This document shows positions 1 to 59,085 of a stretch of DNA of 59,085 nucleotides, one piece after another (the first letter of the stretch is position 1; the number at the start of each line of letters is the position of its first letter). Source of the DNA: a bacterium (lineage in GTDB: Bacteria > Patescibacteriota > Minisyncoccia > UBA6257 > GWB1-50-10); NCBI GenBank assembly GCA_021815205.1, contig JAKAHD010000005.1, positions 1 through 59,085 of the forward strand, read 5' to 3'. Below the pieces are notes generated by a model, which was not told the DNA's origin, made no database searches, and was given only the letters and a program-made list of their open reading frames with translations. The translations under genes were made by a program, and so were the position numbers.

Positions 1-127
1 GGCGCCTGGCAGGATGTGGGTGTATTGCATACCCACACCATACCGCGCCCCTCCCCTATTTGAAAATCGTTTTGAGCATCTCATCTGACACGTCTGAGGT
101 GTCAGCGATGTATCTCATCTTTTGCAG
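1..127. repeat. Terminal inverted repeat, left copy (127 bp, perfect)
   Basis: nt 1-127 are the exact reverse complement of 58959-59085. Identity ends after CATCTTTTGCAG. Two internal hairpins are present (GTGGGT/ACCCAC, CTGACAC/GTGTCAG). Confidence 0.95.
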
Positions 128-1947
128 TTGCCGGTTACACGCGACTCTCGACCTAAAATCGCACGTTCATTTGTTGCCTTGTTTTTATACCATCCCCGTC
201 CGGCACTTTCAAAAACCTTATCGGGAAATCCTTTGGCGATTGCTTGGCAAAGAATTTCCGGGGCTGGTTTGTCCTTATTCACTTTATATCCCAATCTTTT
301 TACCTGTTCCATAAGTTGCGAATAATTTTGCCGCACCTCGCGCAAGGCCAACCAAGAAACATAATTGTCGCGACACCATTTGGAATCAAAATTTGCTCGT
401 TCGGCCTGCTCATAGACATTCACTAAGTTCAAGAGATCGGAAAGATTGGAAGTTTCAAATTGCTTTCGCGCTGCGTCCGCTTGTTCAACCTCGGCTTGCG
501 GACGATAAAACAGCCGACGACTTATGCGTATAGCCGCGACAATTGCCATTTCTCTACCGCAACCCATTTCGCAACCGCGTAGAAGCATTGTCCCTTCGCG
601 CGGGTCGCACGACAACTCCGCAAGTTTTTGTCCAAACTCCGAAAGCTTTGTTTCCTCTTCTGGATTGAGTGCGCCGAGCAAGCGGAGTTGATTTTTGGCG
701 GTTTTCCAATTTTGCTTTTCCGGTGAGTCAATCAGGCGGATTGGGTCACCTTCGCGCGAATAACCCATTGCCTTAATTTGCAAAACCACTTCCCGCAATG
801 AGGTGCGCATGATTTCCGGCTTGGTTGAAGCAGAGCGGCGATTAAATTCGTCTTGCGTTATCAAAAAGTAGCATTCGCCCGGCTGAGTGCGTCCGGCGCG
901 GCCTTGTCGTTGACGCAAAGAATCTTGCGCCGTGGAAGTTACCACCAATTTTGTTGTATCCGCCACCGGATCATACTCATTCATTCTCACCAAACCGGAA
1001 TCAATGACATAGCGCACACCGTCAATAGTCAACCCGCGCTCGGCGATGTTGGTGGAAACAATAATTTTTCTGCCAAGTTGTTCCTCAAAAATTCTGTGGC
1101 GTTCCTGCGGTGAAAGTTCGCTGTGCAAGGGCAAAATTGTTGCGCCGGTAATTTTCTGTTTCATCATCTCGTCAATAGTCGCGTTGATTTCCTGTTTGCC
1201 GGGCATAAAAATCAACACGTCGCCCCCTTGGTGTTCTTGGTGAATTGACACAGCCAGTTCAGCGGCTTTCTCTGGCATTCGTCTTGGGTCAACTCTCTCG
1301 CTGGAAAAATGGACCTCAACCGGATACGGCCTGCCCTTGACTTCAACAATCGGCGCGCCGCCAAAGTGATCGGAAAATTTTTGCGCGTTGAGTGTGGCGG
1401 ACATCAGGCCAAATTTTACTTCGCTTCCTTGATCTTGCGCCTTTTCCACGAGAGCCAAACCAATATCCGAGAGTAAGTACCGCTCGTCAAATTCATCAAA
1501 AAGTACAACCGAAGCCTGCTCCATTTTTGGATCGTCGCGAATAATGTTTTTGAAAACACCGCTGGTCATAAAGACAATCCGGGAATCCCTATCCGATTTC
1601 TTTTCCGGGCCAGTGAGATATCCAACTTCTTGACCAACCCTAACTTTCATTTCTTCTGCCACGCGTTTGGCAATTTCCACGGCCACGGCCACGCGGTTTT
1701 CCACCACAAAAATTTTCCCTCGTTCGGCGAAACCCTCGGCCCATAATGCCTGCGGCACTTGGGTTGTTTTACCGCTCCCAGTTTCGGAAACCAAAATTAA
1801 GCGGTTATTATTCCGCAGTGTCTCCACGACTTCCGGCATTTTTTCCCAAATCGGCAGTTCGCGATTGCCAATTTCGCGCTCTACTCTTTGCTCAACTGGT
1901 TTTGATTGTTCTTGCGGCGGTAACTCACCGCCCCTTTCTGACATCAT
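115..1947 (-). CDS. DEAH/HrpA-HrpB-like ATP-dependent helicase
   Basis: Motifs GSGKTTQVPQ, FDEFDER, SATL, FMPG, TNIAERGLTIDGVRYVIDSG and QRQGRAGR. The ORF is open to 1998, but the ATG-ATG at 1947 avoids overlap with the upstream gene. The last 13 nt lie in the terminal repeat. Confidence 0.85.
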   Translation of the reverse strand: MMSERGGELPPQEQSKPVEQRVEREIGNRELPIWEKMPEVVETLRNNNRLILVSETGSGKTTQVPQALWAEGFAERGKIFVVENRVAVAVEIAKRVAEEMKVRVGQEVGYLTGPEKKSDRDSRIVFMTSGVFKNIIRDDPKMEQASVVLFDEFDERYLLSDIGLALVEKAQDQGSEVKFGLMSATLNAQKFSDHFGGAPIVEVKGRPYPVEVHFSSERVDPRRMPEKAAELAVSIHQEHQGGDVLIFMPGKQEINATIDEMMKQKITGATILPLHSELSPQERHRIFEEQLGRKIIVSTNIAERGLTIDGVRYVIDSGLVRMNEYDPVADTTKLVVTSTAQDSLRQRQGRAGRTQPGECYFLITQDEFNRRSASTKPEIMRTSLREVVLQIKAMGYSREGDPIRLIDSPEKQNWKTAKNQLRLLGALNPEEETKLSEFGQKLAELSCDPREGTMLLRGCEMGCGREMAIVAAIRISRRLFYRPQAEVEQADAARKQFETSNLSDLLNLVNVYEQAERANFDSKWCRDNYVSWLALREVRQNYSQLMEQVKRLGYKVNKDKPAPEILCQAIAKGFPDKVFESAGRGWYKNKATNERAILGRESRVTGNCKR

Positions 1948-1951
1948 AAAG

Positions 1952-2647
1952 TTAAACTTCCGGTTGGGGCTTGGAAATAACATTTTCCAGATTATCATCC
2001 CAAAACATTTTTTTAGCTTCTTCTAAAACTTCCGGTTTTCCGACAATTTTACCTGTTTCGTCCCAATACTGTTGCAAATACAACCACCTCGTCATCGCGT
2101 AAAATTGCTCTTTAACTTTTTTGTATTGCTTTTTATCCTCTTTGGTTTGGTCTTTGAACACCACATATTCATCAAGCAATTCTTGGGGAAAGGTGTTTTG
2201 GAACTTCGCAAAGCCAATGTATCCTTCGGCCGGCCTGACGCTCGTTTCTATCTCTATATCGCCCTCGATTCCTTCTTTTTTAAATTCAAGCTGGTGCATT
2301 ACCGCAAATTTTTCGTTTCCCGGCGATCCAACAGGTCTCACTTTTTGAAAAGGTATAATGGAATTTATGGCGTGAGAAATTTCTCTGATTTTTTCTTCTG
2401 TTACAAATTCTTCCGGCAACAAAATTCGTAAATCAATGTCGTTGTGTCCGCGTAAAGCAGTGTTGGAATTTAAAGAACCGCCCAAATCAACAATACTGCC
2501 CTCTGGCAGCAATTCTCTTAATTTCTCGGAGTATTCATCAGCCAATTCACGCAATTCTGCTTGATACGGATTCCTCGCTCTTTCAGCAAGAGTATGCAAA
2601 TCCGGCTTTTGCTCAATTGGTGGTGTAATTTTTTCTTGGTCGCTCAT
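1952..2647 (-). CDS. Pol-beta-fold nucleotidyltransferase domain protein
   Basis: DLGGSLNSNTALRGHNDIDLRILLP fits the G-[GS]-x(9-13)-D-x-D nucleotidyltransferase signature. The rest is unassigned. Confidence 0.6.
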   Translation of the reverse strand: MSDQEKITPPIEQKPDLHTLAERARNPYQAELRELADEYSEKLRELLPEGSIVDLGGSLNSNTALRGHNDIDLRILLPEEFVTEEKIREISHAINSIIPFQKVRPVGSPGNEKFAVMHQLEFKKEGIEGDIEIETSVRPAEGYIGFAKFQNTFPQELLDEYVVFKDQTKEDKKQYKKVKEQFYAMTRWLYLQQYWDETGKIVGKPEVLEEAKKMFWDDNLENVISKPQPEV

Positions 2648-2648
2648 G

Positions 2649-3056
2649 TTAAAAATTATCCATTATATTACCCAAATCATGCACAGCAATTTTCTCCTTG
2701 ATTTCATCTGGTAGTTTCTCAATAATTTTTGTAGCGTTTGAGGACATTACATCCATTCTTATCTTATCAAATCCACGCTCAATACATCTTTCTATTGCTC
2801 GTCTCAGAATCTGTCCGCCATATCCTTGCCCTCGATGTTCTGGTACCACATACAAGTCAACGATAGTTGGTTGACCAGAATGTTGTTCTCCTTCTGGGGC
2901 GATCGTTGCTACACCAACAAGTTTTGCTTCCTTTTCCATTATCACTCCTTCATCACAACAAGAAATTCTGTCACCGGACAGCAAAATCCCCACAGCAATG
3001 TTTGGTTTTTTATGCAACCGACCAATTTTCTCAATCAAAATACTACGCGGGACCAC
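2649..3056 (-). CDS. GNAT family N-acetyltransferase
   Basis: VVPEHRGQGYGGQILRRAIE matches acetyl-CoA binding motif A. GTG start. The stop is 2 nt from the next gene. Confidence 0.75.
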   Translation of the reverse strand: MVPRSILIEKIGRLHKKPNIAVGILLSGDRISCCDEGVIMEKEAKLVGVATIAPEGEQHSGQPTIVDLYVVPEHRGQGYGGQILRRAIERCIERGFDKIRMDVMSSNATKIIEKLPDEIKEKIAVHDLGNIMDNF

Positions 3057-3083
3057 TTTGTTGGTTTCTCTATTTCACTCATA

Positions 3084-5054
3084 TTATTTTTTTCTTGTTT
3101 CCACCGCTTCGCTCACAAACATCGCGGTGGTAAAAATCGCCGGATTGTATTTTTTCTCGGCTTTGCTCCGGTCAAGATTGGTAATAATCCCAGTTTTCTC
3201 GCCGGTTGCCGTTTCCTGCACATTGCCCTCTAAAATACTCTGATACATCCCAATGATTTGAATTGGCTTATTTCGTTGAATCCGCACGCCGGTTTCAGTG
3301 TCAATGCCAGTTTCTATCAATCTTTTCCATTCTGCCGCGCCCTGCGGATTATTAGAAACGATGACCACAGCGTCCGTTCCTTCCAAAATCCTCGCGTTCT
3401 CAGCAGTGAGGCGGGTGATTTTAACGATTTTACCCCGCTCGTCTTTTTTGATTTTACCGCCGCCGATGTCGCCAATAATAAAGTCAGTTTTTTCATCTTG
3501 GGCGGCAGCCATCAGTTCCTGTTTTGCTTCTTCAGCAAGGTCAAGCGACCATGACCGCTTCATTGAACGTCTTTTTTCTGCCGCTTCTTCAAGCTTCTTT
3601 TTTGCCTCATCTAATTTTTCTTGGGATAGTTTTCCTTGCGAGAAAAGCAATTCAGCTTCTTTGGCGGTGATCTCTGCATCCAAGTACCACTGGGGCGTTG
3701 GCGCGGCCTTGTCCAAATCAAGATGAGCCACCCGAACGCCAAGATTTTTTAACGCTTCCCGAAAAATCGTGGAATAAACCGACTTGCCGGAATTGGGATC
3801 GCCGCATATTACCACTGACCGCACCTTTGAAAAATCCGGCATTTCTTTTCCCGCAAATACTTCCACCAGCTCTGCGGCGATCTTTGCGGTTTCTCTATCA
3901 TTAACCGGTAATCTGATTGTCTTAGCGTTCTTTGCCCCATACATTCTGTATTGCTCAACAAATTCTGCTCCGAAATGATGAGTGATCATTTCTTCAACCG
4001 ACGACAAATCTTCTCGCGTCCAGTGTCTGATTACCGTTACCACATCAGCCGGTTCGCGACCCATTTTAATGTCGCCGAGTTCCCGCAACACGCCGATAGC
4101 ATAAGGCGTTTTTTCGACGCCCGCATTTTCTATCGCCATTTCCATTAACTTCAACACGCCGAGTTTACTCGTTAAATCTTGGGTATCAACAATGGCAATT
4201 TGACCAAAACCGCCGGCAGTTGGGATTTCTACCCTACTCATTCGTTCGGCCTCTTGTTTGAAATAATCCCAATCCTCGGCTTTTAGTCGTCTAACCGTTT
4301 CCTCAAGCCGCGCCTGTGTTCTCTCTTCCCACGCGCGGAGTTTTTCCTGATAGTCCAACTTTTCTTCATCAGTTGGATTTTTGGAGAGTTTTGGCCGTTC
4401 ATCATCTGGATCGGGGCGCACAGCCGCGTCAAGCCCCCTTGCCAAAAACATTTCTTCGTCTGTCACCGGCAAGACCGCAGAATCGCGATCGCAAATCGCT
4501 CCAATGCGAGCGATTTTCGTTTTTTCGTTACCGAGCTTGCACGCTTCAGCAATCGAAACTTTCTTAATTAAAACAGAATCGCGAGACGTGCTGAACTGGG
4601 TTGTGCTGTGATGGTCGAGGTAAAAAGTCGAGTGTTCTACTTCTGGTAATCCTCTTTTCTGGCGGCTTTCTCTTATTCTCTCATCAAGTTGTGCGATTGC
4701 TTTTTCGGAGTTTGGCAAATCCCTAAAATCAAGCGGAATGTCTGATATCACTACCCGATCATATCCCTCGACATCTAATTCAGGTATTGTTTTTGCATAA
4801 AATGCGCCGGGGTGTGTCGCGCCTTTGCCTTCGCGAATGACGGGCGAGCCGACATAGATAACCGCTTCCGCACCCCTTTTTTCGAGATATTGAGCCGAGG
4901 AGACCGCCATACTGACTCCATGAGCATCAGGCCCGCCAATCACCAAAACTTTTTGCCCCTCGAAATTTTCCTTGTCTTCAGGGCACTCTATATCTTCCCA
5001 TCTCTCAACCTCCTTCGCTGGCGGTGTAAATGGTTCAGGGTGTTTTTCGCTCAT
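3084..5054 (-). CDS. Fusion protein: DHH-like phosphoesterase N-domain plus P-loop NTPase C-domain (Clp1/Grc3-kinase-like; tentative)
   Basis: N-terminal half has VISDIP...FYLDHHS (DHH motif). C-terminal half has Walker A VVICGDPNSGKS followed by AHLDLDKAAPTPQW. An ATG at 5054 is preceded by AAGGAG. The ORF track extends to 5090. Confidence 0.55.
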   Translation of the reverse strand: MSEKHPEPFTPPAKEVERWEDIECPEDKENFEGQKVLVIGGPDAHGVSMAVSSAQYLEKRGAEAVIYVGSPVIREGKGATHPGAFYAKTIPELDVEGYDRVVISDIPLDFRDLPNSEKAIAQLDERIRESRQKRGLPEVEHSTFYLDHHSTTQFSTSRDSVLIKKVSIAEACKLGNEKTKIARIGAICDRDSAVLPVTDEEMFLARGLDAAVRPDPDDERPKLSKNPTDEEKLDYQEKLRAWEERTQARLEETVRRLKAEDWDYFKQEAERMSRVEIPTAGGFGQIAIVDTQDLTSKLGVLKLMEMAIENAGVEKTPYAIGVLRELGDIKMGREPADVVTVIRHWTREDLSSVEEMITHHFGAEFVEQYRMYGAKNAKTIRLPVNDRETAKIAAELVEVFAGKEMPDFSKVRSVVICGDPNSGKSVYSTIFREALKNLGVRVAHLDLDKAAPTPQWYLDAEITAKEAELLFSQGKLSQEKLDEAKKKLEEAAEKRRSMKRSWSLDLAEEAKQELMAAAQDEKTDFIIGDIGGGKIKKDERGKIVKITRLTAENARILEGTDAVVIVSNNPQGAAEWKRLIETGIDTETGVRIQRNKPIQIIGMYQSILEGNVQETATGEKTGIITNLDRSKAEKKYNPAIFTTAMFVSEAVETRKK

Positions 5055-5406
5055 ATTTTTACTCCTTGATATTCCTGTTTTTCCCCTCAATCTTTTCCCC
5101 GTTTAAGAAGTACTCCCGCATATCTTAAGATTGTAGAATAGTTTTTGATAAATAAAAACTCTTGTTTTTACCTAAGAATAATGAAGCGGCAACCTCATGA
5201 TGAAGCGCCGCTCATAATCTAGATCATTTCAACAACTCCTAGTCGCATTTAAATTTTTTGCGATCCATGAAAAACCCATAAAAAATGAAGATACCCAGAA
5301 TGAATGAGGCACACAAGAACCTCACACCAGCGACAGCAAAAGAAGAACTAAGCAATCAGCTCTTCTTTCTTTTCAGTCGTGGTGATCGCGGGACACATAC
5401 AGGGAA

Positions 5407-6066
5407 TCATTGCGCGTTATTGTTCGGAGTTATCTCGAAGAAAGTTCCAGCAAAACTCTTCTTTATCTTATCGCGGAAAACAGGGTCCTCCATTTTTTGG
5501 ATATCTTCCGGTCCGAGTTCCGGACGCAACGAGTTTGCGATCCATTCATCATAAGAATCGACAATCAGTTTTTTCCCCGGAAGTAAGACTTCATTGATAT
5601 CACGGATGTTATTGATGCGCGCGAGGTGGCGGGCCTTTTCGAATGTCCATTTATCACCAAAGAAACTTGGTTTTGCTTCAGCGGGGGCACCCGTTTCTTC
5701 GCGGAGTATCCCAGTTGCTAATTCCTTGAGTGAAGAGTTTTCCGAGAGAGTAAGCTCTCTCGATCCTTCTTGCGGTTTGTCGATTTCGACGCCAAGGCGG
5801 TGTAGTTCGTCGGTAAGATCCTCGGCGGCCTCTATAGAGGGATTCAAATAGAATTCGGAAAGAAATTCAACGGTATCCTTTGGATGATAAGAAAGTTCAG
5901 TGGTTACCCCCTTCTCGACATAAAGACCCATAAGCGCCGCCAGTGCATAGGTGCGCATTTTTTTGAGCTGCGGGAGAATTCGTTCTTTGAGATATTCTCC
6001 CAGTGTTTCATCCCTCTTCTCCCGCTCCGCGGAGGCATTTTTTTCAAATATTTCCATAAAGTGCAA
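5407..6066 (-). CDS. Hypothetical protein
   Basis: A 219-aa ORF with no strong motif. It has a weak LysM-like stretch (ARINNIRDINEVLLPGKKLIV). Confidence 0.55.
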   Translation of the reverse strand: MHFMEIFEKNASAEREKRDETLGEYLKERILPQLKKMRTYALAALMGLYVEKGVTTELSYHPKDTVEFLSEFYLNPSIEAAEDLTDELHRLGVEIDKPQEGSRELTLSENSSLKELATGILREETGAPAEAKPSFFGDKWTFEKARHLARINNIRDINEVLLPGKKLIVDSYDEWIANSLRPELGPEDIQKMEDPVFRDKIKKSFAGTFFEITPNNNAQ

Positions 6067-6426
6067 TATTCACGAAATGAGCGACCTTTTCTATTCTTTA
6101 TTATAATAAAAGGCCGCATCTAGAAGCTAGATGCAGAAAGATTTACTCATGGAAAACTTTTTTACTTCATCTTTGAATGAAGTAAAATTTTTTTCCGAAG
6201 AAGATACTATAATGAGGTATCTTCGTTCCCAAGTGCTTATCGCTTCTTGGGAGAATAAAGAGTCCCCCTTTTGAATTTCCCCGACCATTATTGGTCGGGC
6301 CAATATTCCTCTACCAACATTTTCATCAAATGCTGGCAGTAGAAAATTATCCACGTACCCCTACTCCCAAAAACCGCATGAATACTGTATAGTTGAGATG
6401 CTGATTCATACAGATATGACCAATCC

Positions 6427-8097
6427 ATGCTAAAAGTTAGGGGGAAGAAAGTGCTCATTATGGGGCTTGGGACCTTGGGGGGAGGGATCGCGAGCGCGAA
6501 GTGGTTTCTCTCGCACGGCGCGAAGGTGACGGTAACGGATCTCCGCACGGAGAGGGAGCTTAAAAGTTCAATAGGAGAATTTCATCTCTCAAAAAAGAAG
6601 GTTGTTGGAAAGGGTGTTATGACGCGTCATAACACCCGCGGGAAGACGGTGCGTTTTGTGCTGGGGCGGCACAGGGCGGAGGATTTTAAGGAGAACGATA
6701 TTATTGTCGTGAATCCCGCGGTGCCGCGGGAGAGCCCGTATCTTGCAATCGCAAAAAAAGCAGGAAAGACGATCGTGAATGACGCAAAGATATTTTTCGA
6801 CGCGGTACCCAACCCGATCATTGCGGTTACGGGCACCCGCGGGAAGACGACCACCACGAACTGGATCGCGCATTTTCTGAAATCAAGACACAAAAACTCA
6901 ATCGCGGGAGGAAATTCTTCACGTGTCGCGCTTCTCTCGGTTATCGGAAAATTATCCTCCGGAGGAGGATCCGCCTTTGACGGAAAAGACAAAAAAACGC
7001 CCGTAGTTCTGGAACTTTCTTCCTGGCAGCTTGAGCTTCTCGATGAGGCGCGCAGGGGCCCGGACGTCGCGGTGATCACCAACATCTTCCCCGATCACCT
7101 GAATCGTTATACGAACGTGCGGGATTATGCTTCCGCGAAGGCGAATATTTTTTCGAGACAGACGCCATCGCAAAAACTTATTTTGAACCTTGATAATCCG
7201 TGGACGAAGTTCTTTCTCTCCAAGAGACCGAAATCGGAAAAATATTTCATTTCGTTTAAGAAACTTCCTACGGGCCGTAACGGCCTCTGCGTTCTTCCCG
7301 CCATTCCAAGCCGCCATGAGGCGATAAAGAATATGGGGATCGGCGCATCAAAAGGCGGGACGGAGAAGGTGCTATGCTATAGCATAGCACCTCAGGAAGA
7401 GATCGCGTTCGTGTATCGCGGGAAAACACGGCAAGTGTTTTCTTCAAAAATGGTGCGAAAAATAAAGACGCTGGGGGAGCATAATATGTACAACTTCCTC
7501 GCCGCCGCACTTGCCGCGCATCTTATGGGAATCTCGTGGGGAGCGATCGAGAAACGTGTGGAAACATTGCCGCAGATTCCCTTGCGGCAGGAAGTCATTC
7601 TCCGCGGAAAGAATCTCCTTGTGGTGAACGATTCGGCGGGCACGTCTCCCGACGCGACGATCGCGGCAATCCGCCGTTTCAAGAATCAAGGGAACATAAT
7701 TCTCATCACAGGCGGGACGGACAAGAATCTCGAATTTAAAGGCCTCGCGCGAGAGATACAAGAGAGCATCGCGCCGGAACACCTCTTCCTTCTGGATGGG
7801 TCGGCGACAAAGAAATTAATCTCGGAATTAAAGAGAGTTAGGTATTTCAAAAATACAAAACCCCGCCTTTTTGAGTCGTTGCAGGAAATAATGCAATCGC
7901 TACGAAATATGAATTTAGTACGAATATACGAAAACGCCGTCGTGCTGTTCTCTCCGGGGGCGGCGAGCTTCGAAAAATTCAAAAACGAATTCGATCGCGG
8001 GGAACAGTTTAATACGCTCATCAAAAGATACGGGAGTGAACTCGCAGGAGGGCTGACTTTCTTACGCTTATCGGGGTCGAAAGAGCACTGGCGGTGA
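6427..8097 (+). CDS. murD: UDP-N-acetylmuramoylalanine--D-glutamate ligase, with insertions
   Basis: VLIMGLGTLGGGIASAKWFLSHGAKVTVTD (Rossmann fold), IIAVTGTRGKTTTT (P-loop) and NIFPDHLNRY. About 100 aa longer than typical MurD. Confidence 0.85.
   Translation: MLKVRGKKVLIMGLGTLGGGIASAKWFLSHGAKVTVTDLRTERELKSSIGEFHLSKKKVVGKGVMTRHNTRGKTVRFVLGRHRAEDFKENDIIVVNPAVPRESPYLAIAKKAGKTIVNDAKIFFDAVPNPIIAVTGTRGKTTTTNWIAHFLKSRHKNSIAGGNSSRVALLSVIGKLSSGGGSAFDGKDKKTPVVLELSSWQLELLDEARRGPDVAVITNIFPDHLNRYTNVRDYASAKANIFSRQTPSQKLILNLDNPWTKFFLSKRPKSEKYFISFKKLPTGRNGLCVLPAIPSRHEAIKNMGIGASKGGTEKVLCYSIAPQEEIAFVYRGKTRQVFSSKMVRKIKTLGEHNMYNFLAAALAAHLMGISWGAIEKRVETLPQIPLRQEVILRGKNLLVVNDSAGTSPDATIAAIRRFKNQGNIILITGGTDKNLEFKGLAREIQESIAPEHLFLLDGSATKKLISELKRVRYFKNTKPRLFESLQEIMQSLRNMNLVRIYENAVVLFSPGAASFEKFKNEFDRGEQFNTLIKRYGSELAGGLTFLRLSGSKEHWR
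6612..6637. repeat. 26-nt perfect palindrome inside the murD CDS
   Basis: GGGTGTTATGACG|CGTCATAACACCC, in frame (GVMTRHNT). Confidence 0.9.
7367..7392. repeat. 26-nt perfect palindrome inside the murD CDS
   Basis: AGGTGCTATGCTA|TAGCATAGCACCT, in frame (VLCYSIAP). It shares the 18-nt core GCTATGCTATAGCATAGC with 26823-26850. Confidence 0.9.
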
Positions 8098-8127
8098 ACA
8101 TAGAACTCATCTCAAAACTCCCAAAGC

Positions 8128-8227
8128 GTCATTCTGATCCCGAATCGCACCAAAGGAGAAGCACCTTAATGACGGCATACGCTAAGAAACGGGAGATCCT
8201 TCTCTCCCTACGGGAGATCAGAATGGC
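8128..8227. repeat. GTCATTCTGATC-type palindromic mini-element
   Basis: Termini GTCATTCTGATC ... GATCAGAATGGC. Internal hairpin TCTCCCTACGGGAGA. Intergenic. Confidence 0.8.
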
Positions 8228-8248
8228 AAAATGTTTTTCAGATAGGTT

Positions 8249-8713
8249 CTAGTCCGCCGCTTTTACCTTCAGTTTCTTCATCTTGTGCCGGTTCATGCGC
8301 GGCATGCGTACGGTAAGAATGCCGTTCTTCAGGGTCGCCACGGACTCTTCGGGATCTACTTCGTGCGGAAGGATAATGGAGCGGGAAAAGGTGCCCCAAA
8401 AAAGTTCCTGGTAGAAGTAATCTTTTTCCTGAATCTGCTTCTTCCGTTCGCGCGTGCCGCGAATCGTCACGGATTCGGTTGTGATGTTCACCTCGAGATC
8501 GTTGTCATCGACGCCCGCGACGGTCGATTCTACAACAAGATAGTCCCCGTCCTCATACACATCGACCGTGAGCGTGCCTTCGCCCTCTTCCGGATTTGTT
8601 TCCGTAAGGTCCTTGTCGGTCACCTTAAGCGGTGTTGGTTCGCTCTTCACTTTTGCGAGCTCGACGAAGATATCTTTTCTTTCTTCGTGTTCCATATGTT
8701 TCAATTGTAGCAC
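8249..8713 (-). CDS. Hsp20/alpha-crystallin small heat-shock protein
   Basis: LTVDVYEDGDYLVVESTVAGV...FSRSIILPHEVDPEESVATLKNGILTVRMP is a typical ACD domain. The start could instead be the ATG at 8695. Confidence 0.85.
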   Translation of the reverse strand: MLQLKHMEHEERKDIFVELAKVKSEPTPLKVTDKDLTETNPEEGEGTLTVDVYEDGDYLVVESTVAGVDDNDLEVNITTESVTIRGTRERKKQIQEKDYFYQELFWGTFSRSIILPHEVDPEESVATLKNGILTVRMPRMNRHKMKKLKVKAAD

Positions 8714-8729
8714 ATTCCCGCGTCTCTCT

Positions 8730-9449
8730 CTATGTCTGCGAGAACGGCGGTGAATTTGAGGCCTCTGCCCTTTTCAATTTCTCGAAGTCGGTGAGAATGA
8801 TTGCCGCCGCGACGACGAGGAAAAGCGTGGGGTAGAGAATCTGGGTATCTTGAAATTGGTACATAAGGAGGTTGAAAACCGCGTGAATCGTTGTCGCAAA
8901 GAGAACTCCGAATCCCTCGCGGTGCCGCATATGCTCAAAGTGAGTCAATGCCCAGTAGTATCCCAGGGCGCCCGAAGCGAGCGCGTGCAGGAGCGTCGCG
9001 CCCACAAAGCGGAGCCCCAAAGTACTCAAGGTTGTAAGGATTCCCGAGTAGCTTGCAAGCGGAAGATTGCTCCACGTGATGAAGAAGTTTTCGACGGTTG
9101 CAAACCCCAAGGCCGCAACGATCATGTAAATCATCGCATCAATCGGTTCCTCAAATGCTCTGTCATGCCCTATCGCGAGATATGCCGCCGCAAACTTGAA
9201 CGTTTCTTCGATAAGCGCGAGGCCTATAACAATAAAGATAATGTTATTGAAGGATTCGGGGAGCGCTTTCTGGAATACTACTTGGAGCGCCAAGACCGGC
9301 ACGCTGATCAGGGCGCCGAAGAAAAACGTTTTTATGATTTCTCCTCTCGGCTCGGGATGGGTGTCTTCCCGAAGAAAAAAAATGAGCCAAATAATCGCGG
9401 GAATCGCCGCAAGTCCGAGCACTACGAGGAAATGGATGAAAGAAGGCAC
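8730..9449 (-). CDS. PrsW-family intramembrane protease
   Basis: Polytopic membrane protein with LIEETFKF (E-E-x-x-K) and a downstream HALASGALGY histidine motif. Confidence 0.7.
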   Translation of the reverse strand: MPSFIHFLVVLGLAAIPAIIWLIFFLREDTHPEPRGEIIKTFFFGALISVPVLALQVVFQKALPESFNNIIFIVIGLALIEETFKFAAAYLAIGHDRAFEEPIDAMIYMIVAALGFATVENFFITWSNLPLASYSGILTTLSTLGLRFVGATLLHALASGALGYYWALTHFEHMRHREGFGVLFATTIHAVFNLLMYQFQDTQILYPTLFLVVAAAIILTDFEKLKRAEASNSPPFSQT

Positions 9450-9497
9450 CTTCTTATTTTACCCCCTTAGAAATGAAATTTCTAACGGGGCAATCTC

Positions 9498-11732
9498 CTA
9501 CCACTCTTCGATAAGAAGGAGAGAGTTTGGTCCCTTGTGGAACTCCTGATAGATCGTTTCGGTGATAAAGGGGAGGAACGGGTGAAGCATTTTAAGGGAC
9601 TCGCGGAGCGCGTACACAAGCACCTGCTGCGTTGCCTGCTTTAATTTTTCGTCCGCGAGCTGTTGCTTCGACGCTTCGAGATATGCATCGCAGAAATCGT
9701 GCCAGAAAAAGTCGTAAAGTCCGCGGAGCGCTTTTGCGAACTGGAATGTTTCAATGTATTCTTCCGTCTGTTTTTTTGTTTTTTGCAGGGACGTCAATAT
9801 TTTTTTGTCGGCCTGCGTTTTTGGCGTTAATTTGAAATTTGAAATTTGAAATTTAGAATTCTCGGTTTGTGCAAGCACAAAACGAGCCGCATTCCAAATC
9901 TTATTGGTAAACTTCCGTCCTGCGACAACCGCCGCCTCATCCCATTTGATGTCCTGCCCGATCGCCTGCCACACAATGCCGAACCGCATGGCGTCCGCGC
10001 CGTATTGCTCGACGTAGCGTAAGGGATCAACGCCGGTCCCAAGCGATTTCGACATGCGCCGCCCGTCTTTTGCGAGTACGGTTCCGTGGATCAGGACATC
10101 CTCGAAGGGCACCTTCCCCTTGAATTCGAGCCCCGAGAAGATCATGCGCGCGACCCAGAGATTTAGAATATCCCGCGCCGTGATAAGGGTATTCCCGGGA
10201 TAATATTTTTTGACATCCGGTGCGGAAAGCCCCGCAAAGGGCCACAGGGCGGATGAAAACCATGTATCCAAGACGTCAGCCGACTGTTCCATTTCACAAT
10301 TTTTACAAAAGGGGCATATCTTCGGCTTCTCGACCGCCACCACGAATTTTGAGTCTTGAGAGCTGTTTGAAAATTGAGAATTGGAAATTGAAAATTCTTC
10401 CTGTTTGGTTTTACAGAACCAAACAGGAAGCCGGTGTCCCCACCAAATCTGCCGCGAGATCGCCCAGTCGCGAATATTTCCGAGCCAGTTGAAATAGAGC
10501 TTCTCGAAGTTTTTGGGCGTGATGCTCACCTTTTTCGTCTTGACCGCGGCAATCGCTTTCTTTGCGAGCCCGGGCATCTTCAAGAACCACTGCATCGAAG
10601 GGAGCGGTTCGATCACGTGCCCGCAACGGTAGCATTTCGAAACTCTATGGAGGTAAAACTCTTCCTTCACGAGAAGCCCGAGCGTTTTCAAATCTTCCAC
10701 CACCTTTTTTCTTGCGTCTTCCGTTTTCATGCCGGCGTATTTACCGGCATTTGCGTTCATCTTTCCCCGTTCGTCGATTACCTGCACCATAGAAAGTTTA
10801 TGCCGCACCCCGATCTCATAGTCGGTCATATCGTGTGCGGGGGTGACCTTAATGACGCCGGTTCCGAATTTCGGGTCGACCGCTTCGTCGCCTACCACAC
10901 GCACTTTCGTTTTCCGCAGCGCGGGATGCTCCAAATCGCCTTCGGTCGAGAGCGTCTCGAATTCAAGTTCTTTCCCAATGAATTTTTTGTAGCGTCTATC
11001 GCGCGGATTTACCGCGAGCGCCGTGTCGCCGAATTTTGTTTCGGGTCGCACCGTTGCGAGGATGAAGGGACCGTACGTTATATAGTACAAAGCCCCATTC
11101 TCATCCTCGTATTCGAGTTCAAGCTCCGAGAGGCTCGTGCCGCATCGGGGACACCAGTTCACGACCCGCTCGCCGCGGTAGATAAGCTTCTTATGATAGT
11201 AATGAACGAACGCATCCCGAACATCTTTCGCATACGCGGGATCCATTGTGAAACGCGTTCGCGACCAGTCGGCGGAGACGCCAATTTTGCGGAGCTGATC
11301 CAAGATTTTCCCTCCATATTCCTTCTTCCATTCCCAGACGCGCTCGATAAACTTCTCGCGCCCCAAGTCGAAGCGGGAAGTTCCTTCTTTGCGGAGCTGT
11401 TTTTCGACGACGTACTGCGTCGCGATGCCCGCATGATCCGTGCCGGGAAGCCACAGCGTTCGGAATCCGCGCATACGATGATAGCGCACCGCGATATCCT
11501 GGAACGTGTTATCCAATGCGTGCCCCATGTGCAACGTCCCCGTCACATTCGGGAGCGGCATATATACTATATAATTTTTAATTTTTAATTTTAAATTTTT
11601 ATTGACGGGTAGACCCACCCGCCGATGAGGCAGGTTATCCGGATTGAAAAAACCGGACTCTTCCCAGAGTTCGTAGGTCTTCAACTCGTGCTCTTTCGGA
11701 TCGTACGGTTTCGAAAAGTCGGCGTGGGGCAT
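9498..11732 (-). CDS. valS: Valyl-tRNA synthetase
   Basis: PNVTGTLHMGHALDNTFQDIAVRYHRMRGF..LPGTDHAGIATQ (HIGH region) and KMSKSLGT. Confidence 0.95.
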   Translation of the reverse strand: MPHADFSKPYDPKEHELKTYELWEESGFFNPDNLPHRRVGLPVNKNLKLKIKNYIVYMPLPNVTGTLHMGHALDNTFQDIAVRYHRMRGFRTLWLPGTDHAGIATQYVVEKQLRKEGTSRFDLGREKFIERVWEWKKEYGGKILDQLRKIGVSADWSRTRFTMDPAYAKDVRDAFVHYYHKKLIYRGERVVNWCPRCGTSLSELELEYEDENGALYYITYGPFILATVRPETKFGDTALAVNPRDRRYKKFIGKELEFETLSTEGDLEHPALRKTKVRVVGDEAVDPKFGTGVIKVTPAHDMTDYEIGVRHKLSMVQVIDERGKMNANAGKYAGMKTEDARKKVVEDLKTLGLLVKEEFYLHRVSKCYRCGHVIEPLPSMQWFLKMPGLAKKAIAAVKTKKVSITPKNFEKLYFNWLGNIRDWAISRQIWWGHRLPVWFCKTKQEEFSISNSQFSNSSQDSKFVVAVEKPKICPFCKNCEMEQSADVLDTWFSSALWPFAGLSAPDVKKYYPGNTLITARDILNLWVARMIFSGLEFKGKVPFEDVLIHGTVLAKDGRRMSKSLGTGVDPLRYVEQYGADAMRFGIVWQAIGQDIKWDEAAVVAGRKFTNKIWNAARFVLAQTENSKFQISNFKLTPKTQADKKILTSLQKTKKQTEEYIETFQFAKALRGLYDFFWHDFCDAYLEASKQQLADEKLKQATQQVLVYALRESLKMLHPFLPFITETIYQEFHKGPNSLLLIEEW
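9829..9856 (-). repeat. In-frame AT-rich 7-nt-period array in valS
   Basis: Plus strand is (AATTTGA)x3 plus one degenerate unit. Encodes SKFQISNFKL. Confidence 0.9.
10368..10395 (-). repeat. In-frame AT-rich 7-nt-period array in valS (imperfect)
   Basis: TGAAAAT TGAGAAT TGGAAAT TGAAAAT. Encodes FSISNSQFS. Confidence 0.8.
11573..11600 (-). repeat. In-frame AT-rich 7-nt-period array in valS
   Basis: AATTTTT AATTTTT AATTTTA AATTTTT. Encodes NLKLKIKN. Confidence 0.85.
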
Positions 11733-11771
11733 ATGAGCTGATTATCCTCTAAAAATGATGATTTTTGAATA

Positions 11772-11800
11772 TTGACTTTTCATGAATTGTGTGCTAAAAT
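11772..11800 (+). promoter_or_regulatory. Sigma-70-type promoter with extended -10
   Basis: TTGACT, 17-nt spacer, TGcTAAAAT. The ATATTGACTTTT context matches the promoters at 20064 and 25516. A 9-bp-stem hairpin (TTTCCTCGA...TCGAGGAAA) follows. Confidence 0.6.
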
Positions 11801-11905
11801 CGATACCAGAACATTAAGGGAGTTTGATTGTTTCCTCGAGGCGCGGAATGTATGTCGGCGGTTCGAGGAAATAATGAAATTTATAAACAAATATAAGGAA
11901 GCAAA

Positions 11906-12085
11906 ATGAAAACGAAAGTGTTCTTTATGGGATTATTGTTCATGTCCACAGTAGCAGGTCTTTTTCTGGGATCTGCGTTCATGGACACCCCGTCCACGTT
12001 TAATCTCGTGAGCGGGGGGATAGGGGTGCTGTCATTCATTTCTTTCTTCTTTCTTCTCTCGTGGCATCCCGAGAGAAAAAGGTAA
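11906..12085 (+). CDS. Small (59 aa) two-TM membrane protein, absent from the ORF track
   Basis: The ATG is preceded by TAAGGAAG. Translation MKTKVFFMGLLFMSTVAGLFLGSAF...GIGVLSFISFFFLLSWHPERKR is hydrophobic. Confidence 0.45.
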   Translation: MKTKVFFMGLLFMSTVAGLFLGSAFMDTPSTFNLVSGGIGVLSFISFFFLLSWHPERKR

Positions 12086-12127
12086 TTTTTGCTCGGACTT
12101 CACATTTGAGGCCCGAGCAGTATTTTT

Positions 12128-12258
12128 ATCCCGTGAGAAGCAGAAAACCCCGTGGCTTGCCACGGAGATGAACCCCCACACTAATTTAGTGTGGGGGTGA
12201 ATGCCTCGTCCCGTGGCGAACGCGGGGTTTACTACCCCGTGTGAGCTTCTCACGGGAT
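12128..12258. repeat. Nested palindromic repeat (CCCGTGAGAAGC family), long form
   Basis: ATCCCGTGAGAAGC...GCTTCTCACGGGAT encloses CCCCGTGG/CCACGG hairpins and a central CCCCCACAC-TAATTTA-GTGTGGGGG hairpin. Confidence 0.9.
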
Positions 12259-12272
12259 TTATCTCCGCCTCC

Positions 12273-12353
12273 GTCATTCTGATCTGCCGAAGGCAGAGAA
12301 GAATCTAACTCGTAACTAGAGATCCTTCTCCGCCAAAGGCGGATCAGGATGAC
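12273..12353. repeat. GTCATTCTGATC-type palindromic mini-element
   Basis: GTCATTCTGATC ... GATCAGGATGAC, with inner hairpins CTGCCGAAGGCAG and CCGCCAAAGGCGG. Confidence 0.8.
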
Positions 12354-12364
12354 GGAATGGAACG

Positions 12365-13474
12365 TTATATCCCCATGTTTCCCTGCGCGGTGATGCGCCG
12401 GTTCTTTTTGCGGAGGATGCTTATATATCCGGCGACGGCGATCATCACGGCGTTATCGGTATTGAAATCCATCGGTGGCGCGAAGAACTGCGCGCCCAGC
12501 TCATGACTTACCACCGACAGCTTATGACGAAGCTCCTTGTTTGCGGCGACGCCGCCCGAGAGGAGGATGGATCTCGCTTTGTATTCTTTCGCGGCGCGCA
12601 CAGTTTTTTTCACTAAAACATCCAATGCCGCCTCCTGGAAGCTTGCTGCCACGTTAGCAGCAAGCACTGATTTTCGCTGATCCTTAGCTGATTGCCGCTG
12701 ATAATTTTTGTCGCGGAGGTAGTACAGCACTGACGTTTTAAGGCCGGAGTAGCTGAAGTCGTAGTTTTTATCGTGGAGCATAGGACGGGGAAACTCGATT
12801 GCGTGCGGATTGCCTTTCGCGCCGAGCTTTTGGATCTCGGGTCCGCCGGGATAGGGGAGGCCGAGCATTTTTGCAACCTTATCGAATGCCTCCCCGACCG
12901 CATCGTCCCGCGTCTCGCCGAGTTTCTTCCATTTTGTGAGCGAATCAACTTTAAGGAGAATGGTGTGCCCGCCCGACACGATAAGGGCGATAGCGGGGAA
13001 AAGAGTTTTTAGTGTATAGTTTTTAGTTGTTAGTTTTTTGGAAAGGAGAAAACTGTATAAATGACCCCCTAAGTGATTTGTCCCTATGAGTTTGAGTTTT
13101 TTGTTCTGAGTTTTTAATTGTTGGTAAAGCTCTTTTGCAAATTCGATACCCGTCCAGAGTGCGGGTTCGAGGCCGGGGCCCACGGTGACGCATACTGCGT
13201 CCAATTTTAAATTTTTGATTTTTAATTTTAAATCAATGTCTGAATTCTTCAATTTTAAATTACTAAAAACTTTTTCTAGGACAACCGGAAGATTCTTCAG
13301 GTGCTCGCGCTTTGCGAGGTTCGGTACGACTCCTCCGAAAGGACGGTGTATCGGAATCTGCGAAGCGATCACACTCTTCAGGATATTGAATTGAGGTGCG
13401 CGAAGGCCACCCGACGCCTCGAGCAACGCTAATGCTGTCTCATCACAGCTCGTTTCTATAGCTAGAATTTTCAT
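12365..13474 (-). CDS. tsaD: tRNA N6-adenosine threonylcarbamoyltransferase
   Basis: MKILAIETSCDETALALL, VTVGPGLEPALWTG, SGGHT and LSGGVAANKELR. The ORF track starts at 13501, but that extension crosses a repeat hairpin. Confidence 0.9.
   Translation of the reverse strand: MKILAIETSCDETALALLEASGGLRAPQFNILKSVIASQIPIHRPFGGVVPNLAKREHLKNLPVVLEKVFSNLKLKNSDIDLKLKIKNLKLDAVCVTVGPGLEPALWTGIEFAKELYQQLKTQNKKLKLIGTNHLGGHLYSFLLSKKLTTKNYTLKTLFPAIALIVSGGHTILLKVDSLTKWKKLGETRDDAVGEAFDKVAKMLGLPYPGGPEIQKLGAKGNPHAIEFPRPMLHDKNYDFSYSGLKTSVLYYLRDKNYQRQSAKDQRKSVLAANVAASFQEAALDVLVKKTVRAAKEYKARSILLSGGVAANKELRHKLSVVSHELGAQFFAPPMDFNTDNAVMIAVAGYISILRKKNRRITAQGNMGI
13203..13230 (-). repeat. In-frame AT-rich 7-nt-period array in tsaD
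   Basis: AATTTTA AATTTTT GATTTTT AATTTTA. Part of a ~22-aa insert, SNLKLKNSDIDLKLKIKNLKLD. A further array lies at 13017-13037. Confidence 0.8.
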
Positions 13475-13493
13475 ATTTCTATTGCGGTTCTTG

Positions 13494-13525
13494 CCCCACA
13501 CTAAACCGAAAGTTTTAGTGTGGGG
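13494..13525. repeat. CCCCACAC hairpin (core module of the nested repeat family)
   Basis: CCCCACACTAAA-CCGAAAGT-TTTAGTGTGGGG. Confidence 0.8.
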
Positions 13526-13727
13526 TCATCACAACTTGTTTCAATGGCAAGAATACGCATGATGGAAGTGTAAAGTTTAAAAATCAAAATGTAAAACAGT
13601 TAAAAATGAAAAAATTTTCATTTTGCATTGCAATTTTGCACTTTAATTTTTGCACTTTGAATTAATAAAGAATAATCATGGTTGCTGGATATTGAGTATC
13701 ATATACTATATACTAGATACTAATTCC

Positions 13728-14132
13728 ATGATCCAGCTATTCTACGTGTTCAGTGATTGGGGAATTCTCGCCCTCCGTCTCGCCCTCGGCGCGATCTTCA
13801 TTGCGCACGGGTGGCCGAAGGTGAAGGACTTAAGGGGCACCGCCGAAAAGTTCGCCTCGATGGGGTTTAAGCCCGCGAAATTCTGGGCGACGCTCGTGGC
13901 ATTCCTCGAGTTTGTGGGCGGCATTGCGCTCCTCTTCGGGTTCCTCACGCAGATCCTCGCGGCGCTTTTCGCGGCGCAGTTTATTGTGATTATCCTCAAA
14001 TTGAAACGGAAGAAGGGGCTCGTGGACGGCTATGAATTTGACCTTTTGATTCTCGCGGCGCTCCTTGCGCTTCTCGCGCTCGGCGGCGGGTCCGCGAGCG
14101 CCGACTCGTTCTTCAGACTCCTCCTTTACTAG
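13728..14132 (+). CDS. DoxX family membrane protein
   Basis: LRLALGAIFIAHGWPKV plus 4 TM segments. The ATG at 13728 is preferred over the ORF-track start at 13650. Confidence 0.75.
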   Translation: MIQLFYVFSDWGILALRLALGAIFIAHGWPKVKDLRGTAEKFASMGFKPAKFWATLVAFLEFVGGIALLFGFLTQILAALFAAQFIVIILKLKRKKGLVDGYEFDLLILAALLALLALGGGSASADSFFRLLLY

Positions 14133-14157
14133 AAATAATTTTCAAATGTCGTAATGC

Positions 14158-14257
14158 GTCATTCTGATCCTGCCTGCGCAGACAGGCGGAGCGGAGAATC
14201 TACGGTGTGAGTTTAGTTTAGAAATTCTTCTCCGCCTCATCGGCGGGTCAGAATGAC
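14158..14257. repeat. GTCATTCTGATC-type palindromic mini-element
   Basis: GTCATTCTGATC ... GGGTCAGAATGAC, with an internal CTGCCTGCGCAGACAGGCGG hairpin. Confidence 0.8.
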
Positions 14258-14268
14258 AAGACAGATAC

Positions 14269-15756
14269 ATGACTCGTTTCTGGGAAATAGTGCCGGGGGC
14301 TTCCGCGTGGCTTGTACTCATCCTTCTTCTCGTGCTCTCATCGCAGGCGCCTGTCGTGGTCGTGATTTTTATCCTGCTCTATGACCTCTACTGGCTCCTA
14401 AAGCTCGTGTACCTCTTCTTCCATCTCCGGTATTCCTTCGCGAAGATGCGGGCGAATATGAAGGTGAATTGGCTGAAGAAGCTCTCTCTAGAATACGAAG
14501 GGAAGTGGGAACGGATACACCATCTCGTCGTCTTCCCGATGTACCACGAACCGCACGCGCTCGTGCGGGAAAGTTTTTTGAGTCTCGCGCAATCAAATTA
14601 TCCGAAGGATAAGTTCTTTGTAGTGCTCGCAACGGAGGCGCGGGGCGGCGAAGAAGACGCAGAAATTGCGCGGAAGATTCAAGAAGAATTCGGATCGCAG
14701 TTCAAGTCATTTTCGGTTGCCGTGCATCCGGACGGCATTCCCGGGGAGCTCAAAGGGAAGAGCGCGAACGTCACGTGGGCGGTGCGTGAAGCGGTGCGGA
14801 ATGTCGTTGATCCGTCAAGGATCCCTTACGAAGATGTCATTACCTCGGTATTCGACATCGATACGAGAACCGAGAAGGATTACTTCGGCATCTTAACCCA
14901 CACTTTCCTCTCCTCGGTGCATCCGCTCCGCGCGAGTTATCAGCCGGTACCGCTCTTCATTAATAACGTGCACGAGGCGCCGTTCTTCGCCCGGCTCGTT
15001 GGATTTTCCTCGACCTTCTGGCAACTTATGCAGGAGGCGCGCCCGGAGCAGCTCGTTACTTTCTCCTCGCACAGCATGCCGCTCCGCGCTGTGATTGATA
15101 TCGGCTACTGGGATACCGGCATCGTCTCCGAGGACTCGAGAATTTTTTTCCAGTGTCTCGTACACTATAACGGCGACTGGCGCACCGAGCCGCTCATCTA
15201 CCCGATTTATATGGATGCAATCGAGGGGAAGACCTTTGGAGAAGCGACGAAGAGCCTGTATAAACAGCAGCGACGATGGGCGTGGGGTACGGAGAACTTC
15301 GCGTACCTCATGCGCGATTTTCGGGCCAACAAAAACATTCCGTTCAAGACAAAACTCTTCTGGTCATGGACGCTCTTCGATGGGTTCTTCTCATGGGCGA
15401 CGAGCTCCTTTATTATCTTTCTTTTCGGCTGGCTTCCGAATCTTATCGGGGGAAGGGAGTTCACGACTTCGGTGCTTTCGTATAATCTTCCGCGTCTCAC
15501 GGGGTGGATGCTGAATATCGGCTCGATCGGCATCATCGTGTCCGCATTCTTCTCGCTCATTCTTCTCGCGCCCAAAATGAAGGGACTCGCGAAACGGCAC
15601 TACGCGCTCTATCTCCTTCAGTGGATCTTCACGCCGCTCATTTTTGTAATCTTCAGTTCGATTCCCGCGCTCGACGCGCAGACGCGCCTCATGCTCGGCG
15701 GCAAGTTCCGTCTCGGGTACTGGAAGACGCCAAAACTCGGAAAACAAGAAGGATAA
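14269..15756 (+). CDS. Membrane-bound family-2 glycosyltransferase
   Basis: VVFPMYHEP, VFDIDT (DxD-like) and QQRRWAWG (QxxRW), with N- and C-terminal TM segments. Confidence 0.7.
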   Translation: MTRFWEIVPGASAWLVLILLLVLSSQAPVVVVIFILLYDLYWLLKLVYLFFHLRYSFAKMRANMKVNWLKKLSLEYEGKWERIHHLVVFPMYHEPHALVRESFLSLAQSNYPKDKFFVVLATEARGGEEDAEIARKIQEEFGSQFKSFSVAVHPDGIPGELKGKSANVTWAVREAVRNVVDPSRIPYEDVITSVFDIDTRTEKDYFGILTHTFLSSVHPLRASYQPVPLFINNVHEAPFFARLVGFSSTFWQLMQEARPEQLVTFSSHSMPLRAVIDIGYWDTGIVSEDSRIFFQCLVHYNGDWRTEPLIYPIYMDAIEGKTFGEATKSLYKQQRRWAWGTENFAYLMRDFRANKNIPFKTKLFWSWTLFDGFFSWATSSFIIFLFGWLPNLIGGREFTTSVLSYNLPRLTGWMLNIGSIGIIVSAFFSLILLAPKMKGLAKRHYALYLLQWIFTPLIFVIFSSIPALDAQTRLMLGGKFRLGYWKTPKLGKQEG

Positions 15757-15776
15757 TTGCGGTATACTAAGAAGCC

Positions 15777-16322
15777 ATGCAGGAATACGTAACCGACGCG
15801 ATCGTGCTCGCAACCTTCCCGCGGGGCGAGGCGGACCGCGTTGCGGATCTCTACACCAAAGATCTTGGAAGGATCGAGGCGCGAATGATCGGCGGAAGGA
15901 AACCGCTTTCGAAACTCGCGCCGCATCTTGATGTACTCGGGTTTGCGACCGTGCGGCTCGTTGAGAAGAACCAATTCACGCTTGTTGACGCAATGAGCGC
16001 CCCGCTCACGCCGAAATCGCGCGCGCCCGAACGTTTCGAAAAAATGCTCGAGATCGCATCACTTGTGCGGGCGCTTGCCCCCAAGGGCATTCGGGACGAA
16101 CGTCTCTGGGAGACGCTGCGGCGCGCGCAGACGGAAGGCGAACTTCGCGCCCTATCCGAGATTTTGGAGATTTTGGGATATAATGCAAGGCACGCATCGT
16201 GCGAAACCTGCGGTGAAACGCCGGTTGGATATTTTTTTCTCCCAACGCACGAATTTTTTTGCGCACGCTGCGGTTCAAAACTCCCCGAGAGTGAGGTAGT
16301 ATTATTGGAAGAGGTACAATAG
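15777..16322 (+). CDS. recO: DNA repair protein RecO (short form)
   Basis: N-terminal OB-like AIVLATFPRGEADRVADLYTKDLGRIEA, and a C-terminal CxxC...CxxC zinc motif (CETCG...CARCG). Confidence 0.7.
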   Translation: MQEYVTDAIVLATFPRGEADRVADLYTKDLGRIEARMIGGRKPLSKLAPHLDVLGFATVRLVEKNQFTLVDAMSAPLTPKSRAPERFEKMLEIASLVRALAPKGIRDERLWETLRRAQTEGELRALSEILEILGYNARHASCETCGETPVGYFFLPTHEFFCARCGSKLPESEVVLLEEVQ

Positions 16323-16324
16323 GT

Positions 16325-18226
16325 ATGACGCTTGAAGATATCGAAAAAAGAATAGCGGCGTTCAAGAAAGAGCGGTCGCCGAGAAGATCGAGAAAGAGAA
16401 GAGAGCACAATGAAACATTCCCGGTATTCCGCGGAAGGGAAGCGGCGCCGGAGGCGGACTATACTCCCATTATGCCGAGACGCGAGAAAAAGAATAATGA
16501 CGATTCGCCCCGGTGGCTCCGGCGAACGCTCCTTATCGGCACAAGCATCGGGCTTATCGTGATCGCATTGGGTGCGCTCTTTATCTTTACATACCTGAGC
16601 GAACCGCGCGGCGTGAGCGTTGACATCTACGCACCGAAGGATGTAACACGCGGCACGCCGTTCGAGGTTTCAGTGAACGTGACGAATAATGCCAATATGC
16701 CCCTCCAGAACGGGAGTATCACACTGAACCTTCCGGACGGGCTTGTTGCGTTGCATGCCTCCGATCCGAGTATCGTAAGCGAGAAGCTCGGCGGCGTGAA
16801 AAATGGGAGTCTTACGAAACGGACCTATACGCTTGTGCCGGTGGGGTCCGTGGGAGCGAGCAAGAGAATCACCGTCGTCTTCGCCTATGAAGTGGGCGCT
16901 GGATCGCGATTTGAGACCGACGCGAACCAAGATGTGACGGTGCATGATGCAGCAATCCGGATTACGGCGAAAACGCCGAACCAAGTTCTCGCCGGATCGA
17001 CATTTTCCTTCAACCTCTCGTATGCGAACGTCTCCGATTCCGATATTCAAAACGCATCACTCGAAGTCGACTACCCGAACGGCTTCAAGTTCGACTCCGC
17101 GTCGGTTGAGCCGTCCTCGTTCACGAATTACTGGAGCTTGGGAACGCTTGCCGCGCACTCGACGAGCACGATCACGATCACAGGGCGTTTCAGCGGCGCC
17201 TCACAATCGGGAATTTCGATTCCGGTCAAGGTTTCGACGACTATCGATGGGAAGGGCTACACAATTGCGGACGACACCGTGCAGATCACGCCTTCACCCT
17301 CACCCTTAGGACTCACAATCTTAATCAATGGACAGGAAGGGTATGTGGCGCGTATCGGCGACACGCTTCAGTACGCAGTGCGTTACCAAAATCTCAGCGG
17401 CATTGCGCTCTCGGATCTCACAATTCGTGTCATGCTTACGGGTGAGCTTCTCAACTTCTCGTCGCTCCATACGAACGGCGTGTACTCACCTTCGTCGCAG
17501 ACGATCACATGGTCTTCGGCGAACATGCCCGCGCTCGCGCTTGTCGGACCCGGGGGATCGGGCGAGGTTACTATTACCATCGGCCTAAAGAACCAGTTCA
17601 ATCTTCAGCGGTTGAACGACAAGAACTACTACGTGCGCTCGAACGTGCAGGCGAGTTCGCCTTCGGTGCCGTACTACCTCTCTTCGTCAAAGACGTCCGC
17701 GGAGGTGATCACCGACACGAAGGTCTCGGGCGCGATCTCGGTCGCGGCGCGCGCGTATTATCGCGACGCCTTGAGCCAGATCGCGAATGCGGGAAATCTT
17801 CCTCCCAAAGTGGGCCAGCCGACGCAGTTTACGATACACTGGCTCCTCTCGGATTATGCAAACGATACGAATACTATCAAAGTGAGCGCTCCACTCCCCG
17901 CAGGCGTGAGGTGGACGGGCGTCGTGAAATCGAACGGTGACACAAGCCCGCAGTACGACGCATCCTCAAACTCGGTCGTGTGGAGCATCTCGAAGATGAC
18001 GGCGAATCGCGGCGTGTTGACCGGCCCACTTGAGGCGGTCTTCCAGATTGAGGCGATGCCCGACGCGAGCGAAGCCGGCTCGTACGAGACGATTCTCGAA
18101 AAAACCCAAGTAACCGCGACTGACAGTTTTACGGGAGCAACGCTCACCAGTTCGGCGGATCCCCTCACAACCGCCCTGCCCTTGGACGACACGGTAAGTC
18201 CGGCACAGGGAATAGTAGTTCAGTAG
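16325..18226 (+). CDS. Membrane-anchored surface protein with repeated beta-rich domains
   Basis: One N-terminal TM (LLIGTSIGLIVIALGALFIF), then about 550 aa rich in T/S/V/N with recurring patterns such as ...ITITG..., ...VTITIGL... No catalytic motif. Confidence 0.6.
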   Translation: MTLEDIEKRIAAFKKERSPRRSRKRREHNETFPVFRGREAAPEADYTPIMPRREKKNNDDSPRWLRRTLLIGTSIGLIVIALGALFIFTYLSEPRGVSVDIYAPKDVTRGTPFEVSVNVTNNANMPLQNGSITLNLPDGLVALHASDPSIVSEKLGGVKNGSLTKRTYTLVPVGSVGASKRITVVFAYEVGAGSRFETDANQDVTVHDAAIRITAKTPNQVLAGSTFSFNLSYANVSDSDIQNASLEVDYPNGFKFDSASVEPSSFTNYWSLGTLAAHSTSTITITGRFSGASQSGISIPVKVSTTIDGKGYTIADDTVQITPSPSPLGLTILINGQEGYVARIGDTLQYAVRYQNLSGIALSDLTIRVMLTGELLNFSSLHTNGVYSPSSQTITWSSANMPALALVGPGGSGEVTITIGLKNQFNLQRLNDKNYYVRSNVQASSPSVPYYLSSSKTSAEVITDTKVSGAISVAARAYYRDALSQIANAGNLPPKVGQPTQFTIHWLLSDYANDTNTIKVSAPLPAGVRWTGVVKSNGDTSPQYDASSNSVVWSISKMTANRGVLTGPLEAVFQIEAMPDASEAGSYETILEKTQVTATDSFTGATLTSSADPLTTALPLDDTVSPAQGIVVQ

Positions 18227-18277
18227 AAGCAGACCACGCCACAAGAAACGCAGAAGAACGCAGAAACGCGGTCTGCG

Positions 18278-18446
18278 TATACCCCTCACATAAGTATTTA
18301 TACCATGAGAAGCTCACATGGGGGTAGGAAACCCCGCGTTCGCCACGGGATGAGGCATTCACCCCCCACGAAATGAGTGTGGGGGTTCATCCCCGTGGCA
18401 CGCCACGAGGTTTCCTGCTTCTCACGGGATTTATGTGAGGGGTATA
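18278..18446. repeat. Nested palindromic repeat (CCCGTGAGAAGC family), inverted orientation, with an extra outer arm
   Basis: The core 18303-18430 aligns to the reverse complement of 12128-12258, with substitutions. The outer arms are TATACCCCTCACATAA / TTATGTGAGGGGTATA. Confidence 0.85.
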
Positions 18447-18541
18447 TCTGCGTGCATTTCAGCGCCCGCCCGACCGAATGACGGTCATTCGGGCAGGTTA
18501 TCTGCTTCTATTTCTATAAAAAATACGCTATTCTAAATCTC

Positions 18542-19939
18542 ATGGATTCATTCGAAAAAATCGCGAGCTTGGCGAAGAGAAGGGGCTTTGTGTACCCTGG
18601 CTCCGAGATTTACGGCGGGCTTGCGGGTACGTGGGATTACGGTCCATTAGGCGTTGAACTGAAGAGAAATCTCAAGAACGAATTTTGGCGCTCGATGGTG
18701 CAGCTCCATGAGAATATCGTGGGGCTCGATGCCGCGATCGTTATGCACCCGAAGGTGTGGGAAGCGTCGGGGCATCTGGAATCCTTCTCCGACCCGCTCG
18801 TCGAGTGCAAGAAGTGCCACAGCCGATTTCGTACGGACGAAATCGGAATTTCCAATTTCCAATTTCCAATTTCCAAAGAGATAAAATGCGCGAAATGCGG
18901 GGCAAGCGACTGGACGGAGCCGAAGCGGTTCAACCTGATGGTCGAGACCTATCTCGGCGTAGTTGAAGGGGAAAAGACAAAGACGTATCTCCGCGGCGAG
19001 ATCACGCAGGGTGTGCACGTGAATTTCAAAAATGTGATGGATTCAACGCGGGTGAAGCTGCCGTTCGGTGTGGCACAGATCGGGAAAGCATTTCGGAATG
19101 AAATTACACCCGGAGGATTTACATTTCGTTCCCGCGAATTCGAACAAATGGAGCTTCAGTACTACGTCCGCCCCGACCTCAAGCAATCGATGGAAACGTT
19201 CGAATACTGGAAGAAAGAGCGGATGGACTGGTATGTTTCGCTCGGCATGAAAAAGGAAAATTTGCGGTTCAAAGAACACGCAAAAGACGAGCTCGCCCAT
19301 TATGCGTTGGCCGCGTTCGACATCGAATATAGCACGGAGGGCGAGTGGAAAGAAATGGAAGGCGTCCATCATCGCGGCGACTGGGATCTGAAGCGACATC
19401 AGGAATTCTCGAAAGAAGACATGACCTACTTCGACGAGGAAACGAAGGAACGGTATCTTCCTTATATTATTGAAACATCCGGAGGGGTGGACAGAGCCGC
19501 ACTTTTTTTCTTAATTGATGCATACACCGAGGAAAAAATTCCAAATTCCAAATTCCAAATTCCAAATAATTCCGAAATACAAAATTCAAATAACGAAAAC
19601 GGAACTCCGGATGCGAGGATCGTATTGAAACTCCATCCGCGCCTTGCGCCATACAAGGTTGCCGTTTTTCCACTTTTAGCTAACAAACCGGAGCTCGTCA
19701 AGGTAGCTAAAAAAATCAACGACGATTTGAAAAAAGATTTTATGGTCGCGTGGGACGATCGCGGCAATATCGGCAAACGCTACCGCGCGCAGGACGAAGC
19801 GGGTACGCCCTTCTGCATCACGGTTGATTTCGACAGCTTGGAGAATAACGATGTTACTATCCGCAACCGCGACACGATGCAACAAGAGCGCGTGAAAATT
19901 GCGGACCTTAAAGCGTATCTCGCGGAAAAGCTCGAATAA
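18542..19939 (+). CDS. glyQS: Glycyl-tRNA synthetase (class II, dimeric type)
   Basis: RRGFVYPGSEIYGGLAGTWDYGPLGVELKRN, FRNEITPGGFTFRSREFEQMELQYY and IETSGGVDR. Confidence 0.95.
   Translation: MDSFEKIASLAKRRGFVYPGSEIYGGLAGTWDYGPLGVELKRNLKNEFWRSMVQLHENIVGLDAAIVMHPKVWEASGHLESFSDPLVECKKCHSRFRTDEIGISNFQFPISKEIKCAKCGASDWTEPKRFNLMVETYLGVVEGEKTKTYLRGEITQGVHVNFKNVMDSTRVKLPFGVAQIGKAFRNEITPGGFTFRSREFEQMELQYYVRPDLKQSMETFEYWKKERMDWYVSLGMKKENLRFKEHAKDELAHYALAAFDIEYSTEGEWKEMEGVHHRGDWDLKRHQEFSKEDMTYFDEETKERYLPYIIETSGGVDRAALFFLIDAYTEEKIPNSKFQIPNNSEIQNSNNENGTPDARIVLKLHPRLAPYKVAVFPLLANKPELVKVAKKINDDLKKDFMVAWDDRGNIGKRYRAQDEAGTPFCITVDFDSLENNDVTIRNRDTMQQERVKIADLKAYLAEKLE
18847..18874 (+). repeat. In-frame AT-rich 7-nt array in glyQS
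   Basis: (AATTTCC)x4. Encodes ISNFQFPIS. Confidence 0.95.
19536..19595 (+). repeat. In-frame AT-rich 7-nt array in glyQS with a degenerate tail
   Basis: (AAATTCC)x4, then AAATAATTCCGAAATACAAAATTCAAATAAC. Encodes IPNSKFQIPNNSEIQNSNN. Confidence 0.95.
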
Positions 19940-19946
19940 CCCCCTT

Positions 19947-19998
19947 CTATCGAAGTTCAACTTCACTATTTCGAAATAGCGAGGTTGAACTTCGATAG
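19947..19998 (+). terminator. Long hairpin after glyQS
   Basis: CTATCGAAGTTCAAC...GTTGAACTTCGATAG (15-bp stem). Its arms recur separately at 26976 and 28128. Confidence 0.6.
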
Positions 19999-20063
19999 AG
20001 CCCCTTAGAATACCAGTAAAATAAGGGGCTTTGAACCCTCGCATGCGAAGGTATGCGGGGATA

Positions 20064-20093
20064 TTGACTTTTTGTTAGCACCTGTGGTATAAT
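20064..20093 (+). promoter_or_regulatory. Sigma-70-type promoter with extended -10 (cassette copy 1)
   Basis: TTGACT (20064-20069), 18-nt spacer, TGgTATAAT (20085-20093). Identical to 25516-25545. Confidence 0.7.
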
Positions 20094-20099
20094 AGAGCC

Positions 20100-20396
20100 A
20101 GTAAATTACCAACCAGGTACTGGACAGTTCTTCTTCTTAATCTGGTTACTCGCCGAGATTGGTACCGTAGGTGCTTATTTCAGCGAGTAACCGGATACGT
20201 ATGGTTACTCGAAATTGAATGAGGTCGGGAGAGCATTAGAATGGCGCCTGACCGATTGAAAAAAGTCATCGAGCTCCACCAAGAGCTCGACTCAATGATC
20301 TTCAGCCCATAAATAACTGAAACGGCTGGAGAGGAGATTTTAGTAATCATATTGTCCGCTTCCACGGACGCAAAACATATGGGAAGGAGAATTAAA
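20100..20396 (+). ncRNA. ~295-nt structured leader / candidate cis-regulatory RNA, copy 1
   Basis: Identical to copy 2 over 213 nt plus 75 nt. Stems: CCAGTA/TACTGG, TCTGGTTACTCGC/GCGAGTAACCGGA (13 bp), GGTCGGG/CCTGACC, TCGAGCTC/GAGCTCGA, CAGCC/GGCTG, GTCCG/CGGAC. Ends at RBS GGAAGGAG. Confidence 0.5.
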
Positions 20397-20831
20397 ATGA
20401 AAGTTGTAGAAAATTCGATCGGAACGCGTCGTGCGTTCACGATCACCGTCGGGACCCAAGAAGGGTACGGCGACTCCGCAAAAAAACACACGCTTGCGGA
20501 GGTCGTTGGTGCGGCAAAAAGCTGGATGATGCAGAAAGCCGCATCCGGCAAGTCGTTTGTCACCGGTTTTTTCACCTCTGGCGAAGTTGTCTACGCCTGG
20601 CCGGAGGGAGAGGGAAAGGCAGGCGGCGGCAGTGAGCCGAACGCTACTTTCCAAGGAGAGGTTACGCCTCTCTACGGTGCTCACCTCACCGATGAAGAGG
20701 TGAAGGTTTTGTTAAATGATCTCGCATCTCACCTCGGTGAGAAGCTGGGTCAAACTCGCGTGTACGTAAGGTACCGCGAGGAGGTCTGGATTCTCCAGGC
20801 GGAGGATCAGACCACGCCAACAGGAAATTAA
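20397..20831 (+). CDS. Hypothetical protein P1 (144 aa)
   Basis: RBS GGAAGGAG lies 7 nt upstream of the ATG. No recognisable motif. The ORF track starts earlier (20352), inside the leader. Confidence 0.6.
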   Translation: MKVVENSIGTRRAFTITVGTQEGYGDSAKKHTLAEVVGAAKSWMMQKAASGKSFVTGFFTSGEVVYAWPEGEGKAGGGSEPNATFQGEVTPLYGAHLTDEEVKVLLNDLASHLGEKLGQTRVYVRYREEVWILQAEDQTTPTGN

Positions 20832-20884
20832 TAAAAACGAGGTGTGATTTTATATCACACCTCAAAATTTAAGGAGGTGTCGAA

Positions 20885-22093
20885 ATGAAAGTTTTAGTAT
20901 TTGATCCTTTTGTTTCCGTTCGGGAAACAGGAGGGTGTACGTTCGAGCCGGATATGGGCTGGTGGACGCAAATAAACGATCCAACCCAAGAAAAGCTTGG
21001 ACGTGCATTAGTTGATTCTCGGGACGCCCTCTACATCCCGACGCTTCAAAAGACGGGTGAGCCGGTTGATGTGGCAATTGTTGAGTTCTTTAAGCAGCAA
21101 GCCGCTCAAATTGGGTTATCTGATCTGGTGTGTGCAAGCGGAATGTGGGTGCTTTCGACGACAGGGGATGTTCAAACCGAAACTATCTGGATCGCGCGCG
21201 GAAAGTGCAGTGATCTGGGTAGGATGAGGAAAGTTGCTCATAATATAAAAAATTTCGCGAATCAGGACTGTGTCGCCTGGGAAGAAAAAGGCGAGATGCA
21301 GTTTACCGGTTCGGAAAAGGAGGAAAAAATGGAAAGAATTTGGATTGTGCCGCGGAATGATCTTGAAGCGGTTGAAATAATAAATTTGCTTCATGATGCC
21401 GGCGAGATGGTTATTGTTTCATCTCAACCGTGGGGAGCAAGTTGGGAAAAGCTTGAGGACTCCGTTGCCCAGGAAGTTGAAAAACTTTTAGCGCAACATC
21501 CCCAAGCCAAGGTAATCGGGGTTGAATTTGCCGGCACGGCTCGTTGGAACGGGAGAACGATCGATCATCATTTTTACAGTGATGCTGATCGTTCGAGCGA
21601 GAAGTCCTCGATTGAACAAATTGCAGAGGAACTTGGTGTTCCGCTCAACAGGTATCAACAACTTGTCGCGATAAATGACAAGTGGTGGATACCGGGGCTT
21701 CAAAAAGCGGGCGCAACAAAAGGAGAAGTTGAAACCATAAGAATCTCCGATCGTTGCGCGCAAGGGATTACCCCGGACGAAGAAGCGCAGGCAGTCCGGG
21801 ATATTCAAGCGGCCGAATGGCACGGGAGAAAGTGTGTTGTAATATGCAGAAAACACACCTCGTGTTACACCGACCGTCTGTTCGGTACCTACGACGAGCT
21901 GATCGTCGCCGCACCCGATAAGTGGATTTACTTCGGTTCACGGCACCATGAAGTTAACAAGCTGATTCATGATGCGAACCTTGGAAATCCGCGCGATTGG
22001 GTAGGCGGCAGCAAAGAGTCCGGATTTGCTGGATTTATATCTCCCAGTCCGGATGCCCAGAAAAAGATTTCGGATTTTTTCTGGAAAAGTTAA
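20885..22093 (+). CDS. Hypothetical protein P2 (402 aa) with an IDHH motif
   Basis: RBS AAGGAGG. The C-terminal half has KVIGVEFAG...GRTIDHHFY, reminiscent of DHH motif III. Otherwise unassigned. Confidence 0.6.
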   Translation: MKVLVFDPFVSVRETGGCTFEPDMGWWTQINDPTQEKLGRALVDSRDALYIPTLQKTGEPVDVAIVEFFKQQAAQIGLSDLVCASGMWVLSTTGDVQTETIWIARGKCSDLGRMRKVAHNIKNFANQDCVAWEEKGEMQFTGSEKEEKMERIWIVPRNDLEAVEIINLLHDAGEMVIVSSQPWGASWEKLEDSVAQEVEKLLAQHPQAKVIGVEFAGTARWNGRTIDHHFYSDADRSSEKSSIEQIAEELGVPLNRYQQLVAINDKWWIPGLQKAGATKGEVETIRISDRCAQGITPDEEAQAVRDIQAAEWHGRKCVVICRKHTSCYTDRLFGTYDELIVAAPDKWIYFGSRHHEVNKLIHDANLGNPRDWVGGSKESGFAGFISPSPDAQKKISDFFWKS

Positions 22094-22108
22094 TAATTAT
22101 TTCGAGTT

Positions 22109-22137
22109 AGGGAGGACTCATTTATAAAAACCTCCCT
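22109..22137 (+). terminator. Hairpin after P2
   Basis: AGGGAGG-15 nt-CCTCCCT, followed by CTGTTTTCG. Confidence 0.5.
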
Positions 22138-22269
22138 CTGTTTTCGCCAAAGGCGAACTGATGAGTTTTCCGATCTGATATATCGGCAAAACGAAACAGA
22201 TAACAATTACATTCCGCTATATGCGGACCGGTCCAGCGGAACTGGAAACATTTAAAGAAAGGAGTGTCT

Positions 22270-23181
22270 ATGTGGGCACCGTTAGCAAGGTTCTTTAAGA
22301 ATTTATTTTCCCCAAAAACCCCTCCCCCTCTCAAAAAAGAAAAAAGTGAGGGTGAGAAGAAAGTTCATTTTCTTTTGCCGGAGACGGCTGAGGAATATGA
22401 AAATTTCGTTCAGCAAGAGCGAGAAAAAATTTTTGCTCAGCAGAATAAAGGGAAAGAAATGGCTCGCCAGTTCTTAGAAGAGTCAAAGAAGGAGTTCGAA
22501 AGCAACTCCAGAAAAGAGGAAAGCCTTAAAGACAGGATTAAAGAAGAAAAAGATCCTGCCGAAAAAGAGATTTTAGAAAGATGGCTCGCAAGAGTTATTT
22601 CCGCTAATGTCTCGGCAAGTTCCTATATAAAGGAACTTGAAGAGGAGATAAAAAATCAACCCGCAGTTGAGGTTGATGAAAAGAAATTGGGAGAAAAAGA
22701 GAAGTCTCTTCGGAGACAAGAGCTCCAAAAGATAGTTTCGAATGGAGCTGTAGCAGGGAGGTCATATTCATTTCCTGTAGTTCAAGAAGAAAGGCTTCTC
22801 GTCCTATATCGTGAAAAATTCTTTTTGGTTGTAGTAGAATATCAACCAATTAAAGAAAGCAAGGTTGATATTTGTACAAAGTGTGGCTCGGAAAAACTTT
22901 TGAGCCATCAGTATGGGATGGGAGGAGCGTGTTATTCTGACTTTTGTCCAAAATGCAGTCCACAAACCATGGTGGATAAAAGTTGGAACAGAACAATATG
23001 TGGGAAAGCAACCTATTCGGTCACTGTCGGATATGAAAAAACCGGGTATGTTGTTTGGGGAACCGATTCTCTGAAACAATTCAGAGACGACGAACTTCGT
23101 GTCGTTTCTGAATACAATAAAACGGGGAAGATTGAAGAGGGGAAAATATTTTCCTCCGGCCACCATGATAAGCCGTGGTAA
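22270..23181 (+). CDS. Hypothetical protein P3: K/E-rich coiled-coil N-half, Cys-rich zinc-ribbon-like C-half
   Basis: AAAGGAG lies 5 nt upstream of the ATG at 22270. CTKCGSEK...CYSDFCPKCSPQ. The ORF track starts at GTG 22264. Confidence 0.6.
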   Translation: MWAPLARFFKNLFSPKTPPPLKKEKSEGEKKVHFLLPETAEEYENFVQQEREKIFAQQNKGKEMARQFLEESKKEFESNSRKEESLKDRIKEEKDPAEKEILERWLARVISANVSASSYIKELEEEIKNQPAVEVDEKKLGEKEKSLRRQELQKIVSNGAVAGRSYSFPVVQEERLLVLYREKFFLVVVEYQPIKESKVDICTKCGSEKLLSHQYGMGGACYSDFCPKCSPQTMVDKSWNRTICGKATYSVTVGYEKTGYVVWGTDSLKQFRDDELRVVSEYNKTGKIEEGKIFSSGHHDKPW

Positions 23182-23208
23182 GCCAGTTTAGTAAAAATTA
23201 TTTTTATA

Positions 23209-23248
23209 CCCGGGAACGAGTAACATCGTTTCCCGGGTCAATTTTTTA
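23209..23248. terminator. Shared cassette terminator, copy 1 (also serves the convergent minus-strand gene)
   Basis: CCCGGGAA-13 nt-TTCCCGGG plus a T-run. About 43 bp are shared with 26762-26806. Confidence 0.7.
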
Positions 23249-25321
23249 TAGGTTCTGTTTTACTTCCGCGAGGTATTCTGGGAATCGAGAATCAATGTCT
23301 TCAAACGACTCGCCGCAATATTGTTTCATCAACGTCTTTTCTTCGTTGCGGCGATTCTCTATTTCGGAGATAATCTGTTTGAATTCAGCATCAACCTCTC
23401 CATTTTCCCGCATCTTTTGAATATTTTTTTGGATGACTTCCTTTTTCTTTAGAAATTGTTCCGCCGCATTCCTATCAAACGCAAAGCGTTCTTGTTCAAC
23501 TTTTTCGTCCGCTATGACATATTCCACCGTGTCCCACGACCCTTGCCGCTCTCCGCTTACCTGGGCGCCTCGTCTCCATCCGTCGCCTCCGAGTGTGCTA
23601 CTGTAGCGTATCATGCCATAGTGAGTGGTTTTATTCTCTTTGTAGAGAATGGATCCGGTTTTAAGGTCGAGGATAGTTGTAACATCCGATTCGAATCCGG
23701 AGGTATAACCCCGATTTGCCGTTCCTACATCTCTTCTCTTGTTTTGATATATAACATACCGATCGGCAATAATTTCAGACGGTTTTTCTTTTGCATACTC
23801 CTCTCTGTCAGTTTTTTGATTTTGAGCAACCCATTTTATATATTGTTCGTTATTCTTCTCGGCTTTTTCCGCGGCGCGACCCCGCATTTCCTTATCCACT
23901 TCATTCCATAGGATTTCAGCCCGATCTTTTTCTACCAAATTAATTACGGAATCCTTTTGTATTTGAATAATAGGCGCCTTCTCGGGGACCGAAACGGTTT
24001 CGATCGGAATATGATATCCTCCAGTGAACAGCCTTTGTGTGGCGGTGGTGACGAGAGAAACATACTTCTTGTCCATGAATTCTTTGATACGCCCCTCGAG
24101 TTTTTGCTGGAAGTCGGGTGTCATTACTTTTTGCATCAATGCTTCCACGATTTCCCGGTTCTTGCCGCCCCGAAGTTTATTGGCTGTTTCTACGAATGGC
24201 AGAACGATGCCATTCCCGATATCATCCGCATACTGACCCCGTTCCTTTTCATTAAGGATCTCGAGGCCGGTGAAATTTACACGAAATCCAAACACACTTT
24301 TAAGCTCCGGGTGCCCCAGTACTATTTGAGAAGCGTCATGATACCAACCGGGTTGATATTCTTCTGAAACGGCATCAAGAAATTTTTCTGCATTGATTGT
24401 TACTGAAGGATCTTGTAAAAGGAGCGAATACACATTTACTAAGTGCAGGGGATACCCGGAGTCGTCTCTCCTTGTTATTTCTTTTGAGAATTCTACATTC
24501 TTCTTAAGAACAAACGAATCGGAGTTAAGGGGCGTATATTCTCTTTCCAATTCTTTTAGGTCGTCTATAGAATGCAATAGTAATCCATCTTTAGTAACCT
24601 TGACTGTATCCGGGAATTTAATAGGCAATTCTTTTTGTACCGCATCCTCAAAGATTACTTCATAGTATGCGTTAAAATTTTCTCCATCCCCCTCTTTTAT
24701 GACAGGTTTTATAAGAACCGTTTCTTCTGTGTGGTATGGTGTGTTAATGGTAAACGTAAACCTTCCCTCCCCAAAAATCTCGGGACGTGTCTGGGAAACG
24801 ATTTCTTTTTTGATCATCGCCTCTATTTTTGGAGCGACAAACTCCGCGGATTTTTCGGCAAGAATGCGCTTGGCGTCTTCGGAAAAACACCATTTCTTGC
24901 TCGCAAGTCCTTTCTCACCGCGTTTCGTTGAGAGGGACATAACACTCTCATTGTGTTCAATTTTTGTTTCTATTTCGTTCGCCTGGGCTACACGTCTGCG
25001 ACGATCACTGGCCTCTCTGAGCGCATAATCGGATATGTGGAAGAAAATCCGGTCTTTTGAAGAGGGCTCCTTTAAAAAACCAAACCCTCTTTCTTTGTTA
25101 AATCGTTCAATAGTATAAGGTCCAGTGGCATCGGGGTACGCACTTTTGAGATTGATTTCTTTTTCCGCTTCGCTATGAAGCTTGGCGTCTTCTTCTTCGA
25201 TAAGCGACGTATCAAAACGAACTATTTCATGGACACTCTCGCGAGCATCGTTTTCATTAAAATCCTCCTCTTTATTCTCTTCTGGCATCCCCGTTACGGA
25301 ATCGAGTTTTCCCATATCCAT
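23246..25321 (-). CDS. Hypothetical 691-aa protein P4 with a cold-shock-like N-terminal segment
   Basis: YTIERFNKERGFGFLKEPSSKDRIFFHISD resembles the CSD RNP motifs. The remaining ~570 aa have no recognisable motif. Confidence 0.6.
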   Translation of the reverse strand: MDMGKLDSVTGMPEENKEEDFNENDARESVHEIVRFDTSLIEEEDAKLHSEAEKEINLKSAYPDATGPYTIERFNKERGFGFLKEPSSKDRIFFHISDYALREASDRRRRVAQANEIETKIEHNESVMSLSTKRGEKGLASKKWCFSEDAKRILAEKSAEFVAPKIEAMIKKEIVSQTRPEIFGEGRFTFTINTPYHTEETVLIKPVIKEGDGENFNAYYEVIFEDAVQKELPIKFPDTVKVTKDGLLLHSIDDLKELEREYTPLNSDSFVLKKNVEFSKEITRRDDSGYPLHLVNVYSLLLQDPSVTINAEKFLDAVSEEYQPGWYHDASQIVLGHPELKSVFGFRVNFTGLEILNEKERGQYADDIGNGIVLPFVETANKLRGGKNREIVEALMQKVMTPDFQQKLEGRIKEFMDKKYVSLVTTATQRLFTGGYHIPIETVSVPEKAPIIQIQKDSVINLVEKDRAEILWNEVDKEMRGRAAEKAEKNNEQYIKWVAQNQKTDREEYAKEKPSEIIADRYVIYQNKRRDVGTANRGYTSGFESDVTTILDLKTGSILYKENKTTHYGMIRYSSTLGGDGWRRGAQVSGERQGSWDTVEYVIADEKVEQERFAFDRNAAEQFLKKKEVIQKNIQKMRENGEVDAEFKQIISEIENRRNEEKTLMKQYCGESFEDIDSRFPEYLAEVKQNL

Positions 25322-25515
25322 ATTCTAGTTTTTTCAGAATTTCTGCACAAGGAATGAAGTAGTTATATTTGTGGTGAGAAAAAATAGGGGAAACTTTACC
25401 GCTTCGGCGGGGTAAGGTATGATTCGCTCATGGAAAAAATAAAACGAGTATTTCGACGTCCGACATCGGAAGATTAGTCAAAAATCCGCATTTCATGTGG
25501 GTTTTTAGCAATATA

Positions 25516-25545
25516 TTGACTTTTTGTTAGCACCTGTGGTATAAT
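25516..25545 (+). promoter_or_regulatory. Sigma-70-type promoter with extended -10 (cassette copy 2)
   Basis: Identical to 20064-20093. Confidence 0.7.
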
Positions 25546-25551
25546 AGAGCC

Positions 25552-25844
25552 AGTAAATTACCAACCAGGTACTGGACAGTTCTTCTTCTTAATCTGGTTA
25601 CTCGCCGAGATTGGTACCGTAGGTGCTTATTTCAGCGAGTAACCGGATACGTATGGTTACTCGAAATTGAATGAGGTCGGGAGAGCATTAGAATGGCGCC
25701 TGACCGATTGAAAAAAGTCATCGAGTCCGCTGTGGCTCGACTCAATGATCTTCAGCCCATAAATAACTGAAACGGCTGGAGAGGAGATTTTAGTAATCAT
25801 ATTGTCCGCTCCCACGGACGAAAAATATTTGGGAAGGAGAATAA
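25552..25844 (+). ncRNA. ~293-nt structured leader, copy 2
   Basis: Same as copy 1, except the tip of one hairpin is replaced (25726-25735, TCCGCTGTGG, versus 20274-20285, CTCCACCAAGAG). One T/C change lies in a hairpin loop, and small indels lie near the RBS. Confidence 0.5.
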
Positions 25845-26756
25845 ATGAAACTTTGGTCGTTCGAATTTTCACGACGATCGTCTTTACCTCTTGATCTTTT
25901 TATCAAGAGAAAAGACGGTAGGGAAGTTCCCATTAGCACAGAAAGGATTATCCTTTCTGTGCAGTGGAAGAGGGGAGAGGAAGAAATCACTCAAATTTTT
26001 GTTAATTTGGAGGGAGTTGAGGTTAATTATGATGAGTATCTTGTTGAGAGAAACTCACCTACAGAACACAACCAGCTCCATCCTTGGCATAAGGATAGCG
26101 GAGAGAGTATGTGGAATCTCCGCGCCGAAATATTTAATTACTCAACTTCGAGAGAGGAAGTTGAGCATATTCAAGAGAAAGTGATAAAAACCCTTACCCC
26201 ACCTCTTTATATAGGTGCCGGCGGTGAAAACGGCACGCTCCATATCTTAAGACGGTATGAGGGCATGATATTCCACCACCGGGGTGATATTGTCTCGAAG
26301 GAGATTGAGAAACTAGCCCAACAGGCAGTTAAGGCCTTCGCAGATCAATATCACTTTGATATCGCGAAAGCGATATCAAACATTTTCTTTGATGGCCAAG
26401 AGGAAGGAACACTTCTGTACATCAAGGAGAAAGAGATCGAGCAAAAATTCCTTTTGCTCGATGTCGAGAACGCTATAAAAAAGGCCATAGACGAGAAAAA
26501 GATAGTATGGCCCGATTTTAGCGATTGGGAGGGGGATTCATTTCCTCATATCCACTTTGATGTGGATGTGAAAGGAAAAATTTATCATGGGAAACTTTCC
26601 TATGACGATGGATACGTTTCTACCGTCATAGGGAGTGTTCCAAACAACCCCCTCGTTGGATTTCTTTCCGCGGAAGAGGGGGACGAGGCCCAGTTTGAAG
26701 GTCCAATTAAAGACTGGACCTACATGCAGGGCCCGTCATTCGAATATAATTTTTAG
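25845..26756 (+). CDS. Hypothetical protein P5 (303 aa)
   Basis: RBS GGAAGGAG. No recognisable motif. Unrelated to P1. Confidence 0.6.
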   Translation: MKLWSFEFSRRSSLPLDLFIKRKDGREVPISTERIILSVQWKRGEEEITQIFVNLEGVEVNYDEYLVERNSPTEHNQLHPWHKDSGESMWNLRAEIFNYSTSREEVEHIQEKVIKTLTPPLYIGAGGENGTLHILRRYEGMIFHHRGDIVSKEIEKLAQQAVKAFADQYHFDIAKAISNIFFDGQEEGTLLYIKEKEIEQKFLLLDVENAIKKAIDEKKIVWPDFSDWEGDSFPHIHFDVDVKGKIYHGKLSYDDGYVSTVIGSVPNNPLVGFLSAEEGDEAQFEGPIKDWTYMQGPSFEYNF

Positions 26757-26763
26757 GTAAAAA

Positions 26764-26805
26764 CCCGGGAACGAGTAACATCGTCTCCCGGGTACATTAT
26801 TTTAT
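26764..26805 (+). terminator. Shared cassette terminator, copy 2
   Basis: CCCGGGA-15 nt-TCCCGGG plus a T-rich tail. Confidence 0.65.
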
Positions 26806-26822
26806 AAACACACAGCACACCA

Positions 26823-26850
26823 AGACCGCTATGCTATAGCATAGCGGTCT
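26823..26850. terminator. 28-nt perfect palindrome plus T-run
   Basis: AGACCGCTATGCTA|TAGCATAGCGGTCT followed by ATTTTTAT. Its core is shared with the murD palindrome at 7367. Confidence 0.7.
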
Positions 26851-27053
26851 ATTTTTATCCGCCTTCGCAGAAGATCATAGGTGTAAACCCGTGAATGAAT
26901 GCGAGGCGGCAATAGGGATAAATTGCTCCGTTTATCTTCCTTCGGGTTCAGCGGAGAAATTGAGGTAATGTCCTCCTATCGAAGTTCAACTTCACTACCT
27001 ACCCACATTAAGGGGTTCGCATAAGTCCAAAAATCGTGGTATAATGGGGCAAG

Positions 27054-27314
27054 ATGACAATTCAGGCGTTTATAAAAAAAAGACCGTATCTCGTCTGGCA
27101 TACGAAAAATTACACCCGTCTTTCCGAAGAGGCCGTCGTGGAAGCGACACTGAACTACGGAGATTTTGACGATGTGAAGCAATTAATTGAAATACTCGGG
27201 ATCAAGAAAGTGGCTGCGATTTTCAGGCGGCACACAAGCTCCCGGAAGATGAGAACCAATTATCCGCCGAAGCTACAACATTATTTCCACCTTTATTTTC
27301 ACGCGCATGCATAA
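27054..27314 (+). CDS. Small protein, putative partner/antitoxin of the downstream AbiEii-like gene
   Basis: 86 aa. Overlaps the next gene by 8 nt (ATGCATAA). A TGGTATAAT -10 element lies about 15 nt upstream. Confidence 0.5.
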   Translation: MTIQAFIKKRPYLVWHTKNYTRLSEEAVVEATLNYGDFDDVKQLIEILGIKKVAAIFRRHTSSRKMRTNYPPKLQHYFHLYFHAHA

Positions 27315-27918
27315 GGAAGTTCTTACGCCCGCGCAGATTGCCCTTCTGCCGCTTGTGAAAAAATTCTCCTCCCATTTCGGGCTGGCGGGCGGCACCGCGA
27401 TTGCATTGCACATCGGGCATCGCGAGTCGGTTGATTTTAATCTCTTTGCGCTCAAGGAGTTCAGGAACTTCGAGGCGAGAAAAAAGATAGTGTCGTTCGG
27501 AAAGATCCAGCGCACGGTTACCGACGAGAAAGACCAGTTTACGGTGGTTGTAAGGGGAGTACGCCTCACGTTGCTTCATTATCCTTTTCCCGTGCGTTTC
27601 CCGGAACGATTTGAGAGCGTTATCAGGATACCCGATCTTCTAACGCTTGCGGCGATGAAAGCGTACGCGCTGGGACGGCGCGCCAAGTGGAAAGATTATG
27701 TTGATCTCTATTATATCGCAACGCGGTACGGCAGTCTTACCCCGATTATAAAAAAGGCGAAAGCGATATTCAAAACCGAATTCAACGAGAAGAATTTCCG
27801 CGTGCAGCTCGCATACTTTAAGGATATTGATTACAGCGAGAAGGTTATATATATGAAAGGATTCGCCGTTCCGGATGCCGCAATACGGAAAGAGCTCACT
27901 CGCTTGAGCATTGAGTAG
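27307..27918 (+). CDS. AbiEii/DUF1814-like nucleotidyltransferase (type IV TA toxin family)
   Basis: GLAGGTAIALHIGHRESVDFNLF and MKAYALGRRAKWKDYVDLYYI match family hallmarks recalled from memory. Confidence 0.65.
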   Translation: MHKEVLTPAQIALLPLVKKFSSHFGLAGGTAIALHIGHRESVDFNLFALKEFRNFEARKKIVSFGKIQRTVTDEKDQFTVVVRGVRLTLLHYPFPVRFPERFESVIRIPDLLTLAAMKAYALGRRAKWKDYVDLYYIATRYGSLTPIIKKAKAIFKTEFNEKNFRVQLAYFKDIDYSEKVIYMKGFAVPDAAIRKELTRLSIE

Positions 27919-28168
27919 CGATGCGATACAAGAAACATCCTTCGCTTTGATGGTCGGTCAGGTGGAGTTTCCATAAGGCGCCGAGGTTCAACCTCGGCAT
28001 TTTAGAGTTCAAGAAATGCAGGTAAACCCGACGCCATAAGCTTATGTCTGTGGCTTTTTTATTACGAAGAAATACTTTTCCTTTTTATCTACAGTGGATT
28101 AGGGTTGAAATGATATTTAGTTTTCTGAGTGAAGTTGAACCTCACTTAGGGGAGTTATTGCACGTAAG

Positions 28169-29473
28169 ATGACAAGAATCCGGGGGTGCGGTATGATGCT
28201 CCCTATGGAGAAAGTAACGCGCGTAAAGTTGAAGAACGAGCTTCGGGTGATCCTTGTGCCGCAGGCGGGGAGCTTTGCGACGACCGTGATGGTGATGGTC
28301 GAGGCGGGTTCAAAGTACGAGACGCGGGAGAAGAACGGCATCTCGCACTTTTTGGAACACATGTGCTTCAAGGGTACGACAAAGCGCCCGCGCCCGATTG
28401 ATATCGCCTCCGAGCTCGATGCTTTAGGCGCGCAGTACAACGCCTTCACGGGCCAGGAATTTACCGCGTACTATGCGAAGGTGAAACGCGAGCATTTCGG
28501 CGACGCATTGAACGTTGTCTCCGATTTATATTTGAATCCGGTTTTCGACCCCACGGAGATCGAAAAAGAAAAGGGAGTGATTATTGAGGAGCTCAACATG
28601 TACGAGGACACGCCGGCGCGGCGCGTAGGGGAGCTCTTTATGGAACTTGTTTACGGCGATCAGCCCGCAGGATGGAATATTGGAGGAAAAAAAGAAGTGA
28701 TTAAGAAAATTACACGAAACGATTTTTTGGAATACCGCGCGCAACACTATCTCCCGCAAGCGACGATCGTGGTCGTTGCGGGCGGCTTCAATCCGAAAGG
28801 CGCCATCCGGGCGATCGAGAGACATTTTTCGGTGCTCCCGAACGGCACGAAGGGCGTGAAGGTGAGGGTGAAAGAATCGCAAAAGAAACCGCAAGAACTC
28901 GTGCACTTCAAGGAGTCCGACCAGACGCATCTCGTCTTGGGCTTCAGGGCATGCGATGCGCACGACGAGCGGCGGTTCGCGCTCGAGGTTCTGGCGGAGA
29001 TCTTGGGCGGCGGGATGAGCTCACGGCTTTTTCAGAGTATTCGCGAAGGGCTCGGCGCCGCGTACTATGTGCGCGCGGACACGGATCTCTACACCGATCA
29101 CGGACTCTTTATGATGGCGGCGGGCGCAGAGCACTCGAAGCTGGAGCTTGTGATCAAAACCGCGCTCAAAGAATTCTCAAAAATGAAGGAAGAAAAAGTG
29201 AGCGCCGCGGATTTGAAGAAAGCGAAGGAACATCTCCTAGGGAATCTTTTCTTATCGCTCGAGACCTCTGACGAACTCGCGAATTATTATGCGCTCGAGG
29301 AGGTGATGGGCATGAAGCTCTCGACGCCCGAGGCGCTCGCGCGGAGGATCCAGGCCGTTACGGCGGATGAGGTGCGGCATGCGGCGCGGGCATTCTTCAA
29401 GAATGACCGTCTGAACCTCTCAATTATAGGGCCGTTTCGGAAGAAGAGCTTTCTTGATATACTGAGGGTGTAA
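28169..29473 (+). CDS. M16 (pitrilysin/insulinase) family zinc peptidase
   Basis: GISHFLEHMCFKGT (HxxEH). The start could be one of the internal ATGs near 28193. Confidence 0.85.
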   Translation: MTRIRGCGMMLPMEKVTRVKLKNELRVILVPQAGSFATTVMVMVEAGSKYETREKNGISHFLEHMCFKGTTKRPRPIDIASELDALGAQYNAFTGQEFTAYYAKVKREHFGDALNVVSDLYLNPVFDPTEIEKEKGVIIEELNMYEDTPARRVGELFMELVYGDQPAGWNIGGKKEVIKKITRNDFLEYRAQHYLPQATIVVVAGGFNPKGAIRAIERHFSVLPNGTKGVKVRVKESQKKPQELVHFKESDQTHLVLGFRACDAHDERRFALEVLAEILGGGMSSRLFQSIREGLGAAYYVRADTDLYTDHGLFMMAAGAEHSKLELVIKTALKEFSKMKEEKVSAADLKKAKEHLLGNLFLSLETSDELANYYALEEVMGMKLSTPEALARRIQAVTADEVRHAARAFFKNDRLNLSIIGPFRKKSFLDILRV

Positions 29474-30501
29474 TGGAAAATCCTTCCACGCGACACATTG
29501 AAATCAGTTGGCTTACGCTATGGCGCATATTTATCTTCGTCGCGTTGATTGCGCTTCTTTACTTTGCCCGAAACGCGTTCGCGGTGTTTTTTCTTGGCGT
29601 CGTGATTTCCCTTGGTATCGAGCCGTTTGTCGCGTTTCTCTCGGCAAAACTGCGCATTAAGCGCCTCGTTGCGGTGCTCGCGGCGCTCCTTCTCGTCGTT
29701 GCGGGTATTGGGCTCGCGGCGTACCTTATTATTCCCGTATTGCTTCGGGAAGTGAGCGGTTTCATCGCGCACTTCACTCAGACGATTTCCCTTATTCCAG
29801 GGCTCTCGATCCCTTCCTTTAATCTTCAAAACACCCCGTTCAATCTCAATCAGATGTGGAGTGTAATAGGGGCGGGGGGATCACTCTCAAATTTCATAAT
29901 GAGCTTTTTGGGAGGAATTATCCTCTTCTTCGGGGCGATCGTGATTACGCTCTATCTTTCGATCGAGAGAGAAGGAACCGAAAAAATGTTTCGCATTGCG
30001 CTTCCCGCGGCGTACGAACGCCCCGTACTCGCCGTTTTCGAGGGGTTCAAAAAGAAAATGCGCCGATGGCTCGGGACGCAGGTGGTTTTAAGCGCCTTTA
30101 TTGGCATTGCGGTGGGCTTAGGCATGTGGCTTATCGGCGTCCGCTACCCGCTCGTTTTGGGGGTCTTAGCGGCGCTCTTGGAAGTCGTGCCGATTATTGG
30201 TCCGATCGTCACGGGGGCGGTTGCGTTTCTCGTTGCTGCATCCGATTCCTTGATTCTCGCGGTCTATGCCGTCATCTTTTTCTTCGTGCTCCAGCAATTT
30301 GAGAATCACGTACTCGTCCCGGTTGTGATGGGAAAGAGCATGCGGGTGCATCCGGTTGTGGTGGTAGTCTCGCTCCTTGCGGGAGGAGAAGTCGCGGGGT
30401 TCATTGGTATTATTCTCTCGGTGCCCGTTGCCGTCCTTGTGCAAGAGATATTCGATCATATTGCGGCACGAAAAGGGAGGAGTTCGACGCTTGAGTTATA
30501 A
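29473..30501 (+). CDS. AI-2E (PerM/UPF0118) family transporter
   Basis: 8 TM segments. LEVVPIIGPIVTGAVAFLVA and QQFENHVLVPVVMGKS. Confidence 0.8.
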   Translation: MENPSTRHIEISWLTLWRIFIFVALIALLYFARNAFAVFFLGVVISLGIEPFVAFLSAKLRIKRLVAVLAALLLVVAGIGLAAYLIIPVLLREVSGFIAHFTQTISLIPGLSIPSFNLQNTPFNLNQMWSVIGAGGSLSNFIMSFLGGIILFFGAIVITLYLSIEREGTEKMFRIALPAAYERPVLAVFEGFKKKMRRWLGTQVVLSAFIGIAVGLGMWLIGVRYPLVLGVLAALLEVVPIIGPIVTGAVAFLVAASDSLILAVYAVIFFFVLQQFENHVLVPVVMGKSMRVHPVVVVVSLLAGGEVAGFIGIILSVPVAVLVQEIFDHIAARKGRSSTLEL

Positions 30502-30523
30502 GCTTATCTTGGAAGCCAGCATT

Positions 30524-30594
30524 GTCATCCTGAACGAAGTGAAGGATCTGATCCGTGAAGAGATTCTTCTCTCCCATAGGGAGAGAAGAATGAC
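30524..30594. repeat. GTCATYCTGA-type palindromic mini-element (short form)
   Basis: GTCATCCTGAAC ... AGAAGAATGAC, with hairpin TTCTCTCCCATAGGGAGAGAA. Confidence 0.7.
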
Positions 30595-30612
30595 AATATG
30601 CGTTTGTAAATC

Positions 30613-32070
30613 ATGAACAAGAAGAGATTTTACATTACAACAACCTTGCCATACGTGAACGCGGCGCCGCACGTCGGTTTCGCGCTCGAGATCGTGCAGG
30701 CGGACGCGATCGCGCGGTATCACAGGGAGCTCCTCGGCGAGGAGGTGTTTTTTAATACAGGCACCGATGAGCATGGGCTCAAGATTTACCAGAAGGCAAT
30801 CGAGGAAGGAAAAGACCCACAGGCGTACACGGACGAGTATGCGGCGAAATTCGATCATCTGAAGCAAGCGCTGAATCTGAGTTACGACAATTTCATCCGC
30901 ACCACCGATTCGTACCATGTCGCCGCGGCGCAGGAGTTCTGGAAGCGGTGCGCCGCGCACGGCGACATCGAGAAAAAAATCTATAAGACGAAATACTGCG
31001 TAGGATGCGAACTTGAGAAGACCGACTCGGAGCTCGAAGACGGGCGATGTTCCATCCATCCGAACATGGATATCCAGACAGTGGAAGAGGAAAATTATTT
31101 TTTCAAGTTTTCGAACTCCCAAAGTGCATTACTCGAATTGTATGCGAGGAACCCCGATTTTGTAATCCCGCCGTCCCGCCTCGGAGAGATACGGAAGTTC
31201 ATTGAAGGGGGAATCCAGGACTTCAGCGTCTCGCGCTTGAAGCGCAAGATGCCGTGGGGCGTGCCGGTGCCCGGCGATCCGGAGCATGTGATGTATGTAT
31301 GGTTCGACGCGCTCGTAAATTACGTTTCGGCGCTCGGATGGCCTGAAGACACAAAAAAATTCGAAGCATTCTGGGGAACGAAGGAGCTTCCGAACGCGAT
31401 TCAAATTGCGGGGAAAGACAACCTGCGCCAGCAGTCCGCTATGTGGCAGGCAATGCTCATTTCGGCGGGCCTTCCGCCGTCAAGACATATTCTTATTCAT
31501 GGATTTATCATAAGCGGCGGACAGAAGATGTCGAAGAGCTTGGGAAATGTCATCGATCCCTTCGAGATCGTGGAGCGCTATGGGACCGATGCGTTGCGCT
31601 ACTATCTGCTCCGGGAAGTACCGACATTCGAAGATGGCGACTTCACCATCGAGCGATTTGCCGAGGCCTACCGCGCGAACCTTGTAAACGGGCTCGGGAA
31701 CTCGGTGAGCAGAATTGTGAAGATGGCGGTCTTAAGCGGCGTAGACACGATGTATGAAGCGGATTTCGCGCACGACCCCGCGTTTGCCGCGTTTAAAGAA
31801 TATATGGACCGTTTCGAACTCAAGAAGGCGGCGGATGGAATCTGGGAGCGGATAGGGAATCTTGACAAGAAAATCGACGAGACGAAGCCATTTAAATTAG
31901 TAAGGGAGAATCCGGGAGCCGCAAAAAAGATTTTACGCGAGCTTATTGAAGAAATATGGAAGATTGATTATATGTTGAAATCCTTTCTGCCCGAAACAAG
32001 CAAAAAAATCGAAGCGATTTTGAAACATCCCGAAACAATCGTGCCGCTCTTTCCGAGAATCGATGCATAG
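30613..32070 (+). CDS. metG: Methionyl-tRNA synthetase (short form)
   Basis: FYITTTLPYVNAAPHVGFALE (HIGH-type), a CxxC...C zinc knuckle, and KMSKSLGN. Confidence 0.95.
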   Translation: MNKKRFYITTTLPYVNAAPHVGFALEIVQADAIARYHRELLGEEVFFNTGTDEHGLKIYQKAIEEGKDPQAYTDEYAAKFDHLKQALNLSYDNFIRTTDSYHVAAAQEFWKRCAAHGDIEKKIYKTKYCVGCELEKTDSELEDGRCSIHPNMDIQTVEEENYFFKFSNSQSALLELYARNPDFVIPPSRLGEIRKFIEGGIQDFSVSRLKRKMPWGVPVPGDPEHVMYVWFDALVNYVSALGWPEDTKKFEAFWGTKELPNAIQIAGKDNLRQQSAMWQAMLISAGLPPSRHILIHGFIISGGQKMSKSLGNVIDPFEIVERYGTDALRYYLLREVPTFEDGDFTIERFAEAYRANLVNGLGNSVSRIVKMAVLSGVDTMYEADFAHDPAFAAFKEYMDRFELKKAADGIWERIGNLDKKIDETKPFKLVRENPGAAKKILRELIEEIWKIDYMLKSFLPETSKKIEAILKHPETIVPLFPRIDA

Positions 32071-32124
32071 GAAAAATGAAAGACGAGAATAGTGTTCCCG
32101 TCTTTTAATTTTTGAATGGAGGCG

Positions 32125-32760
32125 TCATCGATTTTTGATGACGATTTTCTGAATCTCCTGAAATGAGGAGATTTTTTGTTTTCCTCCGTAGTTGGGTTTC
32201 GCGGCCGCGATCTGGCGGAAAGAATGGTACCCGCCGCAGATGCCGATCGTTTTCACGCCGGCACGATTTCCCGCGAGGATGTCGTTGGAGGTGTCGGCGA
32301 CGAATACGGTTTCATCCGGTGATACTCCGTATCGGTTCATGAGATCGAGAATGCTCTTTGTTTTATTTTTTGAGCTTACTATTTCATCAACCCGTATTCC
32401 TTTGCGCCGCAACATCTTTTCGATTGTGCGGACGTTATTAAAACTCAAGACAACCGTTTTTATATCGAGCGGTCTGCATACCGCGAAGAACATTACTACA
32501 TCGAACGGAATGAGGAACTCTTTTATATGCTCGCGCACGTATTCTCGCTCCATTTTCCGTATCATTTTTTGGGAGAAAGAGATTTTATATTTTTTATAGA
32601 ATCTCTCCACCCCGTATCTCGTAATATCATGCATGAATTTGGAAAGTGGCGGAGGTTCTTTGCTGTCTTCGTGAAATATTTTTTGTATGAAACTATGGTA
32701 GATTTTCTGGCTGCGAACAATTGTTCCATCATGGTCCGAAATAAAAAGTTTAATACCCAT
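32125..32760 (-). CDS. HAD-superfamily hydrolase
   Basis: LFISDHDGTIV (DxDGT) and VFVADTSNDILAGNRAGVKTIG. Confidence 0.75.
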   Translation of the reverse strand: MGIKLFISDHDGTIVRSQKIYHSFIQKIFHEDSKEPPPLSKFMHDITRYGVERFYKKYKISFSQKMIRKMEREYVREHIKEFLIPFDVVMFFAVCRPLDIKTVVLSFNNVRTIEKMLRRKGIRVDEIVSSKNKTKSILDLMNRYGVSPDETVFVADTSNDILAGNRAGVKTIGICGGYHSFRQIAAAKPNYGGKQKISSFQEIQKIVIKNR

Positions 32761-32812
32761 AACAACCCTCTCTTCTTGTCTTATTGATATTGATTTTTAA
32801 AATAACGGTTTT

Positions 32813-32882
32813 ATCCCGTGAGAAGCAGAAAACCCCGTGGCGAACGCGGGGTTTACCACCCCGTATGGGCTTCTCACGGGAT
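32813..32882. repeat. Nested palindromic repeat (CCCGTGAGAAGC family), short form
   Basis: Equals the long form at 12128 minus the segment between its two CCCGTGG repeats. Confidence 0.85.
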
Positions 32883-32919
32883 TTATATTACGGAAATTTC
32901 GTGTATACTGCAAGTAATT

Positions 32920-33846
32920 ATGTCCACAGATCTGAAGTTTTTCGACGCGCATACCCATACGAACCTCGCGGCGTTCAGAGATGATTACCGGGAGGCGGTA
33001 GGGAGAATGCTCGACGCGGGCGGCGGGCTTATCAATGTCGGAACCCAGAAAGATACATCTCGCCGCGCGGTCGAGATCGCGCATGAATTCTCCTCCGAGG
33101 GCGGAGATGCACCGGTTTTCGCGGCCGTCGGTTTGCATCCGATCCACACAAGCGCCTCGTTTCACGACGAAGAAGAGCTTGGCCCCCCCTTCGCTCCTGC
33201 GGTCGGAGCTACGGGGGGCAAAGAGCGGCGAAACAGCTTCATGAGTAGAAGCGAAATATTCGACCACGAGTACTACAAAAAACTCGCCCTCGACCCGAAG
33301 GTGGTGGGGATTGGAGAATGCGGCCTCGACTACTACCGAATAGAGAATAACGAATTAGGAATTAGGGAAAAACAAATTGCGGCATTTGAGGAACAGATAA
33401 AATTGGCGCACGAGGTCCAAAAACCGCTCATGATTCACTGCAGGAAGGCGTTCAACGATCTCATCGATATTATAATTCATAATTCCAAGTTCCTGATTCA
33501 AGATAATCCGGGCATCATCCATTTTTTTACCGGTACAAAAGAGGATGCGGCAAAACTGCTGGAACTCGGATTCTCATTCACGTTCGGCGGCGTCGTGACC
33601 TTCCCGCCTAGGGCGGGCAAGCGCGAAGGGGATTACGATGAAGTGATAAAATTCTTGCCGCTTGACCGCATCTTGAGTGAGACGGATGCGCCATACGTCG
33701 CGCCGGTGCCCTATCGCGGGAAACGCAACGAGCCCATGTATGTACAAGAGGTAGTAAAAAAACTCGCCGAACTGAAAGAGATCTCCGAAGAGGAGATGAG
33801 GAGCATCACTGTGAAAAACACGAAGAGAGTCTTCGGGCTTGCGTAA
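32920..33846 (+). CDS. TatD-family metal-dependent hydrolase
   Basis: FFDAHTHTN, GECGLDY, MIHCR and ETDAPY. The ORF-track N-terminus (32818) is a translation of the repeat. Confidence 0.85.
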   Translation: MSTDLKFFDAHTHTNLAAFRDDYREAVGRMLDAGGGLINVGTQKDTSRRAVEIAHEFSSEGGDAPVFAAVGLHPIHTSASFHDEEELGPPFAPAVGATGGKERRNSFMSRSEIFDHEYYKKLALDPKVVGIGECGLDYYRIENNELGIREKQIAAFEEQIKLAHEVQKPLMIHCRKAFNDLIDIIIHNSKFLIQDNPGIIHFFTGTKEDAAKLLELGFSFTFGGVVTFPPRAGKREGDYDEVIKFLPLDRILSETDAPYVAPVPYRGKRNEPMYVQEVVKKLAELKEISEEEMRSITVKNTKRVFGLA

Positions 33847-33848
33847 GG

Positions 33849-33888
33849 TTTACTAACCTACGTGACGATCGTCACGTAGGTTAGTAAA
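33849..33888. repeat. 40-nt perfect palindrome
   Basis: TTTACTAACCTACGTGACGA|TCGTCACGTAGGTTAGTAAA. Confidence 0.9.
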
Positions 33889-33897
33889 GAGGTCAAA

Positions 33898-33933
33898 TAC
33901 CAAATTATAACGCCATGGCGTTATAATTTGGTA
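33898..33933. repeat. 36-nt perfect palindrome
   Basis: TACCAAATTATAACGCCA|TGGCGTTATAATTTGGTA. Confidence 0.9.
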
Positions 33934-33989
33934 GAGAATGGCGTTTTGAACGTCGTTCCTTTTTAGGGTACTATAAATCAATACAAAAC

Positions 33990-36776
33990 ATGCAGAAGTA
34001 CAATTTTTCGGCTATAGAAAAGAAATGGCAGAGGATGTGGAAGAAGAAGAAAATCTACGAGCCTGATCTCAAAAAAGCAAAGAAACCGTTCTACAATCTC
34101 ATGATGTTTCCGTACCCTTCGGCCGAGGGGCTCCATGTGGGGAATATGTACGCCTTCACAGGAAGCGATATCTACGGCCGGTTCAAACGTATGCAGGGGT
34201 ACGACGTCTTCGAGCCGATTGGTCTCGACGGGTTTGGCATCCATTCTGAGAACTACGCCTTAAAGCTCGGCGCGCACCCATTGGCGCAATCGAAAGTTTC
34301 CGAGAAGCGATTCTATAAACAACTTGAGATGGTGGGGAACGGGTTTGCGTGGAATGAGCGGCTTGAGACCTATGATCCCGGATACTACAAATGGACGCAG
34401 TGGCTCTTCGTACAAATGTGGAAACACGGGCTCGCCTACCGCAAAAAGCAGGCGGTGAACTGGTGCCCGAGTTGCAAAACCGTGCTTGCGGACGAGCAGG
34501 TCATCACAAAATCAAAAATCAAAAATCAAAGTTCAAAATTACAAAACGGAACACGCGAAGAGATGATAAGCGTCTGCGAACGGTGCGAGACGACGGTTAT
34601 AAAAAAAGAGCTCGAGCAGTGGTTTTTCAGGATCACGAAGTATGCGGAGCGGCTGCTTGAGAATCTGGAGAAAATCGACTGGTCCGAGAAGGTGAAAATT
34701 GCGCAAAGGAACTGGATCGGTCGGAGTATCGGAGCGGAAATCGAGTTTCCGCTCCGATACTCCGCGCAGAATGACGCGGAATTGACGCGGAAGAACGCGG
34801 AAATCAATCGGTTGGTGGGTCAGCGTAATTCAGCGTCCAGTCAGCGAGATTCCGCGACTTTGACATCAGTCAAAGTATTCACCACAAGGCCCGACACCCT
34901 GTTCGGGGCGACATATCTTGTGCTCGCGCCGGAACATGCCGCAATTTCAAATTTCAAATTTCAAATTTCAAATTACGACGAAGTTGAGAAATATATCGCG
35001 ACCGCGAAGAAGAAATCGGACGAAGAGCGAATAGAGAACAAAGAAAAGACCGGCGTTGAACTCAAGGGAGTGAAAGCGGTAAACCCCGCGAATAAGGAGG
35101 AGCTCCCGATCTTCGTCGCGGACTATGTGCTCTCGGGATACGGCACGGGCGCGATTATGGCGGTACCCAGCCATGATTCAAGAGATTTTGATTTTGCCAG
35201 GAAATTCAAATTACCCATACGTGAGGTGGTGATTCCGGATGCGTCAAATTCCAAATTCCAAATTCCAAATGTCCAAATAAATCCCAATAACCAAAATTCA
35301 AAAACAGCAGAGTTCTACGAGGGTGATGGAGTTTTAATAAACTCCGGAAAGTTTGACGGAATGGATTCGGAGAAGGCGAAGTGGGAGATCACGAAATTCG
35401 TGGGGGGAAAGCGCACGACACAATTTCGCCTCCGCGACTGGCTCATTTCCCGCCAGCGCTATTGGGGTCCGCCGATACCCATCATATACTGCCGTACATG
35501 CTGGGAATTATCAATTTCCAATTTCCAATTTCCAAATAATTCCGACCAATCAAACGAACGAGAAAGAAAACTTGAATACGGGGTGCACTACACGGTACTT
35601 GATGGGAAGGAATACATGATCCACCCTGTTCCTGAAGAGGACTTGCCAGTCATACTTCCAATGGTTGATGATTTTCGCCCGCAAGGGAAGGGCGAATCGC
35701 CGCTTGCGTCGGTCAGGGAATTCTATGAAACAAAGTGCCCTGTGTGCGGCGGCGCGGCACGCCGCGAAACCGATGTTTCCGACACCTTCCTCGACTCCGC
35801 ATGGTACTATATCGGTTTTCTCGCGAAAACCTCCAATTTTAAATTTGAAATTTTAAATTTGAAATTCAGGGACATCGCAGAGCGATGGCTCCCTGTTAGC
35901 ATGTACATCGGCGGCGCCGAGCACTCGGTGCTCCATCTCCTCTATGTCCGCTTTATTGCACTCGCGCTCCGTGATATGCAGCTCCTCGATTTCCCCTCCG
36001 CAACCGGTGAGCCCTTTCCGAAGTTCCGCGCGCACGGACTCCTGATCAAGGATGGCATGAAGATGTCGAAATCGAAGGGGAATGTGGTGAACCCCGACGA
36101 ATACATCAAGAAGTTCGGTGCGGACGCCTTCCGTATGTACCTCATGTTCCTCGCGCCTTTCGAACAAGGCGGCGATTTCCGCGAGCAGGGAATCTTAGGC
36201 ATCGAACGGTTCCTCACGCGTGTGCGGAAACTCGTCGAGGCGTCGCTCGACAAGAAAAAGCCGATGCGTCCCGAATCGAAATCAGCCGCACCGCATAAGA
36301 CACCCGACAACTTCAAAAGCGCCATTCACCGGACCATAAAGAAGGTGACGGAGGATATTGAAACCCTTCATTACAACACGGCGGTGAGCGCGCTTATGAT
36401 TCTTTTGAATGAAGCGGAAGCGCAGGCAGAGACGATTCATCTGCCGCGGTACTTCTATGAGGTCTTCTTGAAACTCCTCGCGCCCTTCGCGCCATACCTC
36501 GCGGAGGAGCTTTGGAGTAGAATGGGAGAGAAGAGATCGATTCATCGCGCGGCGTGGCCGACCTATAACCCGAAGATGCTCGTTGCAGAAACCTTCCCGC
36601 TTGTGGTGCAGGTAAGCGGCAAGTACAAGGCGACCGTGGATGCTCCCCGCGATATCGGTGAAGCAGAGGCCCGCGCGCTTGCGCTTCGAAATCCCGCAGT
36701 GGCAAAAGCGATCGGCGAGACGAAGCCAAAAAGGATTATTTTTGTGAAGAACCGCATTATTAACTTCGCGCTCTAG
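33990..36776 (+). CDS. leuS: Leucyl-tRNA synthetase, with at least six low-complexity insertions
   Basis: PYPSAEGLHVGNMYAFTGSDIYGRF (HIGH region), VFTTRPDTLFGATYLVLAPEH, and KMSKSKGN. Confidence 0.95.
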   Translation: MQKYNFSAIEKKWQRMWKKKKIYEPDLKKAKKPFYNLMMFPYPSAEGLHVGNMYAFTGSDIYGRFKRMQGYDVFEPIGLDGFGIHSENYALKLGAHPLAQSKVSEKRFYKQLEMVGNGFAWNERLETYDPGYYKWTQWLFVQMWKHGLAYRKKQAVNWCPSCKTVLADEQVITKSKIKNQSSKLQNGTREEMISVCERCETTVIKKELEQWFFRITKYAERLLENLEKIDWSEKVKIAQRNWIGRSIGAEIEFPLRYSAQNDAELTRKNAEINRLVGQRNSASSQRDSATLTSVKVFTTRPDTLFGATYLVLAPEHAAISNFKFQISNYDEVEKYIATAKKKSDEERIENKEKTGVELKGVKAVNPANKEELPIFVADYVLSGYGTGAIMAVPSHDSRDFDFARKFKLPIREVVIPDASNSKFQIPNVQINPNNQNSKTAEFYEGDGVLINSGKFDGMDSEKAKWEITKFVGGKRTTQFRLRDWLISRQRYWGPPIPIIYCRTCWELSISNFQFPNNSDQSNERERKLEYGVHYTVLDGKEYMIHPVPEEDLPVILPMVDDFRPQGKGESPLASVREFYETKCPVCGGAARRETDVSDTFLDSAWYYIGFLAKTSNFKFEILNLKFRDIAERWLPVSMYIGGAEHSVLHLLYVRFIALALRDMQLLDFPSATGEPFPKFRAHGLLIKDGMKMSKSKGNVVNPDEYIKKFGADAFRMYLMFLAPFEQGGDFREQGILGIERFLTRVRKLVEASLDKKKPMRPESKSAAPHKTPDNFKSAIHRTIKKVTEDIETLHYNTAVSALMILLNEAEAQAETIHLPRYFYEVFLKLLAPFAPYLAEELWSRMGEKRSIHRAAWPTYNPKMLVAETFPLVVQVSGKYKATVDAPRDIGEAEARALALRNPAVAKAIGETKPKRIIFVKNRIINFAL
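34506..34547 (+). repeat. In-frame AT-rich 7-nt array in leuS
   Basis: ACAAAAT CAAAAAT CAAAAAT CAAAGTT CAAAATT ACAAAAC. Encodes KSKIKNQSSKLQN. Confidence 0.9.
34762..34858 (+). repeat. In-frame GC-richer insert (ACGCGGAA / CAGCGAGATTCCGCG family) in leuS
   Basis: GAATGACGCGGAATTGACGCGGAAGAACGCGGAAA...TTCAGCGTCCAGTCAGCGAGATTCCGCG. Encodes NDAELTRKNAEINRLVGQRNSASSQRDSA. Confidence 0.85.
34943..34974 (+). repeat. In-frame AT-rich 7-nt array in leuS
   Basis: (AATTTCA)x4 plus AATT. Encodes ISNFKFQISN. Confidence 0.95.
35246..35303 (+). repeat. In-frame AT-rich 7-nt array in leuS with a degenerate tail
   Basis: (AAATTCC)x3, then AAATGTCCAAATAAATCCCAATAACCAAAATTCAAAAAC. Encodes NSKFQIPNVQINPNNQNSK. 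Confidence 0.9.
35513..35543 (+). repeat. In-frame AT-rich 7-nt array in leuS
   Basis: (AATTTCC)x3, then AAATAATTCC. The tail CCAAATAATTCCGA is also found in the glyQS array at 19562. Confidence 0.9.
35835..35866 (+). repeat. In-frame AT-rich 14-nt (2x7) array in leuS
   Basis: (AATTTTAAATTTGA)x2 plus AATT. Encodes NFKFEILNLKF. Confidence 0.9.
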
Positions 36777-36782
36777 AAAAGT

Positions 36783-37739
36783 ATGAAAAACGTTCTTGTA
36801 ATTATTGTCCTCATCATTGTTGTGATCGCAATCTATAACGTGTTCATGTACATGAAGCAGGGCGTGAGTTTTGGCGGCGGGGGAGTAAGTTCGCTTTTCA
36901 AATTGCCATACAATATTCCGAAAGGATATCAGGGATCAATCTCGTCTTCGCCCGCAACTGCGGGGATTACTTCCACGCCTCCGCCATCGGTGAGAAATAA
37001 TTCGGGGAACGGAAGTGCGCAGAACAATACTCCCACCCCCGATCAGCCGAAGATTACGCCGCCTACCGGATTCACAATAGATCAAATTTCCCCGTATTAC
37101 GAGCAGGTAAGCATAAATGGTGTGTCGCCCGCATGGTCCTGGACCGCGGTCGGCCAGTTCTCGCTCCGGGTAGATAGCTCGCTTAAGAAGGGAGTTGATA
37201 TCACGGGGTGGCGCGTGAGATCGAACAGGGGAGAGGTCCTTGTGCCGCAGGCGGTGCAGAACTACGATCCGTCGGGACTCTCACTTTCCGGTGATGTCGT
37301 GCTCGCGCCCGGAGCGTATGCGGTGTTCTATAGTTCCGCGAGTCCTCTTGGATTGAACCTCCGTATGAACAAGTGCATCGGATACCTCAATACCACCTAC
37401 CAGTTCAATCCTTCACTCCCCTCGTATTGTCCGAACGCATACGATCGGTCGGAGATTGCGACGTTTTCGGGGCAGTGCCAAAATCTTATCTTCTCGCTCG
37501 GCGGGTGCAGTGTACCAAGCGCGGCGCAACTGAACAGCGTATCACGCGAGGCGGCGTGTATGGACTACTTGAACCGCTTCAACTACACGGGATGCTATCG
37601 AAAACACCTGAACGACGCGGATTTTTTCTCGAATGAGTGGAGAATATGGATTGGAAGCCCCCTCCCGCTTGATGCGAGCCACGACCGATTGCTTCTTTTT
37701 GATAAGAATGGATTACTGGTTGATCAGTATATCTACTAA
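36783..37739 (+). CDS. Membrane-anchored secreted protein, possible lamin-tail-like (LTD) domain
   Basis: N-terminal TM (VLVIIVLIIVVIAIYNVF), an S/T/P-rich linker, then DITGWRVRSNRGEVLVP...VLAPGAYAVFYS and Cys pairs. Confidence 0.5.
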   Translation: MKNVLVIIVLIIVVIAIYNVFMYMKQGVSFGGGGVSSLFKLPYNIPKGYQGSISSSPATAGITSTPPPSVRNNSGNGSAQNNTPTPDQPKITPPTGFTIDQISPYYEQVSINGVSPAWSWTAVGQFSLRVDSSLKKGVDITGWRVRSNRGEVLVPQAVQNYDPSGLSLSGDVVLAPGAYAVFYSSASPLGLNLRMNKCIGYLNTTYQFNPSLPSYCPNAYDRSEIATFSGQCQNLIFSLGGCSVPSAAQLNSVSREAACMDYLNRFNYTGCYRKHLNDADFFSNEWRIWIGSPLPLDASHDRLLLFDKNGLLVDQYIY

Positions 37740-37847
37740 CGCACGAATGCGACACGAATTCCCAGGAATTTCACGAATACGCGAGCAATACGCTATCCGT
37801 TCGGCGTATTTATGATATTGGTGAGCTATTCGTGCCGCATCGGCGCG

Positions 37848-38900
37848 TTACTTCCTCTCCGCAAGCACCGCTTTCGTCTCGAATATCTTCTTATTTCTCA
37901 TCACGGAGAGCGTTACCGTATCTCCTACTTCGCAGTCCTCAAGAAGATCCTGGAGCGTCATCGAAGTCGTGATTCTTTTCCCGTTCCATGTGAGGATTAT
38001 ATCGTGCTCCTTAATGCCCGCGTGATCGGCGGGGCTTTGAGGAATCACCGCCGTATCGAACGAGTGCTCTTTCGTTACGAACGCCCCATACTCGGAGGGG
38101 ATTTTCATTTTTTCCGCGATGTCGCGATTCAAGGTGAGATAACGGACACCGAAGAGAGGTCGGAGAATCTTTCCATGTTCCACAAGATCCCTAATATCAT
38201 GCTCTGCCGCCTTGATGGGAATCGCGAAGCTGATATTCTGCGCGCCGACCACAACCGCGGCATTAATACCCACCGCTCTTCCGAAAATATCAACGAGCGG
38301 GCCTCCCGAGTTCCCGGGATTGATCGCCGCATCCGTTTGAATAAGTCCGCGCAACTCCTGGGAAGCGGAACCTTCTCCCGTTTTTGCTTGCACCGCGCGC
38401 GAGAGGCCGGAGACGATGCCGACCGAGACGGTATTTTTGAAAAGGCCGAGGGCGTTCCCGAATGCGAGCACGGTCTGCCCGAGTTCCAGCGCATCCGAAT
38501 CGCCCAAGGAAAGCGAAGGAAGCGATGTGTTTGCTTTGATCTTCAGGATTGCGACATCGTTCAAGGGATCGCGCGCCACAACCTCCGCGTCGTAGGCGGC
38601 GTCATCGCTTGTCACCACGGAGTAGGAAACACCCGGTTCGTTCACTACGTGTTTGTTAGTGAGAATAATTCCTTTAGGATTCACAATGAACCCGGACCCG
38701 CCGCCCACCTGCACCATGCCGTGCGCATTAATCTTTTCGGGAGGGATCGCGAGCTCCACTTTCTTGCCCTTTTGACGCTCGAGTTTCGGGATCTCCTTCT
38801 TCAGGTCTTCCACATTCTTGAGGAGCACGATCGAAACGACGGTCGGCATAACCTTGCGTATGGTAGTGATGGTTTTCGAACGTTCTTTTTGCAGATGCAT
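37848..38900 (-). CDS. HtrA/DegP-like serine protease with PDZ domain
   Basis: GSGFIVNPKGIILTNKHVV (His), D in DVAILKI, and GNSGGPLVD (Ser). A C-terminal PDZ-like region is present. Confidence 0.85.
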   Translation of the reverse strand: MHLQKERSKTITTIRKVMPTVVSIVLLKNVEDLKKEIPKLERQKGKKVELAIPPEKINAHGMVQVGGGSGFIVNPKGIILTNKHVVNEPGVSYSVVTSDDAAYDAEVVARDPLNDVAILKIKANTSLPSLSLGDSDALELGQTVLAFGNALGLFKNTVSVGIVSGLSRAVQAKTGEGSASQELRGLIQTDAAINPGNSGGPLVDIFGRAVGINAAVVVGAQNISFAIPIKAAEHDIRDLVEHGKILRPLFGVRYLTLNRDIAEKMKIPSEYGAFVTKEHSFDTAVIPQSPADHAGIKEHDIILTWNGKRITTSMTLQDLLEDCEVGDTVTLSVMRNKKIFETKAVLAERK

Positions 38901-39239
38901 GTATATGCATATTGTAGCAGAGAAACGAAAACGCCGCCCTGTGTGCGAGGCGCGGCGCCATCATCAATGAAAATCCGCCCCTCAAGCGAGGGACGGATCA
39001 GAGAAGACTATTTCTTCTTTTTTTTCTTGCCACCCTTTTTCTTCGGGGCCGCCTTCCTTTTCTTTGCCATTTTTTTGAGCGCGCTACGCTTTATTTTTAG
39101 GAAGAGACGTTGGGTCGTCGACCATCGATCTCGTCAATTCCCCCTACACTCTTATTATAGAGAAAAAATTTTTTGAAATCTGTGGATAACTTAATAAGAA
39201 ACTTCGCAGCGCATAATTCGCCCGAAAAGTTTCTACAAA

Positions 39240-39608
39240 CTAAGATTCGCCGAAGAGATGGTAGTGGTGTACAAGCGCGAGATAGATCCCTGCAAGCGCG
39301 AAAAATCCGAACATACCCGCCGCGATGGCGTATCTCGATCCAATCCTCGGGGCAAGATAGGCGACGAGTGCCATATAGGGAACCCACGAGACGATCGTGC
39401 CGATTAAAACGAACCATGCGTGCTGGCCCACGGCGGCGCCCCCGCGGGTCTCTCCAATGAAGAAGTAAGCAACGAGCGTGAAAACCGGCATAAGTGTTGC
39501 AAACCCAGAAAGGAGCCGGGAGCCGTTCTCCTCAAGCGCGACAATAAGCACCGTAAAGATGCCGCCCGTGAGGAAATAGACGAGATAACTTTTGATATGG
39601 ATCCACAT
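39240..39608 (-). CDS. Small 4-TM membrane protein (GlpM/DUF3147-like; tentative)
   Basis: 122 aa, strongly hydrophobic, with no catalytic motif. Confidence 0.5.
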   Translation of the reverse strand: MWIHIKSYLVYFLTGGIFTVLIVALEENGSRLLSGFATLMPVFTLVAYFFIGETRGGAAVGQHAWFVLIGTIVSWVPYMALVAYLAPRIGSRYAIAAGMFGFFALAGIYLALVHHYHLFGES

Positions 39609-39655
39609 ACATTCATTATAGAAAATTCAGGGGGAAGTGCTATGATAAAAGAATT

Positions 39656-40123
39656 ATGGATGCCGTTGCCATCGTGATCGCAAAATACTTTTACCTCGTC
39701 GTACTCGCCTTGGCCGCGGTTTACTTTTTCCTCCAGCCGGGGAGGATAAAGAAAGCGATGGTGATCTGCGGGGTGATTATTGCGCCGCTTGCATATCTCA
39801 TTGCAAAGAGTGCGGGGCACTTCTATGATAATGCCCGTCCGTTCGTTGTGGGTCACTTCACGCCGCTCATCGCGCACGCGGCTGACAACGGCTTTCCGTC
39901 GGATCACGTGCTCCTTACGGCCGCCGTCGCGATGATCGTCTTCTTCTTCAATAAGAAATGGAGCGCCGTACTCTTCGTGCTCGCGGCACTGATCGGCTGG
40001 GCAAGAGTCTATAGCGGCATCCATCATGTGACGGATGTTGTGGGAAGTATTGCAATCGCGCTTCTTGCGGGAGGCGTGTACCGTCTCCTCGCCAAAAAAT
40101 TCGGCTGGGAGGTGAAGGGATAG
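39656..40123 (+). CDS. PAP2-family phosphatase (undecaprenyl-diphosphatase-like)
   Basis: YDNARPF, FPSDH and RVYSGIHHVTDV match the three PAP2 motifs. Confidence 0.8.
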   Translation: MDAVAIVIAKYFYLVVLALAAVYFFLQPGRIKKAMVICGVIIAPLAYLIAKSAGHFYDNARPFVVGHFTPLIAHAADNGFPSDHVLLTAAVAMIVFFFNKKWSAVLFVLAALIGWARVYSGIHHVTDVVGSIAIALLAGGVYRLLAKKFGWEVKG

Positions 40124-40164
40124 GAATCTTTCCTTCGCGAGCGCAAAATAGAATTAAATTTTTG

Positions 40165-40251
40165 CGGAGGGTACAGGATTTGAACCTGTGAGGGGATTGC
40201 TCCCCAAGTGCATTTCGAGTGCACCGCACTAGACCACTATGCGAACCCTCC
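40165..40251 (-). tRNA. tRNA-Ser (CGA)
   Basis: Hand-folded. Acceptor GGAGGGT/ACCCTCC, anticodon loop CTCGAAA, long variable arm TTGGGGAGCAATCCCCTC, T-arm ACAGG-TTCAAAT-CCTGT. No encoded CCA. Confidence 0.85.
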
Positions 40252-40301
40252 AGAAACTGACGATGTATAACCTATCAATTTTCTCTCAAAACATCAACCA
40301 G

Positions 40302-40373
40302 TGCCCTCGCGAGGAATCGAACCTCGATCAGCTCATTAGGAGAGAGCGATTCTATCCGTTGAACTACGAGGGC
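40302..40373 (-). tRNA. tRNA-Arg (CCT)
   Basis: Acceptor GCCCTCG/CGAGGGC, anticodon loop CTCCTAA, T-arm CGAGG-TTCGATT-CCTCG. One U-U at 31:39. Confidence 0.8.
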
Positions 40374-40442
40374 GAGGCTATTTAGTTATAAATGAAAACC
40401 GCTTGTCTCGCAACGCACCTCCTGATATATTAGGATACGCGG

Positions 40443-40514
40443 GCGCCCTTAGCTCAGTGGTAGAGCGCGTCGTTGACATCGACGAGGCCGGAAGTCCGAT
40501 CCTTCCAGGGCGCA
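40443..40514 (+). tRNA. tRNA-Val (GAC)
   Basis: Acceptor GCGCCCT/AGGGCGC, D-arm GCTC-AGTGGTA-GAGC, anticodon loop TTGACAT. Confidence 0.85.
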
Positions 40515-42139
40515 CTAGAAATCTTGAAAATGCCTGGGCCTATAGTATAGCGGTAGAACGCCTCCATGGCATGGAGGAGGTCGGGGTTCGACTCCCCGTA
40601 GGTCCACCAACAGGAATTTTGCAAATTTTTTGAGCCAGACGGAAGGATTGCCTCGCGGCTTCGCCGCTCGGCAGGGGCGCGTCCCGCAAGGCGGGACGCG
40701 GCAAAATCCCACGGCTCGCCAAACAAAACGGAAACGGATTTGTCCAAAAGTAAGGGGTTCGTTCCAATCTTTTGGACAAATGCCTTGATTTCAGGAAAAC
40801 TGTCGCTCGCCGACAGTTTTTCGGCTTTATTCGCGTCTAAAATCCACGCCCGCAAGGGTTGGAGCCAATTCTTTCCCGTTCGTCCAAAATCCTCTAAATC
40901 GTTCGCAAGAGAAACTTTTTGCTTCAACAATTCCTCTTTTTTCAGCAGATAGTTTTCTTTGGGAATATCGCCGTCAATGTAGGCGGAAACAAGCTTGTCC
41001 AGTTTCTCTTGTGTCTCCGCTAATTTTGATTTTAGATTTTGGACGAACGATTGTGATGAGTGGACATTTTCTCTTTGCCATTCATCTACTTGCTTCAACA
41101 TTTTTTCTGTCCACTCATCGCAAAGAGCAACGCTTTGGAGCCGTGCCTTCAGTTGCGCGGCAAGGTCTTTTTCTTGGAGATATTTTTGCGAGCAAACACC
41201 TTTCTTTTTGGTGCAACGATAATAGCGATATATCCCGCCGCATTTGCCGCGCGAAAATTGCGCCGTGATCGCCGAGCCGCACTCGCCACAGTTCAAAAGT
41301 CCGGTAAATGGAAAATCATGGCGTTGTTTGCTCTTGCGGGGTTTGGCACGGCGCAATAAGACATTCTGCACGGCTTCAAAAAGCGTTGCGGAAAGAATTG
41401 GCTCAAAGCGTCCTTCGTGATATTCACCCTTATGCTTCACCAAACCTAAATATGCTTGATTAGTAAGCATTCGTGATATGGACGCTTTGGCAAGTGGCGT
41501 TCGGTGTCGTGTTTCCAAACCAAGTTCAGCCAAAAACTCCGCCATAGTTTCCAGTGTATGCGTCCCTTTGGCGTATTCCTCAAACGCGCGAACGATGACT
41601 TTTGAAAGTGTTGGGTGCGGTTCAATCGTGCGCGTTTTCGGATTGTTGACATAGCCAAAGGGCGCTTTGGTCAGCCATTCGCCACGGCGGAGTTTTTGGC
41701 GGATACCGCGATTGATATTTTCAACGAGGTTATCCGAGTAATATTTGGATTGACCGAACGCCACTTGCAACATAAACAACCCTTGCGGCGTGGGCTCAAA
41801 CCAAAATGTCGGAAAGCGCAAAGAAACAATCTTTTGAGTATCCACGAGATAAATGACTTTGCCGCCGTCCACCGAATTACGCGCCAACCTGTCGGGGTGC
41901 CACGCAAGTATACCTACACCGTCCATTTTCTCAATCTCGGAAATCATGGCGGCAAACATTTCTCGTCCGGGTTTCTTTGCGCTTTTCGCCTCGGTAAATT
42001 CTGCAAGAATTTCAAGATTTTCTCTGCGCGCGTATTCTCGCAATTCAAAAAGCTGTGCCTCGATGGACATTATTTGGTGGTCGTCATCTTCCGTTGATTT
42101 GCGAGCGTAGAGAAAATATTTTGGTTTGAGCATATTCAT
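40454..42139 (-). CDS. Large serine recombinase 1
   Basis: KYFLYARKSTEDD (catalytic Ser), HPDRLARN, a recombinase domain, zinc ribbon CGECGS...CTKKKGVC, and a coiled coil. The conserved part ends near 40740. The ORF then reads through IR-A and antisense tRNA-Ala and tRNA-Val before reaching a stop. Confidence 0.9.
   Translation of the reverse strand: MNMLKPKYFLYARKSTEDDDHQIMSIEAQLFELREYARRENLEILAEFTEAKSAKKPGREMFAAMISEIEKMDGVGILAWHPDRLARNSVDGGKVIYLVDTQKIVSLRFPTFWFEPTPQGLFMLQVAFGQSKYYSDNLVENINRGIRQKLRRGEWLTKAPFGYVNNPKTRTIEPHPTLSKVIVRAFEEYAKGTHTLETMAEFLAELGLETRHRTPLAKASISRMLTNQAYLGLVKHKGEYHEGRFEPILSATLFEAVQNVLLRRAKPRKSKQRHDFPFTGLLNCGECGSAITAQFSRGKCGGIYRYYRCTKKKGVCSQKYLQEKDLAAQLKARLQSVALCDEWTEKMLKQVDEWQRENVHSSQSFVQNLKSKLAETQEKLDKLVSAYIDGDIPKENYLLKKEELLKQKVSLANDLEDFGRTGKNWLQPLRAWILDANKAEKLSASDSFPEIKAFVQKIGTNPLLLDKSVSVLFGEPWDFAASRLAGRAPAERRSREAILPSGSKNLQNSCWWTYGESNPDLLHAMEAFYRYTIGPGIFKISSAPWKDRTSGLVDVNDALYH
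40536..40609 (+). tRNA. tRNA-Ala (GGC), with encoded CCA
   Basis: Acceptor GGGCCTA/TAGGTCC with G3:U70, anticodon loop ATGGCAT, T-arm CGGGG-TTCGACT-CCCCG. The last 6 nt (CCACCA) belong to IR-A. Confidence 0.9.
40604..40735. repeat. IR-A (132 bp)
   Basis: Reverse complement of 42162-42293 with 2 mismatches. Contains hairpin GCGCGTCCCGC-AA-GGCGGGACGCG. Confidence 0.95.
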
Positions 42140-42161
42140 ATTGTTTTAGACGCGAATAAAT

Positions 42162-42293
42162 GTTTCCGTTTCGTTTGGCGAGCCGTGGGATTTTGTCGCG
42201 TCCCGCCTTGCGGGACGCGCCCCTGCCGAGCGGCGAAGCCGCGAGGCAATCCTTCCGTCTGGCTCAAAAAATTTGCAAAATTCCTGTTGGTGG
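42162..42293. repeat. IR-A' (132 bp)
   Basis: Reverse complement of 40604-40735. Overlaps IR-B by GTGG. Confidence 0.95.
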
Positions 42294-42443
42294 GATATTC
42301 TGAATGTAGCGCGAACCCATTTTGAACGAAATTGCTGACGCAATTTCGCCAAGTCCCAGAAACCCGCTCGGGCGTGGCGGAAGGAGGGGGTTGGGGGGAG
42401 GAATTCCGCCGCGCCCTCGCTTTCGGAAATTTCAAAACGGCGC
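42290..42443. repeat. IR-B (154 bp)
   Basis: Exact reverse complement of 43813-43966. Contains the G-run GGAGGGGGTTGGGGGGAGG. Confidence 0.95.
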
Positions 42444-42455
42444 CGAATCAATTTT

Positions 42456-43799
42456 ATGGAACTCTCTGCTTTATTTTTTATTTTATACATAGCGATTGTG
42501 GTAGTTATCGGTATCGTTTCCTCTAGAAAAGAAACCGAGGACGATTTCATGATTGCCGAACGAAAGGTTCAGGGCGTTCAGGTGGCGGCCACCATGAGCG
42601 CCGGTTTTTTTGATGGTGCAACTTTGTCAATTTATCTTGCATATATTTATCTCTATGGTTTTTCGGCAATCTGGCTTTTTGTTGGTATTGCACTCGGATT
42701 TTTGCTGGTAAGGAAATATGCTCATAAAATCAAACAGAAAGCCGACGAACTGAAAGTGTATTCCATGCCGGAATACTTTTTCAGAATTTTGGGAAAGAAA
42801 AATGGCCTCATGTTTTCTTTCTTTTTGGTGCTCCAATTTTTTCTTTTGCTCATCGTCAATTTGATAATTAGCGGCAAAGTTTTGGCGGCCATTTTTCCTG
42901 TCCCATATTTTCTAGCGGTCATAATTGGCGGAGTAATCGTTTTGACATACTTGTTGCTTGCTGGATTCAAAGCAGTAGTGCGAACAGATTTTTTCCAAAT
43001 GATCATCATGTTCATCATGACTTTTTCAGTCGCAATATTTCTTTTTGGCAAGACCAACATCCCCGTTTCAGAATTTAATCTTGGTACTTTGGGAATTGGC
43101 AATATCATCGGCTTTCTCATTCTCGCGGGCTTTGGAATTATGGTTGCGCCAGATTTGTGGCAGAGAATTTTTGCAACAAAAGACGAGCAGAATTTGAAGC
43201 GCGGACTTACATATTCAGCTTTGATATTGCCAATTCTTGGAATAGTCATTAGCGTTGTTGGTCTTGCCACAAAAACAGCATTTCCAAATATTGTGCCGGA
43301 AGACGCTTTGGTAACTGGCTTCTCACATCTGCTTCCTTTCGGACTAAAAGAGTTTGGCATGGTTTTACTGTATGCGGTTGCGCTTTCGTCTTCCGACACG
43401 GTTACTTTCGTTGTTTCATCCATTTTTACCCGCGACCTCAAAAACTATTCTCAAAGGTATAGCGAGGAATCAATGAAAAAACTTACTCGTTTTTTCATGA
43501 TTGTTTTTATCGCACTTGCTTCGCTCATCGCCATTTTTTACCAAAACATTTTGGCACTTGGTTTTTCGCTCGCAAGTTTGAACCTCGCTCTATTCCCAAT
43601 AGTTTTTGGGTCGCTCTATTGGAAGCTGAAACAACGAGCAGTTTTTTGGAGTTTGGTTTTTGGATTTGTGAGCATTCTCGTTTTGTTTGTCACTAACCAA
43701 CTCAATCCTCAAAACGCGGTTGTCTCACTTCCGGTCGTCTTGTTCTCGTTGCTCATATTCCAAAAACTATTTAGAATGGAGCCTGCGGCTACTGCTTGA
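42456..43799 (+). CDS. Sodium:solute symporter (SSS) family transporter
   Basis: About 12 TM segments. The N-terminus, ...GIVSSRKETEDDFMIAERKV...AATMSAGFF, is typical of SSF proteins. The start lies 12 nt after IR-B, and the stop 13 nt before IR-B'. Confidence 0.75.
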   Translation: MELSALFFILYIAIVVVIGIVSSRKETEDDFMIAERKVQGVQVAATMSAGFFDGATLSIYLAYIYLYGFSAIWLFVGIALGFLLVRKYAHKIKQKADELKVYSMPEYFFRILGKKNGLMFSFFLVLQFFLLLIVNLIISGKVLAAIFPVPYFLAVIIGGVIVLTYLLLAGFKAVVRTDFFQMIIMFIMTFSVAIFLFGKTNIPVSEFNLGTLGIGNIIGFLILAGFGIMVAPDLWQRIFATKDEQNLKRGLTYSALILPILGIVISVVGLATKTAFPNIVPEDALVTGFSHLLPFGLKEFGMVLLYAVALSSSDTVTFVVSSIFTRDLKNYSQRYSEESMKKLTRFFMIVFIALASLIAIFYQNILALGFSLASLNLALFPIVFGSLYWKLKQRAVFWSLVFGFVSILVLFVTNQLNPQNAVVSLPVVLFSLLIFQKLFRMEPAATA

Positions 43800-43812
43800 T
43801 TTTCAAGGAACT

Positions 43813-43966
43813 GCGCCGTTTTGAAATTTCCGAAAGCGAGGGCGCGGCGGAATTCCTCCCCCCAACCCCCTCCTTCCGCCACGCCCGAGCGGGTTTCTGG
43901 GACTTGGCGAAATTGCGTCAGCAATTTCGTTCAAAATGGGTTCGCGCTACATTCAGAATATCCCAC
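43813..43966. repeat. IR-B' (154 bp)
   Basis: Exact reverse complement of 42290-42443. Confidence 0.95.
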
Positions 43967-43967
43967 A

Positions 43968-43998
43968 GGGGAAGGATGGCGGAGAGGTCTAACGCACC
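43968..43998 (+). pseudogene. 5' fragment of a class II (Leu/Ser-type) tRNA
   Basis: GGGGAAGGATGGCGGAGAGGTCTAACGCACC has acceptor-strand plus D-arm features. It breaks off before the anticodon loop. Confidence 0.45.
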
Positions 43999-44013
43999 TT
44001 TTTAATATAGAGC

Positions 44014-44103
44014 GGTGGGGTGGCCGAGTGGTTTAAGGCGGTAGTCTTGAAAACTGCTGTGCCCGAAAGGGCACCGTGAGTTCGAATCTCACCCCCACCG
44101 CCA
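44014..44103 (+). tRNA. tRNA-Ser (TGA), with encoded CCA
   Basis: Acceptor GGTGGGG/CCCCACC, anticodon loop CTTGAAA, variable arm TGTGCCCGAAAGGGCACC, T-arm GTGAG-TTCGAAT-CTCAC. The last 8 nt belong to IR-C. Confidence 0.9.
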
Positions 44104-45597
44104 AAATTGAAAATCGGAATTGGAAGCCGAGATGGGGTCGCGCCGCAGGCGCGACACAAACGCATTCCCGCCAAAAATTCCCGAATCCAAAAGGTTTTTC
44201 CACGCTCCGCGTGGCTCAAAAAGTACGGTTCGATCCTTAATTTGAAAGTTCGAACCGACTTTTTTGAACAAATGAAGTTTTTCTTCATTTGTTCCCTCGT
44301 TTGCCAATTCCATATTGTATTTCAAAAACTTTTCGGTAAGTTCGAACCGATTATTCGCTTTTTGCTCAAAAGCCGATAATTTCTCTTTGAGAAGCTGTTT
44401 TGAGGCAACCAGCGCACTCTTGGCGTCACGATATTCTTCTAGCGAAAGTGCGCTCTCCAAATACGCATTCATCAGCTTCTCAATTTTGGAATCTAAAAGA
44501 GAAATTTCGGCTTTCGTAGAGTCTGCAAAAAGCGTAGAGGATTGGGCTTCACTCAATATATCTTTTCTATTTTCCGCTAACATCCAAGAAGCCCAATCGT
44601 CTGGCAAAGAAACTTTTTTGATTTCCTTTTGTATTTCGGAAGTGATGATTTCTTCGCGAGTATATTTTTGAGTACAAGGATTTTTCCGTTTGGTACATCG
44701 CAAATAGTTATGACCTTTTTGCGTTTCGGTGGTGATAAAGCAACCGCACTCGCCACAACGGAAAAATCCGCGATACAAAAATGGTTTCAAACCTCGCGAC
44801 TTCGGCTTAGATTTTCTCATCATCACTTCCTGAACGGAATCAAAAAGTTTCTTTGAAATAATCGGTTCGTGCTTGCCCTCAAAAATCTCTCCGTTATACC
44901 GCATTAGACCCGTGTAAATAGGATTTTTGAGAAGTTTTTGATAATTCGACACCGCAAGTTCCTTTCCGCTTTTTCGCTTCAATCCAAGCGCGTTAAATTT
45001 GTCGCGGAGTTCTCGCAAAGTGAAGTTTCCAGTGGAATATGCCTCAAATGTCTTTTTGATAAGAGGCGCGATATTCTCATCAGGCACGATTTGTTTGTTT
45101 TTGTTCACATAGCCAAGGGGCGACATTTGAGGCCATATTCCGTCCTTCACTTTGTTTCTATGTCCGCGCTTGATATTTTCACTTAGGTTGTCCACATAAT
45201 ACTTGGATTGCGAAAAAGCGATTGAAAGCATGAACTTGCCTTGCGGTGTCGGATCAAACCAAAAAGTTGGGAATTTCATTTCTGAAATTACGCCAGTATC
45301 AACGAGGTAGATGATTTTTCCGCCATCTACCGAGTTGCGAGCAAGTCTATCGGGATGCCACGCCAAAATACCAGTGGCTTCGCCTTTTTCCATTCTTTCC
45401 AACATCTCACCAAACACGGGGCGACCTGGTATTTTGGCGGTCTGCTTCTCGACAAAGACATCTATCACTTCCAGTTGTTCTTTCAACGCGAGTTCCTTTA
45501 ACTCCGAAAGTTGGTCAGAAATACTGCGGACTTGCCGGTCTTTGTCGTCCGTAGATTTGCGAGTATAGATGAAAAACTTTTTGGTTTGATTATTCAT
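44089..45597 (-). CDS. Large serine recombinase 2
   Basis: KFFIYTRKSTDD, HPDRLARN, zinc ribbon CGECGC...CTKRKNPC, and a coiled coil. Homologous to recombinase 1. The ATG at 45597 is preferred over the ORF-track start at 45714, which lies in IR-C'. The last ~40 codons lie in IR-C. Confidence 0.9.
   Translation of the reverse strand: MNNQTKKFFIYTRKSTDDKDRQVRSISDQLSELKELALKEQLEVIDVFVEKQTAKIPGRPVFGEMLERMEKGEATGILAWHPDRLARNSVDGGKIIYLVDTGVISEMKFPTFWFDPTPQGKFMLSIAFSQSKYYVDNLSENIKRGHRNKVKDGIWPQMSPLGYVNKNKQIVPDENIAPLIKKTFEAYSTGNFTLRELRDKFNALGLKRKSGKELAVSNYQKLLKNPIYTGLMRYNGEIFEGKHEPIISKKLFDSVQEVMMRKSKPKSRGLKPFLYRGFFRCGECGCFITTETQKGHNYLRCTKRKNPCTQKYTREEIITSEIQKEIKKVSLPDDWASWMLAENRKDILSEAQSSTLFADSTKAEISLLDSKIEKLMNAYLESALSLEEYRDAKSALVASKQLLKEKLSAFEQKANNRFELTEKFLKYNMELANEGTNEEKLHLFKKVGSNFQIKDRTVLFEPRGAWKNLLDSGIFGGNAFVSRLRRDPISASNSDFQFWRWG
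44096..44217. repeat. IR-C (122 bp)
   Basis: Reverse complement of 45617-45738 with 1 mismatch. Contains hairpin GGTCGCGCC-GCA-GGCGCGAC. Confidence 0.95.
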
Positions 45598-45616
45598 AAT
45601 TGTATTGGCAAACGAG

Positions 45617-45738
45617 GAGCCACGCGGAGCGTGGAAAAACCTTTTGGATGCGGGAATTTTTGGCGGGAATGCGTTTGTGTCGCGCCTGCGGCGCGACCCC
45701 ATCTCGGCTTCCAATTCCGATTTTCAATTTTGGCGGTG
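45617..45738. repeat. IR-C' (122 bp)
   Basis: Reverse complement of 44096-44217. Overlaps IR-D by CGGTG. Confidence 0.95.
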
Positions 45739-45946
45739 TGTATTGGACGAAGTTCGAATGTATTTCGGACAAAATCCGCAGGATTTTGACGAATGACACT
45801 TGCGCCTCGGCCGCGCTCGACAAGCTCGCGCGGGGCAAAACCCAAAAATTTCCTATCATTTTTATTAGCGGCTCCCCCCACACCCCCCGCCGCAAAGCGG
45901 AACATTTGAAAGGAAGGAAATTTTTGGGTTTGCCGCCGCCACTTCA
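45734..45946. repeat. IR-D (213 bp)
   Basis: Exact reverse complement of 52348-52560. Confidence 0.95.
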
Positions 45947-45976
45947 ATTTCAACATACTTGTAATATATCACATTA

Positions 45977-46006
45977 TTGTTATACAACACAATAATTTGC
46001 TACAAT
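45977..46006 (+). promoter_or_regulatory. Putative promoter of the element-2 cargo operon
   Basis: TTGTTA, 18 nt, TGcTACAAT (extended -10). Confidence 0.45.
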
Positions 46007-46018
46007 ACATCTGTGAAT

Positions 46019-46225
46019 ATGAAAACCCCAACATCAAGACTTGGCAAAAACATCAAACGCATACGCGAGCAAAAGGAAATGAGCCAAGGCGACATTTGCC
46101 GCGCGGTCGGGCTTGATCGTGCCCAAATGAGCAATATTGAAGCGGGCAAAGGCAATCCCACGCTTGCCACGATCGAAAAAATCGCTCAAGCGTTGGGAGT
46201 AACAAGCGACGAGCTTTTGAAATAG
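46019..46225 (+). CDS. XRE-family helix-turn-helix regulator
   Basis: LGKNIKRIREQKEMSQGDICRAVGLDRAQMSNIEAGKGNPTLATIEKIAQALGV is a canonical HTH_3. Confidence 0.8.
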   Translation: MKTPTSRLGKNIKRIREQKEMSQGDICRAVGLDRAQMSNIEAGKGNPTLATIEKIAQALGVTSDELLK

Positions 46226-46227
46226 TT

Positions 46228-46950
46228 ATGGCAAAACAACAAACAAACAATCAATTTAGAAAAATCAGAGTTTATATCCGTTTTTTCGGATTGCCATTAC
46301 TGCTTGTGATAGTGGCAATTGTTGGTTGGTTTTTTACACCAAATGACCTTAGTAATTTCAAAAGCACATTGGTTGGTACTCTGCTCAGTATCGGAATAAC
46401 ACTTGCCGCCGCCGAGGGTTTCAGAAAACTGGCTGAATACAAACGAGTAAAGAAAACTTTTGGTTTGTTAAAGCTGGTTACCATTCCCTATCTTAAGAAT
46501 CAGTCGGAGAATCTTGAAGCTACAATGAAACAATACAACGACATCTGTTCTATTGAGCAGTCGGTCCTGTTTTTCGCGCAGTGCTCCCAGTTAGACAAAA
46601 TTGCGACAAACTTTGATAAAAGCTGGCTACAACTTATGTATTCGCAAGATTTCCTAGACGCAGTGAATAGCGATGACCATTTTAACAAAATAGCGAATGC
46701 TATTTTCGAAGTTTTGCTTTTTATCAAACAGCTATCTTCACAATCAGCAAATGCTCAAATCAACCTCCATAATGATTTTTCAAAACTAACGAAGGAGCAA
46801 CAAGAGGAATTTATCAATCGTGCCAAACAAATGCGGGACGGATTGAAAGAAAATATTGAGAAGTTGTCAAAATACACGGGAAAATTGGACGAGGAGATAT
46901 TAAAGTCTCTGAATGCGACAGGGACAAATTATTCGGAGTTTGATAGATAA
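46228..46950 (+). CDS. Hypothetical 2-TM membrane protein
   Basis: Two N-terminal TM helices, then a ~160-aa soluble domain with no recognisable motif. Confidence 0.55.
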   Translation: MAKQQTNNQFRKIRVYIRFFGLPLLLVIVAIVGWFFTPNDLSNFKSTLVGTLLSIGITLAAAEGFRKLAEYKRVKKTFGLLKLVTIPYLKNQSENLEATMKQYNDICSIEQSVLFFAQCSQLDKIATNFDKSWLQLMYSQDFLDAVNSDDHFNKIANAIFEVLLFIKQLSSQSANAQINLHNDFSKLTKEQQEEFINRAKQMRDGLKENIEKLSKYTGKLDEEILKSLNATGTNYSEFDR

Positions 46951-46954
46951 TTCT

Positions 46955-48658
46955 ATGACCGAAAAAGATTTACAAAAGAAAGTAGTGGAGCTGGAAGCTC
47001 AAATCAGGAAACTCAAGAAAAGCAATCTCGGGCTGGTTTTTGAGGACAAAACGGAAGACGTTGTTGAGCAATCAAAAGTCAAAGTTCCTGTTTTGAAAGA
47101 AGTCGTCAAAAACCGCCTTGATTTGAGCGAGGAGTATCCGAATAACTTGATGATAGAGGGAGACAATTACCTTGCACTTTCGGTTCTTAACTATACACAC
47201 AAAAAGAGCATTGACCTCATCTACATTGATCCGCCGTACAACACTGGCGCAAAAAATTGGAAGTACAACAATGACTATGTAGATAAGGACGATGAATACC
47301 GACACAGCAAGTGGCTTTCGTTTATGCGTCATCGCCTTAATCTTGCGAAAAACTTGTTGAGAGATGATGGTGTGTTAATTTGCGCGATTGACGACAATGA
47401 ACAGGCACACTTGGGCGTTCTTTTTGAACAAATGTTTCCCGCGTATGATCAATATCCGATTGTAATAATTCACAATCCAGGTGGTACACAGGGAAATAAC
47501 TTTCACTTTACACACGAATACGCAATATTTTTGGTACCAAAGAATAAGACACTGATTGGTCTGCAAGATAGAACTGATAACCCGGATGTGAGACCGTTGC
47601 GCGATGTTTCAACAGGAAATCACTTGCGGGAAGATGCAAAAAACTGTTTTTATCCAATTTTTGTTAAAAACGGAAAGATAATTGGTTTCGGTGATGTAAG
47701 TCCAGACTCTTTCCATCCGAAATCAGCAAATGTGGTACGCAGAGATGGAGTGACTGAGATTTATCCGATAGACCCAAGTGGTAATGAAAGAAAGTGGGTG
47801 TTTGCTCGACAGACGGTGGAGAGTATAAAAGACGAATTGGCGGTGATAGAAAACAGAAGTAGAAAGATCATTGACATTGTTAGAACAAAAACAATGTTTA
47901 ACTATAAGACTGTTTGGACAGACGGCAAGTATAACGCCAATATTTTTGGAACAAAACTTTTGCGCGAGATTTTGCCAAATTGCGATTTTGATTTTCCAAA
48001 GTCACTTTATACAGTTTATGACTGCCTCTTTGCGGTTGTCGGTCAGCGTCCACACGCAAATGTTTTGGACTTTTTCGCTGGGTCTGGCACAACCGGACAC
48101 GCCGTTTTGGAAATGAACAAAATTGACGGCGGCACTCGCAAGTTTATTCTTTGCACAAACAACGAAAACAACAATGGCGGAAACGGCGGGATTGCCGAAT
48201 CGGTTTGCTATCCGCGAATAAAGGCAGTCATTAACGGATACAAGAACAAAAAGAGCAAAAAAGTCGCTGGTATTCCGAGCAATCTTTTTTACTACCAAAC
48301 GGATCTCGTGGACATTGAGCAAATCCACAAGGTACCGGACGAGGCGAAAATACGCATTACTTACCAAGCGGGAGAAATGATCGCCGTCCGAGAGGACGCA
48401 CTCAACGAAGTTGAAAAAAATGACTGGTGGCAGATTTTTGAGGGGAAGGACAAACTCGTGGCGATTTACTTCAAGGAAGACAAAGCAAAACTAGCGGAGC
48501 TCATTGCCAAATTGGAAAAGAAAAATCTGCCGACGGCTTTGTATATTTTCAGTTGGGGCAAGAACGAATACAAAGGCGAATATTCCAGTGTGAATATCAG
48601 AGTCGAGGATATTCCGGAGCCGATTATCGAAGTTTATAAAGAACTCAACCGAGTATAA
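46955..48658 (+). CDS. Type III-like (beta-class) N6/N4 DNA methyltransferase (Mod)
   Basis: DLIYIDPPYNTG (motif IV) precedes LDFFAGSGTTGHAV (motif I). The ATG lies 4 nt after the upstream stop. Confidence 0.85.
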   Translation: MTEKDLQKKVVELEAQIRKLKKSNLGLVFEDKTEDVVEQSKVKVPVLKEVVKNRLDLSEEYPNNLMIEGDNYLALSVLNYTHKKSIDLIYIDPPYNTGAKNWKYNNDYVDKDDEYRHSKWLSFMRHRLNLAKNLLRDDGVLICAIDDNEQAHLGVLFEQMFPAYDQYPIVIIHNPGGTQGNNFHFTHEYAIFLVPKNKTLIGLQDRTDNPDVRPLRDVSTGNHLREDAKNCFYPIFVKNGKIIGFGDVSPDSFHPKSANVVRRDGVTEIYPIDPSGNERKWVFARQTVESIKDELAVIENRSRKIIDIVRTKTMFNYKTVWTDGKYNANIFGTKLLREILPNCDFDFPKSLYTVYDCLFAVVGQRPHANVLDFFAGSGTTGHAVLEMNKIDGGTRKFILCTNNENNNGGNGGIAESVCYPRIKAVINGYKNKKSKKVAGIPSNLFYYQTDLVDIEQIHKVPDEAKIRITYQAGEMIAVREDALNEVEKNDWWQIFEGKDKLVAIYFKEDKAKLAELIAKLEKKNLPTALYIFSWGKNEYKGEYSSVNIRVEDIPEPIIEVYKELNRV

Positions 48659-48662
48659 AACT

Positions 48663-50951
48663 ATGTTTGCGCTAAAACCATTTCAAGAAACAGTAATATC
48701 ACAGCTCAAAGATCAGTTTTTGAGTTTGTGGAAATTGCCAAATCAAAATATCCCGCTCGTTTTCAAATCACCCACCGGAAGCGGTAAGACAATAATGTTG
48801 GCGCAATTTTTGCGCGACATCGTGAGCGACCCGCGTTTTGCGGGCAATGATGTGGCATTTGTATGGTTCTCATTCAGTGAGGATTCCTACGAACAGAGCA
48901 AGAAAAAACTTTTTGACTACTACGGCGGAGCAAGCGAGCTTGATTTGATTGACCTCAATGATCTGTCGCGCGAGAAGCTACGCCAAAACGATGTCTTTTT
49001 CATAAACTGGCAGAAAATCAAAGGCAAAAGTAAAGACAGCCGAAAATTGCGTCGCGAAAATGAGCAGGGTTTGACTTTTGATAATTTCATCAACGAAACG
49101 CACGAAGCGGGACGCAAAATTGTCGTAATTATTGACGAGGAACATATCGGAAGCGACACCGACCTTGCGCTGGAAGTGGTGGAAGGGCTTATCAAGCCGA
49201 AAATCACGCTCCGCGTGTCGGCAACGCCGAAATACATCCCTACCCGCGCCGATACCGCCGGATATGTTGAGGTCAAGCGAAATGAAGTTGTTGAGGCGGG
49301 GTTGATCAAAGAGAAAATCGTTTTCCAAACAGAGGAAGATTTAGAGCAGAAAGCCGTCAAGAAACTTGACCAAGACGAAATGCTTTTGGAGCTTGCCTAT
49401 AATAAACGGCTAGAGTTGATTGAGCTGTACAAAAAGCTCGGCGTTGAAGTCAATCCGCTTGTTTTGATTCAACTCCCGAACGACGATCAAGCGACAAAGG
49501 AAACTGGTGATACGAACAAGCAAACGATTGTGCTTGAGTACCTAAAACGCAAAGGTGTGAAAAGCGACGAGATCGCCGTTTGGCTCTCCAAAGAAAAGGA
49601 AAATCTTGAGGACTTGGAAAAGAGCAACTCGCCGGTTTCATTCCTCTTGTTCAAGCAAGCCGCTGCAACCGGCTGGGATTGTCCGCGCGCGGGTGTTTTG
49701 GTAATGTTCCGCGAAATTAAGAATCCAACTTTTGCGATACAAACAGTCGGGCGCATTTTGCGTATGCCGTTCGGATCGCATTTTGCTCATCCAGAACTTA
49801 ATCTTGGCTATCTTTACACCAACTACAAACGCAACGAGGTTTTGGCGGAGTACGCCAAGTCCAAAACCGAAAATCGTCCCGCAATCAATGGCAGTTATCG
49901 CAAAAAGAATGTTGAGCCACTAAAGCTGGAATCCGTCTTTATGATGCGCGCGGACTATAACGACTTGGGCGATTCTTTCCAAATGACATTCAAGCAAGTA
50001 GCGGACAAAAAACTGGACACCAAGAAACTCAATCTAAAACCGAAAGTGACAAACGGCTTGATTGTCGGCGTGGAAATTGACGACTACGACAATTTCACCA
50101 AAGAGCTGTTTGAGGAGGGTGGAAGTTATGACGAAGAAATGTCCCGCCACGACCTTGAGCGGCTGTATAACTTACTGTGCTTTAAAATTGTCGCCAAGCA
50201 AACCGACGAAAACCGCAAATTCGCGCCGGAGCGTTCTTGGGGCAAACTCAAGACCGCGCTGAACATTTATCTTATGGAGAAACTCAAGATTTCCCGCGCT
50301 GACGCTTACAAAATTATTGTGAATGATTTGGTAAGCGAGGCAGGCGCGCTTGCGCCAGTTATTGGCGATGCGCTTTTGGCTTATCGTCCACTCCGCGAGC
50401 AGGAAGTAAATAAGAAAGCGGCACGCGCAAAGCGCGTAGAGCATATTGAAATACCACGCGAGGCGTTATTTTTCACCGACCAATATGAGGAGCTGAATGT
50501 TAAGAAGGCCGCAATGGAGCCGTTTTGGTTTGAAAAAATCCCTGCTGGATTGTTTGGAGGTACGAACAATGAAAGAAAATTTATTGACTTCCTCGAATCT
50601 CCAAAAAATAAAAGTATCATTTGGTGGCATAAAAACGGCGACACCGGAAGCGAACATTTTTCAATTTCCTTTTACAATCCCGACGAGAACAAGGAAAAAC
50701 TTTTTTATCCCGACTGGATCGTAAAGACGAAAAACGGTGTTTTGATTGTTGATACAAAAGCCGGAATTACTGCCGAAAGCAACGACACGAAATACAAAGC
50801 GGAAGCTCTGCAGGCATGGCTCAAAGGCAGGAAAGGTTTTGACGGCGGCATTGCCGTTCAAGACGGACCAAACGGCTGGAAAATAAATCGCAATGCCAAA
50901 TACTCGCACGATTCATCGCTCAAAGGCTGGGATGTCCTTGATTTGAAATAG
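48663..50951 (+). CDS. Type III restriction enzyme Res-like helicase-nuclease
   Basis: FKSPTGSGKT, VVIIDEEH, RVSATP, and a C-terminal PD-(D/E)xK-like FYPDWIV...IVDTKAG. Confidence 0.8.
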   Translation: MFALKPFQETVISQLKDQFLSLWKLPNQNIPLVFKSPTGSGKTIMLAQFLRDIVSDPRFAGNDVAFVWFSFSEDSYEQSKKKLFDYYGGASELDLIDLNDLSREKLRQNDVFFINWQKIKGKSKDSRKLRRENEQGLTFDNFINETHEAGRKIVVIIDEEHIGSDTDLALEVVEGLIKPKITLRVSATPKYIPTRADTAGYVEVKRNEVVEAGLIKEKIVFQTEEDLEQKAVKKLDQDEMLLELAYNKRLELIELYKKLGVEVNPLVLIQLPNDDQATKETGDTNKQTIVLEYLKRKGVKSDEIAVWLSKEKENLEDLEKSNSPVSFLLFKQAAATGWDCPRAGVLVMFREIKNPTFAIQTVGRILRMPFGSHFAHPELNLGYLYTNYKRNEVLAEYAKSKTENRPAINGSYRKKNVEPLKLESVFMMRADYNDLGDSFQMTFKQVADKKLDTKKLNLKPKVTNGLIVGVEIDDYDNFTKELFEEGGSYDEEMSRHDLERLYNLLCFKIVAKQTDENRKFAPERSWGKLKTALNIYLMEKLKISRADAYKIIVNDLVSEAGALAPVIGDALLAYRPLREQEVNKKAARAKRVEHIEIPREALFFTDQYEELNVKKAAMEPFWFEKIPAGLFGGTNNERKFIDFLESPKNKSIIWWHKNGDTGSEHFSISFYNPDENKEKLFYPDWIVKTKNGVLIVDTKAGITAESNDTKYKAEALQAWLKGRKGFDGGIAVQDGPNGWKINRNAKYSHDSSLKGWDVLDLK

Positions 50952-50953
50952 TT

Positions 50954-52054
50954 ATGAATATTTCTTGGATAAAAAATTTGATAGAGAAAATAAATATTTC
51001 ATTTTCTTCAAAGAAGATAAATTCTCCTTCAGTCAAGATAAAAAATGAGACCGAAAACAGGATTGATAAAGCAATTATTTATCAAGGATTATCATATTCT
51101 GATGCTAAAGATTTAGTTGAATCAGTAATTGACCAGAAGTTAATGGTTTTTAAAAATGAGGCGAAACTTGAATATGAAAATCGAGCCAATGAGTTTGGTA
51201 GCCTTTTAAAAGAAAAGCTATCAGGCCTCCCCGAAGAAGAAATTGCAAAACTAAAAGACCCCGATACTCAACTTGCTTTATTAGAAGCTGCGACAATAAG
51301 TGGTAGAAAGCAAAATAAGGATTTGCGAGGAGTTTTGGCCGATTTAGTAATTCACAGAATTAAAAATGACCAGACAGGAAAAGAGGAATTGAAAAATATA
51401 GTTTACAACGAGGCCATATCAACAATAGGGAAAATAACATCTGATCAGCTGAAAATTATTACCCTATGTTATCTGTTGAGATATGTTTCTTTTTTAAACA
51501 TAAATTCTTGGGAGGCGTTTCAGGACTATTTTTCGAAAAACATTTCACCATTTATTGATTTCAATAATTCTGATTCACAATTTCAACATATTGAATACGC
51601 TGGGTGTGGAAGTATAGGTATAGGTTCATGGAGTTTAGATAAAATCTATCAACTCGAATATGCTTTTTTGTTTCAAAATGACATAACAGAGCAGGAAATC
51701 ACAGAATTAGGGATTGATGATGAGTTAAAAAACAAGTTTATTGGAAAAAAAGAGAGTGGCGGTTTCATAATTCGATTGAGAAACAAACAAGCTCTTGAAA
51801 AGTATCTTGACGATCAAAATACGGAAACAGAAACAAAAAAGAAAATAGTAGATTTATATGAGCGTAAAATAAAATCTACTGGCGATGTAAGAAAGGAGGT
51901 TGAAGAAAAAATTGATATCGGAAAGAAAGTTTTTGAGGTATGGGAAAAGAATTTGAAGCACTTAAATTTGACTTCTGTGGGGATCGCTATCGGAGCTACA
52001 TATTTTGAGCAGATAACTGGAGAAAAGATTGATATAAATATCTGGATAAATTAA
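50954..52054 (+). CDS. Hypothetical 366-aa protein co-transcribed with mod/res
   Basis: Starts 2 nt after the res stop. AT-rich, with no recognisable motif. Confidence 0.55.
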   Translation: MNISWIKNLIEKINISFSSKKINSPSVKIKNETENRIDKAIIYQGLSYSDAKDLVESVIDQKLMVFKNEAKLEYENRANEFGSLLKEKLSGLPEEEIAKLKDPDTQLALLEAATISGRKQNKDLRGVLADLVIHRIKNDQTGKEELKNIVYNEAISTIGKITSDQLKIITLCYLLRYVSFLNINSWEAFQDYFSKNISPFIDFNNSDSQFQHIEYAGCGSIGIGSWSLDKIYQLEYAFLFQNDITEQEITELGIDDELKNKFIGKKESGGFIIRLRNKQALEKYLDDQNTETETKKKIVDLYERKIKSTGDVRKEVEEKIDIGKKVFEVWEKNLKHLNLTSVGIAIGATYFEQITGEKIDINIWIN

Positions 52055-52347
52055 GGGAGCTGCCCGCGTCAGCGGGTGGGCTTGTGCGCGCACTGGGCGG
52101 GTGGGGCAAGCACAAGAGCTACCACGAACACCGCCGAAGCTACGGAGCGAACACGAAGCAAGCACCGAGCAGGCATCGCGAGCGAAGCGAGCGGCCAGTG
52201 CGAGGTGCTTGCGAAGTATGAGCGGACTACCGAACTACCACCAAACGCGGGGATGGGAGCGCCTCGGGCCGACGCAAACGACGGAGAAAAGGCGGGCGTA
52301 AAACTGGCAAAAATGCTAAACTATACCTATAAGCCTTTTTGGAGGAG
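52055..52347. other. GC-rich (~60% by eye) non-coding block inside AT-rich element 2
   Basis: Several stems are present: CCCGC/GCGGG, GCTTGTGC/GCACAAG-GC, and GCAAGCACC...GGTGCTTGC (9 bp). The GAAGC/GAGCG motif recurs. No convincing ORF. Confidence 0.5.
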
Positions 52348-52560
52348 TGAAGTGGCGGCGGCAAACCCAAAAATTTCCTTCCTTTCAAATGTTCCGCTTT
52401 GCGGCGGGGGGTGTGGGGGGAGCCGCTAATAAAAATGATAGGAAATTTTTGGGTTTTGCCCCGCGCGAGCTTGTCGAGCGCGGCCGAGGCGCAAGTGTCA
52501 TTCGTCAAAATCCTGCGGATTTTGTCCGAAATACATTCGAACTTCGTCCAATACACACCG
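52348..52560. repeat. IR-D' (213 bp)
   Basis: Exact reverse complement of 45734-45946. Confidence 0.95.
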
Positions 52561-52616
52561 CTCTATATTAAAACTTGTCATGCCGAAGGCATCTTCCCTT
52601 CCGTAAAATAAAATCT

Positions 52617-53498
52617 ATGGACACAAAAGGGCTCTATCGCGCACAAGGACGGAAGGAGCACACGGAGCACATCGTGTACGCGGCGCTCGCGCGGAAAGAA
52701 AAGAAGCCGGAGAACAAGGCGTCGCTCGAGAAGCTCTCGGCGCAGGAAAAGTCCCACTACGAATTTTGGAAGTCGCTTGTGGGGGAGGAGTTGCCGCCGC
52801 ACCGCTTCGCCGTGTTTTGGATACCGCTCCTCCGGAGCGTCTTGGGCGTCACGTTCGTGACAAAACTCCTCGAGTCGCACGAAAAGAATTCAATCGCGAC
52901 ATATGAACGTATCCTGCCTATGATGCCCGACTCGCAGAGAGAGCGGTTGAAGGAAATCATAGAAGATGAGCGGTCGCATGAACGTGCGCTTCTCGGGGAA
53001 CTCAAAGAGAAGCGGATCTCGTATATTGGTTTCATTGCGCTCGGACTTGCGGACGCGATCGTGGAGATCACGGGCGTGCACGCGGGATTCCTCGGGGTTA
53101 CGGGCTCGACCTTGATCGCCGGTATCTCGGGGATTATCGTGGGATTCTCCGCCGCGATCTCGATGGGTTCCGCGGCGTATATCCAAGCAAAACAGGATCC
53201 AGAAAAATCGGTAATCGTTTCCGCGCTTACAACCGGGTTTTCCTACTTCTTCTCCGTCGTACTGCTCGCGCTTCCTTATTTTTTAATACGAAGCATGATG
53301 ACCGCGTTTGTACTCTCGGTCGTAGTCGGGATCGCGCTCCTTGCAGCATTCACCTTTTACGGCGCGGTGGTTTTCGAGAAGAAGTTCCTCCGCGACTTCG
53401 GAGAGTCGGCGGGGCTCATGCTCTTCACAGCTGTCGCGACCTACATTCTCGGTATCGTGGTGGGGGACACCTTCCATCTTGGCGCTTCGAACTTCTAA
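52617..53498 (+). CDS. VIT1/CCC1-family iron/manganese transporter with ferritin-like N-domain
   Basis: ExxH pairs (EKSHYEFW, ERSHERAL), then GLADAIVEITGV...AAISMGSAAYIQ and TM helices. Confidence 0.7.
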   Translation: MDTKGLYRAQGRKEHTEHIVYAALARKEKKPENKASLEKLSAQEKSHYEFWKSLVGEELPPHRFAVFWIPLLRSVLGVTFVTKLLESHEKNSIATYERILPMMPDSQRERLKEIIEDERSHERALLGELKEKRISYIGFIALGLADAIVEITGVHAGFLGVTGSTLIAGISGIIVGFSAAISMGSAAYIQAKQDPEKSVIVSALTTGFSYFFSVVLLALPYFLIRSMMTAFVLSVVVGIALLAAFTFYGAVVFEKKFLRDFGESAGLMLFTAVATYILGIVVGDTFHLGASNF

Positions 53499-53543
53499 TT
53501 TGAGAAACTTTTTAAGGTAAGTATCGTTATCACTTATAAGAAT

Positions 53544-55310
53544 ATGCGACACAAGAAACGAACAACTGTTCGGAGAATTATTGCGCTTCTCAAGGACCGC
53601 AAAAAGACGGTCGTTTTCTTATGCACGCTTGTGGTTATTGCTCAGGGCGCGAATATCGCGGTTCCCTTCATCTCGAGGATTTTAATCGATGCGCTTATGA
53701 ACTTCCTTAAGGCCGGGGGGCCGCTCCCGTGGAACGTGCTTATGTATTCCGCGCTCGGCATTCTCATCGCAACATTTGTCTCAAGCGGGTTGCAGTCGAG
53801 TTACAATTACCATCTCTTCAAGTTCGTCACGAAGACGGAAGACGAAATGCGGAACGCGGCATTTGAAAAGTACCTGCAGCTCCACGCACTCTTCCATCAT
53901 GGCGCCTCGAGCGGCCAGATCATCGGCCGCATCGAACGCGGCGGTACGGCAATCTACGCGATCCTGAACGATATCGCGGGGCAGAACCTTCTGCCGCCGC
54001 TCGTGATATTCGTGGGCACCTTCGCGGCACTGCTCTCTGTGAACGTTTGGATCGCGATCGCGGTCGTGGTGCCGTTTCCCATTTACTTTCTTCTTACGAG
54101 AAAACTTGCAAATCGGATTTACGAGATCGAACAGCGCGCGAACGATGCGTTCGAAGATGTGTCGAGAGAACTCTATGACGTCGCGGGAAACGTGCTCACG
54201 GTGAAAAAGTTCTCGCAGGAGGATATCGAAACGAAGCACGAGAAGCGCCTCATGGATAAGGCGCGAGATATCCAGTACAGCGCCGAACGGCTGTGGGCCT
54301 TGATCGAAAACGTGCAGACAGCGGTTGCAACATTCGGCCGCGTAGGGGTTTTGATCTTAAGTGCGTGGTTTGTTTTGAATGGGACGGCGACGATCGGCGA
54401 GTTCGTGCTCTTCATTACCCTGCAGAACATGGCATATCAGCCGCTCTCCCAGCTCTCCATTATTTTCCCGCGGTATCGAAGAAACGCGACGCGCGTGGAG
54501 CGGCTCTTCGCGATCTTGGATGAGCCGATTGCGGTGAAAGATAAGCCAGGGGCGCATGCGCTTCCGCCTCTCGAGCAGCGGATCGAATTCAAGGATGTAT
54601 GGTTTGGGTACCGGAAGGATGGGCAGTGGGCATTAAAAAACGTAAATCTCGTAATTCCCGCGAAGAAAACAGTCGCGCTGGTGGGGCGGTCAGGAAGCGG
54701 CAAGACAACGTTTATTAATATGCTTCTCCGTTCGTTTGATCCCCAGAAGGGAAGTATCCTGATTGACGGAATCGACATTCGCGAAGTAACACAGGAAAGT
54801 CTGCGCCGGCAAATCGCCGTAGTACCGCAGGAAGTTGATCTCTTCTCGCGGACGATCGCGGAGAATATCTCCTACGGGCGCCCGAACGTGACGAGAGAGC
54901 AGATTGAGAACGCGGCGAAGACGGCGCTCGCGCACGACTTCATCCTGAATCTCGAGAAAGGATATGACACGATCGTGGGGGAGCGCGGAATCAAGCTCTC
55001 GGGCGGAGAACGCCAGAGAATTGGCATCGCGAGAGCGGTGCTCCGCGATCCGAGGATTTTGATTTTGGACGAGGCGACAAGCCACCTCGATACTGAAAGC
55101 GAGCGGCTCATCTCGAAAGCGACGGACGCGCTCGTGAAAGACCGCACCTCGATTATTATCGCGCACCGCTTGTCCACGATCCTCCATGCGGATACAATTG
55201 TGGTCTTTACAAACAACGAGATCGAAGCAACGGGGACGCACAAGGAACTCCTCGAGAAAAGCCCGACCTATGAGCGGCTCTATCATCTGCAGTTTGAGGA
55301 TAGTGTATAG
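53544..55310 (+). CDS. ABC exporter, fused permease/ATPase (MsbA-like)
   Basis: 6 TM segments, then GRSGSGKTT, LSGGERQRIGIARAVL, ILILDEATSHLD. Confidence 0.9.
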   Translation: MRHKKRTTVRRIIALLKDRKKTVVFLCTLVVIAQGANIAVPFISRILIDALMNFLKAGGPLPWNVLMYSALGILIATFVSSGLQSSYNYHLFKFVTKTEDEMRNAAFEKYLQLHALFHHGASSGQIIGRIERGGTAIYAILNDIAGQNLLPPLVIFVGTFAALLSVNVWIAIAVVVPFPIYFLLTRKLANRIYEIEQRANDAFEDVSRELYDVAGNVLTVKKFSQEDIETKHEKRLMDKARDIQYSAERLWALIENVQTAVATFGRVGVLILSAWFVLNGTATIGEFVLFITLQNMAYQPLSQLSIIFPRYRRNATRVERLFAILDEPIAVKDKPGAHALPPLEQRIEFKDVWFGYRKDGQWALKNVNLVIPAKKTVALVGRSGSGKTTFINMLLRSFDPQKGSILIDGIDIREVTQESLRRQIAVVPQEVDLFSRTIAENISYGRPNVTREQIENAAKTALAHDFILNLEKGYDTIVGERGIKLSGGERQRIGIARAVLRDPRILILDEATSHLDTESERLISKATDALVKDRTSIIIAHRLSTILHADTIVVFTNNEIEATGTHKELLEKSPTYERLYHLQFEDSV

Positions 55311-55327
55311 CGTGGTATCCTGAATGT

Positions 55328-55607
55328 ATGGACGAGGAACGATTTCGAGATCTCGAAAGAGAAGTCGGCGATCAAAGAACGGAACACTCGCGTCGAGGCC
55401 GACAAGGTCTGGGAGACGAATCTTCTCAGAATTCTTTTAGTGACGATTATTACGTATATCATAGTCGCCCTCGTATTCTTTATTATTGGTGTGTCGAATT
55501 TCCTTTTGAGCGCGCTTATCCCGACCGTGGGGTATTTTCTCTCTACGCGGTCCCTGCGGGTGGTAAAGAAGTGGTGGATAAAAAATGTTTGGAAAGAAAA
55601 TAAATGA
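55328..55607 (+). pseudogene. Small membrane protein gene with an apparent +1 frameshift
   Basis: The ATG frame gives MDEERFRDLEREVGD. The adjacent frame gives ...AIKERNTRVEADKVWETNLLRILLVTIITYIIVALVFFIIGVSNFLLSALIPTVGYFLSTRSLRVVKKWWIKNVWKENK*, which is clearly TM-like. The frames join if one G in GTCGGCG (~55365-55371) is removed. Confidence 0.4.
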
Positions 55608-56143
55608 CTTCCTCCCGAAAAGTAAAACCGTTTCGTATCACGCAATTCGGGAATCAGATTCTGCGAAAAAAACAGAAAAGGATTTCTGATGCTACGTTGC
55701 GTGCGAAACCCTTCCGTGAACTCGTAAAAAAGATGTTCTCTACCCTGCACCATGCGCAGGGCGTGGGGCTCGCGGCGCCGCAGATAGGGAAGGATATGGC
55801 GCTTGCCGTGATCGAGATTAAAAAAACGAAGTTGCGGCCAAATGCGGCGCCGCTCACAAAAACCGTGATCGTGAACCCGAAGATCATTTCATACTCCCGC
55901 GTGGCGGAGTACGACTGGGAAGGATGCTTGAGTCTCAAAAACGTGCGCGGGCTCGTGCCGCGGGCGAAAGAGATCACGGTGGAATACAAGGATTGTTCGG
56001 GAAAGAAGACCGTAAAAAAACTCAAGGGATTTCAGGCGCGTGTGTTCCAGCACGAGATTGATCACCTGAACGGCGTGCTCTTCGTGGACCGTATGGACGA
56101 CATGCGCACCTTGATTACAAAAGAAGAACTCAAGAAACGATAG
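55604..56143 (+). CDS. def: Peptide deformylase
   Basis: GVGLAAPQIG, EGCLS, QHEIDHLNG. Confidence 0.9.
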   Translation: MTSSRKVKPFRITQFGNQILRKKQKRISDATLRAKPFRELVKKMFSTLHHAQGVGLAAPQIGKDMALAVIEIKKTKLRPNAAPLTKTVIVNPKIISYSRVAEYDWEGCLSLKNVRGLVPRAKEITVEYKDCSGKKTVKKLKGFQARVFQHEIDHLNGVLFVDRMDDMRTLITKEELKKR

Positions 56144-56209
56144 ATAAAAAACCCGACTCAAATCGAGATGTTTGGTTCTGTACTCGCTCGCTTCCACTTG
56201 TAAAAAATC

Positions 56210-56297
56210 TGGTGCCTGGGGTGGGAATCGAACCCACACGAGGAAACTCCTCACGACATTTTAAGTGTCGGCTGTCTACCAGTTTCAGCACCCAGGC
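56210..56297 (-). tRNA. tRNA-Leu (TAA), with encoded CCA
   Basis: Acceptor GCCTGGG/CCCAGGC, anticodon stem-loop CGACA-CTTAAAA-TGTCG, long variable arm, T-arm GTGGG-TTCGATT-CCCAC. Confidence 0.9.
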
Positions 56298-56313
56298 GTT
56301 GTTTCTGTTTTTG

Positions 56314-56434
56314 AGGCCGTGGCGGGAATCTCATACCTATGGTAGATCTCCCGAAGGGAGAGAACCCACGTATAAGGGTTTTGTCTCTCTTCGGGGGATC
56401 TCCCGAAGGGAGACAGACCTCCGCCCCTGAGGCC
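56314..56434 (-). pseudogene. tRNA-Cys-like copy with two hairpin inserts and a replaced 5' third
   Basis: Removing 56331-56361 (T-loop, between C56 and G57) and 56384-56413 (anticodon, between G34 and C35) restores GGTCTGCAAAACCCTTATACGTGGGTTCGATTCCCGCCACGGCCT. That sequence is identical to the intact gene. Confidence 0.7.
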
Positions 56435-56516
56435 TAGACCGGAGTTGAACCGGTGAATAGTGGTTTTGTCATGCCTACGGTAGATCCCCCGTAGGGGGAC
56501 AGACCACTTGAGGCCG
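56431..56516 (-). pseudogene. Degenerate tRNA-like copy with a 31-nt anticodon insert
   Basis: GGCCTCAAGTGGTCTG [insert 56469-56499] CAAAACCAC TATTC ACCGG-TTCAACT-CCGGT CTAGGCC. The D-arm is missing. Confidence 0.55.
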
Positions 56517-56582
56517 TGGCGGGAATCGAACCCACGTATAAGGGTTTTGCAGACCCTTGCCTTACCACTTGGCTACACGGCC
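56511..56582 (-). tRNA. tRNA-Cys (GCA)
   Basis: Acceptor GGCCGTG/CACGGCC, anticodon stem-loop AGGGT-CTGCAAA-ACCCT, T-arm GTGGG-TTCGATT-CCCGC. Confidence 0.85.
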
Positions 56583-56821
56583 TTATATTTCTCTTTTAAC
56601 ATCTCCTTCTGTTGTCCAGTTTTGTAAAATAACTCAGCTCTTACCGCCTCTCGCCTTGTCTGATATTCGATCGAATCGAGTAATTTCCATGGGCGATATC
56701 CTTTCGTCGATTTTACCTTTCCGGAGTTATGTTTTGCAACCCGCACCTTAACATTCTCTGTGCTCCCTACGTAGATATCTCCATTTTTTAAGCTCTTCAG
56801 AAAGTATACAAAGTACGTCAT
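56573..56821 (-). CDS. GIY-YIG domain protein (82 aa)
   Basis: YFVYFLKSLKNGDIYVGSTENVKVRVAKHNSGKVKSTKGYRPWKL. The stop codon lies inside the first 10 nt of tRNA-Cys. No obvious RBS. Confidence 0.75.
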   Translation of the reverse strand: MTYFVYFLKSLKNGDIYVGSTENVKVRVAKHNSGKVKSTKGYRPWKLLDSIEYQTRREAVRAELFYKTGQQKEMLKEKYKAV

Positions 56822-56897
56822 GGTGGTTTTGTCATGCCTGCGGCAGATCCCCCGTAGGGGGACAGACCCCTCCCTTAACCACTTGGGTATGGCGCCA
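56822..56897 (-). pseudogene. tRNA 5' half (Cys-like) with a 31-nt anticodon insert, truncated by the GIY-YIG gene
   Basis: GGCGCCA TA CCCAAGTGGTTAAGGGA G GGGTCTG [insert 56832-56862] CAAAACCACC, then the ATG of the GIY-YIG gene. No matching 3' acceptor strand was found. Confidence 0.6.
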
Positions 56898-57194
56898 TTA
56901 CGCTCCTCCCTTGGAAACTATTTCAAACTTGAGGCGGGGCATCGGTTTTACGTTCAGCTTCTTCAAGAGCTCATGCTCAAGCTCCCGCTTCCGTACTTCC
57001 ACTATTGTATATGCTTCGAGTTCTTTTTCAAATGGGATGATGCCGAGCTTCACGCGTGCCTCCTCGAACTTCTCGTCCACGGCAACATCGAGAATGGTGA
57101 CGAGCGCGCCGTTGAAATTGAATTCACGCACAAAAAGCCTGCTCAGTTCCTCCTGAATCACACTTGCCATTTTGAGATTTCGGAACGGACGCAT
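56898..57194 (-). CDS. rbfA: Ribosome-binding factor A
   Basis: NLKMASVIQEELSRLFVRE...VTILDVAVDEKFEEARV is a typical RbfA N-terminus. Located downstream of infB. Confidence 0.8.
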   Translation of the reverse strand: MRPFRNLKMASVIQEELSRLFVREFNFNGALVTILDVAVDEKFEEARVKLGIIPFEKELEAYTIVEVRKRELEHELLKKLNVKPMPRLKFEIVSKGGA

Positions 57195-57218
57195 GTAAGA
57201 TTGTCTCGAAATTAATAG

Positions 57219-57333
57219 AGCGGAACCAGCGCATTGAAAAAGTGGGTAGGACTTACCCCCACACCTACCCTGTAGGCGTGGGGGCTTGGCCTAGCGGCCC
57301 GGAGCGCACCCAAAAGTGTGCGCTGGTTCCGCT
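57219..57333 (-). repeat. 115-nt hairpin element between infB and rbfA
   Basis: 15-bp perfect outer stem, AGCGGAACCAGCGCA / TGCGCTGGTTCCGCT. Inner stems are GGGTAG/CTACCC and CCCCCAC/GTGGGGG, the same core motif as the nested repeat family. Confidence 0.8.
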
Positions 57334-57353
57334 TCGGCATTTTCAAAGAAACT

Positions 57354-58895
57354 TTAGTCATCATCAGAAAATAAAAGGAAGTTCCCCGGCTTGATCGGAT
57401 CGTTTGTTTGCACAAGGAGCCCCACCTCCGTATCGGTGTCCGCGGATTGGATATCTTTCCTTTGAGATTGGAGGTTCACAATCTTTCCCTCGCCGATCTG
57501 TTTCTCATCCTGCCAGATTTCGAACGGTTCCTGATTCTTTATCGGCCCCAAGACCACGCGCCCTCCCACGACGCGTTCTTTTCCCTTCGCTTCGCCGAAG
57601 ACCGCGAGGATCTCGATGCGGCGGATTTCTTTCGGGATAAGCTTTTTCGCGTAATCCTGAATTTTTTTCCCGAGTTCGTAAATGATGGGGGAGTCGATCA
57701 CAAGCGTATGCTGCGATTTCGCGATATTTTCGGCGGCTTTGTCGACCTTCGTTTTGAAGCCGACGATGAGAGCGCGGGTGCTGCCCGCGAGTTTTACGTC
57801 GCGCTCCGTGATGTTCCCGACGCTTACGTCGATGAAGCGGGGCGCGGCGGGGAGCTTCAGGTGTTCGATCGTCGTTTTCAGGGCTTCGAGGGATGCCATC
57901 TCGTCCGCTTTCAGGATGAGCCGGATCGCATTCTCGGCGGGAGCTTCTTCGCTCGATCCATTCTCTTTTTTCGATTCGTGTTTTGAATTCCTCAAAAACG
58001 CTTCGATGTCCGCCTCGGTTCCGGCACAGAATTCTTCCCCGACTTGGGGGAGCGCTTCGAAACCGATAATCAAGGCCGGCGCGCTCGGCACGAGTGAATT
58101 TACGGTTGTGCCGGAATGATCTTCGAGGAACTTTATCTTCCCTTTCGCGCTCCGTGTTGCGATAAGCGCGCCACGCGCAAGCGTTCCGTTCTTCAAGATA
58201 GCGCCCGCGGTGATGCCCCGCCGCGGATCGAGGCGGCTCGTAAGAATTACGCCCGCCGCGGGCGCCTGCGGGTCGTAGGTAAGTTCTTCAACTTCCGCCA
58301 CGAGCAGAACGAGATCCATAAGATCGTCTACGCCCTCGCCGGTCTTCGCGGAAATCTGCTGCCATGAAATGTTGCCGCCTTCGCCTTCAAGGGCAACGCC
58401 TGCCGCCTTAAGATCGCGCTTCGCCCGCTCGATATCGGCGTTGTTTTTATCAATCTTATTGATCGCAACAACGAAAGGTGTCTTGGAATCGAGGATTGCC
58501 TGGAGCGCTTCCTTCGTCTGCGGCTTCACGCCGTCGTCCGCCGCAACAACGAGGATGGCGATATCCGCGACCTGCGCGCCGTAGGCGCGCATATTCGAGA
58601 ACGCCTCGTGTCCGGGCGTATCAATGAAAGTAATTTTTCTGCCGTTTGCAGAAGAATTATTTTCCGCGGAAGACCGCTGGCTGGACGCGGAATCTCGCTG
58701 AATTTTTTCCGCGTTTTCCCGCGTAACGTCCGCCTCATTCCGCGGCGGCCACACGATTTCGTACGCGCCGATCGCCTGCGTGATGCCGCCCGCCTCGCGG
58801 GAGGCAACCGCCGTCTTCTGGATATAATCAAGAAGCGTGGTCTTTCCGTGGTCCACGTGTCCCATAACAACAATGATAGGAGGACGTTTCTGCAT
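57354..58895 (-). CDS. infB: Translation initiation factor IF-2 (short N-terminus), with an insert in the G-domain
   Basis: RPPIIVVMGHVDHGKTTLLD, DTPGHEAF, NKID. A ~40-aa low-complexity insert lies between G1 and DTPGH. Confidence 0.95.
   Translation of the reverse strand: MQKRPPIIVVMGHVDHGKTTLLDYIQKTAVASREAGGITQAIGAYEIVWPPRNEADVTRENAEKIQRDSASSQRSSAENNSSANGRKITFIDTPGHEAFSNMRAYGAQVADIAILVVAADDGVKPQTKEALQAILDSKTPFVVAINKIDKNNADIERAKRDLKAAGVALEGEGGNISWQQISAKTGEGVDDLMDLVLLVAEVEELTYDPQAPAAGVILTSRLDPRRGITAGAILKNGTLARGALIATRSAKGKIKFLEDHSGTTVNSLVPSAPALIIGFEALPQVGEEFCAGTEADIEAFLRNSKHESKKENGSSEEAPAENAIRLILKADEMASLEALKTTIEHLKLPAAPRFIDVSVGNITERDVKLAGSTRALIVGFKTKVDKAAENIAKSQHTLVIDSPIIYELGKKIQDYAKKLIPKEIRRIEILAVFGEAKGKERVVGGRVVLGPIKNQEPFEIWQDEKQIGEGKIVNLQSQRKDIQSADTDTEVGLLVQTNDPIKPGNFLLFSDDD
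58640..58748 (-). repeat. In-frame GC-richer insert (ACGCGGAA / CAGCGAGATTCCGCG family) in infB
   Basis: Coding strand is GAATGAGGCGGACGTTACGCGGGAAAACGCGGAAAAAATTCAGCGAGATTCCGCGTCCAGCCAGCGGTCTTCCGCGG. Encodes NEADVTRENAEKIQRDSASSQRSSAEN. Confidence 0.85.
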
Positions 58896-58958
58896 AACAC
58901 CTGTAAAAATACCAGATAAGGACTATAAAAACAAGCTTTTGTAAAGTTTTTACAAACC

Positions 58959-59085
58959 CTGCAAAAGATGAGATACATCGCTGACACCTCAGACGTGTCA
59001 GATGAGATGCTCAAAACGATTTTCAAATAGGGGAGGGGCGCGGTATGGTGTGGGTATGCAATACACCCACATCCTGCCAGGCGCC
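58959..59085. repeat. Terminal inverted repeat, right copy (127 bp, perfect)
   Basis: Exact reverse complement of nt 1-127. Confidence 0.95.

Follow-up and report, generated by a model that had tools for sequence, protein, structure and literature searches.

Why should a mobile element that has integrated into a chromosome keep a second, intact copy of the site by which it integrated? The window, by which we mean the whole stretch of 59,085 nucleotides of bacterial DNA that was analysed, raises this question twice. From the sequence alone, two tandem serine-recombinase elements at tRNA 3' ends had been proposed, each with an inverted second copy of its own attP in a layout like that of the yeast 2-micron plasmid. 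The features are as follows, with positions counted from the first letter of the window.

40536-40609, + strand, tRNA-Ala(GGC), target of element 1 (ARAGORN)
40604-40607, attL1 core CCAC, inside the tRNA-Ala 3' end
40604-40605, predicted crossover dinucleotide CC of element 1, tRNA positions 71-72
40604-40735, IR-A, P' arm of attL1 (repeat finder)
40454-42139, - strand, rec1, large serine recombinase
42162-42293, IR-A', second, inverted P' arm, lying 22 nt before the rec1 ATG
42262-42330, - strand, intact internal attP of element 1, inverted
42290-42443, IR-B, P arm adjoining the 5' end of the cargo
42456-43799, + strand, cargo of element 1, sodium:solute symporter (SSF family)
43813-43966, IR-B', P arm of attR1, core CCAC at 43963-43966
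43967-44013, + strand, 47-nt spacer, serving both as the native DNA that follows tRNA-Ala (b' of element 1) and as the tRNA-Ser leader
44014-44103, + strand, tRNA-Ser(UGA), target of element 2 (ARAGORN)
44096-44101, attL2 core CACCGC, discriminator G at 44100
44096-44217, IR-C, P' arm of attL2
44089-45597, - strand, rec2, large serine recombinase, ATG at 45597
45617-45738, IR-C', inverted P' arm, upstream of rec2
45733-45738, core GCGGTG of the internal attP of element 2
45733-45946, IR-D, P arm adjoining the 5' end of the cargo
46228-52054, + strand, cargo region of element 2, including an unknown ORF of 240 aa
46913-48658, cargo of element 2, type III restriction-modification Mod
48663-50951, cargo of element 2, type III restriction-modification Res
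50954-52054, cargo of element 2, LPO_1073/Vpar_1526 family protein
52348-52561, IR-D', P arm of attR2, core CACCGC at 52556-52561
52561-52573, + strand, native tRNA-Ser trailer CTCTATATTAAAA

ARAGORN and a repeat finder placed both tRNAs and all four inverted-repeat pairs where the sequence-only reading had put them. The pairs are IR-A/IR-A' (132 nt, 98% identical), IR-B/IR-B' (154 nt, 100%), IR-C/IR-C' (122 nt, 99%), and IR-D/IR-D' (214 nt, 100%), and exact repeats of such length are far beyond chance expectation in 14 kb. The junction triplets, read directly and then recomputed, are ggtCCACcaacagg / atatcCCACcaacagg / atatcCCACagggga for element 1 and ccccCACCGCcaaaat / atacaCACCGCcaaaat / atacaCACCGCtctata for element 2, as had been described. 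The core of element 2 lies at the proposed location, but it is 6 bp long (CACCGC) and not 5 bp, and IR-D therefore starts at 45733; the total lengths of the attP repeats, 282 bp and 330 bp, are unchanged. In the internal attP of element 1, the core GTGG (42290-42293) has the P' half-site on its A' side and, on its B side, the P half-site with a GGTTCG motif. IR-A holds the P' half-site CAACAGGAATTT and GC-rich hairpins, and IR-D has 25-nt hairpin arms of its own. The insertion had also been said to split a pairing between the leader and the trailer of tRNA-Ser. The leader TTTTAATATAGAG (44000-44012) is indeed the exact 13-nt complement of the trailer (52561-52573), and the pairing gains one more pair between C44013 and G52560. 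The end of the window is a 127-nt inverted overlap.

By their sequences, both enzymes are large serine recombinases (LSRs). They are about 480 aa long and 39% identical to each other, and both match the Pfam families Resolvase (PF00239), Recombinase (PF07508), and Zn_ribbon_recom (PF13408) above the curated cut-offs. The closest solved structures in the PDB are the SPbeta and A118 integrases. The catalytic motif YARKST of rec1 spans residues 11-16, and an alignment of 14 sequences shows almost no variation at R13, K14, S15, and T16. The best NCBIfam matches were CcrB, XisF, and CcrA, every one far below its curated cut-off. Homologues are labelled 'DNA invertase Pin-like' in some sources. The conserved part of the rec1 protein stops near 40700, with its last conserved codons in the inner end of IR-A, and the open frame continues through IR-A into the tRNA antisense strand. 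Directly upstream of the recombinase ATG there is a conserved motif, a putative promoter, and the recombinase half-sites are about 130 bp away from it.

Ultra-small (CPR) bacteria have the layout in dozens of independent genomes. In all 62 testable loci (related loci with enough flanking DNA) the recombinase gene lies between copies of a repeat of about 131 bp, with unrelated arm sequences, so the layout is conserved as had been suggested. The proposed geometry of attL, inverted attP, and attR is real as well: the full relation is present in 28 independent loci of differing sequence, with LSR hallmarks at the att sites. A second repeat abuts the first in 27 of 41 loci, and A' is followed by the P-arm motif even where the partner arm is absent. 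Arm length ranges from 90 to 430 bp, and the arms are near-identical (~99%) within an element and different between elements. Apart from rare flipped loci, the order in an integrated element is the tRNA, the P' arm, the recombinase gene antisense to the tRNA, the inverted P' arm with core and P arm, the cargo divergent from the recombinase gene, the inverted P arm, and the native downstream flank of the tRNA. The insertions are at the 3' ends of tRNA or tmRNA genes, which are left intact, and a direct repeat of the core flanks the element. These units are small integrative elements of one widespread family, mainly from CPR/Patescibacteria with some from Bacteroidota. Recombinases at least 90% identical to each other, with the same arm, adjoin many different tRNAs, indicating mobility. 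The cargo is diverse: besides the symporter and the type III restriction-modification system of the window there are many other kinds, and the same B arm occurs with other cargo when element 1 of the window is compared with locus L081 and the window with locus L085. The arms are part of the backbone, and the cargo between the P arms can be exchanged. Arrays of elements were present at four loci (L028, L050, L082, and L084).

At the att sites, the tRNA and the element become identical from position -2 relative to the discriminator base in about 45 of 54 loci, the crossover is at tRNA positions 71-72, and the shared core is 4-9 bp. The T-loop motif GGTTCG is at -21 to -16 in the tRNA and at -27 to -22 in the P arm, that is, shifted 6 bp outward in the latter, and we take such an outward offset of about half a helical turn between attP and attB motifs to be a hallmark of the LSR family from work on the A118 integrase. 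There is an AAGTT dyad centred at -1.5, and the P arm has a TATAAT-like box without a well-spaced -35 box. The flank after attR (b') has no conserved motif; a terminator hairpin is frequent there, as expected of native DNA downstream of a tRNA. In these respects the junctions have the properties of genuine LSR att sites. The recombinase reads GGTTCG in the T-loop of the tRNA and the same motif 6 bp further out in the P arm, and the right half of attB has no sequence requirement.

The orientation of the two segments is almost invariant. A tRNA was called on the 3' side of the recombinase gene in 51 of 80 loci and on the 5' side alone in none, and about 12 further loci have tRNA- or tmRNA-like sequence on the 3' side. 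Where the cargo is unidirectional, it is divergent from the recombinase gene (19 of 19 loci). The exceptions are a flipped recombinase gene in L081 and in L017 (in the latter, the contig end cuts the repeat and no repeat pair is visible), a flipped cargo in L082, and a recombinase gene between two inverted tRNA-Leu genes in L061. The segments are therefore not isomerising freely. The likeness to the 2-micron plasmid thus holds for the layout, but not for free flipping, given the near-fixed polarity, nor for replication genes, as element 1 has none.

How, then, might the second attP be explained? As a rule, LSRs recombine attP with attB by themselves and attL with attR only together with a recombination directionality factor (RDF), and no RDF candidate was found in element 1, whose gene content is the recombinase and the symporter. 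If integration is conservative and site-specific, the free form would be a circle bearing two inverted attP copies, and integration would have used the copy between the 3' ends of the recombinase gene and the cargo. No free circle was observed, and two exact-pattern scans of metagenome contigs yielded no empty site; the relatives found were occupied or their contigs were broken at the repeat. Indirect support for an originally empty site comes from the complementary leader and trailer of tRNA-Ser and from the terminators in the b' flank. Following the usual LSR rule, the internal attP in the chromosome would be inert to its own attL and attR. It could still react with a free tRNA site, and such a reaction would give the rare flipped isomers and the recombinase unit between inverted tRNA-Leu genes in L061. 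Moreover, attL retains the tRNA half-site and may be used as attB by a non-cognate newcomer, which would produce tandem arrays.

The internal attP lies within the divergent control region of recombinase and cargo. There it probably persists as a permanent duplicate of the circle junction that rarely recombines, and acts as a recombinase binding site, a control region, or an insulator; this is the weakest step. With an intact attP in the chromosome, expression of the recombinase would be dangerous, and polarity would thus come under selection. In the selected polarity, transcription of neither the tRNA nor the cargo would enter the recombinase gene in the sense direction, and the recombinase would be silent. 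The best explanation as a whole is therefore a tRNA-targeting LSR element with the internal attP as a junction copy in its control region and with selected polarity, and we give it a probability of roughly 0.55. Since the two copies of attP do not differ in sequence over 280-330 bp, the DNA itself gives no reason why only one copy should be used, and we infer that the reason is selection. Because the half-sites are about 130 bp from the putative promoter motif, simple steric autorepression is doubtful. A purely regulatory role does not account for arm identity over hundreds of bp.

The arms greatly exceed LSR sites in length and share about 99% identity, and might instead serve as an aid to folding. 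If the element arrives as single-stranded DNA by natural transformation or conjugation, A would pair with A' and B with B', and the two long hairpins would rebuild a double-stranded attP with the host flanks side by side. This could help second-strand priming or insertion, and mismatch correction in the stems would keep the arms identical. Folded single-stranded attP is a known principle from CTX phage and integron attC sites. In the 28 loci, reverse-complementing the internal site gives exactly the joined ends with their core, as a seamless three-way fold needs, and folding is independent of loop orientation. The fixed polarity is then left unexplained, though, and a single-stranded stage is without support here. 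Serine recombinases also cut double-stranded DNA in concert, and acting on a folded single strand they would leave hairpin-capped chromosome ends, not the observed product. We consider folding unlikely, yet the strongest of the alternatives.

Somewhat less likely is a role of the internal attP as a directionality site in cis, where recombinase dimers on it would touch those bound to attL and attR and lift their self-inhibition, so that excision could occur without a separate directionality protein. Element 1 codes only for the recombinase and the symporter and so has no RDF gene, the family is mobile nonetheless, as is indicated by recombinases that share at least 90% identity and one arm yet occur at many tRNAs, and the full internal attP is conserved in all loci examined. 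Against this, we know of no precedent for such an attP, and some LSRs (TnpX, CcrAB) excise without an RDF and without an internal attP.

Frequent inversion between the repeats, as in the 2-micron plasmid, would yield isomers and perhaps amplify the copy number of a free circle. The reconstructed circle does consist of two unique segments split by two long inverted repeats, and the flipped isomers L081, L017, and L082 exist. We nevertheless judge it doubtful, a shade more so than the directionality site. LSRs normally do not recombine attP with attP, polarity is nearly invariant at both the tRNA (51/80) and the cargo (19/19 unidirectional), replication and partition genes are absent from element 1 and the sampled cargos, and viral contigs gave only one true homologue.

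A phase-variation switch, with the repeats as inversion sites toggling recombinase or cargo like Hin/Gin segments or shufflons, is improbable. Inverted sites bracket both segments and some homologues bear Pin-like invertase names, but each segment has the same arm (90-430 bp) at both ends, so inversion is neutral and leaves the gene context unchanged, and orientation is fixed across genomes. Small serine DNA invertases (Hin/Gin/Cin/Pin) were rejected as a match, being about 190 aa with a C-terminal HTH, 26-bp sites, and an inversion that alters expression, in contrast to the LSR of about 480 aa here. An IS or TIR transposon was rejected as well, because the 4-6 bp beside each repeat belong to the inverted repeat and are not a direct duplication, and the enzyme is a site-specific recombinase.

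The layout is seen in SPAdes, MEGAHIT, scaffold-type, and contig_-type (probably long-read) assemblies, including contigs of 0.6-1.1 Mb with contig_-style names. An assembly artefact, in which the contig would be a chimera of integrated with excised forms or of collapsed repeat copies, is hardly credible: many contigs break at these repeats and the window ends in an inverted overlap, but a graph walk of a simple element cannot give the junction of the recombinase 5' end with the inner A' arm, and unrelated arms share one layout in 62 of 62 loci from many studies and assemblers.

Returning to the preferred reading of a tRNA-targeting LSR element, a complete inverted attP is retained in the integrated form family-wide, and our literature search found no description of such an inverted internal attP layout. 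For 'inverted attP' the search matched only the engineered MiMIC/RMCE landing pads, which also have two inverted attP around a cassette; these are man-made and receive a donor with two inverted attB, whereas the natural elements meet a single attB. In DIRS1 retrotransposons an internal region is complementary to the joined element ends, and CTX phage has two inverted att regions that pair in single-stranded DNA, but these systems use reverse transcription or tyrosine recombinases on single strands, neither of which is present here.

The LSR integration systems of A118, SPbeta, Bxb1, phiC31, and ICE or prophage integrases share with our elements the three-domain enzyme, a short core, quasi-symmetric attP half-sites, attL and attR formed on integration, and a motif placed more distally in attP than in attB. 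They have a single attP that is lost on integration, arms of about 25 bp, and one gene as target, whereas a second complete inverted attP is kept here, the arms are 90-430 bp, the target is a generic tRNA T-loop and acceptor end, and the sequence of the right half of attB is free. Like the present elements, tRNA-targeting islands and tycheposons use the 3' end of a tRNA or tmRNA, leave the tRNA intact, and form small cargo islands and tandem arrays. In the tycheposon paper, an LSR was carried by a minority of the elements identified. These islands mostly use tyrosine integrases rather than a serine enzyme, tRNA islands duplicate a tRNA 3' segment rather than a core of only 4-9 bp, and no inverted internal att copy has been described for them. 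The yeast 2-micron plasmid (FLP/FRT, 599-bp inverted repeats) resembles the reconstructed circle in having two repeats centred on recombination sites and the recombinase encoded in one of two unique segments. Its recombinase is a tyrosine enzyme, it replicates autonomously and has partition genes, and its isomers are equimolar, unlike the chromosomal elements here, which have a serine recombinase, no replication genes, and fixed polarity, and whose circle is a reconstruction only. The proposed LSR-driven movement of small cargo via a circular form is shared by Tn4451 (TnpX), Tn5397 (TndX), and SCCmec (CcrAB), which do without an RDF. Unlike our elements, they have neither an internal inverted junction copy nor long inverted repeats flanking the recombinase gene, and their targets are not tRNA ends. 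The recombinase promoter of Tn4451 arises at the circle junction, and by analogy this junction promoter is a possible counterpart of the junction copy that is kept permanently here.

Both minus-strand recombinase genes (rec1 in element 1, rec2 in element 2) encode Resolvase, Recombinase and Zn_ribbon_recom domains, and the closest solved relatives of the two proteins, which are 39% identical to each other, are the SPbeta and A118 integrases. Because of this three-domain make-up and these relatives, rec1 and rec2 are large serine recombinases (LSRs). The conserved protein stops at about residue 480, just within the inner edge of the repeat nearest the tRNA (A or C); beyond this point the frame stays open across the repeat into the antisense of the tRNA. 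The unique 25 nt beside the recombinase ATG hold a conserved motif, TTGTTTCGTATCTAAAA. Element 1 carries a sodium:solute symporter gene as its cargo, whereas element 2 carries one unknown ORF, the Mod and Res genes of a type III restriction-modification pair and the gene of an LPO_1073-family protein. In two related loci (L010, 5925-7310; L021, 5802-7181), a cargo gene has an unusual architecture in which LexA-like DNA-binding and S24 peptidase domains are fused to an N6/N4 DNA methyltransferase.

Both tRNA targets named in the sequence-only reading were recovered by ARAGORN, and a repeat finder returned the four inverted-repeat pairs (132 nt, 98% identity; 154 nt, 100%; 122 nt, 99%; 214 nt, 100%). 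The sites around the tRNAs are as follows.

40536-40609, plus strand: tRNA-Ala(ggc), target of element 1
43975-43998: GGATGGCGGAGAGGTCTAACGCACC, in the 47-nt spacer between element 1 and tRNA-Ser
44000-44013: leader of tRNA-Ser
44014-44103, plus strand: tRNA-Ser(tga), target of element 2
52560-52573: exact complement of the tRNA-Ser leader, directly beyond the last repeat

The attL / attP / attR junction triplets proposed for the two elements agreed with our reading of the sequence and with recomputed junctions. In element 1, CCAC is common to the tRNA/A junction, the reverse complement of A'/B, and B'/flank. In element 2 the common sequence stood, but the proposed core length of 5 bp did not, as the core is CACCGC (6 bp). 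The complementarity between the tRNA-Ser leader and the DNA beyond the element, also proposed earlier, is exact, the pattern that an originally longer acceptor stem would show once the insertion had divided it. If the empty site is reconstructed, 14 perfect bp would lengthen the acceptor stem of tRNA-Ser into an unusually long precursor stem, and no such extension was seen at the neighbouring tRNA-Val or tRNA-Ala. The spacer sequence GGATGGCGGAGAGGTCTAACGCACC, a possible tRNA remnant, is loosely similar to the D-arm region in the 5' part of a Ser/Leu-type tRNA. In many loci the long arms hold GC-rich hairpins whose loops are frequently GNRA- or UUCG-like (in the window, for example, at 40660-40700, 42370-42420 and 45830-45939). 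These hairpins gave no intrinsic-terminator score and no Rfam family match, and the RNA-family search returned tRNAs only. At the ends of the contig, positions 1-127 are the exact reverse complement of 58959-59085, probably because the assembly (k=127) left an overlap at an inverted repeat bounding the whole contig; a sister contig (L085) passes from the window end into the reverse complement of the window start.

More than 6000 recombinase homologues were found at E<=1e-20, and those with a named source were almost all from Parcubacteria/Patescibacteria. The expectation that homologues would be flanked in the same way held in a script analysis of 80 loci from species-representative genomes: an inverted repeat surrounded the recombinase gene in all 62 loci with enough flank (medians: 131 nt long, 99.2% identity, 1433 nt spacing). 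The downstream arm overlapped the 3' end of a tRNA in antisense orientation, of many kinds (Ala, Leu, Lys, Pro, Gly, Glu, Ser, Arg, Gln or Ile) in 51 of the 80 fetched loci, and about 12 further loci had a tRNA- or tmRNA-like sequence at this position. Of the 41 loci whose sequence extends over 3 kb past the upstream arm, 27 had a second repeat (median 219 nt, up to 435 nt) that abutted this arm and enclosed 1.1-6.5 kb of cargo. In the remaining loci the motif of the P arm (the arm beside the cargo) still followed the core, and therefore these loci, too, have the internal site, even if the far arm cannot be reached. The relation of attL, inverted attP and attR was complete in 28 loci, with unrelated arm sequences; the core measures 4-9 bp in almost every one, with a single 13-bp reading. 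An intact inverted attP is retained between the 5' ends of the recombinase gene and the cargo, and the long arms undergo concerted evolution.

Two Bacteroidota members, a cultured isolate (Chitinophagaceae bacterium PMP191F, L076) and a 1.1-Mb MAG contig (L078), have the recombinase-flanking repeat and a tRNA at the 3' arm as elsewhere, with an extra 600-730 nt, apparently non-coding, between the upstream arm and the recombinase gene; the L076 element adjoins dnaA. In two contigs from Patescibacteria (L030, 1832-1905; L081, 9543-9617), ARAGORN also reported a tRNA whose anticodon is tta (a 'tRNA-Stop', expected to read UAA), and one of these two tRNAs is the integration target of an element.

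With the discriminator base of the tRNA as anchor, about 45 of 54 loci showed identity of the tRNA junction to the internal site from exactly position -2 onward, and AAGTT-type motifs were symmetric about position -1.5 in a logo of 48 sites. Therefore, the crossover dinucleotide corresponds to tRNA positions 71-72, where these LSRs integrate. GGTTCG lies at -27 to -22 in the P arm, and the T-loop GGTTCGA lies at -21 to -15 on the tRNA side. In work on the A118 integrase, the defining difference between the half-sites of LSR attP and attB is reportedly an outward shift of one motif in attP by about half a turn. The junctions are genuine att sites of an LSR. In its right half, attB lacks a conserved motif and often contains a terminator hairpin, which fits native tRNA downstream DNA and a recombinase reading mainly the tRNA side. 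Closely similar recombinases (at least 90% identity) that share one arm adjoin many different tRNAs, and therefore the enzyme is promiscuous among core-matching tRNAs and the elements moved recently.

In three loci (L028, L082 and L084), the P arm of a neighbour is directly joined to the P' arm (the arm beside the recombinase gene) of the resident element. Another locus (L050, 3000-14400) has three recombinase units of one polarity at one tRNA-Ser, with cargo segments between them; an exact 191-bp direct repeat (4698-4888 and 8273-8463), also between units, holds a decayed tRNA-Ser 3' fragment. Since attL still contains the half-site of the tRNA, and attB is unconstrained in its right half, a non-cognate newcomer could use attL as its attB, and arrays would then grow from the tRNA side. 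Element 1 and L081 have B arms of about 90% identity and different cargos. A sister-strain MAG contig, L085, matches the window at 98.7% identity; the two have D' and 213 nt inside it in common before they diverge (L085 1-216 against window 51900-52135). Cargo thus differs between close strains at the same site. These like arms with unlike cargo indicate that the arms are a backbone and the cargo is exchangeable.

Searches of metagenome contigs with exact 24-mer and 23-mer patterns found neither empty site (GGTCCAC joined to AGGGGAAGG, and CCCCACCG joined to CTCTATATT). Contigs that carry close relatives of the VIT1 gene downstream of element 2 break at the repeat or have the P arm of another element at that place. 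No free circle was found among the contigs examined: three in which the recombinase ORF reads into a B-type arm (P0005, P0010 and P0011) are actually tandem arrays or a flipped isomer, and a locus with attP on both sides of the recombinase gene (L033) is a decayed tandem structure.

In essentially every informative locus the recombinase gene points its 3' end at the tRNA, and the cargo is divergent from the recombinase gene in all 19 loci with unidirectional cargo. The recombinase gene is flipped in L081 and L017, and the cargo in L082. In L061 (9780-11604), two tRNA-Leu genes in inverted orientation (caa and gag) enclose a recombinase unit that has both of its arms but no adjoining cargo arm, which fits the product expected from recombination between the internal attP and a second tRNA gene, by chromosomal inversion or deletion. 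These loci indicate that inversion and secondary reactions occur, yet one polarity dominates; it is fixed apart from rare flips and one rearrangement.

We infer that the free form would be a circle with two inverted attP copies and that integration would use the copy between the 3' ends; alternatively, insertions through the other copy would be lost. The explanation we favour is that the internal attP is a rarely recombining junction copy in a divergent control region of the recombinase and cargo genes. Since a chromosomal attP together with a tRNA-promiscuous recombinase is a hazard, selection might maintain the polarity in which neither tRNA nor cargo transcription enters the recombinase gene in the sense direction. 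Two points weaken this view: about 130 bp separate the half-sites from the conserved motif beside the ATG, and a regulatory role leaves repeat identity over hundreds of bp unexplained. A promoter spanning the internal core is weakened as the cause of the fixed polarity, because the motif beside the ATG would travel with the segment. Sigma-70 and terminator scans gave no excess over shuffled background in these organisms, whose promoters are uncharacterised.

Less probable, at roughly one chance in four, is that the internal inverted attP is an essential part of an undescribed serine-recombinase transfer cycle. It might act in cis as a DNA-encoded substitute for a recombination directionality factor (RDF). 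Or it might be the fold-back partner of a single-stranded copy, in which case the element would fold into two hairpins, with attP double-stranded and the flanks side by side. If such a cycle exists, elements with two attP copies would be the principal carriers of cargo among CPR bacteria and a natural LSR set aimed at generic tRNA ends, with specificity largely from a 2-bp match. Two improbable rivals are flipping like that of the 2-micron plasmid and a phase switch. Random orientation, as predicted by a symmetric circle with two equal attP copies or by free inversion, was not observed. Separate insertion of a recombinase unit and a cargo unit was rejected because conservative recombination would have kept the central core in direct orientation and not, as here, inverted, and a phage origin was rejected with one true homologue only in IMG/VR. 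An assembly artefact is excluded, because a graph walk over a simple element cannot make the junction between the recombinase 5' end and the inner arm end and the layout occurs in SPAdes, MEGAHIT, scaffold-type and contig_-type assemblies; some of the contigs are single contigs of 0.6-1.1 Mb, probably long-read, and many short-read contigs stop at these repeats, as expected of real repeats.

CPR/Patescibacteria make up a large share of bacterial diversity, and gene exchange there is very little understood. This recombinase family appears to be a major vehicle of their accessory genes, including transporters, restriction-modification and other defence systems, and metabolic enzymes. An obligate internal attP contradicts the textbook rule that integration consumes attP, and it raises the question of how LSR directionality and expression are controlled in minimal elements without an RDF gene. 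Where an intact attP stays in the chromosome and the recombinase can use many tRNA genes, chromosomal inversions and the shuffling of modules have an inherent source as well. The family is also of use to genome engineering as a large natural set of LSR/att pairs, with a universal tRNA feature as target and half-site rules readable from the alignment. Experiments are feasible in the cultured Chitinophagaceae isolate.

In a full-text literature search, an LSR element keeping an inverted internal attP was undescribed; engineered inverted-attP landing pads and an archaeal plasmid integrase that drives inversions between tRNA genes are the only two analogies that it returned. The likeness to the 2-micron plasmid drawn in the sequence-only reading holds for the layout of the reconstructed circle, whereas two features that define the plasmid, free isomerisation and replication of its own, fail here. 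In target choice these elements are similar to tRNA-integrating islands and tycheposons, and in enzyme and att logic they are like the LSR family.

Follow-up and report, generated by a model that had tools for sequence, protein, structure and literature searches.

Among described systems, the closest link between a GIY-YIG nuclease and tRNA genes is that of SegB, a GIY-YIG homing endonuclease of phage tRNA clusters, which cuts tRNA genes, co-transfers the flanking tRNA genes during homing and drives recombination-dependent segmental amplification (PMC2330249, PMC13096335). A dedicated pairing of an enzyme with a short palindrome is known from the REP/REPIN repeats and the RAYT proteins, where each repeat family is specifically tied to its enzyme, suggesting coevolution (PMC3337134; PMC3116915). 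The paper on rRNA insertions in CPR bacteria mentions GIY-YIG only within those insertions, and no description of a GIY-YIG/tRNA-Cys module in CPR bacteria, or of the palindrome reported here, was found in the searchable literature. In the window, by which we mean the whole stretch of 59,085 nucleotides that was analysed, a GIY-YIG gene, a complete tRNA-Cys gene, several tRNA-Cys fragments and a set of 30-31-bp palindromes (PAL) lie together. It is reasonably probable, in our view, that this locus is a selfish nuclease-tRNA-Cys cassette with cognate palindromes, of a kind common in Patescibacteria (CPR bacteria), hundreds of which carry the module; the reading is built on how the locus is composed, on relatives in which the site is empty, on the recurrence throughout the phylum, the covariation within the PAL stems and the covariation between protein and PAL.

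The locus lies on the minus strand, and the coordinates and sequences given in an earlier note, made from the sequence alone, were borne out there base for base. It begins behind rbfA (56898-57194; Pfam RBFA), a conserved neighbour upstream of tRNA-Cys in many Patescibacteria. The 5' tRNA piece that follows had been placed at 56897-56863; it is a piece of tRNA, but the first letter of that interval, the T at 56897, merely spaces it from the stop codon of rbfA, and the fragment itself (fragment A, GGCGCCATACCCAAGTGGTTAAGGGAGGGGTCTG) covers 56896-56863 and corresponds to positions 1-34 of a resident tRNA-Cys allele, with the acceptor strand GGCGCCA. Between G34 and C35 it is interrupted by PAL-A, a double palindrome of 31 bp (56832-56862), and continues as CAAAACCACC (56822-56831), the 3' side of the anticodon loop and stem (positions 35-44), which belongs to a different allele and is mismatched with the stem of fragment A. 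The stand-alone nuclease gene (56573-56821; 82 amino acids, SLX1/UPF0213-like, Gly69; Pfam PF01541, E=7e-14) comes next, and its TAG stop codon is formed, as had been noticed, by U8-A9-G10 of the intact tRNA-Cys(GCA) at 56511-56582, which is detected by both ARAGORN and Rfam (69 bits).

Downstream of the intact gene, the spacer CAAGTGGTCTG (56500-56510) is composed of flank, the 5' strand of the anticodon stem and the CTG of fragment C, and its TCAAGTG is also present 3' of tRNA-Cys in a relative with an empty site (L055). PAL-C (56469-56499), a 31-bp double palindrome differing from PAL-A in 2 bases, occupies G34^C35 of fragment C, whose positions 35-76 (56429-56468; acceptor strand CTAGGCC) represent a second tRNA-Cys allele. 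Fragment D opens with a degenerate remnant of the D arm and anticodon stem, AGGGGCGGAGGTCTG (56414-56428), and similar starts (AAGGAGGC followed by GGTCTG) are seen in many loci. It is interrupted twice, by the near-perfect 30-bp palindrome PAL-D1 at G34^C35 (56384-56413) and by the 31-bp double palindrome PAL-D2 in the T loop at C56^G57 (56331-56361). Its positions 35-56 (56362-56383) and 57-73 (56314-56330) are identical to the intact gene; with both inserts removed, the copy equals positions 34-72 of that gene exactly, in agreement with the earlier description. The locus is closed by tRNA-Leu(UAA) (56213-56297), the usual neighbour downstream of the module, found 3' of it in many loci. The direct repeat reported around the nuclease gene is also present (52 nt, 92% identity; 56457-56508 and 56820-56871), and the 82-aa gene is the only open reading frame between its two copies. 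Elsewhere in the window a solitary PAL-type unit of 15 bp, TCTCCCTACGGGAGA, is found in intergenic DNA on the plus strand (8203-8217), with related units at 12283-12297 and 12329-12343; altogether the window contains 6 occurrences of the hairpin pattern, where chance alone would give 0.12. Concern had been expressed about assembly errors in so repeat-dense a region, but three independent assemblies (an NCBI MAG, an ENA assembly and a Logan assembly) agree on every base of a 755-bp interval, and the locus is therefore not an assembly artefact.

The intact tRNA-Cys(GCA) is the only functional copy at the locus. What had been counted as three degenerate copies are indeed non-functional, but they are not whole genes with inserts: one is a 5' fragment (approximately positions 1-43) and two are 3' fragments (from approximately 27 to 76). 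Exact excision of every insert yields no tRNA from any copy in the window, singly or in trans, which upholds their description as pseudogenes, and the acceptor halves of the fragments match in no trans-combination. Across 44 instances, excision of the insert produced a new tRNA in none. Rfam scans over the locus, at gathering thresholds and with E-values up to 10, returned two intact tRNAs and chance microRNA-like hairpins only, with no intron or ribozyme family. Because every interrupted copy is without a large part of the tRNA, the question of splicing, which the earlier note had kept alive, is moot; the interrupted copies are debris around a nuclease gene and a working tRNA-Cys, not intron-bearing genes. 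A new short bacterial tRNA intron, whose processing would give tRNA-Cys from the interrupted copies alone or in trans, is suggested by inserts that sit at fixed loop positions and have covarying stems, and archaeal bulge-helix-bulge introns, split tRNAs and bacterial group I introns likewise have extra sequence in a tRNA loop and halves lying apart. Here, in contrast, the copies are incomplete, the halves are mismatched, the insert occurs in both orientations at one site, G-U pairs are almost absent, the loops have dyad polarity, there is no ribozyme and an intact tRNA-Cys stands alongside; by eye, the TG/CA flanks of the insert, which is only 30-31 nt long, prolong the helix and form no bulges. 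This explanation is scarcely credible and was dropped, since excision never restores a tRNA.

The fragments differ in origin. Fragment A matches the intact tRNA-Cys of the relative L059 at 33 of 34 bases, fragment C is identical to that of L061 over all 40 bases, and the intact gene together with fragment D resembles the allele of L055 and L057. The fragments thus stem from three different tRNA-Cys alleles, each of them intact in some relative, and are not the product of local duplication alone. Two relatives carry the empty site: in L055 and L057, whose RbfA proteins are 79% and 76% identical to that of the window, rbfA is followed by one intact tRNA-Cys, and neither ORF nor fragments nor PAL were found at that site. 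Fragment A occupies the place of this single tRNA-Cys. Earlier, duplication and cassette insertion had both been offered; the empty sites show that a cassette was inserted, and local duplication by itself is insufficient. A single simple insertion does not fit the fragments of the window either, so that several rounds must be assumed. On the def side the relatives have def, tRNA-Leu and then tRNA-Arg or other genes, an arrangement that is rearranged and uninformative for synteny.

The protein of the window is a member of the GIY-YIG superfamily, as domain model, catalytic residues and fold all fit. It scores 52.3 bits against PF01541 (cut-off 22.6); among 24 homologues no exception occurs at Y6, R27, H31, N32 or E63, and at least 90% conserve Y17. 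An AF2 model of the 82 amino acids (pLDDT 92) was matched by Foldseek to BH0048, Slx1, I-TevI and the N-terminal domains of UvrC, the nearest being BH0048 and Slx1 (for Slx1, TM 0.65-0.75 with 28-31% identity); the best match by sequence is 1zg2 (E=5e-7). The protein is a bare catalytic domain to which no separate DNA-binding domain is attached, and all 161 homologues are of similar size (about 80-110 aa). Its gene has a tRNA fragment on one side and a tRNA gene on the other, and Rfam shows no intron.

PAL consists of two triloop units of 15 bp, TCNNNC-TNC-GNNNGA followed by TCNNNC-GNA-GNNNGA. Its junctions with the tRNA sequence read TG^TC and GA^CA. Watson-Crick pairs account for 99.3% of its stem positions; compensatory cells number 71 and G-T pairs only 3, a level reached by none of 500 shuffles. 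Folding PAL as one long 15-bp hairpin was rejected, as only 84% of positions would then be paired. Loop 1 is TNC in 37 of 38 cases and loop 2 is GNA in 35 of 38, and both orientations are met at one tRNA site. Stem covariation, the scarcity of G-T pairs, loop polarity and the two orientations together point to an element that acts at the level of DNA and not to an intron. The suspicion that the hairpin prefers certain sites was well founded: G34^C35 harbours a PAL in 54 loci, and about 19 of 72 have one in the D loop; the T-loop site seen in the window is occupied in L043, L074 and L131 as well.

The module is by no means confined to the window. A scan with the PAL pattern matched 43 loci, nearly all in Patescibacteria and spread over many classes, and the same layout (a tRNA-Cys 5' fragment with PAL, an ORF of 82 aa for the GIY-YIG protein, an intact tRNA-Cys, 3' fragments with PALs and tRNA-Leu) recurs in 10 of these 43 loci and in 80 metagenome loci. 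The loci L005 and L046 are from Saccharibacteria. The intact tRNA-Cys directly follows or overlaps the end of the ORF in 88 of 93 homologous ORFs (gap -22 to +24 nt), at least 30 nt of tRNA-Cys 5' homology lie upstream of the ORF in 60 of 72 loci, and at least 34 other loci likewise have rbfA on the upstream side. The divergence of the nuclease does not follow that of its hosts: identity to the window protein is flat, at 58-70%, while RbfA identity spans 24% to 69% (Spearman rho -0.01, 34 loci), and the divergence of IF2 is likewise uncorrelated, although the flat identity could reflect constraint and saturation instead of transfer. Near-identical cassettes in different genomic flanks were not found, since every core that was 100% identical had identical flanks, and only the pair L123/L129 (94%) differs downstream. 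PAL had no matches in the viral contigs of IMG/VR, which gives no sign of a phage vector.

The type of the palindrome follows a single position of the adjacent protein. At residue 69, His is found in all 15 loci whose PAL arms are of the GC type and Gly in 30 of the 31 with arms of the CC type (p=3e-11). When all PAL units inside modules are counted, Gly loci contain 112 units of the CC type against 3 of the GC type, and His loci 56 of the GC type against 4 of the CC type; the PALs within one module share the type of its nuclease whether they lie in a D, an anticodon or a T loop. Proteins of the His type occur at eight or more separate places in the tree, and in close pairs (L070 versus L073/L109, distance 0.13-0.17) residue 69 and PAL type have switched together, the number of independent switches being uncertain because a protein of 80 aa gives a poorly resolved tree. 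The homologues of L073 and L061 are natural His69 proteins. At arm positions 2, 3 and 4 the best association with any protein residue (p approximately 1e-3) fails correction for multiple testing. In His-type loci, those PAL units that are separated from the module by over 200 nt are mostly of the CC type (8 versus 2), and the mismatch with the local nuclease indicates that dispersed PALs do not all depend on it. From the sequence comparisons, the 30-base PALs inside modules appear to be the nuclease's own DNA recognition sites. The hairpin had earlier been read as a coloniser of the tRNA copies; it is not an unrelated one, PAL being a conserved part of the module across Patescibacteria whose stem covaries with a residue of the GIY-YIG protein.

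These statistics bear on two further explanations. According to the first, tandem tRNA-Cys duplicates simply decayed and were colonised by a common CPR repeat, much as the earlier note had favoured, with the GIY-YIG gene adjacent by coincidence. The non-functional fragments and the PAL-like hairpins elsewhere in the window and in other genomes agree with such decay, but it is very improbable, being already contradicted by recurrence and covariation: so constant a fusion of ORF and tRNA-Cys, with a 5' fragment upstream, is not coincidental adjacency, PAL type tracks the neighbouring protein, and the fragments are of different allelic origin. According to the second, which we regard as improbable, the module is a host operon in which a vertically inherited repair nuclease is co-transcribed with tRNA-Cys and PAL serves as an operator for self-repression, the upstream tRNA fragment being promoter and leader and the fragments neutral by-products of old duplications. 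In most loci PAL does precede the start codon, at a distance of 5-30 nt, the synteny infB-rbfA-module is kept across deep lineages, covariation of protein and site is equally expected of a repressor and its operator, and I-TevI, another GIY-YIG enzyme, is known to repress its own gene. On the other hand, the gene is absent from the same site in close relatives, its divergence is uncoupled from that of the host, the fragments come from different tRNA-Cys alleles, and an operator role does not explain PALs that lie downstream of the tRNA, in T or D loops of fragments, or nested in one another.

A third explanation, which overlaps with the cassette and which we consider rather unlikely, places transposition of PAL, and not homing by tRNA homology, at the core. 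In the manner of REP and RAYT, PAL would be a miniature mobile palindrome that the GIY-YIG protein, as transposase, cuts and pastes into hairpin tips, with the tRNA-Cys loops as the nearest targets and the ORF and tRNA as the autonomous partner between PALs. This would accommodate the roughly 30 of 43 pattern matches that are intergenic and outside tRNA genes, several per genome, as well as the PAL copies nested at fixed positions inside other PAL copies, the head-to-head pairing of two 15-bp units whose loops are polar, and the uniform type of all loop PALs within a module; PALs also flank and coevolve with the nuclease gene as REPINs do with RAYT genes (PMC3337134). Its weak points are the PALs distant from the module that mismatch the local nuclease type, the right-hand PAL, which is absent in about half of the modules where the palindrome would otherwise stand on both sides of the ORF-tRNA unit, and the target sites, which have no consensus beyond a tendency to ^CAA or ^GA and to hairpin tips. 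Moreover, we know of no GIY-YIG DNA transposase in prokaryotes.

Returning to the cassette as the favoured reading, the following course of events may be proposed. A complete tRNA-Cys gene with a minimal GIY-YIG nuclease gene fused to its 5' end would have landed in the resident tRNA-Cys just 3' of rbfA and split it, leaving the resident 5' part (fragment A) upstream of the nuclease gene. Fragments C and D, 3' parts of older tRNA-Cys alleles, would have been displaced downstream. As the tRNA-Cys of the cassette would keep the cell viable, the cassette should be hard to lose. The titles of matched entries describe Slx1 as cutting branched and hairpin-like DNA, which fits a palindromic or cruciform substrate, and the nuclease, being SLX1-like, probably acts on hairpin or cruciform DNA; it may bind or cut PAL. 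Transfer would then proceed through breaks at PAL that drive recombination between tRNA-Cys repeats and copy the cassette into other tRNA-Cys genes, the tRNA sequence serving as portable homology in the way known from phage SegB. Through this activity PAL could also spread into the hairpin tips of nearby tRNA fragments, and tandem fragments could arise. Several observations count against the cassette. The occupied allele has PAL and the empty one does not, the reverse of classical homing; the protein has no DNA-binding domain of its own, no near-identical cassettes turned up in different genomic backgrounds, distant PALs do not all depend on the nuclease, and the fragments call for several rounds of insertion. 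We raise only tentatively the wider possibility of an unrecognised kind of bacterial mobile DNA, in which an SLX1-like nuclease would read a 15-bp triloop palindrome through residue 69 (Gly69 for C:G, His69 for G:C) and would mobilise PAL doublets into tRNA hairpin tips and into each other, together with a cassette that replaces tRNA-Cys; it would amount to an addiction module of a nuclease and an essential tRNA, with relatives on tRNA-Phe and tRNA-Trp.

The cassette accounts for a recurrent pattern in CPR genomes, namely tRNA-Cys fragments together with small genes for a 'GIY-YIG nuclease family protein' at contig breaks, and it warns annotators against taking such fragments for split or intron-bearing tRNAs. 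It also suggests how a selfish element can survive in a minimal genome, namely by substituting its own linked copy for a single-copy essential tRNA gene, and the rapid change of tRNA-Cys alleles between close relatives could be explained in this way. If the covariation reflects direct reading, this would be a very small nuclease of switchable specificity, with one residue set against one base pair.

None of the known systems coincides with the module. Tyrosine-integrase elements also land in the anticodon or T loop of tRNA genes, replace the disrupted part and leave displaced tRNA fragments as direct repeats, but here the cassette contains no integrase, it brings only about 330 bp of payload, the replacement is a whole tRNA and not the 3' part alone, and palindromes stand at the junctions. 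Slx1 and the UPF0213 proteins (BH0048, EF2693) are stand-alone GIY-YIG proteins and the best matches in sequence and fold; Slx1, unlike the protein of the module, works with Slx4 and has a RING domain, and we know of no sequence-specific site, tRNA linkage or mobility for UPF0213 proteins. With REP/REPIN sequences PAL shares the short palindromic head-to-head doublets in which central bases mark polarity (PMC3337134; PMC3116915), the dispersal in intergenic DNA and the cognate nuclease gene flanked by repeats. The RAYT proteins, in contrast, are HUH/Y1 enzymes related to IS200, REPINs measure 70-110 bp against the 30 bp of PAL, PAL has neither a GTAG nor a CGTC tag, and PAL inserts into tRNA-gene loops and has an enzyme gene fused to a tRNA gene.

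Free-standing homing endonucleases have a separate DNA-binding domain with a long asymmetric target, which the CPR protein lacks. SegB has roughly 220 aa including a DNA-binding part; it belongs to phages and recognises a site of about 27 bp, whereas the CPR protein of 82 aa comprises the catalytic domain only, is chromosomal, is structurally nearer to Slx1/UPF0213 than to I-TevI, is tied to a single isoacceptor, at whose 5' end its gene is fused, and has a coevolving 30-bp palindrome that SegB systems are without. In phages T4/T6 the SegB gene is likewise a free-standing GIY-YIG nuclease gene between tRNA genes, its target is a conserved stem-loop sequence of tRNA genes, and amplification has produced repeated tRNA segments, with which the tandem tRNA-Cys 3' fragments in L137 may be compared. 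Presence and absence vary between relatives in both cases, the allele being occupied in the window and in L061 and empty in L055 and L057. The cassette would extend the SegB-type link between GIY-YIG nucleases and tRNA genes from phages to bacterial chromosomes.

Between rbfA (56898-57194) and tRNA-Leu(UAA) (56213-56297) all features are read on the minus strand, and the interval opens with fragment A, a tRNA-Cys piece covering positions 1-34 (56896-56863), which is followed on its 3' side by a 31-nt insert (56862-56832) and then CAAAACCACC. The GIY-YIG ORF (56821-56573; 82 codons, Pfam PF01541) comes next, and its TAG stop is formed by U8-A9-G10 of an intact tRNA-Cys(GCA) (56582-56511), which is called by ARAGORN and scores 69 bits with Rfam. 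3' of this gene lie CAAGTGGTCTG, a second 31-nt insert (56499-56469), the tRNA 3' part designated fragment C (56468-56429) and a short degenerate stretch. Fragment D, another 3' part, is interrupted twice, at G34^C35 by 30 nt (56413-56384) and at C56^G57 by 31 nt (56361-56331). The hairpin pattern of these inserts occurs six times in the window, against 0.12 occurrences expected by chance. The description of this interval in the earlier note matched exactly when the minus strand was read again; the bracketing direct repeat measures 52 nt at 92% identity. The same note had considered an assembly error; however, the 755-bp interval is identical in the NCBI MAG GCA_027423925.1, an ENA assembly and a Logan assembly, and therefore it is no assembly artefact.

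The degenerate tRNA-Cys copies had been regarded as probable pseudogenes split by inserts, the processing of which was left open. They are indeed non-functional, but they are fragments even without the inserts. When all four inserts were removed exactly, ARAGORN still called only the intact tRNA-Cys and tRNA-Leu, and no tRNA was obtained from insert-free fragment A with its downstream sequence, from C or D alone, or from A joined to either C or D. The acceptor halves are mismatched (GGCGCCA in A, CTAGGCC in C, CACGGCC in D), and fragment D without its inserts is identical to positions 34-72 of the intact tRNA-Cys. A reading as intron-bearing tRNA genes is rejected, as insert removal restores no tRNA; considering also that Rfam detects no intron or ribozyme within the interval, the spliceability of the inserts is beside the point.

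Where do these fragments come from? Related loci were found via RbfA homologues and their contigs. In two relatives (L055 and L057, RbfA 79% and 76% identical) a single clean tRNA-Cys directly follows the rbfA stop, and this site, which contains no ORF, fragments or palindromes, represents the empty state. In L059/L060 (RbfA 75%) a LAGLIDADG-type ORF (2884-3555 in L059, 1068-1814 in L060) lies between rbfA and an intact tRNA-Cys, where the window has its GIY-YIG cassette, and no tRNA fragments were found beside it. L061/L062 (RbfA 69%) share the layout of the window with an insert that has diverged in sequence and is still palindromic. Fragment A is identical to the tRNA-Cys of L059 in 33 of 34 bases, fragment C to that of L061 in all 40, and the intact tRNA-Cys and fragment D are similar to the L055/L057 allele. 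Such a match of the pieces to three different alleles indicates that the locus is composed of stacked remains, left over from successive replacements of tRNA-Cys. On the def side, the relatives L049, L051 and L053 have def, then tRNA-Leu(UAA), then tRNA-Arg(GCG), not tRNA-Cys; the junction between tRNA-Leu and the tRNA-Cys module in the window is therefore a rearrangement boundary.

The module recurs across Patescibacteria. When one genome per species was scanned with the insert pattern, 43 loci were hit, nearly all of them in this phylum (Saccharimonadia, Paceibacteria, and Yanofsky-, Doudna-, Kaiser-, Jorgensen- and Berkelbacteria), and 10 of them adjoin a homologous GIY-YIG ORF arranged as in the window. 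From a metagenome scan with the GIY-YIG alignment, the best 80 loci of 330 relatives were retained. An intact tRNA-Cys(GCA) follows 88 of 93 ORFs with a spacing of -22 to +24 nt (two of the 93 are cut off by the contig end), and a perfect double triloop hairpin is located at most 130 nt upstream in 64 of 90. In most cases the stop codon of the ORF is part of the tRNA gene, either the U8-A9-G10 TAG or a D-loop TAA, which accounts for C-termini such as ...KYGLVAKW. Upstream sequence is long enough in 72 distinct loci; among these, tRNA-Cys 5' homology of at least 30 nt precedes the ORF in 60, and long inserts are found at G34^C35 in 54 and within the D loop in about 19. Many loci have, 3' of the intact gene, 3' fragments of the form ..GGTCTG + palindrome + CAAAACC... 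followed by tRNA-Leu(UAA), some of their downstream 3' fragments also carry a T-loop palindrome, and rbfA and infB lie upstream of the module in at least 34 loci. In locus L137 a tandem array downstream of tRNA-Cys repeats a unit of 3' fragment, AAGGGTTGTAGGTCTG and palindrome. Directly 3' of the module's tRNA-Cys in L096, L117, L123, L134 and L140 begins a second ORF family (N-terminus M.KR.WTE.QL..AV..S.S.R.VL..LGL..AGGNY..IKK), which may be another endonuclease-like gene.

The palindromic insert (PAL) was characterized from 54 distinct inserts taken between CTG and CAAA. The 30-nt form (38 inserts) reads TCNNNC-TNC-GNNNGA TCNNNC-GNA-GNNNGA, with loop 1 being TNC in 37 and loop 2 GNA in 35. 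Pairing as two hairpins is seen in 99.3% of cells, a value reached by none of 500 shuffles, whereas a single long hairpin was a poorer fit (84%). Eight of the 12 stem pairs vary on both sides, with 71 compensatory cells and only three G-T pairs, and 31-nt variants can be found in either orientation at one and the same tRNA site. The strict Watson-Crick pairing of both strands, the loops with their dyad polarity and the indifference to orientation argue for selection on PAL as double-stranded or cruciform DNA rather than as a transcript. PAL also behaves like an insertion element: it is present in three tRNA loops, nested in other PALs at the fixed positions CGG^GAGA and TCTC^CCG, and dispersed at about 30 intergenic sites that have no relation to tRNA. 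In the window itself three intergenic PAL-type repeats of about 31 nt, one of them inverted (8190-8225, 12275-12305 and 12318-12352, with units beginning at 8203, 12283 and 12329), have the form GATCCTTC-[TCNNCC-NNN-GGNNGA]-TCAGRATG. No PAL was detected in the viral contigs of IMG/VR. Four different genomes (L011, L018, L023, L032) carry it in the common non-tRNA context GACAATTT^CAAGTTTTTCTTTGGCGGCA; the one binned as Gammaproteobacteria is probably a mis-binned CPR contig.

The protein consists of a bare catalytic domain. The 161 homologues detected are all about 80-110 aa long and 57-77% identical, and Y6, R27, H31, N32 and E63 do not vary among 24 homologues. Residue 69, the G of K-T-G-Q-Q-K-E in the window protein, covaries with position 5 of the PAL arm (Fisher p = 3e-11). 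Where this position is G (..NGC-loop-GCN..), all 15 loci encode His69 and none Gly69; where it is C, Gly69 is found in 30 of 31 loci and His69 in one, L086, which has a GC-type palindrome elsewhere in its locus. Counting all 15-bp units inside modules, Gly69 loci contain 112 CC-type and 3 GC-type units, His69 loci 4 and 56, respectively. Mean protein identity is 64% within and 62% between residue-69 types, and His-type proteins occupy at least eight places of a neighbour-joining tree, in which the number of independent switches is uncertain, as an 80-aa protein gives a weak tree. Both characters are switched in close pairs (L070 vs L073/L109, distance 0.13-0.17; L078 vs L107, 0.19). No convincing partner residue was found for the other arm positions. 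Such covariation is what direct reading of PAL by the protein would produce; PAL might, instead of or besides being a nuclease site, be an operator for self-repression. The closest solved sequences are UPF0213 BH0048 and EF2693, then Slx1, and the AlphaFold model (pLDDT 92) is closer to BH0048, Slx1 (TM up to 0.75) and At-HIGLE than to I-TevI or UvrC. Slx1-type enzymes act on branched DNA, and so a putative hairpin or cruciform substrate would be fitting.

The nuclease gene may have a history separate from that of its hosts. Its identity to the window copy stays at 58-70% while host RbfA identities fall from 69% to 24% (Spearman rho -0.01, 34 loci); IF2 gives the same result, and RbfA and IF2 identities are correlated with each other. 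In L061, the closest occupied relative, the nuclease is among the less similar ones (63%) and of the opposite residue-69 type. Taken with the empty sites, this uncoupling speaks for gain, loss and transfer of the gene, to judge by these comparisons. The flat identity could also be saturation under constraint, and no near-identical cassette in unrelated flanks was found among the loci compared.

The nuclease-tRNA theme probably extends beyond tRNA-Cys, because distant GIY-YIG paralogues are similarly placed at other tRNA genes. In L039 (1380-1935) the stop of one such ORF is the TAG within a 5' fragment of tRNA-Phe, followed by an intact tRNA-Phe flanked by the 14-nt inverted repeat TTTCATACAAATGC, and then by a 3' fragment with PAL in its T loop. 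The acceptor CCTCGGC of this fragment pairs with GCCGAGG of the 5' fragment, and such matching halves on either side show that an incoming copy has split a resident tRNA-Phe. In L038 (99-445) tRNA-Trp follows another of these paralogues after 3 nt, and there is a PAL at a distance of about 770 nt. As a separate observation, a 541-aa ORF in the window (44089-45714, minus strand) has the typical N-terminus of a large serine recombinase and is bordered by inverted repeats of 122 nt and 99% identity (44096-44217 and 45617-45738), the left of which abuts tRNA-Ser(UGA) (44014-44103); the segment 44089-45738 is possibly invertible or mobile. A perfect 214-nt inverted repeat (45733-45946/52348-52561) directly adjoins this element and brackets about 6.4 kb.

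The comparisons show a nuclease gene joined to a whole tRNA-Cys, with this unit lying within what is left of resident tRNA-Cys genes, and breakpoint palindromes of the type that goes with the nuclease. As the most likely mechanism, we infer that the nuclease binds or cuts PAL and that the breaks would promote recombination among tRNA-Cys repeats, copying the cassette into other tRNA-Cys genes by way of the homology that the conserved tRNA sequence provides. This activity could also seed PAL into nearby hairpin tips and yield tandem fragments, and the linked intact tRNA-Cys would offset the destroyed resident gene and penalise loss of the cassette.

No description of the module or the palindrome was found in full-text literature searches, and a survey of CPR rRNA insertions mentions GIY-YIG within rRNA insertions only. 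Free-standing GIY-YIG endonucleases linked to tRNA genes are already known, and the module belongs there; the coevolving palindrome may be a component new in kind. As an experimental precedent for the cassette, SegB of T-even phages comes closest: this GIY-YIG homing endonuclease recognises the T-arm motif in tRNA genes and takes adjacent tRNA genes along during homing (PMC2330249). SegB also drives recombination-dependent segmental amplification (PMC13096335), of which the L137 tandem array is reminiscent. For the palindrome-enzyme pair the closest analogue is REP/REPIN and RAYT, as RAYT genes are flanked by their own REP/REPIN repeats (PMC3337134). In contrast to classical homing, the arrangement is reversed here: the occupied allele has PAL and the empty one lacks it.
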